Positions 1 through 64,000 of a DNA stretch of 64,000 nt are shown here, in pieces. The translations under genes were made by a program, and so were the position numbers. Source of the stretch: Mobula hypostoma (taxonomy: Eukaryota); NCBI RefSeq assembly GCF_963921235.1, contig NC_086108.1:55678001-55742000 (forward strand), given 5' to 3'. The notes beneath the pieces were generated by a model. That model worked only from the letters and a program-made list of their open reading frames with translations. It had not been told where the DNA came from and did no database searches. Every line of letters begins with the position of its first letter. The first letter of the stretch is position 1.

Positions 1-1425
1 TGGTTGTTTCTTTTCAACTGGTACCAGAAATTTCTGTTTGAGCAATATAAGAAGGTTTCTTACCTGACTCTTTCCTGTAGATTAGCAGGGTTTTGGATCA
101 GTAAGGATCAAAACAAAAAGTCAAGCAGGTGCAACCATTGAGCCGATAGTATATATTGCCTTGGATTTTTTAAGACACAGTTTGTTGTTGTGTTTAATTG
201 CTTGAGGTCCAGAGGCCCTGCAATTTTCACCAATACTTGAGATGTTGTAAGATTATATTCACTGATTTATTGAATGAATGGGTCCCTCACTCATCCCAGT
301 TCCGGTGAAGTACAAACATCGGTGAAGCCTATTTACTAAACAACTGAAATGTGTAGATCATCAGTGTGGCGTATCATACAAACTGCAACACTTCCAACAA
401 AACAGCATTCCCTCACTATTGTAATCTGTTGCCAATTTTGATTATAGAATTACATTCTGAAGCAGGTGCTGCATTACTATCTTTAAATCTGTAAAAAAAA
501 AAGTGCATTCTCATTGTTAGAATAAATTATCCTCTATCTACTATCTTATATCAAACACAAAAGTATAGGACTGCTTTAATTTGGTTCTGGGTAGATACCC
601 TGTGCAAATCCCAAGATAGGTGTAAGGCCTAACGTATACTTAAATATCATGCTCATCATAGAAGCAGTAACTTGGAAATGAGGTGGTAAGTCCTAACAAA
701 TAATTCACTACAACGCGGAGCAAGCGAGCCTCCTCTTGCCCTGGCCAACATGTGCACTTCAGCCTCCATTACTAAATACAGAGAAAAAGCACATTTTCGG
801 GGATTTTGCCATGCAAAAATATTGCATTGTTTTTCCTGTCTGTACACCATTGGCTATAAATTGTTACAACATGTCCCAAGAAAATTGCATCTATATAGTG
901 AATTCTTGTAATTTCCATTAAAGTTGGTAAACTATTAAGAGCAATAGAAAATATGTCTCTTTGAAATATGTGAGATCATCTTCTAAGATTTATTCTGCAT
1001 CTGACTGATCAGTGCCAGATGTAGAGTGCTGAAAGGGTTCTACTTTCCAAAATCAGTAGTTTGGTTAATTTGTTGTTATTGCTGCATGTACTGAGATACA
1101 GTGGACGGCTTTTGTTTTATGTGCTATCCAAGCAGATCATGTCATATGTAATTAGACAGAGATGGTAAAAAGAAAGATACAAGTGTTACAGTAACAGAAA
1201 GAGTGTATTGTTAATTTAACATGGATGAAAGCAACTTCGTGGTTTTCAACTCCCCAGTGTGTAATGCCTGAACTGTATAAACATGGCTGAAGGGTTTTAT
1301 GATTGACAGTTATTCCTGTGAATGTGGTTATTGCATATGTAATATAAGTTAATTATTGAGAAAAGCTGTATGAAATATTGGCTGTTCTTTTTACTCTGAC
1401 GTAGTAAACATATTGTATGAATCAA

Positions 1426-2592
1426 GCACATGCCACACATGAGGCTACTTATCAAGATAAGGGCCCATGGAATTACGGGAAAGTTACATACATGGATAGA
1501 GCGTTGGCTGATTGGCAGGAAACAGAGAGTGGGAATAAAGGGATCCTATTCTGGTTGGCTGCCGGTTACCAGTGGTGTTCCACAGGGGTCTGTGTTGGGG
1601 CCGCTTTTTTTTACATTGTACATCAACGATTTGGATTATGGAATAGATGGCTTTGTGGCTAAGTTTGCTGATGATTCGAAGATAGGTGGAGGGGCCGGTA
1701 GTGCTGAGGAAATGGAGAGTCTGCAGGGAGACTTGGATAGATTGGAAGAATGGGCAAAGAAGTGGCAAATGAAGTACAATGTTGGAAAGTGTATGGTTAT
1801 GCACTTTGGCAGAAGTAATAAACGGGCAGACTATTATTTAAGTGGGGAAAGAATTCAAAGTTCTGAGGTGCAACGGGACTTGGGAGTCCTTATGCAGGAT
1901 ACCCTTAAGGTTAACCTCCAGGTTGAGTCGGCAGTGAAGAAGGTGAGTGCAATGTTGGCATTCATTTCTAGAGGAATAGAGTATAGGAGCAGAGATGTGA
2001 TGTTGAGGCTCTATAATGCACTGGTGAGACCTCACTTGGAGTACTGTGGGCAGTTTTGGTCTCCTTATTTAAGAAAGGATGTGCTGACGTTGGAGAGGGT
2101 ACAGAGAAGATTCACTAGAATGATTCGGGGAATGAGAGGGTTAACATATGAGGAACGTTTGTCCGCTCTTGGACTGTATTCCTTGGAGTTTAGAAGAATG
2201 AAGGGAGACCTCATAGAAACATTTCGAATGTTGAAAGGTATGGACAGAGTGGATGTGGCAAAGTTGTTTCCCATGATGGGGGAGCCTAGTATGAGAGGGC
2301 ATGACTTAAGGATTGAAGGACACCCATTCAGAACAGAAATGCGAAGAAATTTTTTTAGTCAGAGGGTGGTGAATCTATGGAATTTGTTGCCACGGGCAGC
2401 AGTGGAGGCCAAGTCATTGGGTGTATTTAAGGCAGAGATTGATAGGTATCTGAGTAGCCAGGGCATCAAAGGTTATGGTGAGAAGGCAGGGGAGTGGGAC
2501 TAAATGGGAGAATGGATCAGCTCATGATAAAATGGCAGAGCAGACTCAATGGGCCGAATGGCCGACTTCTGCTCCTTTGTCTCATGGTCTTT
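1426..2592 (+). mobile_element. 5'-truncated CR1 LINE with uninterrupted ORF2 C-terminal part
   Basis: ORF 1430-2503 has SGVPQGSVLGP, KFADD and LYNALVRPHLEYC motifs, followed by a CR1 3' UTR and tail. Confidence 0.95.
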
Positions 2593-2724
2593 TAATATGG
2601 TGACATTTAGAAAGTTGAATGATGAATTTAATTTTTCAAGAAACTATAATGTCAAGTTTGTCTTTTAAGCAGCCAGAAATCAGTTCAGAAGGTACATAAA
2701 TACTTACAAGAATCAGTATGGTTT

Positions 2725-2925
2725 GAATTAGGGATTCAGTGCAAGTATAACCTTTTGCATGATGACAATTGGACCAGATCCAGTAGTGGGACTAAAGACT
2801 GAGTTAAATTCAGGGATTCAGTGTAAGTTTAACCTTTAGTGAGATGACCATTGAACCAGATCCAGTAGTGGGACTAGAGATAGAGTTAGATGTGGAGATA
2901 CATTACAAGTTTAACCTTTTGAGTG
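2725..2925. repeat. ~82-bp tandem repeat, ~2.5 copies
   Basis: gggattcagtg at 2731 and 2813; ccagatccagtagtgggacta occurs twice; aagtttaaccttt recurs. Confidence 0.8.
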
Positions 2926-4479
2926 GGGGATTCAACATGTAGGTACAGTGGATTGGGAAAAATCAGATTGGTGCTAGAGACGGTAATCTTCAAAGAAGCT
3001 GGTGACTATAATCTTTTGCTTATTGCCGCAGAGATATACCAAAGATTATGATCTTCTACCATCCAAAGGTAAGCCAGAAATTACTGTTGACAAAGCCTAG
3101 TTTTAGTTAATAAATTTTAAGTAGTATTCCATGATAGGTCTAAATCATATTGAAGATATGGACTTAGCTCTCATTCACTTTAACACTTCTATCTTTGGAG
3201 AGAGAGGAGATCAAGCAGTAGGCTACAAGTTTAATGTTGAGCTAAGAAACTTATGCAGTCGCAAAGCAAATGCTGGAAATCTGAAAATCTTCTAGAAGAT
3301 AATCTTTTATATGTATGACCCTTCTCTCAAACTGCCTTGTTCTTCAGTTCTGCAGAGGCTTATTGCTCTGAAAATTATCCGCCTGTTTATTTGGGCAAAA
3401 CTTCTCAGTCATTTTCTTGGCAATTCGAACTTTACATTTTTATCGTTCATTTATATACCTAATTTGAAGTTAACTATAAAATGATTGTCAGTTCTTTTCC
3501 TCATATGAATTATTCACCTTACATCATTTTCCAGGCTTCATCTGAGCAGTGAAATTATACAGCATAGAAAAAGGCACTTTGGCCCAAATCATCCATGCTA
3601 ACCAAAGTGGCTTCCTGAACTTTTTCCATTTGCAACTTTTCTGTGTTTGGAAATGAATTGACTTTGGAGGTAGCCTTGATATATTATGAAAAATATTTAT
3701 CACTTTGGCCACGCATTACTACTGTCTCGGTGTGCAGTATGTAAACCCGGTTTCAGCATTATAAATCCAGTTGTGTATTTGAAGCAATTGCACTTCAAAT
3801 AGCAACCATGCTATTAGATGCTAAATAATCAACACTATGGGGTAGAATTTATGCCCATGGATTTTGCAATGCCCTTGGTTATTCTTGCTAGGAAAAAGGA
3901 GGAGAAATAGTGTGAATTGTTTGCTCACATAAATTTTCTGTGATTTCATTTAGCATCATAGGAGAATTACTGACGCCCCATGCCTTTCAATTTGTCTTGG
4001 CACGAAGGGGTTTCTCTTTCTATGAAAATATTGTTCACATTTTATTCAGAAACTTAATATTATTGTTGCAAAAATGATGCACAGCATGTCAAAATAAAAG
4101 GGTAGAATTGAAGTTGGTTTATATTTTCTTAAAATTGTGAGTTGAGACTGCAGATTGTAACTTCTATGCTCTAACCTTAATTACATTAGTTGGAATAGTG
4201 ACAAGAATACTATGTTTGCCCTTAATAACCTTTGTTTTGTAGGTGGATAAATTGACCAGTTTTCCTGGTCACTAGATGACATAAACCTTAATTGAAATGT
4301 AAAGTCAGATCCTTATGTTTGCCTAAACTCATAAAATAAAGTTGTAACATCTGCATGACAGGTATTAGGTGCAGAATCACAGCATGACGCAGCACAAAGA
4401 AGTGATTGAGGCATACAGCACAAAACAGGACTTTCAGCCATCACAACCAAACAGAGCACCATGCATTCACTTACACTCA

Positions 4480-6175
4480 TCCCATTTTTTCCCCTTCCAT
4501 CCCTGTGTACTTGCTCGACATAATTCACCTGCTACCCGACTGCACTAGGGGCATATTTTTCACTCTCAATAGTTTTTTCTTTGGCTCCTTCCACTTGCTT
4601 CAAACAAAAGGTGTAGCCATGGGCACTCACATGGGTCCCAGCTATGCCTGCCTTTTTGCTGGTACAGTCTAGGTTCCAAGCCTACACTAATATCACTCCC
4701 CAACTACATTGACGACTGCATTGGGGCTGCTTCCTGCATCCATGCTGACCTCATTGACTTAATCAACTTTGACTCCAACTTCAACCCTGCCCTCAAATTT
4801 ACCTAGTCCACTTCTGACATCTCCTTCCCCCTTCTCGATCTCTGTCTCTATCTCCGGAGACAGCTTATCTACTGATATCTTTTATAAACCCACTGATTCT
4901 CTCAGCTACCTGAACTATACCTCTTCCCACCCTGTATCCTGTAAAAATGACATCTCTCTCTCTCTGAATTCTTCTGTCTCCACCATATCTGCTCTCAGGA
5001 TGAGGCTTTTCATTCCAGAACTAAGGAGATGACCTCATTCTTCAAAGAAAGGGACTTCCCTCCTTCTATCATCAACGCTGCCCTCACCCTCATCTCTTCC
5101 ATTTCGCACACATCTGCCCTCACCCCAATCTCCCTCCACCCTAGCAGAGATAGGATTGCTCTTGTTCTCACCTACCACCCAACCACCCTCCACATCCAGC
5201 ACATAATTCTCTGTAACTTTCTCCATCTCCAGCAGGAGCCCACCACCAAGCACATCTTTCCCTGCACCCACCCCCCAATTTCTGCTCTCTACAGGGATTG
5301 CTCCCACATGGCTCCGCTGTCCATTCATCTCTCCAAACCAATCTCCCTCCTGGCACTTCCCCTTGCAAGCATAACAAGTGCTACATCTACCCTACACCTC
5401 CTCCCTCACCACCATTCAGGGCCCCAAACAGTTCTTCCAGGTGAGGAGACACTTCACCTGTGAGTCTATTGGGGTTATATCTACTGTATCCAGTGCTCCC
5501 AGTATGGCGTCCTGTATATTGGTAAGACCAGACACTGATTAGGAGACTGCTTCACCGAGCATCTACCAGGAATAGCGGGATCTCCTGCAGGCCTCTCATT
5601 TTAATTCCACTTCCTTTTCCCAGTCTGACATGTCAGTCCATGCCCTCCTCTACGGCCGCACTCAGGTTGGAGGAACAACACATTATATTCTGTCAGGGTG
5701 GCCTCCAACCTGATGGCATGAACATTAATCACTCAAACTTCCAGTAATTTCCCCCACCCCTTCACTATTCACCATTCCCATTTTCCTCTCTCACTGTATC
5801 TCCTTTCCCGCTCAACACCTCCCTCCAGTGCTCCTCCCCCTTCCCTTTCTTCCATGGCATTCTGTCCTCTCCAATCAGATCCCCCCTTCTCCAGCCCTTT
5901 ATAGCTTTCACCAATCAACTTCTCAGCTCTTTATTTCACTCCTCCTCCTTGCCCAGTTTCATTTATCACCTACTGCCTTGTACTTCTTCCTTCCCTCTCC
6001 CTGTCTTCTTACTTACACTTCTCATCTTTTTTTCTGCAGTCCTGATGAGGGTTTTAGCCTGAAATATTGACTGTTTACTCTTTTCCATAGATACTGCCTG
6101 GCCTACTGAGTTCCTCCAGCATTTTGTTTGTGTTGATTGGATTTCCAGCATCTGCAGATTTTCTCTTGTTTGCAA
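4480..6175 (+). mobile_element. Degenerate Penelope-like element (RT + GIY-YIG remnants + terminal repeat)
   Basis: QTKGVAMGTHMGPSYACLF and YIDDCIG RT motifs; LYIGKT endonuclease remnant near 5515; 3' repeat carrying a hammerhead core. Confidence 0.85.
6037..6073 (+). ncRNA. Minimal type I hammerhead ribozyme motif (Penelope terminal repeat)
   Basis: CAGTC-CTGATGA-GGG-ttttag-CCT-GAAA-TATT-GACTG: stem I CAGTC/GACTG, intact core boxes, palindromic stem III. Confidence 0.65.
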
Positions 6176-7789
6176 TTTACAATATTTAAATAACTTTTTA
6201 CCCAGCAAATCTTTTCACATGTGGGAGGAAGCTAAAGCACACAGGAGAAACCAGTGCAGTCACTAGTAGAATGTGCAAATAGTCTCGGATGACATCAGCT
6301 ATAGATGATGTTTTTTATCATGTGAGGTCAGAAATGAAAGGAAATAGCCTAGGACGCTGATTGGAAAGCCTCAATCTTGATGATACTGGACTTTTTTTCC
6401 TGCTGCTGGGCCTAGGTACAGTGCTCAAAGGTTAGAGAAATAAGGAAAGAATCTGAAGACCCTTGCATTCCTGGAATAGTAAATAGTTTTGATTGGGAGA
6501 TTAAAGCATGATGCCATAGGTACTTGCACTTGTGCTGAAATTCATCCATGCTTAATTACCTTTTTAACCTCCAGTAGTTCAAATGATCAGGGGGTATTTT
6601 TTCTCTTGCACCGTTATGAAAATATTTTGTAATTTTTCAATCTTCAGAAGTTGACTATAGACATTGACTATAGTTGACTTGGTAACCTGAGAGATTTTAT
6701 TTTTTTTGCCTGGGAACTCTGAGCTCTGGGTTTCTCTGCATGCTGTGGTATTCTAACTGCACAACCATATGATATTTTTTTCCCCTTGGCAATCTTCCCT
6801 GGAAGTCTGTCTCGTGAAATTTTCTTCAGAGTAGTTTCTGAAAGAACTGGTACAATCCATTTTGCAACACCAGTTTCATTTGTCATTGTGTTTCTACCCC
6901 ATATCCTTTTCTGAAACATATTTTGGGAACTTGAAATGAAGTTGCTTAAACAATATGATAAACGGTAAAATTTAAATTCAGCTGAGACGAGATTGATCCA
7001 GTACTTGTATTCAGCTGTATGCCCAGTCAGACACACTGCTGATTTTTGAACTAAGTACAAGCATACCCAATGTGGTCAAAACAGCTGCAACTTGTAACCG
7101 AAACTGGACTGGATTTCTCTTGGTGACGCCTTTTACAGCGACAGGGTCTTCCATTTATACCTTGGAATAATCATTTGAGAGCAAAGGGAGAACGAGTTTC
7201 TCCATCTGGTACTGTAATTGTAGGACTAGCTGTAGGACACATAAACCTATTCAAGGGAATGGGTTCTGGCTTTGAGCATATCAGGAACTGAAATTTTAAC
7301 TGCACAAAAGAATACAATTCAATTGTGCTCCATCTACTTATTGCCAATCTGCTCTGAGCAGTTTGTCAACAACTAAAGTAAGATGAACAAATCCCCGCTT
7401 GGTGCAAACTTCCCCTCAACAGAGTTCAGGAGCATAATAGCTGAAGCTTTCCCTGTTCAATTATTACTGTGAGGTTTCCTTGATGTGTATCTTCAGTTTC
7501 CTTTTCTAAACTCTCTTGGCCGAAAGTAAATGAGGGGATGTGTTTTTCACCTGAATTGCAAACAGCATCATCTACAATTTATGGCCCCTGTGATTTGGAG
7601 TTTCTTTAGTGCTCCTGCTAGTACGTTCATCAGACAGGTCAGCAGTTCTTCTGGTTATGGACTGCTTAATGGAAATTCGGTGGAATCCAAAGGCTAGGCC
7701 CAGTCCAGAAGGCCATAGTGGAATGGGATTTGAGGATGGGGGTTTGGATAATATCAGAAGGAATAACGGGGTGAATGATACAATCTGGT

Positions 7790-8780
7790 AACCATTCCCT
7801 TTGCGTAATAAACAGTATGGTAACATTGGAAACAGTACAAAGGTGATTCACTACGCTGACACCATGAATAAGAGATTTGTCCTAAAAACGAGAGACTAAA
7901 TCGTTGGGCCTGTTTTCCAAAGAGTTAAAAGCATAAGAAGTGGCATTGTTCAAACATGTAAGAAGCTGAAGTGGCTTAGTAGTGTAGGTATTGGGATGCT
8001 TTTGCTTGTGGAAAAGTGCTCAGGAGGACAGTAAACAAGACAAGGGAATAATCATTTAAAACTGAAGTACATAAGGAATTTCTTTTTGCAGAATGTGATG
8101 TATCTCTGGAATTCTCTGCTCCAGTGGGTGATGGAAGCTGGATTATTTGAAGTACTTAAAGTGGAAGTGGAGAAATACTTGATGGTTTGAGAAATAGCAC
8201 AGGAGCTGAATATGACATAGATTGGCCATTATCATAATTGAAAAACATGGAACATAGAACATTACAGTACAGTAGAGGCCCTTCAACCTTTTAAACTGCT
8301 CTATGATCAATTTAACCCTTCCCTCTTACATAGCTCTGCATTTTTCTATCATCTAAGAGTTTTCTAAATACCCCTGATGTCTCTACCATCACCTATGGCA
8401 AGGTGTTCTGAGCACCAACCACTCTCTGTATAAAGAATTTACCTCAGGCAACCCACCACCTAATACAGAATTCCATCAACCTTCATATCATCTGCAAACT
8501 TCATAACCTACCCCTCCATTTCCTCATCAAAGTCATTTATAAAGATCAAAAAGGGCACTGTCTCCAGAACAGATCGCTATGGAATCTGGTCACTGACCTC
8601 AAGGCAGTGTCCATCTGTTATTCCCCTCTGCCTTCTATGGGCTAGCTAGTTCTGTATGGACACAGCTAAGTTTCCCTGGATCCCATGTCTCCCAACTTCC
8701 TGAATGAGCCCTCCATGGGATTACATGGTGGAGCAGGTTTGAAGGACCTGATAAACTACTACTGCTCCTATTTTCTTGTG
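7790..8780. mobile_element. Degenerate + strand CR1 3' end interrupted by a - strand CR1 fragment (~8245-8720)
   Basis: VQRRFT-like remnant near 7835; reversed CR1 tail (catagaaca) at ~8250; tcatctgcaaactt (KFADD, minus); host tail resumes ~8725. Confidence 0.65.
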
Positions 8781-10095
8781 ATAGATTGAACAGCAATAGG
8801 AAATGGCAGCATACACGGAAGGTTGGTGCATCCTGTGAGTTGCTGGAGTTGCAGGGTGTCGGTTGTTCGGAGTATACAAGCGTGATTGTAGGAAGGTGTC
8901 CATGAGTCAAGGGAGCTGTGAGGCTGGGCTTTAGTCTGTAAGTCAACGTTTTTCAGGCTATTAGAGTCAGAATTTGGATTGGGGATCATGATGGCAAATG
9001 GGGGCAAAAAGGTCCTAGTGAAATGATTGGTTGTTATGAACCTGGTTGGTAGAAGGGATTTGGTGAAGGAAACATGTTGAGGGTCATGACCTAAGGAATG
9101 CTGGGAAAAGTGGCCTGAGTATTCCAACGTACATGAATTGGGATCACAACACCAGACTGAAACCTACTCACTGAGATCTCCTTTAATTTACTAGTCGACA
9201 GATGAGATGGTCCTTTGGAAAACAGGATGAATGTTAACTGCCCAACCACAGTCAATTGCATGGGTGGCACTCAGAACTGACATTGAAATGAGAAAGATAT
9301 CATTACTGTACTTTCTGATGTACCAAATAGCTGATTCAGAATGGGAAGTGTCACTTTGAATTGTCCTTGTGGTGTATTGCGATGTAGAAAACATGCAATG
9401 GCTCTGTACTCTGAATATGTCATATCCATTGAGTGAATGTCTAAGCTTTGGTGCTTATTTCCCTTTTTCACTAAATATATATGTATATTACTCTTGATTT
9501 CAAGCAGGACAGAATTTAATTTCTTCCCTAGCCTCAGTATTACAATGCTTCAGGAACTATCTAATGTTTAATGGATTTCATTTTATCTGTTTCCTTCACA
9601 TGTGTAATTCTTTCTGCATACTCATTACTTTCAGTTTTTGTTCAAGTTTTCATTAATCCTCTTGGATTTTGTAAAGTCTCTCTCCAGTATATTGTTCTGC
9701 ATCCTAATAAGTTAAAAAGCGAATTTGTTGTTTTATTTACTTTTACACATCAATTCCATGAGAGGAATCTTATTTTATATTTCTGTATTTTGGGTCATGA
9801 TTACTGAATTCTTTAAGGGCTAATTTCTGGAACACAGACTGCCATAATGCAAGGGTCACCTATCCTACAAACAAGAAAACCAGAAAAGAGAGCTGTTGCT
9901 TGGTCACTCTCATTCACTTATCTGGTGTTAGAACTCTATTGGCTTAGAATCAAGCCATTTACCAAGTTGTTAATTGATCTTTGGTTCAAGCAAAATAAAA
10001 GAAATTTGAGCATTGTAATATGATAGATAATTTTAAAGACGGTTACAAACAAACATGTGCCAATGAAGCATTTTTGTGTGTGCATTTTCTAATAG

Positions 10096-10290
10096 TTTTG
10101 ATGTGGAGAATGGTCCCTCTCCAGGCCGGAGTCCATTGGATCCTCAAGCCAGTCCTGGATCAGGGCTTGTATTGCACACAAATTTTCCAAGCCATAGTCA
10201 GCGCCGGGAATCCTTTCTGTATCGCTCAGACAGTGACTATGAATTGTCACCAAAGTCTATGTCCAGGAATTCATCAATTGCAAGTGAAAT
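10096..10290 (+). CDS. PDE4B: PDE4 (likely PDE4B) first common long-form exon, UCR1 N-part (195 nt)
   Basis: ttttctaatag| acceptor and |gtaagt donor. Translates [64 protein letters not shown], including the PKA site RRES. The [19 protein letters not shown] start is PDE4B-like. Confidence 0.95.
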
Positions 10291-10734
10291 GTAAGTAAGT
10301 TGTAACATCTTAGCACGTTAACACTGGACAAATTTATACTGTGAAACATATTTGCAGGTCAACCATGGAAACAATATTTAAGCATTATCGAAAGCAGTAA
10401 TTTTATGTCATCCGCTTTAATCAAAACTTTCCATTGAGCTTTCTAACCGCTTGGTTCTTTTTGACTGTGTAACATAACTTGATAAAGGCAAGATTACTCG
10501 TATACACTAGCAATCACCTAGTCTCACAACAGCAACCACTGATATGAAATCTTCCCTGAATAATAATCCTTCAAAGTGAAAAGACATTTGTGTTCTAATG
10601 ACAATAAGGATCAATCTTCTCACCAAAGTTCAAAATTCAAATTTATTATCAAAATACATATATGTCACCTGAGGTTTATTTTCTTGCAGGCATTCACAGT
10701 AGTTAGAAAGGAATACAAGGGAATCAATGAAAAG

Positions 10735-10736
<2 letters not shown>

Positions 10737-10789
<53 letters not shown>
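10737..10789. repeat. (CA)n microsatellite inside a reversed LINE tail (~10625-10870)
   Basis: Perfect AC run of ~53 nt; the flank resembles the element at ~60530. Confidence 0.95.
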
Positions 10790-10790
<1 letters not shown>

Positions 10791-12499
10791 CCAATGTGAA
10801 AAAGAAAACACGCTGCACAACTGTTTCCAACTACGTTTTGAAAATCACGCTGTTGAGATTTACTTATACTGGCAATAATGCCCAACTAACAGCATGGTCC
10901 TCAAATCCATCATCACCACCTACTGCACCAGGCACATAGTCAAACACATTTATTGATTATTTCTGGAGTAAATGGTGCTTACAAACTTACAGTAAGAGCT
11001 GATTGAAGGGCATAGCCCATGGAATTACAATTCTATTCTCAAATGAATTGTGGAAATGTTTGAACAAATGTAATGTATGAAAGTTCACCATGATTTTAAA
11101 CAGAACGAGCTTCACCCATGTATTACAGAGATATGAACTATCAATTGACAAGAGCTTATTGTGCAGCTGCAATTTTTAACTTCCTGAACAAGAATTTCAA
11201 AATAGTTAACACATCTATTCTGCTAAGTTCCTTTCTGTGGTGGACTGCTGCATTCAAATTCAGAACACTTTGGCTTCCCCACCATCACCCTATCAGACTG
11301 CAGTTATTTTAATTTTGGTTTCTGGTTTTATAAATCTTTAATCAGAAGGGTGTTTAAGGAAACTCATTGAGTTAAAAAAAAACCTCTACTGAATGATTCT
11401 TTTTATATTCATGCATTGTTCTGAAACTACCAATTCAGACTGAAGTACCCTTTCAAAGACAAGTATTTTGCCTGAATATTCATTTTTATGTGAAGCTAGA
11501 GAATTATTATGAAGCAATATTCATTCACTTATCATGCATGATCACAGAACTGTTACCATTCCATTTGTTCTAGTTTGACCAATACCCAATGAAAATATAT
11601 AATGGATATGGGATTCTAGCTAATTGATTTATCTTCTCCTTTGTCATCAGGCATTATGATCAGATTTCGAACCGTACTATAAACAAAACAATACATTCAA
11701 AAGTCAACCCTGGGACTATTTTATTCTGATGAACCTATTACACAAAGAAATTAGTGACTCCAAGAAGAAACTTTGAGAGCAGTTTATCAATAAATAAGTC
11801 AAAATAAAATTAATGTTTCACTTATATTTCATTAATACTGACCAGACCACATGAGGAACTGGTAAATGATTTGAAAACACTGGCAAACAGACTGTTACTT
11901 TTCTATCTGCTGGCATTTGCACATCTCTGCTTAGCAGTTAGCAGTAATGGAAGTGGAAGCAAGCATTTTAACGTGGTGAACTGGAATGGTAACAGTGCAA
12001 GAAGCACACAAACTGTGTCTGATATTTGGACTACAAGTTTTTGCTAGTTAAGAATCATATTCTATTGCTGGATTAAGAATAAATTTACGCAAGGCTGTTG
12101 CTCATGAGCACTTTACCAGTAACTATTATGTAAAAGTGCACCTGTTGATTACCAAGTAAAGAACTGGGTTAGAATGGGAAGGTCCCACAGCCTATCATTT
12201 TCTGCATATCCAGTCGTACCTCTGATTCTCGTCTTCTAGTAATGAATGAAAGAGACTGCAAATATCCTGTGCCATAAGAACATTTCAACGTATTATTTAT
12301 GAGCAGCATGAACTCAAAATCCCAACTGGTTACTATGACAAACAACAAGTTAGCCTCTGCTAATATCCATGCAACCTGACCCAGGGTGGGATAGTCCTTT
12401 CAGAATCAGAATCACGTCTATTATCACTGACGTATGTTGGGAAATTTGCTGTTTCTGTGGCAGAAGTACAGTGGAAAATGTGAAAAATTATGATAAAAA

Positions 12500-13795
12500 T
12501 GCTAAATTGTTTGTTATCTACATCAATGATCAGGATGATAATGTTGTAAACAGGATTAATAAATTTGCTGATGACACCAAGATTGAGAATGTAGTGGAAA
12601 GTGAGGAAGACTATCAAAACTTGCAGCGGGATCTGTACCAGCTGGAAAAAATGAACTGAAAACATGGCAGATAATGCAGAGAAATGCAGGTGTTGCACTT
12701 TGGGCGGACCAACCAGGGTAGGACTTACATAGTGTGTGGTCAGGAATGGAGGAGCGCAGGAGAACAGAGAGATCTGGAAGTACAGATCTGTAAATCTTTG
12801 ACAGTGGCGTCACAGGTTTATAGGGTCATAAAGAGAGCTTTTGGCACATTGGCCTTCATAAATCAAAGTACTGAGTACAGGAGATGGGATGTTATGTGGA
12901 AATTGTATACGGCATTGGTGAGGCCTGATTTGGAGTATTGTGTATAGTTTCGGTCTCCAACCTAAAGGAAAGGTGTAAATAAGATTGAAAGAGTACAGAG
13001 AAAATTTACAAGGATGTTGTCAGGACTCCTCCAAGAGGACCACAACCTTGTAGGGTTTGGAGGCTTGCGTGTCCCAGTGACCCAGAGAGCTCTGTTGGTT
13101 GGAGTCAGGGCCTTGTGCTTTGGCTCTTGGTAGGGTCAACCATACCAAATGAATCAAAGGATAGAGGCCAGACTAAGGTTCGGGAGTTCAGATCAAAATT
13201 AACAACCCCCTGACTGGTAATAAAAAATATCATGGAAACAGCAATGAAGAATCCTTCTATAGCTGTATGTGACTGTATGGACAGACAGAGGTGGAGGGCT
13301 TTCATTGCTGCCCTAAACACCAGCAGCTTAAAGGATAGTAATTAAATAAGTTGCCAGAACTTGAGAACCCAAAATATATCAAAAGATATATATACACTAG
13401 AGCGTAAAAGAATGAGCAGAGATTTGATAGAGGTATACAAAATTATGAGGGATATAGATAGGATAAATGCAAGCAGGCTTTTTCCACTGAGGTTGGGTGA
13501 AACAAGAACTAGAGGTTATGGGATAAGGGTAAAAGATGAATTGCTTAAGAGGAATATGTGGGGGAATTTCACTCAAAGAGTGGTGAAAGTATGGAATGAG
13601 CTGCCAATGGAAGCTGTGGAGGTGGGTTCAATTTCAACAATTACAAGAAAGTTGGATGGGACGGTAATGGAAGGATATATCCTGGAATGAAGTTGATGAG
13701 ACTAGGCAGAGTGATAGCATGGCACAGACTAGATGGGCCAATGCACCTGTTTCTGTGCTGTACTGTTCTATGGCTCTATTATTCTATGACTCTAA
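12500..13795 (+). mobile_element. Degenerate CR1 LINE 3' portion
   Basis: KFADDTKI, LYTALVRPDLEYCV and FTQRVVKVWNELP motifs; (ttctatg)n-like tail; interrupted at 13028-13349. Confidence 0.9.
13028..13349 (+). mobile_element. Bipartite RTE-derived non-autonomous element (5' UTR + 3' tail)
   Basis: 12-bp TSD gttgtcaggact (13016-13027) / gttgccagaact (13350-13361); RTE-like 5' UTR; second copy at ~38770-39063. Confidence 0.75.
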
Positions 13796-13844
13796 ATATA
13801 GCACAGAAGAGGAAGAGTGAGCTTGTATCCATTGATTCATGAAT

Positions 13845-14465
13845 TATTCAGAAATCAGAAGGCAGAGGGGATGAAGCTGTTCCTAAAATCTTGGGTGTGC
13901 ATCTTCTGGCACCTGTACCTCCTTCCTGATGGTAGTAATGAGAAGAGGGCACATCCCAGATCGTGAGGGTCCTTAATGATGGATGCTGCCTACTTGAGGT
14001 CCTGCCTTGTGAAGATAACTTCGAAGGTGGGGCGGCTTGTGCCCACAATGGAGCTGACTAAGTCCAAACCCTCAGTAGTCTTTTTTGATCTTGGATATTG
14101 GAGGCTGTGATGCAACCAGTCAGAATGCTGTCCTCAGTACATCTGTAGGAATCTGCAATTGTCTTTACTGACATATAAAATTTCCTCAAACTCATAAAGA
14201 AATACAGTTGCTGATGTGCCTTCTTTGTAATTGCATCAATGTGTTGGGCCCAGGATAGATCCTCTGATTTGCTGACACCCAAGAACTTGAAACTGCTCAC
14301 CCTTTCCACTTCTGATCCCCCAATGAAAACTGGTGTATGTTATCCTGGCTTTGCCTTCCTGAAATCCATAATCAGCTCCTTGGTCTTTCTGACAATGAGT
14401 TCAAGGTTGTTGCTGCAATACCACTCATCCAGCCTATCTGTCCCACTCTAGTATGCCTCCTCATT
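13845..14465 (-). mobile_element. Rex1/Babar-type LINE fragment
   Basis: ERVSSFKFLGV..SEDLSW and YRCTEDSILTGCIT motifs. Confidence 0.85.
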
Positions 14466-15559
14466 GCATTCATACCCTTAAGACAACTTAAGGAATTGAG
14501 GCTAATAGTGATTTTGCTGTCTAACTTCATCGTAGATTGATCACTGAACTCAGGTATCTGTGCTTCACACACCATATTGCACTGATTAATCAAGTTATCG
14601 GGAAAGCAGTAGTGCAAGTCAGTTATACAACCTTTACAGCTTGATTTTCAAGTAAACCAATATTCGTCACCAATGGCCAGTAATAAATCTTTTCTAATTT
14701 TATTTACTGCCATGGTTATCTCCACTGCTTCCAGTAAGTTCCACATGATGAAATTTGAATGACTCCTTAGACCTACTTTGTGCCTGAAATGTAAATAATG
14801 TCAGAATTGAACAAGAACTGAAAGCAATGTCCAGCTGGATCAACAAGGAATTCTAAGTTTTCTTTCATGAATGCCCAGTACCAGTTAACAAACTCCAAGC
14901 TGGACTTTCAGTTACTGCAATTCCATCCAAAACATACAAAAGGAATTTCCAGAAATGACATTCAGTCACAACATAGAAAACATAGTTATGATACAGTATC
15001 AGAAACCAGTGCAAAAACACATGGTTGTGCTGTATAACATTTGTCAGTATTCCATCTTTAGTCAACATGAGGCAGCTTTAAAATGATATAAACATTTTCA
15101 TAGAGTAGTGATTTTGATGAGAATAAAATCTCCAAGGCATATTACACAATCACCATTATGCCAAGAAAGGATGTAGAAAGAGAGGAATTTGGTTACAAAT
15201 TTGGATTTTAAAGAGGGTATCAAAAGAGACGAGAAAGTTGAGGGAATGGAAGAATGTAATAAAGATGTATGAGTCTTGCAGCTTAAGGCCTAACCTCCCA
15301 TATTCAAGAGAAAAAGGATATCAAAGAAGTCCATGGCAAGGAAGTTGTGGGGATGCCTTATGATCATATCAGTTTAGGCCAATAACAGGCCAAAGGATAG
15401 TTTGACAAGAAATGGGTGAATGGCAGGATAATTCACACTGCAGAAAGCCCATCATTTTCACCTTCCCATTCACCTTAGTGATTTATTCCAGGGTTTGAAA
15501 GTAACTTACAGTATTCAGCAATATTAAAAGAATGGTGTATATGGAGATTTATTGCTAAA

Positions 15560-16865
15560 ACATGGAAGAATACAGCATAGTACAGGTCCTTCACCCTTGA
15601 TGTTGTCCTGACCTTTTAACCTACTCTATGATCAATCTAACCCTTCCCTGCCGCACAGCTCACCATTTTTCTTTCATCCGTGTGCCTATAATGTACCTGC
15701 TTCTACCACCACCCCTGGCAGCATGTTACATGGACCCACCATTATCTGGGTAAAAACCTATCCCCTGTACTTTCCTCCAATCACCTTAAAATTACGCCCC
15801 CTCATATTTGCCATTTCCACTCTGGGAAAAAGTCTCCAGCTGTCCACTCCATCTATGCCTCTTATCATCTTGAACACCTCTCATCCTCCTTTGCTCCAAA
15901 AAGTATAACCCTAGCTCTATCCTCATAAAACCTGCTCTCTGATCCAGACAATGTCCTGGTAAATCTCCTCGGTGCCCTCTCTAAAGCTTCCACATTTTTC
16001 CTATAATGAGGCAACTAGAAACGAAAACAATATGAGGGGTGATTGATAAGTTCATGGCCTAAGGTAGAAGGAGGCAATTTTAGAAAACCTAGCAAATTTA
16101 TTTTTCCTACATTTACACACTTAGTCCAGCGGTTGTGGAGCAAATGGATCCCTTCTTTGTAGAAGTCAGCGTCTTGGACCTCCAGTAGTACTCCACAGCA
16201 GGGGTGATTGATAATTTGGTGGCCTAAGGTAGAAGGAAATATTAACCTCAAACTTTCTGCATTTTCACTCAAAGAGTTGAACTGCACATGCATGTAACGA
16301 GAGCTGTATAACTCATCTCCTTCTACTTTAGGCCACGGACTTATCAATCACCCCTGCTGTGGACCACCTGGATGTCCAAGACGCTCTCATTACATGCACG
16401 TGCATTTCAACTCTTTGAGTGATAATGCAGAAAGTTTGAAGTTAATAATTCATCTCCTTCTACCTTAGACCACAAACTTATCAATCACCCCTGCTGTGGG
16501 CCACTTCTACAAAGAAGGGACCCGTATGCTCCACGACTGCTGGACTAAGTATGTACATGTAGGAGGGGACTATGTTGAAAAATAAATGTGCTAGGTTTTC
16601 TAAAATTGACTCCTCCTACCTTAGGTCACAAACACTCCTCATACTCCAATTGCGGTCTTACCAAGTTTAATAGAGCTACAACATTACCTCAGTCTCAACT
16701 AATGAAGTACAACTCTCCATGCTATCAACTTGTGCGGCAACTTTAAGGGATCTATGGATGTGGATGCTAAGATGCTTTTGTTCCTTCATGCTAATAAGAA
16801 TCCTATCATCAACCTCCAAGTATTCTCTACTCTGCCTTCAATTTTGAACTTCCAAAGTATATCCC
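15560..16865 (-). mobile_element. Degenerate CR1 LINE hosting a mariner-derived insertion
   Basis: Reversed CR1 tail near 15560; acaata|ctcc (reverse of EYCV) is split by the insertion. Confidence 0.75.
16033..16641. mobile_element. Mariner-derived non-autonomous element with nested TIRs
   Basis: TA TSD at 16031-32 and 16642-43; TIR tgaggggtgattgataagtt...; transposase C-terminal remnant FYKEGIHLLHNRWTKCVNVG present in both orientations. Confidence 0.85.
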
Positions 16866-17027
16866 ATCACACTTCTTAGATCCTCATTTCCCAAATCCAA
16901 TTCCCTAAAGCCATTGCGACATCTGCACACAATAAAATTCTTGGTAACCTGGTACTAGCAGAAGTTGGGTTAATCAACTTTATTTTAGATGTTTTGCAGT
17001 GCTATAGTACATTTTTCAGTGAACCAA

Positions 17028-17510
17028 GTGAATTTAAAGGGAGCACAGGAAGCAAAGCCCAGTGAGTGTTAAAGGATCGCAGGACAGAACCCTGCTGAGT
17101 TTAGAGGTTGTGTGGAAAATGGGGCACTGGTTGCTTTAAAGGAAATATGGGGAATGGGTGCTAGTGTGTTCATAAAGTACAGGAATGTGAATGGTTGTTT
17201 ATAAGGAATGCTGGAAGCAGAGCCCTTGTGAGTCTTCAGGGAGCATGAGAACGGGGGCCATAAAATTCTAGGATTCACACAGAAATGGAACCTAGGAATA
17301 TAGCTCCATGAATGTGGTATTAGAGCCGGGTGAGTTTATTGGGAGCTTGAGAAAGAGGTTCAGGTGAGTTTATAAGTAATGTTTGGAATGGAGTCAAGGT
17401 AAGTTTATAAGCATCACAGGAAACTGGGCTCCAGTGAGTTTATAAGGACCATGGGAACAGGGCCTTGATGAGTTTAAAGGGAGCATAGGAAACAAAACCA
17501 GATGAGCCAG
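17028..17510. repeat. Degenerate ~34-bp minisatellite, ~15 units
   Basis: Core gtgagtttataagg-like motif at 17028, 17062, 17095, 17130, 17164, 17228, 17330, 17364, 17399, 17434, 17468 and 17502. Confidence 0.85.
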
Positions 17511-18177
17511 TGCCAAACCATTGTGATTTCTGACCAATGAGATAAAGACTTAACAGAATTTCAATTTATCTTGAAGATGTACTGCACTCCACGTAAAGAC
17601 ATTAAGAAATATAAACAACAGATCTTAAGTATATTTTTTGCAAATGAATTCTTAAACAAGAGAGCTCCCCACACTCTACTATTGAGGTATATATTTGGCT
17701 CTGAATGAATCTTACGGATTTTATCTCATTTATTCTAGTAGTAAATATTATTTGTTGTTTATATATGTTCTCATAACATAGTAATCAGTTAACCCATTTG
17801 AATCTATTCTTGCTCTTTCTATCTGTGATAATCTTTTGTTCTTTCTCGTTTTCCTTTTCCCAGCTTACAGTTTCCTTCCACTAACAACAAAGTTCTAAGT
17901 TTAACGGTTCAATAGCTCATGCCTCTGTCATGTCCTATTGGTTCCATTTTTCAGATCAGACATCTTTGTGTCCAAAATTCAAAGCCGCCATGTTGAAACC
18001 TATGACAAAAGTTTACACAGCAAGGAGTGATGGTGTCACTCCCATTATGAAGCACTGTGATTTGTACTTTGTATACTAATTTATTAACATTCATTCTTCG
18101 CATTCTAAACAATGTGAAAAATAATGTCAATTGCCTGGACTGAATTTATTTTGTTTTGTTTTGTTTTATCTTTTCAG

Positions 18178-18214
18178 ACATGGAGATGACTTGATAGTTA
18201 CACCGTTTGCACAG
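18178..18214 (+). CDS. PDE4B: PDE4B UCR1 exon (37 nt)
   Basis: ttttcag| ... |gtatat. Encodes (I)HGDDLIVTPFAQ; phase matches the previous exon (AT+A=Ile). Confidence 0.95.
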
Positions 18215-18769
18215 GTATATTAAATTACATTTTCTTTTCATTGTGAGTTTTCCTCCTCTTCTCCTTTTGTCTCTTATTTTCCTTCCTTGTTTTCCCTGAT
18301 TCCCTGGTGTGCTCGTTTTATCCGGAAATGCACGAAAGCTAACAGCCTGTTCTTGGAACTATGTGAGTCACTCTGAAAATTGTAATCAAATATTTTAGGA
18401 GAATGGTCCACTGGGACAGCTGTTCTTGGATATTTTCCTTTGCTTTCAGTATGAAGAAACCCCATTAATCCAGCTGTACTTAAAATGTTGCTAAAAATTG
18501 TCTTGTGTTTCACTCTTTGAAAAAAATTAGTCCCATTCTTGTACAAATCACATGATACCTTATAATACCATTACGAAACAGTGTTGGGGCTTCTCTGCTA
18601 AAGTTAATGTCAGTTGTACAGGCAAACCTAGCTGGAATTTTCTGAGATCTCCTGTAACAGCTACTCTACCATCTCCCTCATTATCCTCTGTTTCCAGTAT
18701 ATTTTTGTGGAATTACTTTCAAAGAGTATAATGTCTGTTCAATAAGTAGGCATGTTAGTTATTTTATTT

Positions 18770-19055
18770 ATTTTTATTTAGAGATTTAGCGTGGAGCAGG
18801 CCCCCACCCCCACCGGCCCAATAAGCCGCGTGGCCCAACAACCCACCTATTTAACACTAGCTTAATCAAAGGACAATTTACAATGACCAATTAACCTACT
18901 AACCAGTACGTCTTTGGACTATGGGAGGAAACCCATGTGGTTAGCCAGGAGGATGCAAAAACTCCTTACGGGCGGTGCTGGAATTGAACTCCAAACTCCA
19001 GAATGCCCCGAGTGGCAATAGCGTCATGTTGACAGCTATGCCACTATGGCACCCA
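18770..19055 (-). mobile_element. tRNA-derived V-SINE-like element
   Basis: Minus strand shows a B-box-like ggagttcaattcc, the V-core gggtttcctcccatagtccaaagacg and an (AAAAT)n tail. Confidence 0.8.
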
Positions 19056-19192
19056 TTACGATTATATATATGTATTCTGCCACAAATGTATTAACAAGTG
19101 TGAGATCCCACCATGCAAGTCAATGGGCATCTGACATCATAAATAATCTCAATCTCAACTCATTGTGTCCTTGACAACTTTCTGGCAAGAAT

Positions 19193-20905
19193 CACACAAT
19201 ATACAAAATGCTTGAGGAACTCATCAGGTCAGGCAATATCTGTGGAGGGGAATAAGCAGTGAACATTTTGTGCTGAGACCCTTCATCAGGACTGAAAGGA
19301 CCGGGAGAAGGGCAGGAGCTAGAGTAAGAAGGTGGTTTTCTACCCAAGATCCACAAACCTAGTTGTCCCATTAGGCCCATTGTTTTTGCCTGCTCCTGCC
19401 CCACTGAACCTGTGTCCGCATGCTTTGACTCCATTTTGTCCCCCTTGTTCCAATGCTTCTTCCTACACCTCCGCAGAGCTCGTCAATTTTATCAACTTTG
19501 CCTCCACTTCTACACTGCCCTCAACTTTTTCTTGATCCATCTCTGACACCCCTCTGTCCTTTCTCGATCCCTCTGTCTCTGGAGACCAACTGTTTACTGA
19601 CATCCTTTACAAACCCATTGACTCTCACATTTATCCTGACCACACCTCTTCCCACTATTTCTCTTGTAAAATTGCCATTCCCTCTTCTTCATTCCTGTGA
19701 CTCCACTGCAACTGATAGTTTCCATTCCAAAACATTTAAGATTTTTTTAAACAAATGGGGTTTTCCTTCTACCACCATCTTTGTTGCTGCCCTCACCAGC
19801 ATCTCCTCCATTTCTGACACGTCTGCCCTCACACTATCCTCCTGCTATTGTAACAGGGATAGTGTTTCCCTTACCTTTACCTATACCCACAAGCCTCTGT
19901 ATCCAGCACATAATTCTCCTTAACTTCCACCTATATCCAATAGGATCCTACCATTCATACATTTTTCCCTCCACCCCCCCCCATTGCTTTCCATAGGAAT
20001 CACTTACAAGGGAGTGTGACTCACTTATTCACTTGTCCCTCTCCACTGAGCTCCCTCCTCATACTTACCCTTGTGACCCTGCTAAGTACCACACCTGCCC
20101 CTACACCTCCTCTCTCACCACCACCGAGGGCCCCAAACATTCTGTCAGTCACCTATTGTATCTGAAGCTCCTGGTGTAGTGTCCACTACTGCAGTGAGCC
20201 CTGACACAGATAGGGGGAGCGCTCTGTTGAACATCTTTCCTCTGTCTGCTTCAACAGCCAGGATCTCCCAGTGGCCACCCAGTCCAATTCAACTTCTCAT
20301 GCTCAGACTGACACGTCTGTCCAAGGCCTCCTCTCATGCCATGATGAGGGCAAAACTCAGGTGGAAGAACCAGTACTTCATATTCTATCTGGGTAACTTC
20401 CAACCTGATGGCATGAACATTGATTTGTCTAACCTCTGCTAATCACTCTCCCCTGTTCACTCCCACCCCCAACTTCTTACTCTTTTTCCATTCCCCATTC
20501 TGACTACTCTCTCGCCCTTCTCTTTCTCCACCCTCATGACTTCCCTTTGGTTTCCTTCCTTGCCTTTATTCTACAGTCCACTGTTCTCTCCTATCAGATT
20601 CCTTCTTCTTCAGCCCTTTACCTCTTCCACCTATCACCTCCCAGCTTCTTATATCATCACTCCCTATCCGCCCATCTTCCCCCTCACCTGGTCTCACCTA
20701 TCATCTGCCAGCTTGTGCTTTTCACCCTGCCCCATCTTTTCGTTCTGGCTTCTGTCTCCTTTCATTCAAGTCCTGATGAAAGATTTTGGTTTGAAACATT
20801 GACTGCTCATTCTCCTCCATAGATGCTGCCTCTCCTGCTGAGTTCCTCCAGCACTTTTGTGTACTGTGCAAGATTTCAAATATCTGCAGAATCTCTGGTG
20901 TCTAG
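19193..20905 (+). mobile_element. Degenerate Penelope-like element with inverted terminal repeats
   Basis: Body is homologous to 4740-6175; terminal repeat at ~20700-20905 (+) and an inverted copy at ~19193-19340; hammerhead remnants at 19257-19294 (-) and 20768-20805 (+). Confidence 0.8.
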
Positions 20906-21285
20906 GAATCACACATAGGAAGGCTTCAGCAAGGACTGCTGGAAGACAACTTGTTAACAACTAAACATTTTCCAATAATGAGAGGCTGGGAAGCAATTTC
21001 CTCTTCTGATGTTTTATTTCTTCCCACGGCCTTAGTAACAATGGAATGAAATTAGTGGACTCTGGTAACACAAACATTTCAGTTCAAATTTATCCTAGTG
21101 CACTTGATTGCACCGTCTTGCCCAAAGCCTTGCTCAAATCAACTATTCTATAAATGAATGGGAGTTGAATCTAGCACTTACTTCACCTTTTAACTAAGTT
21201 TCAAATTAGGCAATTCTCTCAAAGCAGATTATCTGAAGACCATTAAAATATCTTTAAGTGAACAAACTGCTTTTATTTTTTTAAG

Positions 21286-21356
21286 GTACTGGCCAGCTTG
21301 CGGAGTGTGAGGAGCAATTTCTCAATACTAACAAATGTTCATGGAGCCCCAAGCAA
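21286..21356 (+). CDS. PDE4B: PDE4B UCR1 C-part exon (71 nt)
   Basis: ttttttaag| ... |gtaagt. Encodes VLASLRSVRSNFSILTNVHGAPS(K); the 24-residue length fits PDE4B/PDE4A rather than PDE4D. Confidence 0.95.
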
Positions 21357-21399
21357 GTAAGTTCATCATAAAAGTTAAATAATGGGGAATTCTAACCTG

Positions 21400-22185
21400 C
21401 AGGAGCATGTCGGTGGCATGATGACTCATGTTTGCACTGGGCTGTGTCTGCTGTTTAGGTCCCAGCTCAGTTGTTTTCTTTTAGTGTTTTTGTGGATTTC
21501 TGGGGATAGTTTTGGGGATAAACAAGGTTTTAGGGACATAGATATGAGGTAATTAGGGACATCTGTGGGCTAGGCTCCGATGTCCGACAGACCAGCGTGG
21601 ACAAAGGCTGATGGCTCCCTCGCGGTCAACCAGTTGTTGGCAGGACCTGGAGTCAGAATTCTGTGCAGGCAAGAGGAAAGAGGTCTGATGCCCCCTAGGT
21701 TCACAAATCAGCGAGACTGGAGTTCGAAACCTAGTGCTGAGTGATCAGCAATTCCTGAGGTCGATGCCAAGGATTGTCCGGAGGATTGAATCAGAAGTCC
21801 AGAATTCGAAGCCCGTTGGCTGGACTCCAGGGCCTGAAAATCAGAGTAGAGTACACTAGAGTAGTTGAAAGCGCAATGTCCACATGACCATGTTTAAATC
21901 CTTGTCTACTGGAGGCTGAAGAATATGGATTGTCTTGGGATTAGAGGACTGTGTATGGCATGGGTGGGATGGAGGAATGGGGTGCTTGTTTTTCTATTTC
22001 TGTTTTGTTGCTTGTTGTATTTGATGTTGTTCAGCAGAGTATCATGGGCATGCTATGTTAGCGCCACACTTGCGGGCCGTTCCCAGCATCCCCTTGGGTG
22101 TGTTGGTTGTAAACACAAACAATGCATTTCACTGTATGTTTCAATGTACATGTTATAAATAAACGAATCTTGAATTTTGAATGAT
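21400..22185 (+). repeat. Unclassified non-autonomous retroelement with LINE-like tail
   Basis: GC-richer body ending atttcactgtatgttt...aataaacgaatcttgaat, a LINE-type tail; no protein motif recognised. Confidence 0.45.
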
Positions 22186-22454
22186 GGAAGTGTATGACTG
22201 GATCACATTCTGCTGTAGTGCATCTGTTTCTGGATTTGATGATGGTGTATGTACATCCAGCAAGTCACTTAATTGTGAACCTGGCTGGCTCATGTTGCAC
22301 AAGTAATATTAAGAGCTGAGGCTTCATAATTGTAAATCCAAATACTGCAGAACCTGAAAATCTGAAATAAAAGCAGAAAGTAATAAAATTGTACCTGTAA
22401 TACTCAGCTGGTCAAGCACATCCCATCTTTGACCTGAACTGTTAACTCCATTTA

Positions 22455-25400
22455 AGACCACAAGACCATAAGATATACAAGCAGAAGTAGGCCATTCAGC
22501 CCATCGAGTCTGCTCTGCCATTCAATCATGGGCTGATCCAATTTTTCCAGTCATCCCCACTCCCTTGCCTTCTCCCCATACCTTTTGATGCCCTGGCTAA
22601 TCAAGAACCTATCTATCTCTGCCTTAAATACACCCAATGACTTGGCATCCACAGCTGCTCATGGCAACAAATTCCTCAGATTTACCACCCTCTGACTAAA
22701 GTAATTTCTCCATATCTCTGTTCTAAATAGTCATCCTTCAATCCCAAAGTTGTGCCCTCTTGTCCTAGACTCCCCTACCATGGGAAATAACTTTGCCATA
22801 TCTAACCTGTTCAGGCCTTTTAACATTTGGAATGTTTCTATGAGATCCCCCCCCTCATTCTCCTGAACTCCAGGGAATACAACCCATGAGCTGCCAGACA
22901 TTCCTCATACGGTAACACTTTTGTTCCTGGAATCATTCTTGTGAATCTTCCCTGAATCCTCTCCAATGTCAGTATATCCTTTCTAAAATAAGGAGCCCAA
23001 AACTGCACACAATACTCCAAGTGTGGTCTCACGAGTGCCTTACAGAGCCTCAACATCACATCCCTACTCTTATATTCTATACCTCTAGAAATGAATGCCA
23101 ACATTGCATTCACCTTCTTCACCACTGACTCAACCTGGAGGTTAACCTTTAGGGTATCTTGCACAAGGGCTCCCATGTCCCTTTGCATCTCTGCATTTTG
23201 AGTTCTCTCCCCACCAAAGTGCATGAGCATACACTTTCCAACATATTTCATTTGCCACTTCCTTGCCCATTCCCCTTAACTATCCAAGTCTACAGACTTT
23301 CTGATTCCTCAACACTACCTGCCTCACCTCTCATCTTTGTATCATTGGCAAATTTAGCCACAGATCCATTTATACGCAGTCCAAATCATTGACATACATC
23401 GTAAAAAGCAGCTATCCCAACACCGACCCCTGTGGAACTCCACTGGTAACGAGCAGCCAACCAGAATAGGATCCCTTTAATCCCTCTCTCTGTTTTCTGC
23501 TGACCAGCCAATGCTCCACCCATGCTAGTAACTTCCCTGTAATTCCATGGGCTCTTATGTTGCTAAGCAGCCTCGTATGCAGCACTTTGTCAAAGAGCTT
23601 CAGAAAATCCAAGTATACCACATCCACTGCAAATACTTTGTCTATCCTACGTGTAATTTCCTCAAAAAATTGCAGTAGTTTAGTCAAGCAGCTTTTTCCT
23701 TTCAGGAAACCATGCTGGCTTTGTCCTATCTTGTCCTTGGTGTCAAGGTCTCTAAGGATCTAACTTGGTCCCAACGTATTGATGTAGTTATGAAGAAAAC
23801 AAGATAGCGGCTATGCTTTATTAGGAGTTTGAAGAGATTTGCATGTCAACAAGTACACTCAAATCTTCTTTAATTGTACAGTGGAGAGCATTCTGACAGG
23901 CTGCATCACTGTCTGGTATGGAGGGGCAACTGCACAGGACCAAAAGAAGCTGCAGAAGGTTGTAAATCTAGTCAGCTCCATCTTGGGCACTAGCCTACAA
24001 AGTACCAGGACATCTTTAGGGAGCAGTGTCTCAGAAAGGCAGCGTCCATTATTAAGGACCTCTAGCACCCAGGACATGCCCTTTACTCGCTGTTACCATC
24101 AGGTAGGAGATACAGAAGCCTCACACACTCAGTGATTAAGGAACAGCTTCTTCCCCTCTGCCATCTGATTCCTAAATGGACATTGAAGCTTTGGACACTA
24201 CCTCACTTTGTTTAATATGCAGTATTTCTGTTTTTGCACATTCTTTTAAATCTATTCAATATACGTGTTTGATTTACTTGCTTATTTATTATTAAGTTTT
24301 ATTTTATTTATTATTTTTTTCTCTCTCTCTCTGCTAGGTTATGTATCACATTGAACTGCTGCTACTAAGTTAACAAATTTCACGTCACATGCTGGTGATA
24401 ATAAACCTGATTCTGATTCTGATGTGCCTCTAGGTGCTCCATAATCTCATCCCTAACAATTGATTCCAACAACTTCCCAACCACTGATGTCAGGCTAACA
24501 GGTCTATGGTTTCCTTTCAGCTGCTTCCCACCCGTAAAAAAGCTTTCAGTATCTTCTTTGATATTAGTCACCAGCTTCCTTTCATAATTTATCTTTTCCT
24601 TCCTAATGACCTTCTTAGTTTCCTTCTGCAAGTTTTTAAAAGCATCCCAATCTTTTATCTTCCCACAGCTTTGGCTTCCTTCTATGCCCTCTCTTTTCCT
24701 TTTACTTTGGCTCTGATATCACTTGTCAGCCATGGTAGTGGCCTTCCTCCATTCAAAAATGTCGTCTTATTTGGAATATATCTGTCTTGCACTGTCCTCA
24801 TTTTTTGCAGAAGCTCCAGCTATTGCTGCTCTGCTGTCCTTCCTGCTAGTGTCACTTTCCAGTCAACCTTGGCCAGTTCCCCTCTCATGCCATTGTAATT
24901 TCCTTTATTCCACTGAAATACCGACACATTGGAATTTACTCAAATTTAAAAGTGAACTTGATTATACTATGATCACTGTTCCCTAAGGGTTCCTTAACCT
25001 TAAGCTCTGTTATCACCTCCGGATCATTGCGCAACACCCAATTCAACACAGCCAATCCCCTAGTAGGCTCAACAACAAGCTGCCCTAAAAAGCCATCCCT
25101 TAGACATTCTACAAATTCTCTCTCTTGAGGTCCAGTACTGGCCTGGTTTGCCCAATCTACTTTCATGTTAAAATCCCCAAAGATTATCATGACATTGCCC
25201 TTCTGACATACCTTTTCTATATCCTGCTGTAATATGTAATCTACATCCTGGCTGCTGTTTGGAGGCCTGTATACAACTGCCATTAGGGTCCTTTTATCCT
25301 TGTCATTTTTTAACTCAACCCCTTGAGATGCTACACCTTCCAATCCTATGTCATCCCTTTCTAATGATATAATATTATTTCTTATACACAGGGCCACACC

Positions 25401-25560
25401 ACTCCCTTTGCCTACTAACCTGTCTTTCCAATACACCATATATCCTTGGACATTCAGCTCCCAATGGCAGCAAAACTTTAACCAAGTTTCAGAGATGGCC
25501 ACAACGTCATACTTGCCAATCTGTAGCTGAATTTCAAGCTCATCCATTTGCCTTTTCATC
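22455..25560 (-). mobile_element. CR1 LINE (APE endonuclease + RT remnants)
   Basis: YDVVAISETWL, VVYRPPNS, GDFN, RPVSLTSVVGK, SGVPQGSVLG and LVRPHLEYCVQFW motifs; reversed tail aagaccataaga. Confidence 0.92.
23745..24423 (+). mobile_element. Rex1/Babar LINE 3' end nested in CR1
   Basis: CTVESILTGCITVWYG motif; tail ataaacctgattctgattctgat. Confidence 0.88.
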
Positions 25561-26809
25561 AGACACTGTTTGACTTTCAGATGGTTTCCAGCATTTTCTT
25601 TTTTTTTGTTTAGCGGTTCTTTGCTGTAGTGGTCCAGCATTTGGCTTGGGGGCAGGGAGGTGCAGAGAGAAAGGGAGTTTGGATAACTTTCAGACTTCAA
25701 AAGATCAAAATCAAGAATTTACTGATTGTATGCCGAGAGATTGTCATGATTATCATCCTCGAGCAAGGGTAATGAACCTTTTCAAAAATTCTTATTACCA
25801 CATTTAATTGCATCTGTGAAAACATATCTGCATCTAATTACTAAAATTTAGCCCTAATATTTACATGATTACCACTGATTTCTGAGAGCTCAGAAGACCG
25901 AATAGAAAATAAGGCCAAGTTTAATTTCTTCTGTGGCCAGCGCATTTCATCAACCTAATGAGACCTTAAAAATGTAAGATTAGGATCAGATTAGGATTAG
26001 GTTTGAATTTGATGAAGTGATATTGACTATTTCCCTCCACTGATACTACTTCACTTGCTGAACTCGTCCAGCTTTTGTGTTTGTTGCTCAAGTTTTCCAC
26101 AATCTGTAGAATCCTTTGAGTCTAGAATTAGGATCTGAATGTCTTTGTGAACTCATCAAAAGGGCAGATCATTACCCTCCATGGTGGAGATGATGTAGTG
26201 CAGTAGAATCAGCACCTTTTTAGGGGTGTGCATAGAAGGGATGTCACAAGAAGCATCATCAATGTCACAGGATTTGCAGGCAGAGCTTCAGCTTTCTTGG
26301 AGGAGCAGTCCTTCAGCCACATGACACTGCCATGAGCGGACCCACTGTTCATTGACCTTGATAGACATGTACTTCCTCTGGTTGTGACAGTAACCATGCC
26401 CATCTCATCTTTTAAAAGCTTGCAGTCATGGCCAACAAAATACCCAGGATTGTCCAGCCAGTTATATTAAACATATACAGTAAAGCTATAAAGCGTTCTT
26501 AAGTGAGTTGATTACCATGGCTGAAGATTATTTGAACTTACTATGATATCAATACCCAAAGTGAGGTGTGAGTCAATTCTCTTTAATAAGTAAGTCTAAC
26601 ACAATATGTTAGGAAGGCAAATCAACATTTATTTGAAATAAAATGAAGTAAATGCACAGCTATGAAAAAATAAACATCTCCAATGATTTCAAACATCCTC
26701 AAATGATAGTTTTATACCAGTTGTTAGAATCTAAACTCATCCTTTTCAGATGTGGTTACATAGAACTGATCTAAATGACTCAGTCAACAAAATTGACACA
26801 TCTTGATGT

Positions 26810-27078
26810 TGGGAAGGAGGATCAGAAGCCTGAAGGCACACACTCAGGAACAACTTCTTCCCCTCTGCCATCCAATTTCTAAATGAACATTGAACTCATA
26901 AACACTACCTCACTACTTTTTTTTTGAACAACTTATTTTACCTTAACTATTTAGTAGGCATATAGTATATATTCTTAATTCATTTTTTAATTTATATTTA
27001 TTTCATTGTACTGCTGCTGTAAAGTTACCAGATTCCAAGACATATGCCAGTGATATTAAACTTGATTCTGGCTCTGAT
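26810..27078 (+). mobile_element. Rex1/Babar 3' tail fragment
   Basis: aacttcttcccctctgccatc... ending attaaacttgattctggctctga; matches 24100-24423. Confidence 0.75.
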
Positions 27079-27619
27079 CGTATTCCTTAATGACAATGGC
27101 ACTTTACAAAGTTCCTGTTCCACCTAAACCAACAGTCTTGACTGACTTCTGACCAGAAAGTTCCACTGTACGCTACAGTCATAAGTTTTCTTGCAGAAGT
27201 GAAATCAAATTACATTACATTGGGGTCCTAGATCTATTTGAAAACCTATTTGATGATAGTTGTCTAATTCTCGTTAAAGTGCAACACATTCTCCATCATC
27301 CAAACCACAAGCTTGGACCACATTGGTAATAGAAACTGTTCTTCCTGTTTCTTCATGTCTCTTTATGTGCAGCTATTTGTTTTCCAAAATTAAGGCTCTT
27401 TTCACACCCCACACAATAGTTACGGCCCACGGAGGTCAGCATGTTAAACCCATGGCCACTTTAGGTGAGAGCTAGACCCACTCTATCAAGAGACAGTCTC
27501 ATCCCCTCACTCCTCAGACCCGCAAATTATTTTCCTACATATGAGATTTTGGATCCCTTTTGATTGCTGCCCTTTGAATCTTGAATACTACATCTAGAAG
27601 TATATCCAGACCTCAACCA

Positions 27620-28110
27620 CGCAGTTCCGCTAACTGCATTACAGGAAAGATGTGGAAGCTTTAGAAAGATGTAAAAGAGTTCACAAGGATGTAGTGTGGA
27701 TTAGGGAGTATCAATTATAAAGAGAGATGATTGTAATCTCTAGAGCATCAAAGGCTGAGGGAGAAACTGATTAAAGTACATTAAGTCATGATGGGTTGAT
27801 AACTAGTCTTTTGTTCCCGCTGTGGAAGTGTCAATTACTATAGGGAACTGTTTTAATGCAAGAGGAGTAAAATGTAAAGAGGATTTATAAAACAAGTTTT
27901 TGTTTGACACAGAGTGGTAGGTACCTGTGATGGAACCTGATATGACAGCAAACAGGTGTTTCGGTCCCATGAACTGAAAGAGAGTTGAAGGAACCGCACA
28001 TGGAGCAGGCAGATGTGCAGTGTGAAGTTGGCATCGTGGTCGGCATACATGTGAGGGGATGAAGGGCCTGTTCCTGCACTGTACTGCTTTCCTGTTCTAT
28101 GTTCTTATAG
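27620..28110 (+). mobile_element. Old CR1 3' fragment
   Basis: Resembles QFW..YRKDVEALE coding DNA, acagagtggtaggtacctg and the tail ttctatgttc. Confidence 0.65.
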
Positions 28111-28979
28111 ACGTGAGAAATATGAGAGCCTTCTGAATTCATCCTTCTCTTGGATCAATGCTACATAATACGACAACACTACTGCAGATCAGATTGGTGA
28201 ATTTGGCCATGTGCTGCAAGGGCTACAGTTCAGCCATCCTGATCACTGACTATTTGCATTAGTAGAGTGCTGCTGTAAATACAGTGAATATTGTTGGGTT
28301 ACATCATAGTTTGACGAAACATAGAGCCCTAAAGTAAAAATTGGTTGATGCTTTTGATATAAAAATCCCTAATTCTAACCGGCTTAATAAACTTGCTGGC
28401 TTTATCGTGCACAATATCCAAGCTAATCCCTTCAATCATGTTAATATTAGGGGTGATAAATTTAATGTGAAAGGCACCCAAAGCAAGAATTGTCAATAGT
28501 TGTATGTATGCAAGTGCATGACTGCCCTCTTTAGAGGTTTTGCAATGTAGCCAAGTGCTGCTTCCAGGTGTGAATGCTTAGCCATCTGGACCAAAAATGG
28601 GAAGTTCCCCTCTCTGCAAGTTGAGCAGTGAGTGTTGAGGCAACACAAAGTTACATACCGTTCCTGAGGCAAGTTTTCTCAGAGCGAAGCTGATTTTGAC
28701 TTCTGACTATGAAAGCAATGGAAACACATCTGTGATTAAGTTTTTCTATCCTGGGGAGGGGATACAGATGTAAGCGAGGGCTCTTTTGCAGAAAGATTGC
28801 TTATATAGTCATTACACCATCAGCAGTGTATATAAAGAGTGTTTTCCTGTGAAGTTTAAGTGGAGAGGTTTCATTCCTCATCCTTTAAATGTCCTTCTTA
28901 TAATTTCCACTCATTTCTGATCAGATGAATGTAGAACCATTTTTGTTCTTACAGGTTTCTAATGAATATGATTTAGGAG

Positions 28980-30830
28980 CACGAGCAGCTCACCCAACCC
29001 CTAGGTCTTCTCTGCCATCTAATGAGATCATGGCTGAACTAATAGTAACTTGAATTCTGTATTTCCATTTACCTGCAGTAACCTTTCTCCTCCCTACTTA
29101 TAAAGTATTTGACCACTTTTCCCTTAAAAAATTTTCAAAGACTTTCCTTCCCCCACCTTTAAGGAAAAGAGCTCCAAGTATACACAACTGAAAGAAAAAA
29201 ATAATTACATCTCCTTCTTAAGTGGATGATGCTTTATTTTTAAACAATTATCCCCAATCATAGATTTCTCCATAACAAGAAACATCCTGTCAGGACCTTT
29301 CAGGTCCCTTTATGGTCTATATTTTCCAGCCATTGCAGACCCTGCCTGCCCAACCCTTCCCAAATGAAGAACCACTCATTCCAGATATTAGAATCTCAGA
29401 ATAATTTCAAATCACTGGTATATCTCATGAAGTTTGCTGTTCTGCGATAGCTGTTCATTGCAATACATAGTAATTTTTAAAAACTGTAAATTACAAAAAT
29501 AAACGTATATAATAAGTTAGATAAATAATGCAAAAAGAGAGCAAAAAAAGAAAAATGAAGAAAAAATAGTGAGGTAGGGTACATGGGTTCATGGCTTATT
29601 CAGAAATCTGATGGCAGAGGGGAAGAAGCTGTCCTGAAACATTGAGTGTGTGACTTCAGGCTCCTGTACCTCCTCCTTGATGGTAGCAATGAAAAGATTT
29701 GTCGGGTAAAGCTTCTCTGAAGTACATCCACTGCAATAATTCCTGAAATAACCAGACCAGTCATTACAGATGTGATCTCAGCAAGGCTTTTTATAATTTT
29801 CATGCTTTTGTTATGTTGCCCTGGCAATTAAAAACAACATTTTTGCTAGTCTTCCCAATTAATTGATCTACCTATATACTAGTCTTTTGTGAATCATGCA
29901 TACTCCTAGATCCCACTATAAGTACCTGTAAAAATTCTGCAGTTCTTTACCATATAGATAAAATGATTTTTTAAAATTTTCCTGAAGCCACATTGCAACA
30001 CCTCTGTTCATCCACTTAATCCAGATTCCTTGTAGCCACCTTCAGTCAAACTCAGCATTTATTGTCATGTGCATATGTCCGTTTGCAGAGGTCTAGTGAA
30101 AAACTGGCCTGCAGCTCTATCACAGTCAAATAGCTTCATATGAATAGTATTCACAAGGGAAACATAAATTAAGCACTATTTTACAAGAAATGAATTGAAT
30201 TGAATCAAATTGAAATGAACACAATTAGAACTAAGTGGTCATGGTGTTGCTGTACTCTAGTGATTAAGTTGTGTTGGTTGGTTCAAGAACCATGTGTTGG
30301 GTGGAATTAGTTGTTCTTGAACCTGGTGGTGTAGGACTACAGGATTCTGTACAGCTTCTCTGCTAACTGTTTGTCAACTTATTTAGGTATTATTAGCAAA
30401 TTTAGCAAAACTATTACATTCTATGCCTTCATCTGAAATATTTATATTGATTGTGAAAGTTCAGACCCCAGCAATGATCCCCATACCCTGTCACTTATGA
30501 TAGCTTGCCAATCAGCAAAAGGTCTTCTTTTGGCTGCTGTCTGCTCTATTTCTCGCAATAACTTTTGATAAGGCTTCTTATCAAATAACTTCTGTTAATC
30601 TAAGTGTTGTAGATCCACCAGTTCCACTTTATGGGTAGCATGTATTTTTTCCCTCAAAGACACCAATATCTTGGCCAAAGCTGATTTCCCTTTGATAAAA
30701 CCATGTTAATTTTGCTTGATTACCATGAACATTTCCATATGTGCTGATTTATCTTTAATAATTGTGTTTAATATTTTCCCAGTGACAGAATTAAGCTAAT
30801 AACCTGAAGCTTCCTGTTGCCTGTCTCTCT
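28980..30830 (-). mobile_element. Old CR1 fragments with nested Rex tail (~29392-29700) and another LINE tail
   Basis: Reversed CR1 3' end; aaaccatgttaatttt (QHGF, minus) near 30700; Rex tail agaatctcagaat. Confidence 0.55.
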
Positions 30831-32339
30831 TCCTGTCTTCTGGCATTTGATGCGCTGTAACTGAAACCTTGAGTACATGCAGTGACTGGGCTCCAATTTT
30901 CAATCTGTTTGTCTTTTGTCAAGAGGTATTGTAACACTTTGTTACACCATGCAGGACAAATGTATGTAGTCCTTTAAATATTATTGCAATTTGAGTTTTC
31001 AGCATTAGTAAAAGCTTTCTGCACAACAGAACTCAAGTAGATTGAAAATGAGATCCCAATCACTAGACCCAGAAGTGGTTTCAGCCACCACCTTACTGTG
31101 AATGAACAGTCCTAATGCCAGAGCAGTAGAAAGTCCTGCCAAAGTAAATTGTGGACATAGCATGCAAATATTGACATCATTAGGTTCTCTGAATGCCAGG
31201 GTTCTTAGAGCACACTAAGTTTCACAACAAAACAAAATCCTTACTAATGAATTTAGGCATTTTGAATGTAGAAGGTTAAACAACGATGTCCTCATTTTAA
31301 TTAAATAAAAACTTGGAAGGAATCACCTGGTTAGCTAATCTTGTGAATAAAGTGTGTTGCTGTACTGTAGGGATCAGATATGTCTACCAGGGAATTATTG
31401 AGCAATTAAAAATCACTGTTACATGAACTGGATAAAGAGTGTTCTGGGGCGGGGGGAGTGGTATTGGAATAAGCTTCCAATTACAATCCCTTGTTACTCA
31501 GACTGGAAAGAATACATTTTTGGCAAGATTGGAAATAAGCATGGTTTTTTACAACCACCTGGGGTAGAACTGTCAAGGCTCCCGAATAAATTAAAATGTG
31601 GATGTGGAACTAAAAGTCTGCCAGTAAATTGAAAACTGTACTGTTGAAGTCAGAATTTTAATTGAATCCAGGGGTGTGTATAAGAATAAGTAATCCAGAC
31701 CTATCTTTTTCCCATGAAATAGTTAGCTTGAAGTCAAGCAGAATACAAATCAAAATACTAGAACATCCTGAGTCAAGACCCATTTCTTTTTGCAGAAAAG
31801 CATATTTGCTGTAGATAGCTACTAGAGGGCGTACTTCACCATATTGTGATGAATTTTTGAGGAACATACAAACAAAAGCGAGTGCTATTTCTAATATGTT
31901 TAATTGGATTAAAATTGGTTTAACCTGAGTTACTTTACCTACTATGTTTTAAAATAATTTACTTCTTTGATGTGAAACGTAATGAATATTTTGAAATTAG
32001 TGTCTAACCTAAAGGATCAATTGTCTCCTTATGTATCACAGCCCCTTGTGGAGGGTTTCCCTGTATTCTTTGTGAATCTCTATCACTTCATTGAAATAAG
32101 CGTGTAGGATTCTCAGTGTAGATTGGCCATATGCTCAGACTGGAATACGCTGCAGGTGTTTGTTAGTATAGCTGATGGAGCCAAAAACTGATGGTGAGGT
32201 GAGAGGCATCAAAATTTGCACCATTTTGTAGCAGTTGTCTTTAATATTTTCATTTTGCTACTGGGTTAAAAATGAGTTTAATAGCCCTAGGAGAGAGGAA
32301 AAGCACTCCTTTTATTGAGAAAAATCTGAATTGTGTTTC

Positions 32340-33390
32340 CTCATCCAGTAGCACGTACATCGACTTTGATGAAGTGCTTTGAGAGGTTGGTGATGAAACA
32401 TATCAACTCTTGCCTGAAGAGCAACTTGGATCCACTCCAGTTTACCTACTGTACTGTCACAATAAATCAACAGCAGATACCATTTGACTCAACCCTGGAG
32501 CACCTGTACAATGAAGATGCATACATCAGAATGCTCTTCGTTGACTACAACTTAACTTTCAACTCTATCATCCCATCAAAACTCATCATTAAGCACCAAG
32601 ATCGGGTCCTCGATACTTTCCTGTACAAATGGATCCTCAATTTCCTCATAGACAGACTCCAATCAAAACAGATTAGCAACAACATATCCTCTACATTCAC
32701 CATCAGCACAGGTGTACCACAGGGCTATGTGCTTCACTCCCCTGCTCGACTCGCTTAACATCTATGATTGTGTGACTAAACACAAGCCCGGTGCTGTATT
32801 TAAGTTTGCTGACAACACCACTGCTGTCTGCCAAACAAAAGCTGGTAACAAATTAACATATAGAAAAGAGATTGAAAATCTGATTGGTGCCGTAACACCA
32901 ACCTCTCACTCAATGTCAGCAAAACAAAAGAGCTGATTATTGACTACAGGAAGCAGAAGCAGAAGATCCATGAGCCAGTCTTCTTCAGGGAAACAGAGGT
33001 GGAGAGGGTCAGTAACTTTAATTTCCTTGACACTATCATATCAGAGGATCTGTCCTGGAATCAGCACGTATGTGCCATTACAAAGAAGGCATGAGAACAC
33101 CACTACTTTCTTCGAAGTTTGAGCAGATTTGAAATGTCTTCTATAGATGTACAGGGGGAAGTATCCTGACTCACTCAGTCTGGTATGGAAACACCGATGC
33201 CCAAGAATGGAAAAGCCTACAAAAAAGCGGTGGATGCTGCTCAATCCATCTACAAGAAGAGCTGCCACAAGAAGACAGTATTCATCGTCAAGGACCCACC
33301 ATCCAGGCCATGCTGTCTTCTCACTACTACCTTGGGCCTGAAGGTCAGGAGCCATAGGCCCACACCACCAGCTTCAGGAACTGTTATCAC
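32340..33390 (+). mobile_element. Rex1/Babar LINE RT fragment
   Basis: MKCFERLVM, DPLQF, RMLFVDY, TGVPQG and KFADNTT motifs. Confidence 0.88.
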
Positions 33391-33392
33391 CA

Positions 33393-35260
33393 GTTAGTAA
33401 TGATCTTTCAAGAATCACTAAATTCTGGAATAGTTCAGGAGGATTGGAAAATTGAAAGTGTCACTCTGTTCTTAAAGAAGGGAGGAGGCCAGTTAGCCTG
33501 ACATCAGCGGTTGGGAAGATGATGTTGGAGTCCGTTATTAAGGATAAGATTTTGGGGTATTTGGGGCATATGATATTATAGGTCAAAGTCAGCATGATTT
33601 CCTTAAGGGGAAGTCTTTCCTGACAAATCTTTTAGAAATCATTGAGGAAATAACAGGCAGGATAGATACAGGAGAGTCAGTGGATATTATTTACTTGGAT
33701 TTTCAGAAGGCCTTTGACAAGGTGCTGCACATGAAACTGATTAATGAGAGGCCATTACAGGTATTACAGGAAAGATACCATCATGGATAGTGGATTGGCT
33801 GACTGGCAGGAGTGGGAGTAAAGGAGGCCTGTTCTGGTTGGCTGCTGGTGATGGGGGTTGGGTGTTGGGACCACTTCTTTTCACGTTATATGTCTATGAT
33901 TTGGATGACAGAATTCATAGCTTTTTGACCATGGTTGTGGATGATACAAAGACAGGTAGTGTTAGGGAAGCAGAGAATCTGCGGAAGGACTTAGACAGAT
34001 TGGAAGAATGAGCTAAAGAAATGGCAGATGGAATATAGTATAGGGAAGTGTCTAGTCATGCACTGTGGTAGAAGGAACAAAGGCATTAAATAGTTGAAAG
34101 GAGAAAATTTAAAAATCTGAGCTGCAAATGGACTTGGGAGTCCTTCTGCAGGGTTTCCTAAAGGTTAACTTGCAGACTGAGTCGGTGGTAAGAAAAGCGA
34201 ATGCAATGTCGGCATTCATTTCAAAAGGATTAGAATATAATGCAAGGATGTAATGCTGAGGCTTTATAAAGTATTGGTCAGGCCGCACTTGGGAGTATTG
34301 TGAGAAGTTTTGGGCCCCTTAACAGTAAAAAGATGTGCTGCTGTTGGAGGGGGTCCTGAGGAGGTTCAAGAGAATGATTCCAGGAATGAAAGTGTTAATG
34401 TGTGAGGATCATTTGATGGCTCGGAGCCGGTACTCACTGCATTGGATGATGCCTGGTTAGCTCCATCATGGGCACTAGCCTCCGAAGCATCTAGGACGTC
34501 GTCAGAAAGGATGCATCCATCAGTAAGGTCCACCATCACCTAAGACACACCTTTTTCTCGTTGCTACTATCAGGAAGGAGGTACAGGAGCCTGAAGGCAG
34601 ACATTCAACGATTCAGGAACAGCATCTTCCCCTTGCCAGATTTCTGAATGGACATTGTACCCATGAACACTACCAACACTACCTCACTACTTTTTTTTTG
34701 CTCTACTTATTTAATTTAACTATTGTGTGTGTGTGTGTGTGTGTGTGTGTTTCACTGTAATTCACAGTTTTATTATGTATTGCTATGTATTGCTGCTGCA
34801 TAACAGAAAATTTCATGCCATACGCCAGTGGTATTAAACCTGATTCTGATTCCGAGCTTAGAAGACTGAGGAGGGAATCTCATTGAAACCTATTGAGTAT
34901 TGAAAAGCCTAGATAGAGTGGATGTGGAGAGGATGTTTCCTGTAGTGAGTGAGTCTAGAGCCAGAGGTTACAGCCTCAGAATAGAGGGATGTCCACTTAG
35001 AACAGAGGTGAGGAGGAATTTCTTTAGCCAGGGGGTAGTGAGTTTGTGGAACTCATTTCCAGGGACAGCTGTATAGGCCAATTCATCAACTTTATTTAAA
35101 GTGGAGGTTAATAGGTTCTTGATTAGTCAGGGAGTCAAAGGTTATAGGGAGAAAGCAGGAGAATGGGGCTGAGAGGAATAATAAATCAGCCATGATGGAA
35201 AACCAGATCAGACTCGATGGTCTGAATGGACTAATCTGGTCCTATATGGTCTTATGGTGA
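33393..35260 (+). mobile_element. Degenerate CR1 with nested Rex 3' end (~34450-34853, containing (TG)n)
   Basis: YLDFQKAFDKV and LVRPHL motifs; CR1 tail atggtcttatgg; Rex tail aaacctgattctgatt. Confidence 0.85.
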
Positions 35261-36590
35261 GTGAAGTGGAATGGATAAGGGCTCATTGGAGGATGTCACA
35301 TCAACTCATTTTGATCACGTCTGTTTTCTTATGTCTAGCTGAAGCAGGGTTACTTAGAGATGGTTGACTTCAGCAAAGGAGGTCACAGACAGCCTTGTTG
35401 GGTGATCTCAATTAGCTTGGCGCCTGCAAGATCCAGATTTGGACTGTGTCCTCTCAGCATGAACGAAGGCAATCTGTACTGACTGGCTGACAGGCAATAA
35501 CAAAGGATGGGCAAAATGGCAGGAGCGCAATCATAAATGCATTTAGTGCAATGTGAGCTTGGGTCCTTAATTTAGTTACATGTTGTGCCAGGAATATAAT
35601 GAATTACTAAGTGACACGAGCTGCTAAAACGTGCACTTTATTTACTCCACACTGCAGAAATGAATGTGCATCACGTAAATGTCACAGATTTAGATATAAT
35701 AAATTGCATTCACTTCTTTTTTTAAAAGGTGATTCACATGTTCAAACATACCTTATGATGTTACTTGAATCTCTCATAAAATATCTTGTGTCATTTCTTT
35801 CGCAATCTTCATTGGATCAACTTCCAGAAAACAATTTGATCACACAACTTTTAAATATTTCCTGGTACAGTACATCTCTCACAGAAGTTAAGTGATTTAC
35901 ATAGACACTTCTAATTTAGCCTCTCAGGTTAACAACTTTGTATGGCAGACTGCCACTCTCACTCCAGCTCCTCTTTGCAAAAGCCGTCTTTGGCAGGTGG
36001 TGTTTATATACAAACGGTATAAATTGTTTAAAATCTCTCTCTCCATGCCCTAAGTAATAATTTTGTTTCTGTAACAATTGGTTTTCTGCTGTTCTCTCAA
36101 ATTTAGCTGAACTGAGCCCAATGATTTCCTGAGTGTTCTACAACTGTGTAATGAAGGTGTGTGACCCATTGTAAAATGTAACATTGTTCTGTTATTCAGC
36201 AAAATGTTTGTTAAATATTGTCTTATTATTAAACTTAAACCTCTTGAGAATACTTGTTTCTTAACTTGACAATCCTCATTGATCTTGCTGCCATACTATT
36301 GGATAACTGGTGCATTTAATACCATTTTATTTTCAGAATGAGCTCATTAGAAAAAAATAAAACTGATTTTCATTATCAAAGACTAACTTTTTTTCCACAT
36401 CACAACATAGGAAAATGAATCTTGACTTTTTTTGATAGAACATTCTGTTGTAACAGTGGACCCATATGTATCATACTGATTCATTTCAAAAGACGAGTTA
36501 TTTGTTCGGAGCTATTAATATTCTTTGCACAGTAGTTACCTCCATCATCACTGGTCCAAAATCCTGGAACTCTCTCCCTAGCAGCGTTGT

Positions 36591-37050
36591 GGGTGGTTGC
36601 CAGTGGTGCAGCGCTAGCCGGAGCGCACTGGAGCGCGTCCGGCACCTCTTTAAGAAAAGAGCGAAATAAACAAGCTAATTAATTAGGTGCCGCCCAGGGT
36701 GATTTGAGTATCTCCGAAACTGCTGATCTCCTGGCATTTTTACGCACAACAGGCTCTGGAGTTTACAAAGAATAGTGCCAAAAACAAAAAAAATCCAGCG
36801 AGTGCCTGTTCTATGAGTGAAAACATCTTGTTAAATCCACTCGCTGGATTTTTTTTTGTTTTTGGCACCATTCTTTGTAAACTCCAGTCTGTTGTGCATA
36901 AAAATCCCAGGAGATCAGCAGTTTCTGAGATACTCAAATTATCTGGGTGGCACCTAATTAATTAGCTTGTTTATTTCGGCCTTTTTCTTAGAGCGGTGCC
37001 AGACGCATTCCAGTGTGCGCCGGCTAGCACTGCACCCCTGGCGGCTGCAC
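36591..37050. mobile_element. Foldback/MITE-like palindrome containing an inverted duplicated Tc1 transposase fragment
   Basis: ~210-bp arms (gccagtggtgcagcgctagccgg ... ccggctagcactgcacccctggc) with a ~35-nt loop; inner arms encode LSISETADLLG; inserted in a LINE 3' tail (~36535-37150). Confidence 0.85.
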
Positions 37051-37444
37051 ACCTCAAGGACTGCAGCTCACCCTCACCTGCTTCAGGACAATTAGGGGCG
37101 GTCAATTAAATACTGGCTCAGCCTGTGAAGCCCACATTCCCTGAATGGATATCCATATGTAAATATTCTTTGAAAAGGTTTCAGTGGCCTTTTGCGATCT
37201 TGTAAAATTATTTTCATTGCAGTGGCTCAGCTATTTTGTACACCTGTATACTAGCCCTACAAGATATTCTTTATCTAAAATTCTGGCAGTTACCTCAATG
37301 TTCTTGATGCCAGAATGTTTGATTTCTCGATGTATTTGATATGATAGTTCTGCAGCCCTGTTTTTCATAATCTCATACTGTTGGTCATAGAATGGTTTCA
37401 AGTCTTCATTTGTGTATTTGTGTGATGAAATGCATTTTAATGGA

Positions 37445-38060
37445 TTTATGGATTTGTACAGCATGGGAACAGGTCGTTTGTCCCAAATCATCTACGTCAC
37501 CCAAGATGTCTTTCCAAGTTAATCCTATTTGCCTGCATTTGGCCCATATCCCCAGACTTTTGCTATCCATGTACATGTCCACATGTTTATTTAATGTTAT
37601 AATTGCACCCATCTCTTCCATTTCCTCAGGCAACTCATTCCATATACCCACTGTTTGAAAAAGATGCCCCTCAGATCCCCTTTCCTGCATCCTCTGTATC
37701 TTGATCACATTATTTCTATAACTTGGTGATCAGAATTGCATACAATACTCCCAACAAAAATTTTGTACAACTGTACGGTGATGCCTTTTTTGTCATGGAC
37801 GATGAAGGGAAGCCTGTCATACCCTGTCTAACTGTGTTTTCATTTCAGGGAACCTTGTTCTTATACCCCTAGGTCTCCACTTGTCTGACTTAAATTCCAT
37901 CTGCCGTACCTTTTGCTTTAATTTCCCTGCTGATCAATATCCTCTTATAACCTTAGGTGACCTTCTCCACGATACCAGCAAATTTGGTGTCGTCTGCAAG
38001 CATACCAACCATACCAGCTACTACATTCTCATGCAAATCATTAATATATATGACTATCAG
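37445..38060 (-). mobile_element. Degenerate CR1 fragment
   Basis: VIYINDL..LADDTKF and VGIWNELPEE on the minus strand. Confidence 0.75.
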
Positions 38061-38061
38061 C

Positions 38062-38760
38062 AAGAAGAGCTCAGTTGTGTCTGCGAAGCAGGATGTTATA
38101 TGCTGCAGGGCTGTCTCTGTGTGGGCAACAAGGGCAGCATCATCTGCGAAGAGTAGCTCTCGGATGAGCTGCTCCAATGTCTGTGGGCAATACCTATCTA
38201 ACTGATACTTTAACAGAATTAACAAAGGATGGAGAAAGAAGGAAAAGTGGAAAAAAGAACAGCAGCAGAAGATACTTATGATTTATTGTCACAATATGAC
38301 TGGTTAAACATAGACCATGGAGAGAAAACGTAGTTGGAAATGCAATAATGAAAAATATAATGAAAAATGCCCAATATTGTGCTGTATGGCGAACTCTCCA
38401 CTGGCCACCGTGACAGAGGGGCACCAAAGAAGAGGTACAAGGTCACTGAAGAAATCCCTTGGTGCCTGTCACGTTGACCATTGCCAGTGGTCTAATCTAG
38501 CCTCCAATCACAAGGCCTGGCGACGCACCATTAACCAGTCTATCTCCTCCTTCGAGAACATATGCAGGGCTGGCATTGAGGACAAAAGGAGAAGGAGGAA
38601 GAACTGTGACACAGCAGCACCAAACCCAGAACAGAATTTCCCTTGCAGCTGCTGTGGCCGGACCTCCCTGGCCCGTATTGGCCTCTTCAGCCACCAGCGA
38701 GCCTGCAGCAGACGTGGGCAGCCCCCTTCTTAAATCTTGAAGCTAAGCCATGATGATGAT
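38062..38760. mobile_element. RTE-clade LINE fragments (RT piece on -, C-terminal zinc-finger piece on +)
   Basis: IRELLFADDAAL (minus, ~38062-38200); FPCSCCGRTSLARIGLFSHQRAC followed by a (GAT)n tail (plus, ~38370-38760). Confidence 0.8.
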
Positions 38761-38769
38761 CAGTTAGAT

Positions 38770-39063
38770 CGGTATTGCCTGCTATGCCACTCGCGTTTAG
38801 GCCAGTAATGAAGGCCTTCTTCATTGCTGTTTCCGTAACAATTTTGTTTTGACCAGTCAGGGTTGTCAGCTCTGAGCAGAACCTCCAAACCTGGAAAATC
38901 GGTGGACCCCTCTTAGTCTGGCCTCTACCTTTGACCTGCTTGGTATGGGTGACCCTACTATGAGTCAAAGTACAAGGCCCTGACTCCAGCCAACATAGTT
39001 CTCCAGGTCATTGAGCCATGCAAGCCTCCAAACCCTACGACAAGGTTGGGGTCCTCTTGGAGG
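38770..39063 (-). mobile_element. Bipartite RTE-derived element, second copy
   Basis: Reverse complement begins cctccaagaggaccccaaccttg..., as at 13028. Confidence 0.8.
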
Positions 39064-42000
39064 TAAAGTATCAGTAATGAAATCAAAATCTGGCAGAATT
39101 TATCATCATACTCTGCCGTGCCTAGGGATTGTATGAGTTCTGAAATGTTACCAGTTTTCCTTGCCTCCAAATTGCTTCTATTTTCTTTCTGGCTGCAATC
39201 CAGTTTTTCACCAAAGTAAGCTTCTCTTTCTGTATGAATACACACTTCCATTGTATTCATATATGTATCTGTGTGAATGCTTCAAATTTTCAAGGATTTT
39301 TTTTAGCACTTGCGCAAACATTTTGACCGCAAAGACACCAGTTTATATCTCATACTATGTAGTGCATTGTAGTTTGAAAGCTCATCAGAGATTATTTTAA
39401 TGTCACAAATTTGTTTTGTGTTAAAATACAGGCCCTTGGTACATTCATTGTCACATTTTCTTTGTTTTCTACTTCTATGTTCTTTTGGACATTAAGCCTG
39501 TATAATTTAGTGAAACATTGATTCCTATCGACCCTTTGTATAGATTCTTTTAAGTCATTAATTGGTACAGTTCATTGTTTGATACTTGGTTAATTTTAAC
39601 TTATTATCACCACATTAGCAGCCTTGTTCGTGTTGGGTGCTATCAGTGTGGTACTGCCTGGTAAATCTGCATTGTCTTCACTGGAGTGGATCAAGTGAGC
39701 CAAAACTGTTTAATTCTGTGCTTTTATGACTCTGATTATAGAAATTCATTTTATCTTTATTTATCTAATACTTCCTCATTTTAGGTTATCAACGGTTTTC
39801 TCAGTCTTGCCTAGAACTTCTGATTTTGCTTGAAAATGCATCAATCACCCCTGTCTATAATTCTAAATTGTTATTGAATTTGGATCTTGGATTAAATGAA
39901 CTTTTTTGGTTTTGTTACCATTTATATTAACTGTAAAAATTGATCATCTGTAAAGTTCCATATTTCATAACTTTGAATAAATTTGCTCATTGATTAAGCT
40001 AAAAACCAAACTTAGCATTCAGTGTACAATGCAAGAAGGTGCCAATGTTGCATCTTAGAACAAGGCCTTCAGTAGAACAAGGTATTTATTAATAGGTTCA
40101 CCTGAGCCTAAGATCGTTTGTGCCAAATTTTATGCTCTCTAAAACTTCGAAGGGTCTCAAATATTTCCTAACATTCCTGAACTAATATTAATAAGCAGAA
40201 TTGTTCTGTTGCTCTCCTGTACAGCATCATTCTGTCCAGGAACTTTCCCACCACTATCATAACTTCCATTTTTTGCTTGCTCAACAGATGTTCCATGCAT
40301 AAATGGAAAGGTTACAAGAGCAATATGAGATGTTCACCATATAAGCAGAAGCAACCAGTCCATGATGGTGCTGGTCCTCCAATTTGTCTTTCCTTGTTCA
40401 CTTTTGTCATCATTACCCTCTATTTGGTTCGACAAATCCAGAAGCATAAGTAAGATTGTCAATGTAACCTGCTCAAGTCTGAGTAGCCATTTTGTCTTTT
40501 TCTTCTGATGCTATTCTTGCCAAGACTGGCACTCAAACCAGGGCACTTGAAGTTTCTTGTCATTTTAGGATCTACAAAATGTAATGGCTGCATTAAATGG
40601 TTTGTTAATTTAATCAGAATGCCTTCTTAATGTGAAGCATCTGCTGAGAGCTCCTATCCTGATACGTACACACACACCTGACATTACTCTATTGGCTAGG
40701 TATGTGACCCAATTTTTCTCAAAATTAGTGCTGGTATTTGCCTAGGAGCCTTTCCATCTGCATTGTTCTTCCTTCTCAGGCAGAGTTTTGGCCACATTCT
40801 TTTCCCACACTTACTGGCACTCAGTCAAGGTTAGCAATTACTAGTCCCTTGGAATGCCAATGGGTCAGGTGGCAGATGTATCCTTATTCAAGTAAGGTCT
40901 GCTCTTGTTTCTTCATACAGGATCCCTTCCTTGTATCCTTATTATCCATTTATAATATGTACAATATACTGTAGTTTCTTATTTGAACTGCATCTGGTGC
41001 TTAGAACATAAAAGTTATGGAGACATCAGAAGGCCAGCTGAAACACAGCTGTTTAGTTCACTCTGTCCAAATGCATCTGTGCACACATATCCTCAGTAGG
41101 TCATGTATTTTTGCTGGATGTGACTGATTTTCAGAATGTCACTGGAGAAAACTAGTTTCTGTCAAATGCCGGATGGAGTAAATAATCAAATGGTCTTGAA
41201 CTAGTTCAGAAAATCCAGGTTCTAGAGTACTCTAAAGTAATGTGGCTGTTGAGAAATGGACAACATAGAAGAAATAATTAAATACTGTAGCAGTTCAAAG
41301 ACACCAGGGAACTTTTAGCTTTCTCGACAGTACAAGACACTTTGGCAACTAAATTACAGGAGTAGGTCGGCTGCCAGCAAATATTTAGACACAGCATGTT
41401 TGGAATCTGAAATGCACTACCTGAAAGTGTGTGGAAGCACAAACTGTGGCCTTCAAGAGGAACTGGATAAATTTGTGGCGAGGAAAAAATGTTAGTCAAT
41501 GGAGAAAGAGTTGGTGAACTGGAGAAACGTTCTGGTAGAGAACTGGCTCAGACACTGTGTTAAATAGTCTCTTATTCCATGATTCTAGGATATTCAAAAC
41601 TGGCTTAAATATATAATTCCCACTGGGGTGTTGGAAATCCTTGTACTTCCTCACCATTTCCAGTAATCTTCTCACTTGAGGCACAATGTTTACATTTATT
41701 GATTTTAGCTATATGATCACAATTATTTTATTAGTAAGTGCACTGCCCATTTATGAAATATAGATATACAACAAATGAAAACGATAAGACCAACTAAGTA
41801 TTCAATTTTGTTCCTGTAACAATGATGGCTACAGTTTTATAAACAGCACTTCGACATTTGAGCCATCTAACACTCATCCAATTCTACCCACTCAGCAGAC
41901 CTGTGTAATCTCCTGAGAGAAATATAAAAAAGGCTACTAATAATAAAAAAAAAATCATTTGGAAATTTCCTTTTCTTCCCTATCCTCACAATTGACTAAA

Positions 42001-42679
42001 AGCGTCAATTGTTATCATTGTTATCGATAAAGATTCTTGGGAGTGATGGGCTCCTTGCATAGGTCTAGTTATAAAGATCTGAATGTCATTCACAGCCCCT
42101 CTGAACAGAAAACTGATCTCAGTCAAGTCATTTGAGGGTGACCTCCAAATGTCACCATAACTCTATACTAGGAAATGATTTTGAGAGTTTTGACTGAAGT
42201 TGGCTATCTTCCTCAGTAGAAAATACATGTATTGCTGTTAGGTAAGGAATGGTCAACAAACCTCAACAGAAAAGTAGTTTGCCATTTCTCAACAGTAAAT
42301 CTTGTATGTAAGACTGATCTAAAGTAAATACCAGAGGAGTGTAGCCACCCTTATATCAGCAAAGCTTGATATCTTCAGAGATGGGAAGGTGAAGACTGGA
42401 AGGGAAAAGGGTGTTAGGATAAAACTCACTGGCAGCTGTAGATATTGAGGAAATTGAACTAACTGTTATGTTTCCAGTTAATCTCAAACAGATCCAAATA
42501 CTTTGAGACAGTTATAAGCTGCTGAGTGCTGTCTTGAATGATGATAAACATTACCAGGAGAGTTGACTGGCTCTCATAATCCTCAATAAATGAAGTAGTA
42601 CTATTCAAAAGAGTTTTGCTTTGGGGGTGTGGTTGTTGAAAATGTTGTTGGTGAAGATTTTCTTTCTCTAAATAGATTT

Positions 42680-44172
42680 CCAGCGGTAACTGCACAAGTT
42701 GATTGGATTGTTAAGAAAGCGTGTGATATGTTGACCTTCATTGGTCAGGGGATTGAGTTCAAGAGCTGTGATTTTTATAGGAGCACCAAGGATAACGTCC
42801 TGCCCAGCTGCATCACCATCTGGTACGAGAATTGCAAGACATCTGACTGTAACTCCCTATAAAGGATTGCAAGGACTGCTGAGAGAACCATCGGCATCTC
42901 TCTCCACTCAGAGATATTTATTAGGAGTGCTGCATTCGCAGGGCCCTTAGCATTGTCAATGATCCCTCTCGTCTATCCAACAATCTCTTTGACCCCTACC
43001 CTCAGGCAGAAGGTACCGTAGCATTAGGACAAGAGCTGTTAGGATGGGAAACATCTTCTTCCCCCAGGCTGTAAGGCTACTGAACTCCCTGCCACCACCT
43101 GGGTCTCATCACTTTTGAAGCAGCAGTAACCGTTAACTGGTAACTTTTTAACTTGTGTCATAAATGCACCTTATTAATTGTTAATTTACTTGTGATAATA
43201 TGTGTTGTATGTGTGAGTTACATGTTCTGTGTTGTTGACCTTAGTCCGGTGGAAAGCTGGTTCATTTTTTTTGGTATACATGTGTACAGTTGATTGACAA
43301 TGACTGAACTTGAACTTGAAGAGTCGTGAGTAATGTTGCAGCTCTATAAAACCCTAGTTAAACCATACTTGGTATGCTATATTCAGTTCTGGTTTGCTTC
43401 ATTAAAGGAAGGATGTGGAATCTTTAGAGGGGTGCAGCGATTTATTAGCCTGATGCCTGTATTAGATAGCATGTCTTATGAGAACTGGTTGAATAAGCTA
43501 GAGCTTTTTCTGTTTGAAACAAAGGAGCATGAGAAGTGTTTTAACAGAGGAGTACAAGATGAACGGAGGTATAGATTAAGTCGATAACCAGATACTATTT
43601 TCCCAGGGTGGAAATGGCTAATGTGAGAGGCTAAAATTTTAAGATGATTGGAGGAAGGTATGGAAGAGATGAGAGAGGGAAGTATTTTTTTTTTACACAG
43701 GGAGTGGTAGAGTGGAACTGTAGCACAGTGGTTAGCACAACGCTTTAAAGTACAAATGACCCAGGTTCCATTCCCGCTGCTGCCCGTACAGAGTTTGTAC
43801 ATTCTCCCCGTGACCACGTGGGTTTCCTACTGGTACTCCGGTTTCCTCCCACAGTCCACAGGTGTACTGGTGTGTACGTTAATTAGTCATTGTAAATTGT
43901 CCCATGATTAGGCTCAGATTAAATCAGGGGATTGCTGGGTGGCATGACTAGAAAGGCCCACACCACACAGTGTCTCAAAATAAGTAAAATATGAAATGCC
44001 CTGCTGGGATGGTGGGAGAAGCAGATACATTAGGGGAACTTAATAAACTCCTAGATAGGCACATGGATAATAGAAAAAAATGGAGGGCTATATAGGAGGG
44101 AAGGGTTAGATTGACCTGAGAGTATGTTAAAATGTCGGCACAACGTGGTGGGCCAAGAGCCTGTAATATTCT

Positions 44173-44175
<3 letters not shown>
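42680..44175 (+). mobile_element. CR1 3' part with nested Rex fragment (~42770-43320) and V-SINE (~43712-43990)
   Basis: LTFIGQGIEFKS / MLQLYKTLVKPYL; Rex SCITIWY with (gaactt)n tail; SINE ccaggttccattccc and V-core. Confidence 0.8.

Positions 44176-44178
<3 letters not shown>

Positions 44179-44203
<25 letters not shown>
44179..44203. repeat. (TA)n microsatellite
   Basis: Perfect TA run at the CR1 tail. Confidence 0.9.
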
Positions 44204-44919
44204 CTCACCCATGAAAATTTTTCCATAATTCTGCTTTTTTTTGGCCTTGATCACTTTGGTACTATCTTCTTATAGACCACATTCCTTAAATGTCCAAGTC
44301 TCTTCCTTTTGGTAGTTTCAGACAATAAATATAAATCTATTCTAATATTATCTATGAAATGCTCAACCTCTGCCTTCCATCAAAAATTGCCACAAGGTGC
44401 AGCTGCGGCAATTATAGATGGATGGCAGAGCTCGAGCAGAGACAACTCGTCAACTCAGTCCCCTGACTAATGAAGGCCATCACACCATACGCCTTCTTAA
44501 AAACCCTATTAGCTTGCATGGTTGCAGCCCAAAAGAAAAAAAAATCTTCACCAACAGCATTTTAACAACCATCCCTCCATAACAAAACTCTTCACCATTT
44601 CAGTGCTGTTCAATTTCTATATTTCATGAATGTACAATTTGTAAATTCTGCTAATGCTTTATGAATTATTTAGAAATCGGAGGATTAGGAAGTACATTTT
44701 CATTCACAAAGAGGATAAAGAAGATAAATTACATCAAACTGATGTGAGTTGTTTACAAAGGCCCACCCATAGTTTTAAAGTGGGTGCTACCCCGAAGAAG
44801 CTGACAACTCAAGTACTCATACAATGATCACTAGAGGCATAGAAACAGATTGATGGACAGGTTTTGTTAGTTAAAGTTCGAGTCTATAGGACATTCCTTC
44901 ACTAGGATTAAAGGACAAA

Positions 44920-45665
44920 GTGGCAAAAGTAGAGTACAAAGTAAATGGCAGGATACTTGGCGGTGTGGAGGAGCAGAGGGATCTGGGGGTACATGTCCAC
45001 AGATCCCTAAAAGTTGCCTCACAGGCAGATAGGGTAGTTAAGAAAGCTTATGGGGTGTTAGCTTTCATAAGTCGAGGGATAAAGTTTAAGAGTCACGAGG
45101 TAATGATGCAGCTCTATAAAACTCTGGTTAGGCCACACTTGGAGTACTGTGTCCAGTTCTGGTCGCCTCACTATAGGAAGGATGTGGAAGCATTGGAAAG
45201 GGTACAGAGGAGATTTACCAGGATGCTGCCTGGTTTAGAGTGTATGCATTATGATCAGAGATTAAGGAAGCTAGGGCTTTACTCTCCGGAGAGAAGGAGG
45301 ATGAGAGGAGACATGATAGAGGTATACAAGATATTAAGAGGAATAGATAGAGTGGATAGCCAGCGCCTCTTCCCCAGAGCACCACTGCTCAATACAAGAG
45401 GACATGGCTTTAAGGTAAGGGGTGGGAAGTTCAAGGGGGATATTAGAGGAAGGTTTTTTACTCAGAGAGTGGTTGGTGCGTGGAATGCACTGCCTGAGTC
45501 AGTGGTGGAGGCAGATACACTAGTGAAGTGTAAGAGACTACTAGACAGGTCTATGGAGGAATTTAAGATGGGGGGTTATATGGGAGGCAGGGTTTGAGGG
45601 TCAGCACAACATTGTGGGCCGAAGGGCCTGTGCTGTGCTGTACTATTCTGTGTTCTATGTTCTGT
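44920..45665 (+). mobile_element. Young 5'-truncated CR1
   Basis: Uninterrupted 225-aa ORF2 C-terminus (LYKTLVRPHLEYCVQFWSP); tail tgttctatgttc. Confidence 0.95.
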
Positions 45666-45679
45666 AAAATTATAGAGAT

Positions 45680-46962
45680 CAAGACAGCAGAGCTTATTTT
45701 TGCAGGTTTGATTGGAACAGCCAAACTTCAAAGCAAACTATATGCCTTTAAGCCTAATGTGTCTGGCAGAATTAGTACTCGTTTCTTGTCGGTTATTTCA
45801 TTTGCTTCAAAATACTGTTCCAATAGTTCAGTATACATAAGCCAATTACCCATTATGTAATCAGACTCGTCAGCCTTTCCGATGTAACCAGCCATTTTGT
45901 GATTTTTTTAATGATTAGTATCACCCCGTACTCACAACTTATGTACCCTGACCTCTTCCATTTCCTGCCTTAAAAAAAAAGCCAATCATATCTTCCCTTG
46001 TGAAGAACATGTGTTGGCTGCTTCTGTTTTAAACTTGACCACCTCTCCATGTGATGGGGTGTCTTTTTTACTCTCCGATGTTCCTGCTGTGTTTTATTTT
46101 ATTTCAAACATCAGTAACTGTCTCAGGTTCATTTTAAAATACCTGGTTGCCAATGTTATGCTTGTAACTTCAAAACTTTAAATCAGTTCAAAGAAAAAGT
46201 GGGGAATCTGATATACCTGTGTAACTTCAAGTTTACTTTAAGCAAAGTGCACATGTGTCACATGGTAGTGTGATGTCGTTTGCAGTTAACATAGTTTTAC
46301 ATATAACCCGTAATTAATTATTTCAACAAACAAGGATGCGTAATCAACAACATATTTACGAAATTACTTATGTAATGGCCTCTCTGTAATGTTAACTGCT
46401 GAGTTAATGGTTTCTCTGTAGCTGCGATGTTTGGGTTATGACTAGAGATAATGGGACTTTAGTATTCAGGGCTATCCAATGGGAGGAGTGTTATTCTTTC
46501 TTGTGTATCTGGGAACCGGAGTTTTCCACGGGTTTTCGGTCGAGGAGAGCGAAGAGGAAGGATGCGTGTGGAGAGCGCTGATAGACCACCAGATGGCATA
46601 TATGGAATTCGAAGGTCCGAGGGTCAGTGATGTTTCAGCTGAGGTCATTCGTGGAGGAATACCTGCTGCGTGAGCTCCAACGTATTTTGAGACTTTAACT
46701 GTGGGCCCTTTTTATTTTTGTTCGTTTATTTTCCTACTAACCCTATATTTGAATTAAGATTCATAAAGTTTATAATTTGATTGTATATGGTGTACTGTCT
46801 GATATTTTGCATTGTGGGTTTGTGACGGGAATACATTACATAGCATCCACCCAAACTTGAATACCCTGTTTGGCGGGACCGAAAGCTGATTCCCCTGGAC
46901 AAACATGAGCGGCAAACCTGGTGGGTTACACTTAAAATAGCTGAAATATTAACTACACAACA
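45680..46962 (-). mobile_element. Truncated Gypsy LTR retrotransposon (5' LTR 46154-46962, PBS, gag start)
   Basis: LTR reads tgttgtgtagttaatatttcag...cataaca on minus; PBS-like tggcaaccagg; gag MAGYIGK..YTELLEQYFEANEITDKKRV from 45895. Confidence 0.85.
46371..46930. mobile_element. Solo LTR of a different family nested in the Gypsy LTR
   Basis: TGTAA...TTACA termini; 4-bp TSD CTTA at 46367-70 and 46931-34. Confidence 0.85.
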
Positions 46963-48273
46963 ATTAGACCTTCATGAGTCCTGCATAGGTGTCTGATTGT
47001 GGTTTGGTATTTGTAAAATACTGGGAAGAGGGTGTTAAGTAAGCCTGTGGTCACCTGACAGAGACAAGCAGCAAAGAGAAATAAATGGACATTAGGTACA
47101 AAAGTTAAGTTAAAAAAAAATAAAGGGGACTTACCTCTAAGAAAATCCAGGTGACTAAATCCATGATGGGTAAGTCGCATAAGTTCATGTGATAGGCATA
47201 TATTCCCATCCTACTAGAAACAGATTTAGGAAATGGCTCAGAACTTGTTCGTCCATCCCTTTGCTATTTCAATCAAGAAACTTCACCACTTGTAAGTAAC
47301 CTGAGAGGACCCTGAATCAGCCATACCAGTAACTGCTATATGTTGCTGAGCCTAAATGATAGCACCTGGACCAATGTAATCCAATGGGTTCAATGTTGGT
47401 TCCTGGAAATATTAGGTTAAATGGACCTTTCTCCCTCACCCTTGTTCCTACATCACAGTGTTTCTTGTTTATCATCGCCCTTCTAATCACTTTAATTGAA
47501 ATTGCCTTTGACTAACTTTGTTTGAGTTAAACATATTAATGTAAGTAAACCATCCAGCTTTTGACCTTATTTAATAATTAAGACAGAATGTAGCTGATGT
47601 GTCTCAGTATTATTTACTTGATTTTTTAAGACACTTACTTCATTTAAATTTGCCCATCTTAGTTGTCAAAATTACATTTCAACCCATCAAGTACAATCTT
47701 TTGGTACAAATTCTAAATTTCTGGTACTTGTTTTGAGGAAAAATCCTAATTGTTTTCCGTTTTAAATGACCTTTAAAATTATGCCTCTTGTAATTCCCTC
47801 ACTAGAAGAGGTATTGTCTCTGGCTAAACGATTCTGTGATTTAGCTTAATGATTATATGTTCCTCATGATTAAATTTAATCAAAGTTAATAATTATTTTC
47901 TTACCATCATTTTACTTAAGTGCTCCTTAAGTGTGGAGAGAGCCAGATGTTCACAGTGGCATCCAATGTGTCTTGAGGCTTATTTCTGCTAAATCGCATG
48001 GCATGCTGTCCCAGACAGGTCATTGCAACAAATGCTGGCAACATGCTACTACTTGTACTTATGTTGAGTTCAATTGGAACAGCCAGAATGGGAATTGAAT
48101 GGTATTATTCAAATAAGAGATGAGCAGAGTCTTGGGATATGCTTGTGACTGAAACAGGTATTCCTATAAACCAGACACCCAGAAGGCATTTGATCTCCAA
48201 AGTGTAGACTACGGTGGAAACAAAAACTGGATGAAATTAATATAAATAATGTTTGCTTTACCTGTAAAGTATG

Positions 48274-50198
48274 TGTTGTGTAGTTAATATTTCAGTAATA
48301 TTTGAGTAATTTTGTAAATATATTGTTGGATTAAGCATTCTTTGTTGTTCATATAATTCAGAGTAGTTATATGAAAAAATAAGTGAATTGCATACATCAT
48401 CATACAACCACAGTGAAGGCAAATGCAAGGGTAAACTCACAATTTGGACTCCTGTGTCTTCCTTTGAATTAGTTAAGTGTTTTGAAGTTACAAACCATAA
48501 CAGTGGCGATGGAGTAATTTTAAAACAAACCGGAGACAACTACCAATCTGTTGAAGCACAGCGAGATGCTCAAACTAAAAATAAGAGTAGAGGGGAATGG
48601 AGGGTAAAGAAACACAGCCTCGCACGTGTCGAGGCAGGTGAGTTAAAATAAAAGCAGTGTAACATATGTTCTTTGGAAACAAAGACACGATCAAGTATAT
48701 ATAAAAGAATCAGAAAATGGAATAATTCATGAGTTTATAAAGAGTGAGTATCGGATGATATTAAAAAAAAGCAGAAATGGATGGCTACATCAGACATATT
48801 GATGTGTTTGATTTCACAAAAGGGTGGCTAGAGTAGGCATATTGATCTAATTGAACTGTATTTTGAAGCAAATGAAATAACCAATGAGAAACGAGTGCCA
48901 ATTTTATTTGCACGTTTGAGCTTGCATGTGGTACAAACAAAAGAACCAGCATCGTGCGGGCATGATTGGCTGAGGCAACTACAATTTGTTTGGGGATTCA
49001 TCTGCCATTTGCATGCCACATCCCCTGCAATGAAGCCAACTGAAAGTGAATTAAGAAAGGTACTGGATAATAGCAAAACTGTCTCCATGCTGAACACCAT
49101 GAACCATGGCCCAACAGAGGGCCAACGGGTGTTGGTGCCAACTTCTGTACCTCTGGTTGGAAAACATATTGGATGAAGGAAGGATCATGCTGCTCAGAGG
49201 AATCATGAAAGTGACAAAAACAGAGATCCGACTACAGCAATTTTTGTAGGCAACATTTCTGAAAAAATTTCTGAAATGTTATTCAGGCAGTTACTGCAAA
49301 ACTGCGGCTTGATTTTAAGGAGTTTGAGGAGTCTCAGGAAAGTTGCAAACATGTGGCTTTTGTAATTAAAAATCTAAAGTTACTGTTTGAATTTCAAATG
49401 GAAAAGAAAAAGCTGCTTGTAACAGTAGATGCAAAGACCAGAGTTCAGCTGAATAAATGGAAGGCCAAAAAGAAAGAAGTCAATGGAGATACAAAAACAG
49501 GGGATTCATCAGATGATGTTGTGCTTGAGGAAACAAAGAGGACATATCAGATCGTAAAGGAAGCAATCGGATTAATAAGAGAATATTCTAGTGAATCAAA
49601 TGGATCTTTCCAAGATCATGATGAACAAACTAGAAAAAGAAAAAGGAAAAAGAAAGGTGTCCAAATCTATCAGAACTATTCCTGCAGTCTCAGAGTCATC
49701 TCCTACAACCAAAACAGAGCAGGCCCAGAACCTGGGACTGTTTCACAGCCACAATTCTCACCTACCAAACAAGGAGATTCCCCTAGTCAGGAAAGACGTT
49801 ATCCCACAAGAGTGAGAAGTCCTCCACAGCAATTAAATCTTTGGGCTGAATGGAACAATTTCAAGATTTACTATGCTGTATATAGTAGTTGTGTTATATA
49901 GTGTACTGTGCATATAGTTGAAATGCATTCATTGTTGAGTTGGAACTTATAGCTAAACAGGGAGGAATATTTCAGTAATATTTGAGTAATCTTGTCAGTA
50001 TATTGTTTGATTAAGCATTCGTAGTTTATATAATTCATTATGGTTATATGTAAAAATATGTGAACTGCATACATCATGACCCTACCACATGAGATACGCA
50101 CGCCTCACTTAAAGTAAACACAAAGTTAGACTCACATTTCAGACTCCTGCGTCTTCCTTTGAATTAGCTTTCATGTTTTGAAGTTATAGAACATAACG
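48274..50198 (+). mobile_element. Internally deleted Gypsy LTR element carrying a captured RBM25 fragment
   Basis: 5' LTR 48274-48502; PBS tggcgatggag; gag (IELYFEANEITNEKRVPIL) and protease-end (GHDWLRQLQ) remnants; integrase tail QERRYPTRVRSPPQQLNL; PPT aaacagggaggaa; 3' LTR ~49966-50198. Confidence 0.88.
49100..49657 (+). pseudogene. RBM25: Processed (intronless) RBM25 fragment, RRM region
   Basis: VLVPTSVPLVGKHIG*RKDH..PTTAIFVGNISEKISEMLFRQLL..CGL..SGKLQTCGFC..KKLLVTVDAKTRVQLNKWKAKKK..EETKR..LIREYSSE matches vertebrate RBM25; contains stops and frameshifts. Confidence 0.9.
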
Positions 50199-51289
50199 TG
50201 AGTGAAACTCAGCAGGACGGAAATGGAGAAAGTAAAAGGTTTGGATCTCTTGAGTTGCACATGAAAATGGTTGGGAATGTTTGTCGTGACCTGGGTGTAA
50301 ACCAGAGTACGGTGAACAGAATAGTTCCTTTGAAATGGTGAAGGGGAAATATGAAGATGTCAGAGATGGCAAAGAATGACCTATTGTGTATGGAGGCTCA
50401 TGTTGGTGGGGGGGGGGGGGAACAGCCGAAAATTCTTATAATTTTGAGAAGGATGGGGAAGGTAGAGACAGAAGAGAGAGAGAGATGCAAAAGACTTAAT
50501 TAAAGAGAAAGAAGAAGTTGTACAAACCTTTACTATGAAAGGTTGTGTCATCATGCAATATGATTGCGGTGTCTAAACCATTTGTGCAAGAAGTGAGATG
50601 GGAGAACATTTGGGCAAGATATCTTTGATTTGCAGTGCACTTACAGCTGGAGAAAGGAAGGTCAAGGAACTAGCTTTATTTTAGGCTGAGTCCCATAAAA
50701 ATCCAGCCCTATTCTTGTATTCAGAACATAGCTACCCCTATTATTTTCTTTCCTGATGTTATAGCATTCATCGATTTGAAGAACTGCTAGGGCTTTGCTG
50801 CCAACCCTAGAAGCTGTATTTGAGTACAACAGCTGTCAGAGGGAGGTCAGAAGTCTGATCCTGTCAGAATTCTGTCAGGAGCTTCAGCTTTGTAAAGACA
50901 CTGCTAAAGCGAGAACTGTTCTTATAACAGAGATAGTTGTGAGGAAATCTGATAATGCATGTTAATTCATGAAGGGTTCAGACAGAGTAGATAGAAGAAA
51001 ACTGTCCCCATTGGACAGCTCAGTGGTTCAGCTTGCAGCACTTCTGCCTTGTAGATCCCTGCAACCCCCGTTCGATGATGGCTTCAGATGACAAATTACG
51101 ACTGATGGAAGTTGCATGTAACCATGGGTGTTTTCTCCCACAGCTCAATGAAATGGTGTAAGAAAGTATTGTGAGTGGATCGAGAGGATAAAATGGAAAT
51201 ATTTGGCAAAAGAATCGAAAGTAGCCTGAGGGAGAACTTCACGTAGCAAGTGGAGCCTGGAGTGCAGTGTCAGGGGTGGTTGTGGAGGT

Positions 51290-52885
51290 AGGGCCACTAA
51301 AGAAGTTAGCATATCTCTCTCACAGCACTAGTGACCCAGGCTCAATTCCACCGCTGTTTGTAAGGAGCTTGTATGTTCTTCCTGTGACTGCGTGGGTTTC
51401 TTTCGCGTACTCTGATTTACTCTCATATTCCAAAGATGGAAAGTATTCTTAGAGATGGTATATATAATTATCTGGATAGACAGGGTCTGATTAGGAACAG
51501 TCAACATGGATTTGTGCGTGGAAGGTCATGTTTGACAAATCTTATTGAACTTTTTGAAGAGGTTACTAGGGAAGTTGACGAGGGTAAAGTGGTGGATCTT
51601 GTCTATATGGACTTCAGTAAGGCCTTTGACAAGGTCCCACACAGAAGGTTAGTTAGGAAGGTTCAATCGTTAGGTATTAATATTGAAGTAGTAAAATGGA
51701 TTCAGCAGCGGCTGGATGGGAGACGCCAGAGAGTGGTGGTGGATAACTGTCAGATTGGAGGTTGGTGATTAGTGGTGTGCCTCAGGAATCTGTACTGGGT
51801 CCAATGTTATTTGTCATATACATGAATGATCTGGATGATGGGGTAGTAACTTGGATGAGTAAATATGCAGATGATACTAAGATAAGTGAAGTTGTGGATA
51901 ATGAAGTAGGTTTTCAAAGTTTGCAGAGAGATTTAGGCCGGTTAGAAGAGTGGGCTGAAAGATGGCAGATGGAGTTTAATGCTGATAAATGTGAGGTGTT
52001 ACATTTTGGTAGGACTAATCAAAATAGGATATACATGGTAAATGGTAGGGCATTGAAGAATGCAGTAGAACAGAGGGATCTAGGAATAATGGTGCATAGT
52101 TCGCTGAACGTGGAATCTCATGTGGATAGGGTGGTGAAGAATGCTTTTGGTATGCTGGCCTTTATAAATCAGAGCATTGAGTATAGGAGTTGGGATGTCA
52201 TGTTGAAATTGTACAAGGCATTAGTGAGGCCAAATTTGGAGTATTGTGTACAGTTTTGGTCACCAAGTTATGGGAAAGATGTCAACAAAATTGAGAGAGT
52301 ACAGAGAAGATTTACTAGAATGTTACCTGGGTTTCATCACCTAAGTTACAGAAAAAGGTTGAACAAGTTGGGTCTTTATTCTTTGGAACGTAGAAGGTTG
52401 AGGGGGGACTTGATAGAGGTATTTAAAATTATGAGGGGAATAGACAGAGATGACGTGGATAGGCTTTTTCCATTGAGAGTGGGGGAGATTCAAACAAGAG
52501 GACATGAGTTGAGAGTTAAAGGGCAAAAGCTTAGGGGTAACATGAGGGGGAACTTCTTTACTCAGAGTGGTAGCTGTGTGGAACGAGCTTCCAGCAGAAG
52601 TGGTTGAGGCAGGTTCGATGTTGCCGTTTAAAGTTAAATTGGACAGCTATATGGACAGGAAAGGAATGGAGGGTTATGGGCTGAGTGCAGGTCAGTGGGA
52701 CTAGGTGAGAGTAAGAGTTCAGAACGGACTAGAAGAGCCGAGATGGCCTGTTTCCGTGCTGTAATTGTTATATGGTTATATATGGTTATATGGGTTTGAG
52801 GGTTAATTAGTCACAACGGTGTAATTGGGTGGTGCAGGCTCATTGGACCAGAAGGGTCTGTTACCATGCTGTATCTCCAAATAAA
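51290..52885 (+). mobile_element. V-SINE split by a young CR1 (51436-52793)
   Basis: SINE head gacccaggctcaattcc...tccaaaga; CR1 ORF2 (SQHGFVRGRSCLTNL, YADDTKI) with (tatggtta)n tail; SINE resumes ggttaattagtcac...ccaaataaaa. Confidence 0.9.
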
Positions 52886-53521
52886 ATCTGCAGCATTTTA
52901 AAGGCAACTGGATAAATATCTAAAAGGAACAAATTTGCCAGACTCTAGAGAGATGGTGGCCAAGTGAAAAGCTGTATTGTTCCTCTGTAGAGCCAATATG
53001 GATTTGATGGAGGGAAGGCATTTCGCCGTTCTGGGATTCCCATGATTAGTAAGTGAATCCCAGGTCTAGATTCCAAATCCATGGAAATCTACTGTGCATG
53101 AATCATCCCATTCTCAATTTACATCAGATTTATTTGTAGTTTGACTCAAAGCCAGGGGAATCAGCTGACTTTTTTTTAAACTGCTCTAGGGCTAGAGTCA
53201 GAATTTTGTTATTACAATTTTCCATTATTCAGGTATTTTGTTTTGCAACTAAAAGGTGGGGTACCTGCTCAGAAAGTTCTTTACAGTGTGGCTACATGAC
53301 TAAATTGAAAGAAATTCTTTGGTCCTGTAATCATACTTCAGGAATAAGACATAAGAAAACAATAGAAGAGTAATATATAAAACTAGTTTTTCCTGTTTGT
53401 CATTTTTATTATTTGTTTTAATCTGCATTTATTAACCATCTATTATGTTTTCAAATTTTTCTATTGCAGCAAGGTATGAAATTAGGCTATGGTCTAATTT
53501 GTCTCGTTTTCTTTTCCATAG

Positions 53522-53571
53522 AAGATCTCCAGCCACAAGTCAACCACCCCTTACAAGAATCAGTCTGACAG
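53522..53571 (+). CDS. PDE4B: PDE4B LR1 linker exon (50 nt)
   Basis: cttttccatag| ... |gtacca. Encodes (K)RSPATSQPPLTRISLT, similar to PDE4B RSPAASQPPVSRV; phase-compatible with the 71-nt exon across a ~32-kb intron. Confidence 0.9.
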
Positions 53572-54116
53572 GTACCAAATTCTTTCTTAGAAATTACATG
53601 CAAACTCAGATGAGGGTATTTGATTCTTGGCTCTGTGTATACCATTCAAACACGACCATTGGTATGAAATCTACTCAAACCTCCCTCTTTTAGGCACAAT
53701 GCTGATTTTACATAACTATTCTCTCTAGTCTAACATTGTGTTGTTTGCATTTAGCATTTTGTTCATTAGTTTGGCTGGAAAATGATATTCATTTTCTTGC
53801 CTTCCTTATACAGTTCTTGTGTAACTTAAGAGATGAAATTGTCAGGTAAACTAAGTATTATTGCTTGAGAAGAAAATTGCTCACAGTTGTAATTTGGTAA
53901 ATTGATTTATTATTTTCATGTGTACTAACGTACAGTGAAAAACTTGTCTTGCACACCATTCATACAGATAAATTCATTAAAACAGTGCATTGAGGTGGAG
54001 CAAGGTAAAATAAAAACAGAAAGCAGAATAAAGTGTGACAGTTACAAAGAAGGTGCAGTGCTTTCCCAAAGCAGTGAGAAATGCTGGCAGTGTCCATGGA
54101 GGGGAGGCTGGTTTTA

Positions 54117-57100
54117 GAAACATAGAAAACCTACAGCACAAGACAAGCCCTTCGGCCCACAATGCCGCTTTAGGAATTTTAGAAATTACCTAGTGTTACT
54201 CATAGCCCTCTATTTCACTAAGCTCCATGTACCTAGCCAGGAGTCTCTTGAAAACCCTATCGTATCCACCTCCACCACTGTTGCCGGCAGCCCATTCCAT
54301 GCATAAAAAATTTACCCCTGACACCTCCTCTTTACCTATTTCCAAGGCCTTAAGACTGTGCCCTTTCATGTTAGCTATTTCAGCCTCTGACTATCCACAC
54401 AATCAATGCCCTCATCATCTTATACACCTCTATCAGGTCACCTCTCATCCTCCGTTGCTCCAAGGAGAAACGGCCGAGTTCACTCAACTATTCTCAGAAG
54501 GCATACTCCCCAATCCAGGCAACATCCTTGTAAATCTCCTCTGCACTCTTTCTATAGATTCTGCATCCTTCTGTAGAAAGGTGACCAGAACTGAGCCCAG
54601 TACTCCAAGTGGGGCCTGACCAGGGTCCTATATAGCTGAAATCCATACACACTACATCTACAGCTCTACCTTCATCAATGTGTTTAGCCACATCCTCAAA
54701 ATATTCAATCAGACTCATAAGGCATGACATGCCTTTGACAAAGCCGTGCTGACTATTCCTAATCATATTATCCCTCTCCAAATGTTCATAAATCCTGCCT
54801 CTCAGGATCTTCTTCATCAACTTACCAACGACTGAGTAAGACTCACTGTTCTTTAATTTCCTGGGTTCTCTCTACTCACTTTCTTGAATAAGGGAACAAC
54901 ATCTGCAACCCTCCAATCCTCCGGAACCTCTCCTGCCCCCACTGATGATGCAAAGATCATTGCCAGAGGATCAGCAATCTCCTCCCTCACTTTCCACAGT
55001 AGCCTGGGGTCCCGGTGACTTATCCGATTTGATGCTTTACAAAAGCTCCAGCACATCCTCTTTCTTAATATCTATATGCTCGAGCATTTCAGTCCGCTTT
55101 AAGTCATCCCTACGATCACCAAGGTCCTTTTCCGCAGTGAATACTGAAGCAAAATATTCATTAAGTACCTCCGCTATCTCCTCTGGTTCCATACACACTT
55201 TTCCACTATCACACTTGATTGGTCCTATTCTCTGGTGTCTTATCCTCTTGTTCTTCACATACTTGTAGAATGCCTTGGGGTTTTCCCTAATCCTGCTCAC
55301 CAAGGCCTTCCCATGGCCCCTTCTGGCTCTCCTAATTTCATTCTTAAGCTCCTTCCTGCTAGCCTTATAATTTTCTAGATCTCTATTATTACCTAGTTTT
55401 TTGAACCTTTCGTAGGCTTTTCTTTTTTTCTTGACTAGATTTTCAACAGCCTTTGAATCTCTGTTCCTGTACCCTACCATCCTGTCCCTGTCTCTTTGGA
55501 ACATACCTATGCAGAACGTCACACATATATCCCCTGAATACCTGCACATTTCTGCCGTACATTTCCCTGAGAACATCTGTTCCTAATTTATACTTCCAAG
55601 TTTCTGCCTGATAGCTTCGTATTTCTCCTTACTCCAATTAAACACTTTACTAACTTGTCCATTCCTAGCCCTCTCCAATGCTCAGGTAAAGGAGATTGAA
55701 TTGTGATCACTATTTCAAAACTGCGCTCCCCCTGAGAGACCTGACACCTGACTAGATTCATTTCCCAATACCAGATCAAGTACAGCCTCACCTCTTGTAG
55801 GTTTATCTACATATTGTGTCAGCAAACCTTCCCGAACACACCTAACAAACTCCTCCCCATCTAAACCCCTTGCTCTAGGAAGATGCCAATCAATATTTGG
55901 GAAATTAAAATCTTCTACCACAACCATACTGTTATTTTTACACCTTCCCAGAATCTGTCTCCCTATCTGCACCTCGATGTCCCTGTTACTATTGGGAGGT
56001 CTATAAAAAACACCCAGTAGAGACTCAGTAGACAATCCCTCCATGACTTCCTCCTTTTCTGTAGCTGTGACACTATCTCTGATCAGCAGTGCCATGCCCC
56101 CACATCTTTTGCCTCCCCCTGTCCTTTCCTGAAACATCTAAAGCCTGGCACTCTAAGTAACCATCCCTGCCCTTGAGCCATCCAAGTCTCTGTAATGACC
56201 ACAATATCATAGCTCCAAGTACTGACCCACGCTCTAAGCTCATCCACTTTGTTTATAATGCTTCTTGCATTAAAGTAGACACATCTCAAACCATCAGTCT
56301 GAGCGCATCCCTTCTCTATCGCCTGCCTATTCTCCCTCTCACACTGCCTGCATGCTTTCTTTATTTGCGAGCCAATCGCCCCTTCCTCCGTCTCTTCAGT
56401 TTGGTTCCCACCTCCCAACAATTCGAGTTTAAACTCTTCCCGGTAGCCTCAGCAAACCTCCCTGCCAGGACATTTGTCCCCCTCGGATTCAAGTGCATCC
56501 CGTCCTTTATGTACAGGTCACACCTGCCCCAAAAGGGGTCCCAATGATCCAGAAATCTGAATTCCTTCCCCCTGCTCCAATTCCTCAGCCATGCATTTAT
56601 CCTCCACCTCACTGTAATCCTATACTCACTGTCACATAGCACAGGCAGTAATCCTGAGATGACTACCTTTGAGGTCCTTCCTTCCTAACTCCCTGTAGTC
56701 TGTTTTCAGGACCTCTTCCCTTTTCCTACCTATGTCATTGGTACCAATACGTACCACGACCTCTAGCTGTTCACCTTCCCACTTCAAGATATCATGGACG
56801 CGATCAGAAACATCCTGGACCCTGGCACCTGGGAGGCAAACTATCATCTATGTTTCTTTCCTACGTCCACAGAATTGCCTGTCTGACCCCCTAACTATAG
56901 AGTCCCCTATCACTGCTGCCGTCCTCTTCCTTTTCCTACCCTTCTGAGCCACAGGGCCAGACTCTGTGCCAGAGGCACGACCACTGTTGCTTCCCCCAGG
57001 TAGATCGTCCCCCCAACAGTACTCAAACAGGAGTACTTATTATTAAGGGGGACAGCCACAGGGGTACTCTCTAGTATCTGACTCTTGCCCTTCCCTTTCC

Positions 57101-57570
57101 TGACTGTTACCCACTTATCTGTCCCATGAGTCCCGACGAAGGGTTCCGGCCTGAAACGTTGACTGATCGTTTCCACTGATGCTGCCCGACCTGCTGAGTT
57201 CCTCCAGCATGTTGTGAGTGTTGCTTTGACCCCAGCATCTGCATATTATTTTGTGTTTACGAAGGTCATCAAGCTGCAGCTCCAGCTCTCTAACACGGTC
57301 CCTAAGGAGCTGCAGCTCGACGCACCTGGCGCAGATGTGGCCATCCGGGAGGCTGGCAGACTCCTGGACATCTCAAATCTGAAACCCAGTACAGAATACC
57401 GGCCTCACATATATACTTCATATTCCTCACAAGTAGCTTACCTCGCCTCGACCCGTTATCACCAAAGCCCCGTTGAACCAAAGCCCTCCTACTCTTGTCT
57501 CCCTCTACTGCATTGCCCGCTCTATAAAGCTGTCTTCTTTTAAGTCCTTTCCACTGTTTCACTGTTGTAC
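54117..57570 (-). mobile_element. Near full-length, internally deleted CR1 (ORF1 SGNH esterase, APE, RT)
   Basis: VCLPGARVQDV and IGTNDIG (ORF1); YFNARSI and ITETW (APE); SQHGFVKG (RT); reversed tail tagaaacatagaaa. Confidence 0.92.
57128..57260 (+). mobile_element. Short Penelope terminal-repeat fragment with hammerhead-like motif, inserted in CR1 ORF1
   Basis: agtc-ccgacga-aggg-ttccgg-cct-gaaacgtt-gactg...ctgctgagttcctccagcat; matches 6037-6160. Confidence 0.75.
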
Positions 57571-58870
57571 TGAGCTGTGTTCACCACTCTCTGCAGTGTT
57601 CTGCAGTCACAGGCAGAGCAGTTGGCAAACCAAGCTGTGATGCATCCGGGCCAGGTGTTTTCTGTGGCGCATTGATAAGGACACTAGTGAGAGTAAAAGG
57701 GGACATGCCGGATTTCTTTAGCCTCGTGAGGATGTAGATGCGCTGGTGTGTCTTGATCATGGTATCAACATGGTCGGACCAGGGCAGGATATTGGTGATT
57801 TCCACTCCACGAAACTTGAAGCTCCTAGCTCTCTTGACCTCAGCATAATTGACACGAACAGAAATGTGTGGCCAGCCACCTCCTGAAGTCAATGACCAGC
57901 TCGTTTGTTTTGCTACCTTTGAACGAAAGGTTGTTGATATGCCACCACGTCACCAGGCTCTAGATCTCCTTCCTGTGCTCCGAACTATCATTACTTGAGA
58001 TGCAGCTCATGACGGTATTACCTGCCAACTTGTAGATGGGGTGAGAGCAGAATCTGGCCACGTAGTTATCAGTGTATGGGGAGTAGAGAATGCTGCCTTA
58101 TGTGGCATCAGTGTGAGAATAATCGTGGTGGAGGTGTTTATTTATTTTGTTTAGAGATACAGCACAGATCTACTCCTGCCAGCCCAGCGAGCAAACCGCT
58201 CAGCAATCCACTTATTTTAACACTAAACTAATCATAGGACAATTTACAATGACCAATTAACCTACTAACTATGACTTTGGACTGGAGCACCCGGAGGAAA
58301 CCAACATGGACATGGGAAGAACGCACAAACTTGCTTGCAGAGGACGCTGGAATTGAACTCCAAACTCCGATGCCCTGAGCTGTAATAGCGTCACACTAAC
58401 CGCTAAGCTACTGCTGTGCCCTGCGTTGCTGTCTATCGTGACTGATTACAGTCTGTTTGTCAGGAAGGCAAGGATTCAGTTGCACAGTGAGGTGTTGAGT
58501 CCCAGGTCTAGGTGCTTGGAGATGAGAATGCTTGGAATTATAGTATGGAGATGGAACTGTAGACAATAAACAATAGTTTAATCTAATAGCTCAGAGAGCA
58601 TAATGCCAAGGAGAAGGCATCTGACGTATACCTGGTTTGATGGTAGGCAAGTTGCAGTGGGTCAATAGTGTCTGATTGGCTGGCATTAATATGTGCCATG
58701 GCCAGCCTCTGGAAGCACTTCATGATGGTGGATGTCAGAGCCACTGGGCGGTAATCGTTAATGCATATTACCATGTTCTCCTTCAGTATTGGAATGATAA
58801 TGGGGTTCTTAAAGCAGGTGGGACCCTCATATTGAAGCAGGGAGAGGTTAAGCATGTCTGGAAATACCCC
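57570..58870 (-). mobile_element. Rex1/Babar LINE with nested V-SINE (~58140-58420)
   Basis: NDYRPVALTSTIMKCF, DPLQLAY and SFKFRGV motifs; the SINE matches 18770-19055. Confidence 0.85.
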
Positions 58871-58899
58871 CACCATCTGATCTGACCTTGGACTGTGAC

Positions 58900-59570
58900 A
58901 ATCCATCATACCTATATACCTCTTGGTCATGCCTCAGCCTGCTATGCTGCAGAGAAGATAGTCCCAGTTTATCCTGTCACTCCTTATAACTCAAGCCATC
59001 TAGTTGGTAACATTGTCATGAATCTATTTTGCATTCTTTCAAGCTTAATCACATCATTCCTATAGTATGGCAACCAGGACCGCACACAATGCTTCAGATG
59101 CAATCTCACCAATATCTTGTACATATGTAACATGATTTTGTAAGTCTTATACTCAGTGCCCTATATGTGTCATATAACTTCTTCACCACCTTGTCTACCT
59201 GTGACACCACTTTCATGAAACTATATGCTTCTACCCACAAGTGTCTCTGTTCGACAACATTCACCAGAGTCTGACTTTCACTTTGTAAGTCTGCTCTGAT
59301 TTAACTTCCCTGCGGCACACCACTGTTCACCGTCCTCCAGTCTTACAAATAACCCTCCATTATCCCTCTCTGATTCCTTCCCCGAAGCCAGTTTTGTACC
59401 CAATTGGCTAGCTCACCTTGAAGCCCATGTGATCGAATCTTCCTGGCCAGCCTGCCATGCAGAACCCTGTCAAAGGCCTTGTTAAAGCCCATACAAACAA
59501 CATCTACTACCTAGCTGTCATCTATCCATGGTCATCTCTTCAAAATAAAAGTCTTTCAAACTCAGGAGAT
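58900..59570 (-). mobile_element. Old CR1 fragment
   Basis: ctgtcaaaggcctt (KAFD, minus) and cacacaatgcttcag (EHCV, minus). Confidence 0.6.
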
Positions 59571-59589
59571 GAACAATCGATGAACTATA

Positions 59590-59790
59590 ATATGCTGGTG
59601 GTGTAGTGGCATTTGCATGGGACTTCAAGGCAAGTGGCCCCAGGTTCAAATCCAGCTGGCTCCTTGGGTGCGTTCCACCCATGCTGGTTTGAGCGTCGAG
59701 CTAGCAACTTGGCCTCAAAGGAAAGAGACAAACACTGAAGAAGCAGCAAGGTTGCTACCCAAAGCACCACAAGGCGCAGCAAGGAACAGC
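59590..59790 (+). mobile_element. tRNA-derived SINE
   Basis: A-box-like tggtgtagtgg and B-box ggttcaaatcc. Confidence 0.6.
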
Positions 59791-59799
59791 AAACTGTAC

Positions 59800-60290
59800 T
59801 TAATAAAGTGGCCACTGAGTGTATCCATGTAGTTTTCTGTTGCTGTAGCCCATTCACTTCAATGTTCAACATGTTATGCTTTCAAAGATGTTCTTCTGCA
59901 CACCACTGTTGTAATACATGGTTTTTTTGAGTCATTGTCAATTTGTCAGCTTGAACAGGTCTGGGCATTCTCCCCTGACCTCTTTCATTAGCGAGATGTT
60001 TTCACCCACAGGGTTGGCGTTCATTAGATGTGTTTTGTTTTTCATACCGTTCTCTGTAAACTCTAGGGAATGTTGTGCCTGAAAGTCGCAGGAGATAAGC
60101 AGTTTCAGAGATATTCAAATCACCCTATGTGGCATCACCATTCATCCAATAGTCGAAGTCACTTAGGTCACACTTCTTCCCCATTCTGATATTTGGTCTG
60201 AACAGCAACTGAACCTCTTGACTATTCCTGCTTGCTTTTATGCATTGAGTTGCTGCCACATGATTGGCTGATTAGATATGTGCATTAACA
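59800..60290 (-). mobile_element. Tc1-like transposon remnant (N-terminal HTH)
   Basis: From 60184 on minus: MGKKCDLSDFD...LNISETAYLLRLSGTTFPRVYRE; TIR-like taataaagtggccactgagtgta. Confidence 0.8.
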
Positions 60291-61384
60291 CAGTGTCTTT
60301 AAGTCGACATTTACTTTCCAATCATGCTTCCTTCAGTTGATACTCAACTATCAGCATAGCCGCCAAGTGTCTTCTTTAAAAACTTCCCCCAAAGTGCTTC
60401 AATATTATTTTTTTCTGTACTCCTTGTGATAATCAGTTCCACATCCTAATCATACATGTATAAAATTTCACTAAGGAATTCTGTAAGATGATTACAGATA
60501 CCAATGCAAAACAAAATTCGTATCTAAGTTCAAAACTTCAAAGTACATTTATTATCAAAATATGTAAAAAAAAATTATACAACCTTGAGAATTGTCTGCT
60601 TACAGGCAATCACAAAGCAAGAAATCCAAAAGATGTATTTTTGTAACATAGCAATATGTTATACTGCTGCCACAAATCAGTAACAATTAAAAAAAAAGAC
60701 CGACAGCCAGTGTGCAGGAAAAAAACATAAATCATGCAAATAATAAAAGTAAGCAATGGCATGCAGAACCAGACTGGGTCCATAGACCCGGAGCTCGGAG
60801 CCAGAGTAGGCCCATGGCCTTGGTCTCAGCTCATCACACAGCAGGGCAAACCGTCGCGAAGATCGCAGACATGAAGCACGCGGCAGCCAGAGCAGCCTCA
60901 CGGCCTCAGCGCCGTGGAGACAGGAACAAGTGTCACGGAATTATTAAGTGCATAAGCAGTACTAAATTACTTCCAAGAATTTATGGGAAAATCTGAGTTC
61001 AGGGAATGATTTTAGTGCAATCGATATTATCATTTGTTTTAACAGGCATTTCAAGTGGTATTTTTTTCTTTGAGTAATTATTTATATCAACTCCAAGAAA
61101 TATTAGCAGTCATTTGTAAATTCAGGAACAATTGCTCCTGGTTTTAGAGACGTTGATCTATGTAATGGCTGACTTTCAAGTGCATTTATATAGAACCATA
61201 GAGTCATCGATCACTATAGCACAGAAACAGGCCCTTTGGCACATCTTGACTGTGCTGAACTATCAATCTGTTTAGTTCCATTGACTTGCACCTGGGAGTT
61301 GCTAATGTATGTGGACCATGGCCCATGCAGTATCATTGTCTGTGGAAAAAACAGAAAAGGAGTACCATAAATGTTGTTCTATTT

Positions 61385-61710
61385 TCAGAATCAGAATCAG
61401 GTTTATTGTCACTGATATTAGTCATGAAGTGTACTGATTTCTGGCAGCAGTATAACATATGGCTATGTTACAAAAAATAAATGAATAATAGTGCAAAAGA
61501 GGAATAGTGAGGTAGTGTTCATGGGTTCAAGAACCATCAGAAATCTGCTGGCAGAGGGGAAGAAGCTAAGACTATGAAAGAGGGCCTTTAGGTTCCTGTA
61601 CCTTCTCCCTGATGGCAGTAATGAGAAGAGAGCACGTCCCAGATGGTGAGGGTCCTTAATGATGGATGCTGACTTCATGAGGCATCCATCAATGGTGGAG
61701 AGGCCTATGC
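61385..61710 (-). mobile_element. Rex1/Babar 3' end
   Basis: Reversed tail tcagaatcagaatcaggtttatt; IIKDPHHLGRALFSLLPSGRRYR. Confidence 0.85.
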
Positions 61711-61999
61711 TTGTGAGCACCTCACTAAAATAAAATGAAGTAGATATATCATTCTCCGGACTCCCGTGTTTTTTTAATAGCTTATGTTGTTACAAAATAT
61801 AATATGGTGACGAATGTTATAAAGTGAGCCAGAGATGCCAACTTAGTTGTTGACGCTATTTTACCTGTTGAAGCACAGTGAGACATCTGAATTTTTTTTA
61901 AAAACACAGTACGTTTTCTCCACAAAGGGAGAAGAGTGGTTGAGTTTTTTAAAAATGCCTGATTCTGATTCTGATATTTTTGGTTGAAAATCTGCAGAG

Positions 62000-62660
62000 T
62001 CATAGAACACTACAGCACAGAAACAGGCCCTTTGGCCCATCTAGTCCTTGCTGGGCTATTATTCTGCCTAGTCCTATTGACCTCCACCCAGACCATAGCT
62101 CTCCATTCCCTCCCGTCTATATATTGATCCAAATTTCTCTTAAATTTGAAATTGAACCCACATCCACCACTTCCACTGGCAACTCATTCCTAACTCACAC
62201 CAAATGCGGAGTGAAAAACATTCCCCTCGTATCCCCCGTAAAAGTTTCACCTTTCACTCTTAACCCTCGTCTTATCCAACCTCAGTGGAAAAATTCTGTT
62301 TGCATTTATCCTATCTGTACTGCTCATAATTTTATTTACCTCTGTCAAATCTCCCCTCATTCTTCTAGCTGTAGTGAATAAAGTCTTAACCTATTCAACC
62401 TTTCCCTACAATTCATGTCCTCGAGTCCTGTGGACATCCATGTAAATTTTCCCTAGACTCATTCACTCTTATTGACACCTTTCCTGTAGGTAGGTGACCA
62501 GAACTGCACAACAATACTCCAAATTAGGCCTCACCAACATCTTAATCAACTTCAACGTAACATCGTAATAACTGTTCTCATACTTAGTGATGAAGGCCAA
62601 TGTACCAAAAGCTCTCTTTATGAGACTATCTATCTGTGACACCACTTTCAAGGAATTATA
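62000..62660 (-). mobile_element. Degenerate CR1 3' part
   Basis: KRAFGTLAFI and LVRPNLEYC motifs; reversed tail catagaacactacagcac. Confidence 0.8.
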
Positions 62661-64000
62661 GATGTTGAATTCAAGCATGTTGATGTTTTGAGTCAAAACT
62701 CTGCTTCAGGACTGAAGCACAAGGATGACGAGACTAAGCCAAGTTGATAAATCTAACTTTATACAAACTCTTAACAATTTAAAACTTTAAAAACTTGTAA
62801 ATTGATTGGATACAAACATTAATAATTGAATAAATAGAATACGTTTAAATAAACGTTGTACCATCTGGACAGATTACGTAATCCAGTCTCAGGTAAGCAT
62901 GACTCCAGTAAATGTTGGCAATTCACCGATCTTCAGCTCAGAGTTGGTTAACTGGAGTCTGAGGTACAGTATCAGGCAGGGGGGGAATTACCTGGTCATC
63001 AGCATGCAACATGTTTAGGTAATATGGCTGTTGGGGCTGAGTAGCTGCCTGCAGGTTGTGTGATGCTTGCAACAATGAGAAGGTTAAAAACTGCATGAGT
63101 TGTATGGTTGAGCACCAGCGATAGAGATTTGTGGTACACGATGATGCAGTGCAAGTGGATGATACTAATAACACAGCTGGTAGGAGATACTATTTGAAGA
63201 TAAATTCACTGTGACAATTTGTATGAAGTTGTTAGATTGTTTCTGCACTGTATCCATGTTCTTTTGGTGAACTGTCAAAGTGGACATGCTCTATTGTATT
63301 TTCACATTGCCTCCCCAACCCCAACCTGTACTGCAAGGCATCTCCTCCCCACCAATCCTTGCCCCATGTGAATTAGAGAAACAGGATCTCTCACTGCTCA
63401 CCTCCTAATGCACTATCGGAAAATATTAGTGCAGCCATTGTGTTTGTTCAGCCACTGATCAAGGCTTTGATCAATTTTCAAATGGTTCCTATGACTTCTT
63501 TCATTAAAAAGGGACAATCTATTTTTAAGTTTCATTGGCACAAAGGATAAACGGATTTTTTAAAGCTGTAGGCAGTCAAGCTGAAGTGACAGCTCCTTGA
63601 GCAGTCATGGAAAGCATCAAGCAACCCATCTGATATTATCTTGTCCTGTCCATATTGTAATACATTTGTTAATAATGTGCCAGAAATACCATGTCTATTT
63701 CTGAGTAGTTGCCATTTGTCAAAACTTGGGCAACCAGTTTTAACATACGTGACTGTTTTATTTTGTAGTTTTAGTCACCTATTCGTGGATGGCAGGATGG
63801 TGCTTGTAGAGTTATTGACATTCTGGAATCTTGTAAGTGTGGCAAAGTGCGGGCAACATAAATAACTTAGAGCTGAAAAAGTGGTGAAATAGACCCTAAT
63901 ACAAATTAAAAATTGTAAAATTAATATTTCACAGGTAAATAGTGCTTTATATAATCTGAATTTGGTTTTCCTTGTCTGCTGATAAAACCTAAAGCCTTTG

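Follow-up and report, generated by a model that had tools for sequence, protein, structure and literature searches.

Structure of the element

In the 64-kb window (the whole stretch of DNA analyzed here) of Mobula hypostoma, positions 48274-50198 hold an LTR retrotransposon whose two LTRs, both present and on the same strand, enclose a fragment of the host gene RBM25, called the cargo below. The order LTR, primer-binding site (PBS), gag remnant, cargo, polyprotein tail, polypurine tract (PPT), and LTR on the plus strand, described in an earlier note on this DNA, was seen again, with corrections, and the features are as follows:

48274-48502, plus strand: 5′ LTR (TG...CA), from repeat comparison, lacking ~18 internal bases that the 3′ LTR has
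48504-48514, plus strand: primer-binding-site-like motif, beginning TGG; a neighboring family copy has a TGG motif in the same place
48777-48905, plus strand: putative 5′ gag remnant, broken by stops and a frameshift and followed by a large deletion
48950-49068 (start approximate), plus strand: putative protease end and polyprotein linker, in frame with the cargo
49069-49080, plus strand: 12 junction bases, likely the tail of the preceding RBM25 exon
49081-49128, plus strand: 48-base RBM25 segment, an alternative exon or exon extension (P0002, P0023, P0024)
49129-49299, plus strand: RBM25 exon of 171 bases with the RRM start and a stop at 49174 (X20 contig, HMMER matches)
49300-49349, plus strand: next RBM25 exon, which has lost bases in a frameshifting deletion (its end is given by P0038)
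49350-49487, plus strand: following RBM25 exon with the remaining RRM, shortened by a deletion (P0040 and P0042 mark the exon end)
49488-49657, plus strand: last captured RBM25 exon, with a purine-rich 3′ junction 3-9 bases short of the exon end (P0002 continues with a V codon after KKEE)
49658-49841, plus strand: C-terminal polyprotein tail (putative integrase tail, from position and motif)
49955-49965, plus strand: polypurine tract, from the sequence
49966-50198, plus strand: 3′ LTR, ending CG, with its first 12 bases missing, from repeat comparison

The LTR pair is 82% alike; of 216 aligned positions, 39 differ (p 0.18, K2P 0.21). The interior of the element (1.46 kb) is too short to accommodate reverse transcriptase (RT), RNase H, and the integrase core, and their absence, which had already been pointed out in the earlier note, was thus confirmed. 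The cis signals, namely the LTRs, the primer-site-like motif, and the purine tract, are retained in this copy. No recognizable target-site duplication (TSD) was found when the immediate flanks of the element were compared, TATG on the left and TGAG on the right matching at two of four bases, and the decay expected at such an age blurs a TSD.

The gag remnant at 48777-48905 showed a 66% match to the gag start of a neighboring copy, for whose gag DUF4939 was obtained as an Atlas lead at 0.91, and aspartic-protease clusters appeared as weak Atlas leads (0.79-0.81). An open frame at 48832-49176 runs from the protease linker into RBM25. None of the gag, protease, or integrase families of Pfam was recognized in the pieces of the element, protein searches with the element's own pieces returned no match, the tail at 49658-49841 had no database match, and the 52 HMMER matches contained no chimera and no gag or protease relative. 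We take the pieces to be gag, protease end, and integrase tail from their position and motifs. With these presumed labels, the order of the remnants (protease before the cargo, tail before the purine tract) fits Gypsy, and the element likely belongs to Gypsy (Ty3). The earlier description as a Gypsy element with gag, protease, and integrase parts agrees with the positions; Gypsy is likely, and the labels themselves are putative.

Identity and splicing of the cargo

The peptide from 49392-49658 (89 residues) had its best match in an RBM25-like protein of Heptranchias perlo (71% identity, E 2e-23), in agreement with the gene first proposed for the cargo and with a cartilaginous fish as the source of the window. 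There were 21 matches among 72 candidates; 20 of the 21 are named RBM25 or are annotated with an RRM/PWI domain, and a gene other than RBM25 is indicated by none of the 21. With P0023 and P0024 as queries, tblastn covered 49078-49317 and 49281-49655, and the match at 49078 opens with the final residue of the preceding exon in P0024. The cargo is therefore about 580 bases of RBM25, with its 5′ limit at 49078-49081 and its 3′ limit at about 49650-49657; it had been placed earlier at 49100-49657 (~550 bp), of which the end was about right, but the start lies about 25 bases earlier. The RRM of P0023 (residues 52-120, Pfam) is entirely inside the captured span, and the cargo ends at around residue 221 of P0024, about a quarter into a protein whose length is some 840 residues. 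The cargo carries no poly(A). A PDB search with P0023 returned other RRM proteins, none of the 41 chains being named RBM25.

The cargo is uninterrupted by introns across the exon junctions 49128/9, 49299/300, 49349/50, and 49487/8, and measures 580 bases compared with the 612 expected from the mRNA, so that the spliced source suggested at the outset holds at all four junctions. The exon ends were deduced from genomic open frames running past the exons and from an X20 contig. A V codon stands right after RQLLA in 40 of the 52 HMMER matches (5/52 are spliced to KCG and 7/52 are other), a Q-VL.P start is seen in 16 of the 52, and the three later exon ends are each given by single matches (P0038, P0040 with P0042, and P0002). 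The X20 contig (173 bases, depth 139) comes from a run whose nature as RNA is a guess; it aligns without a gap to 49128-49296, differs there at 22 letters, and has the size of the 171-base exon plus two bases. The captured exons presumably correspond to exons 4-7 in the numbering of human RBM25. Another X20 contig, of low depth, aligns only over this one exon (49128-49295), where 31 letters differ, and continues at either end into sequence that does not align; it corresponds neither to the main parent form, with its 22 differing letters, nor to a typical chimera.

The segment at 49081-49128 matches a 16-residue in-frame segment of P0002, P0023, and P0024 (shark isoforms and one Logan record), which is missing from the bony-fish, bird, and mammal-like RBM25 sequences compared. 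An old RBM25 isoform is preserved in the cargo as a fossil. In RBM25, the 16-residue segment is followed by a choice of two acceptors, 12 bases apart.

Junctions, replacement, and amplification

The 5′ junction is in frame, and six paralogous pieces pass over it without a gap, indicating that this register is shared. The 3′ junction is apparently in frame as well, judged by a motif. The cargo starts 0-12 bases before the exon start at 49081, and its other end falls 3-9 bases short of an exon end; each junction is thus no more than about 12 bases away from a splice site, for which we estimate a chance of ~4% under random switching (a rough, after-the-fact estimate). No TSD was found around the cargo when both junctions were inspected, and the earlier statement that the cargo has neither poly(A) nor a TSD of its own is correct. 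A 9-base direct repeat does lie near both junctions (49053-49061 and 49650-49658; 43 of 5000 shuffles reach it), but it was rejected as a TSD of the cargo, because its 5′ copy ends 7 bases inside sequence common to cargo-free members. Circular RBM25 RNA was also considered as a template and is unsupported, as the exons are colinear and the match reaches into the preceding exon.

The family was examined in contigs of four (X1, X5, X9, and X20) of 24 listed runs, with organisms D-I left out, and the comparison also left out 49625-49659, around the 3′ junction. In this comparison, 32 pieces are listed and 79,426 further ones exist, only matches of at least 80% count, and summed contig depth is not equal to copy number. 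At 49068, 184, 157, and 119 contigs (X1, X5, and X9, respectively) diverge into one shared continuation (agreement 0.72-0.77) that is absent from the 48274-50198 copy, which indicates that cargo-free members exist and that the cargo replaced the sequence that follows in them. The element is accordingly discontinuous, with the cargo in place of part of the internal ORFs. The 5′ junction is spanned by 14 of the 32 listed pieces, all of low depth, 80-87% alike to the 48274-50198 copy, and reaching 31 letters or more to either side of the junction (4 in X1, 2 in X5, 3 in X9, and 5 in X20; six without a gap). Because many diverged contigs run over the same 5′ junction, the chimera itself was multiplied, in line with the non-autonomous family that the earlier note had raised as a possibility. 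Among the listed pieces, the 3′ junction is spanned by two from X5, a paralogue (44 other letters) and the orthologue (4 other letters).

The cargo/flank depth, over seven bins each, was 37-1646 in X1 (median 402), 53-1943 in X5 (median 676), and 51-2519 in X9 (median 678), tens to thousands of times in each of three organisms, and the tail at 49658-49841 reached a depth of 22,840-32,915 compared with 16 in the flank. In X1 the flank depth is about 16 on both sides (range 14-30, single-copy) and jumps exactly at the LTR ends; 573 X1 contigs before 48274 and 203 after 48502 have unrelated loose ends. These loose ends, together with the depth jump, identify the LTRs as those of a dispersed family. 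The copy number of the hybrid is probably in the hundreds, perhaps over a thousand, and the hybrid likely arose once and then spread to hundreds of sites.

At 48905, 289, 247, and 210 contigs leave the window sequence, and some paralogous pieces have 40-146 unaligned bases upstream of 48961-48986, so that the gag-protease deletion of the 48274-50198 copy is likely not general. A 3-base difference just after 49567, carried by 204 of a depth of 239 in X20 and by 37 of 1860 in X1, was considered as a deletion common to all copies and rejected; the depth drops from 1860 to 537 at 49567, so most contigs are probably clipped there, and the deletion may be private to the 48274-50198 copy.

Age, decay, and expression

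Organism B has the same insertion, since one of its contigs passes over the 3′ end and reaches 61 letters inside the LTR with 5 other letters in 363. In organism C, a single-copy piece covers LTR, primer site, and gag, with 24 of about 430 letters differing, and a 3′ contig reaches only 26 letters inside the LTR; this organism probably carries the same insertion. The LTR-LTR divergence of 18%, compared with about 6% between organisms A and C, indicates that the insertion is roughly three times older than the A-C split. The only mutation rate found, 7e-10 (PMC10587355), is expressed per generation. The 48274-50198 copy differs from its parent exon by 13%, which, set against the 18% between its LTRs, suggests that the insertion likely took place soon after the capture.

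The RRM of the cargo contains the stop at 49174 and frameshifting deletions. Sixteen of 57 residues differ from P0023, and likewise from P0024, where 11-18 are expected from 22 random substitutions; residue changes at this neutral expectation argue that the copy has not been conserved as a protein. The RRM fragment is dead in the 48274-50198 copy, and its decay is neutral. An X20 contig of 169 bases (depth 5) is identical to 49156-49323, with the unique flanks without cover, and is a weak hint of transcription of this copy. Five further X20 pieces derive from other chimeric copies.

Origin of the hybrid family

The locus had been read in the earlier note as an LTR-mediated retrocopy, against which a best match other than RBM25, retained introns, or a poly(A) and TSD of the cargo in an otherwise colinear Gypsy element were to count; none of the three was found, the flanking element is not colinear, and the enzyme core is missing. 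We consider it probable that spliced RBM25 was captured by a double template switch on co-packaged mRNA and that the product was then mobilized in trans. Reverse transcriptase would have switched onto a co-packaged RBM25 mRNA and then back, the fragment being acquired once and taking the place of RT, RNase H, and the integrase core, and the hybrid would have been copied to hundreds of sites by the enzymes of intact relatives. The LTRs, primer site, and purine tract that were kept are what mobilization in trans would need. We infer the double switch, the trans mobilization, and the order of events, in which capture would have been followed soon by amplification and then by private decay, of which the gag-protease deletion is part. 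Most likely, the cargo was carried along as a passenger.

The nearness of both junctions to splice sites, together with the inclusion of the alternative segment in the cargo, could also be explained if element RNA had been spliced to RBM25 exons at one or both ends, either after read-through out of an element located in an intron of RBM25 or by trans-splicing, and had then been packaged, reverse transcribed, and amplified. We regard such splice-assisted capture as unlikely, because the match reaches back to the final codon of the exon before (49078), a GT at 49060 that resembles a donor was kept and not used, and the matches place neither cargo end exactly at a splice site; moreover, with exons as short as these (48-177 bases), a position close to a splice site is nothing unusual. 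It is quite unlikely that LINE enzymes placed a processed RBM25 fragment into an already deleted element, or into one that lost sequence at the site, and that the element was amplified afterward: LINE remnants are plentiful in the window and the 9-base repeat lies near both junctions, but 7 bases of element sequence separate this repeat from the junction, no joint that skips the cargo is found among the 15 joints listed (1406 more exist), and the cargo, as an internal fragment far from the mRNA 3′ end and missing a poly(A), lacks the poly(A), own TSD, and mRNA 3′ end of a LINE-mediated processed pseudogene.

We think it highly improbable that one locus gave rise to the copies by segmental or tandem duplication, although the contigs are short and no single paralogous piece covers an LTR end together with the cargo. 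The flanks are single-copy on both sides (14-30 in X1), the depth jumps precisely where the LTRs end, the sequences adjoining 48274 and 48502 are unrelated in hundreds of contigs, and the 64-kb window holds no second copy of the cargo. Domestication of this locus as a functional retrogene for an RRM protein, which the insertion kept in at least two organisms and the identical 169-base contig from the run guessed to be RNA, in which the flanks are without cover, might suggest, is just as improbable: the RRM has a stop at 49174 and frameshifting deletions, and the number of changed residues is the neutral one. A domesticated protein gene is thus largely refuted. A different matter is the founder of the family, which might have encoded a Gag-protease-RRM fusion whose RNA-binding domain and basic tail aided packaging or processing of the element RNA. 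The in-frame 5′ junction, the six gap-free paralogous pieces, the whole RRM in the cargo, and the apparently in-frame 3′ junction point in this direction; an in-frame 5′ junction arises by chance in 1 of 3 cases and so is only a lead for a functional fusion, which we consider rather unlikely. If true, the fusion would explain the large share of the hybrid in its family, and a retrotransposon would have acquired a functional component from a splicing factor of its host.

Comparison with known captures and significance

The RBM25 family consists of LTR-mediated retrocopies, a known kind of capture on an unusually large scale. According to the available portion of Tan et al. (2016; PMC5131818), such retrocopies replace part of the internal ORFs and keep retrotransposing, and microhomology is a hallmark of template switching, found at 25 of 29 junctions. 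The RBM25 chimera resembles the retrocopies described in that portion in having a partial spliced mRNA between LTRs in place of part of the ORFs, in lacking poly(A) and a cargo TSD, and in having gone through further cycles of non-autonomous retroposition, but it is old (LTRs 18% apart) and its depth points to hundreds of copies or more. In the excerpted account of two crocodilian elements, CrocERV29 captured KIT-ligand and CrocERV31 nectin3, in nine and six copies, respectively (PMC4299795). As far as this account goes, they too are old vertebrate LTR elements that made one capture, were multiplied with the cargo, and occur in related species. They are retroviral, whereas the RBM25 element is likely Gypsy-like; their cargo frames are intact and under purifying selection, whereas the RBM25 cargo copy decays neutrally; and their cargo lies between pol and env or replaces env, whereas the RBM25 cargo replaces the enzyme core. 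Maize Bs1 and the human FAM8A1 retrocopy in HERV-K, as cited in the same portion of PMC5131818, also have host exons inside LTR-element sequence, Bs1 being a plant element with pieces of three genes and FAM8A1 a single retroviral capture.

Our literature searches, outside of which Repbase and Dfam lie, returned no paper on an RBM25-carrying element, and RBM25 is not named in the main text of the VGP preprint (PMC13320880), as far as this is accessible, while the retrocopy tables of its supplement could list it. LTR-mediated gene capture has here grown into a large vertebrate repeat family, compared with about ten copies in the published cases in the source portions cited above. Retrocopy counts, the mapping of reads, and the annotation of genes can all be skewed by hundreds of copies of host exons, and, speculatively, such copies could be a source of small RNAs directed at an essential splicing factor. 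The many copies also permit a direct test of whether the cargo was a passenger or was selected during the activity of the family.

Surroundings of the element

The window contains 18 open frames of at least 130 residues, which we take from their motifs to be mostly LINE remnants or the opposite strands of these, and no host gene was recognized near the element. An inverted, truncated relative of the same LTR superfamily (66% alike), consisting of LTR, primer site, and gag start, lies on the minus strand at 45770-46368. Its LTR is 26% diverged from both LTRs of the RBM25 element, and it ends at about 45700, adjoining a LINE remnant. A separate 22-base LTR start is found at 46941-46962, about 580 bases from this relative, whose LTR therefore seems to have been split by another insertion.
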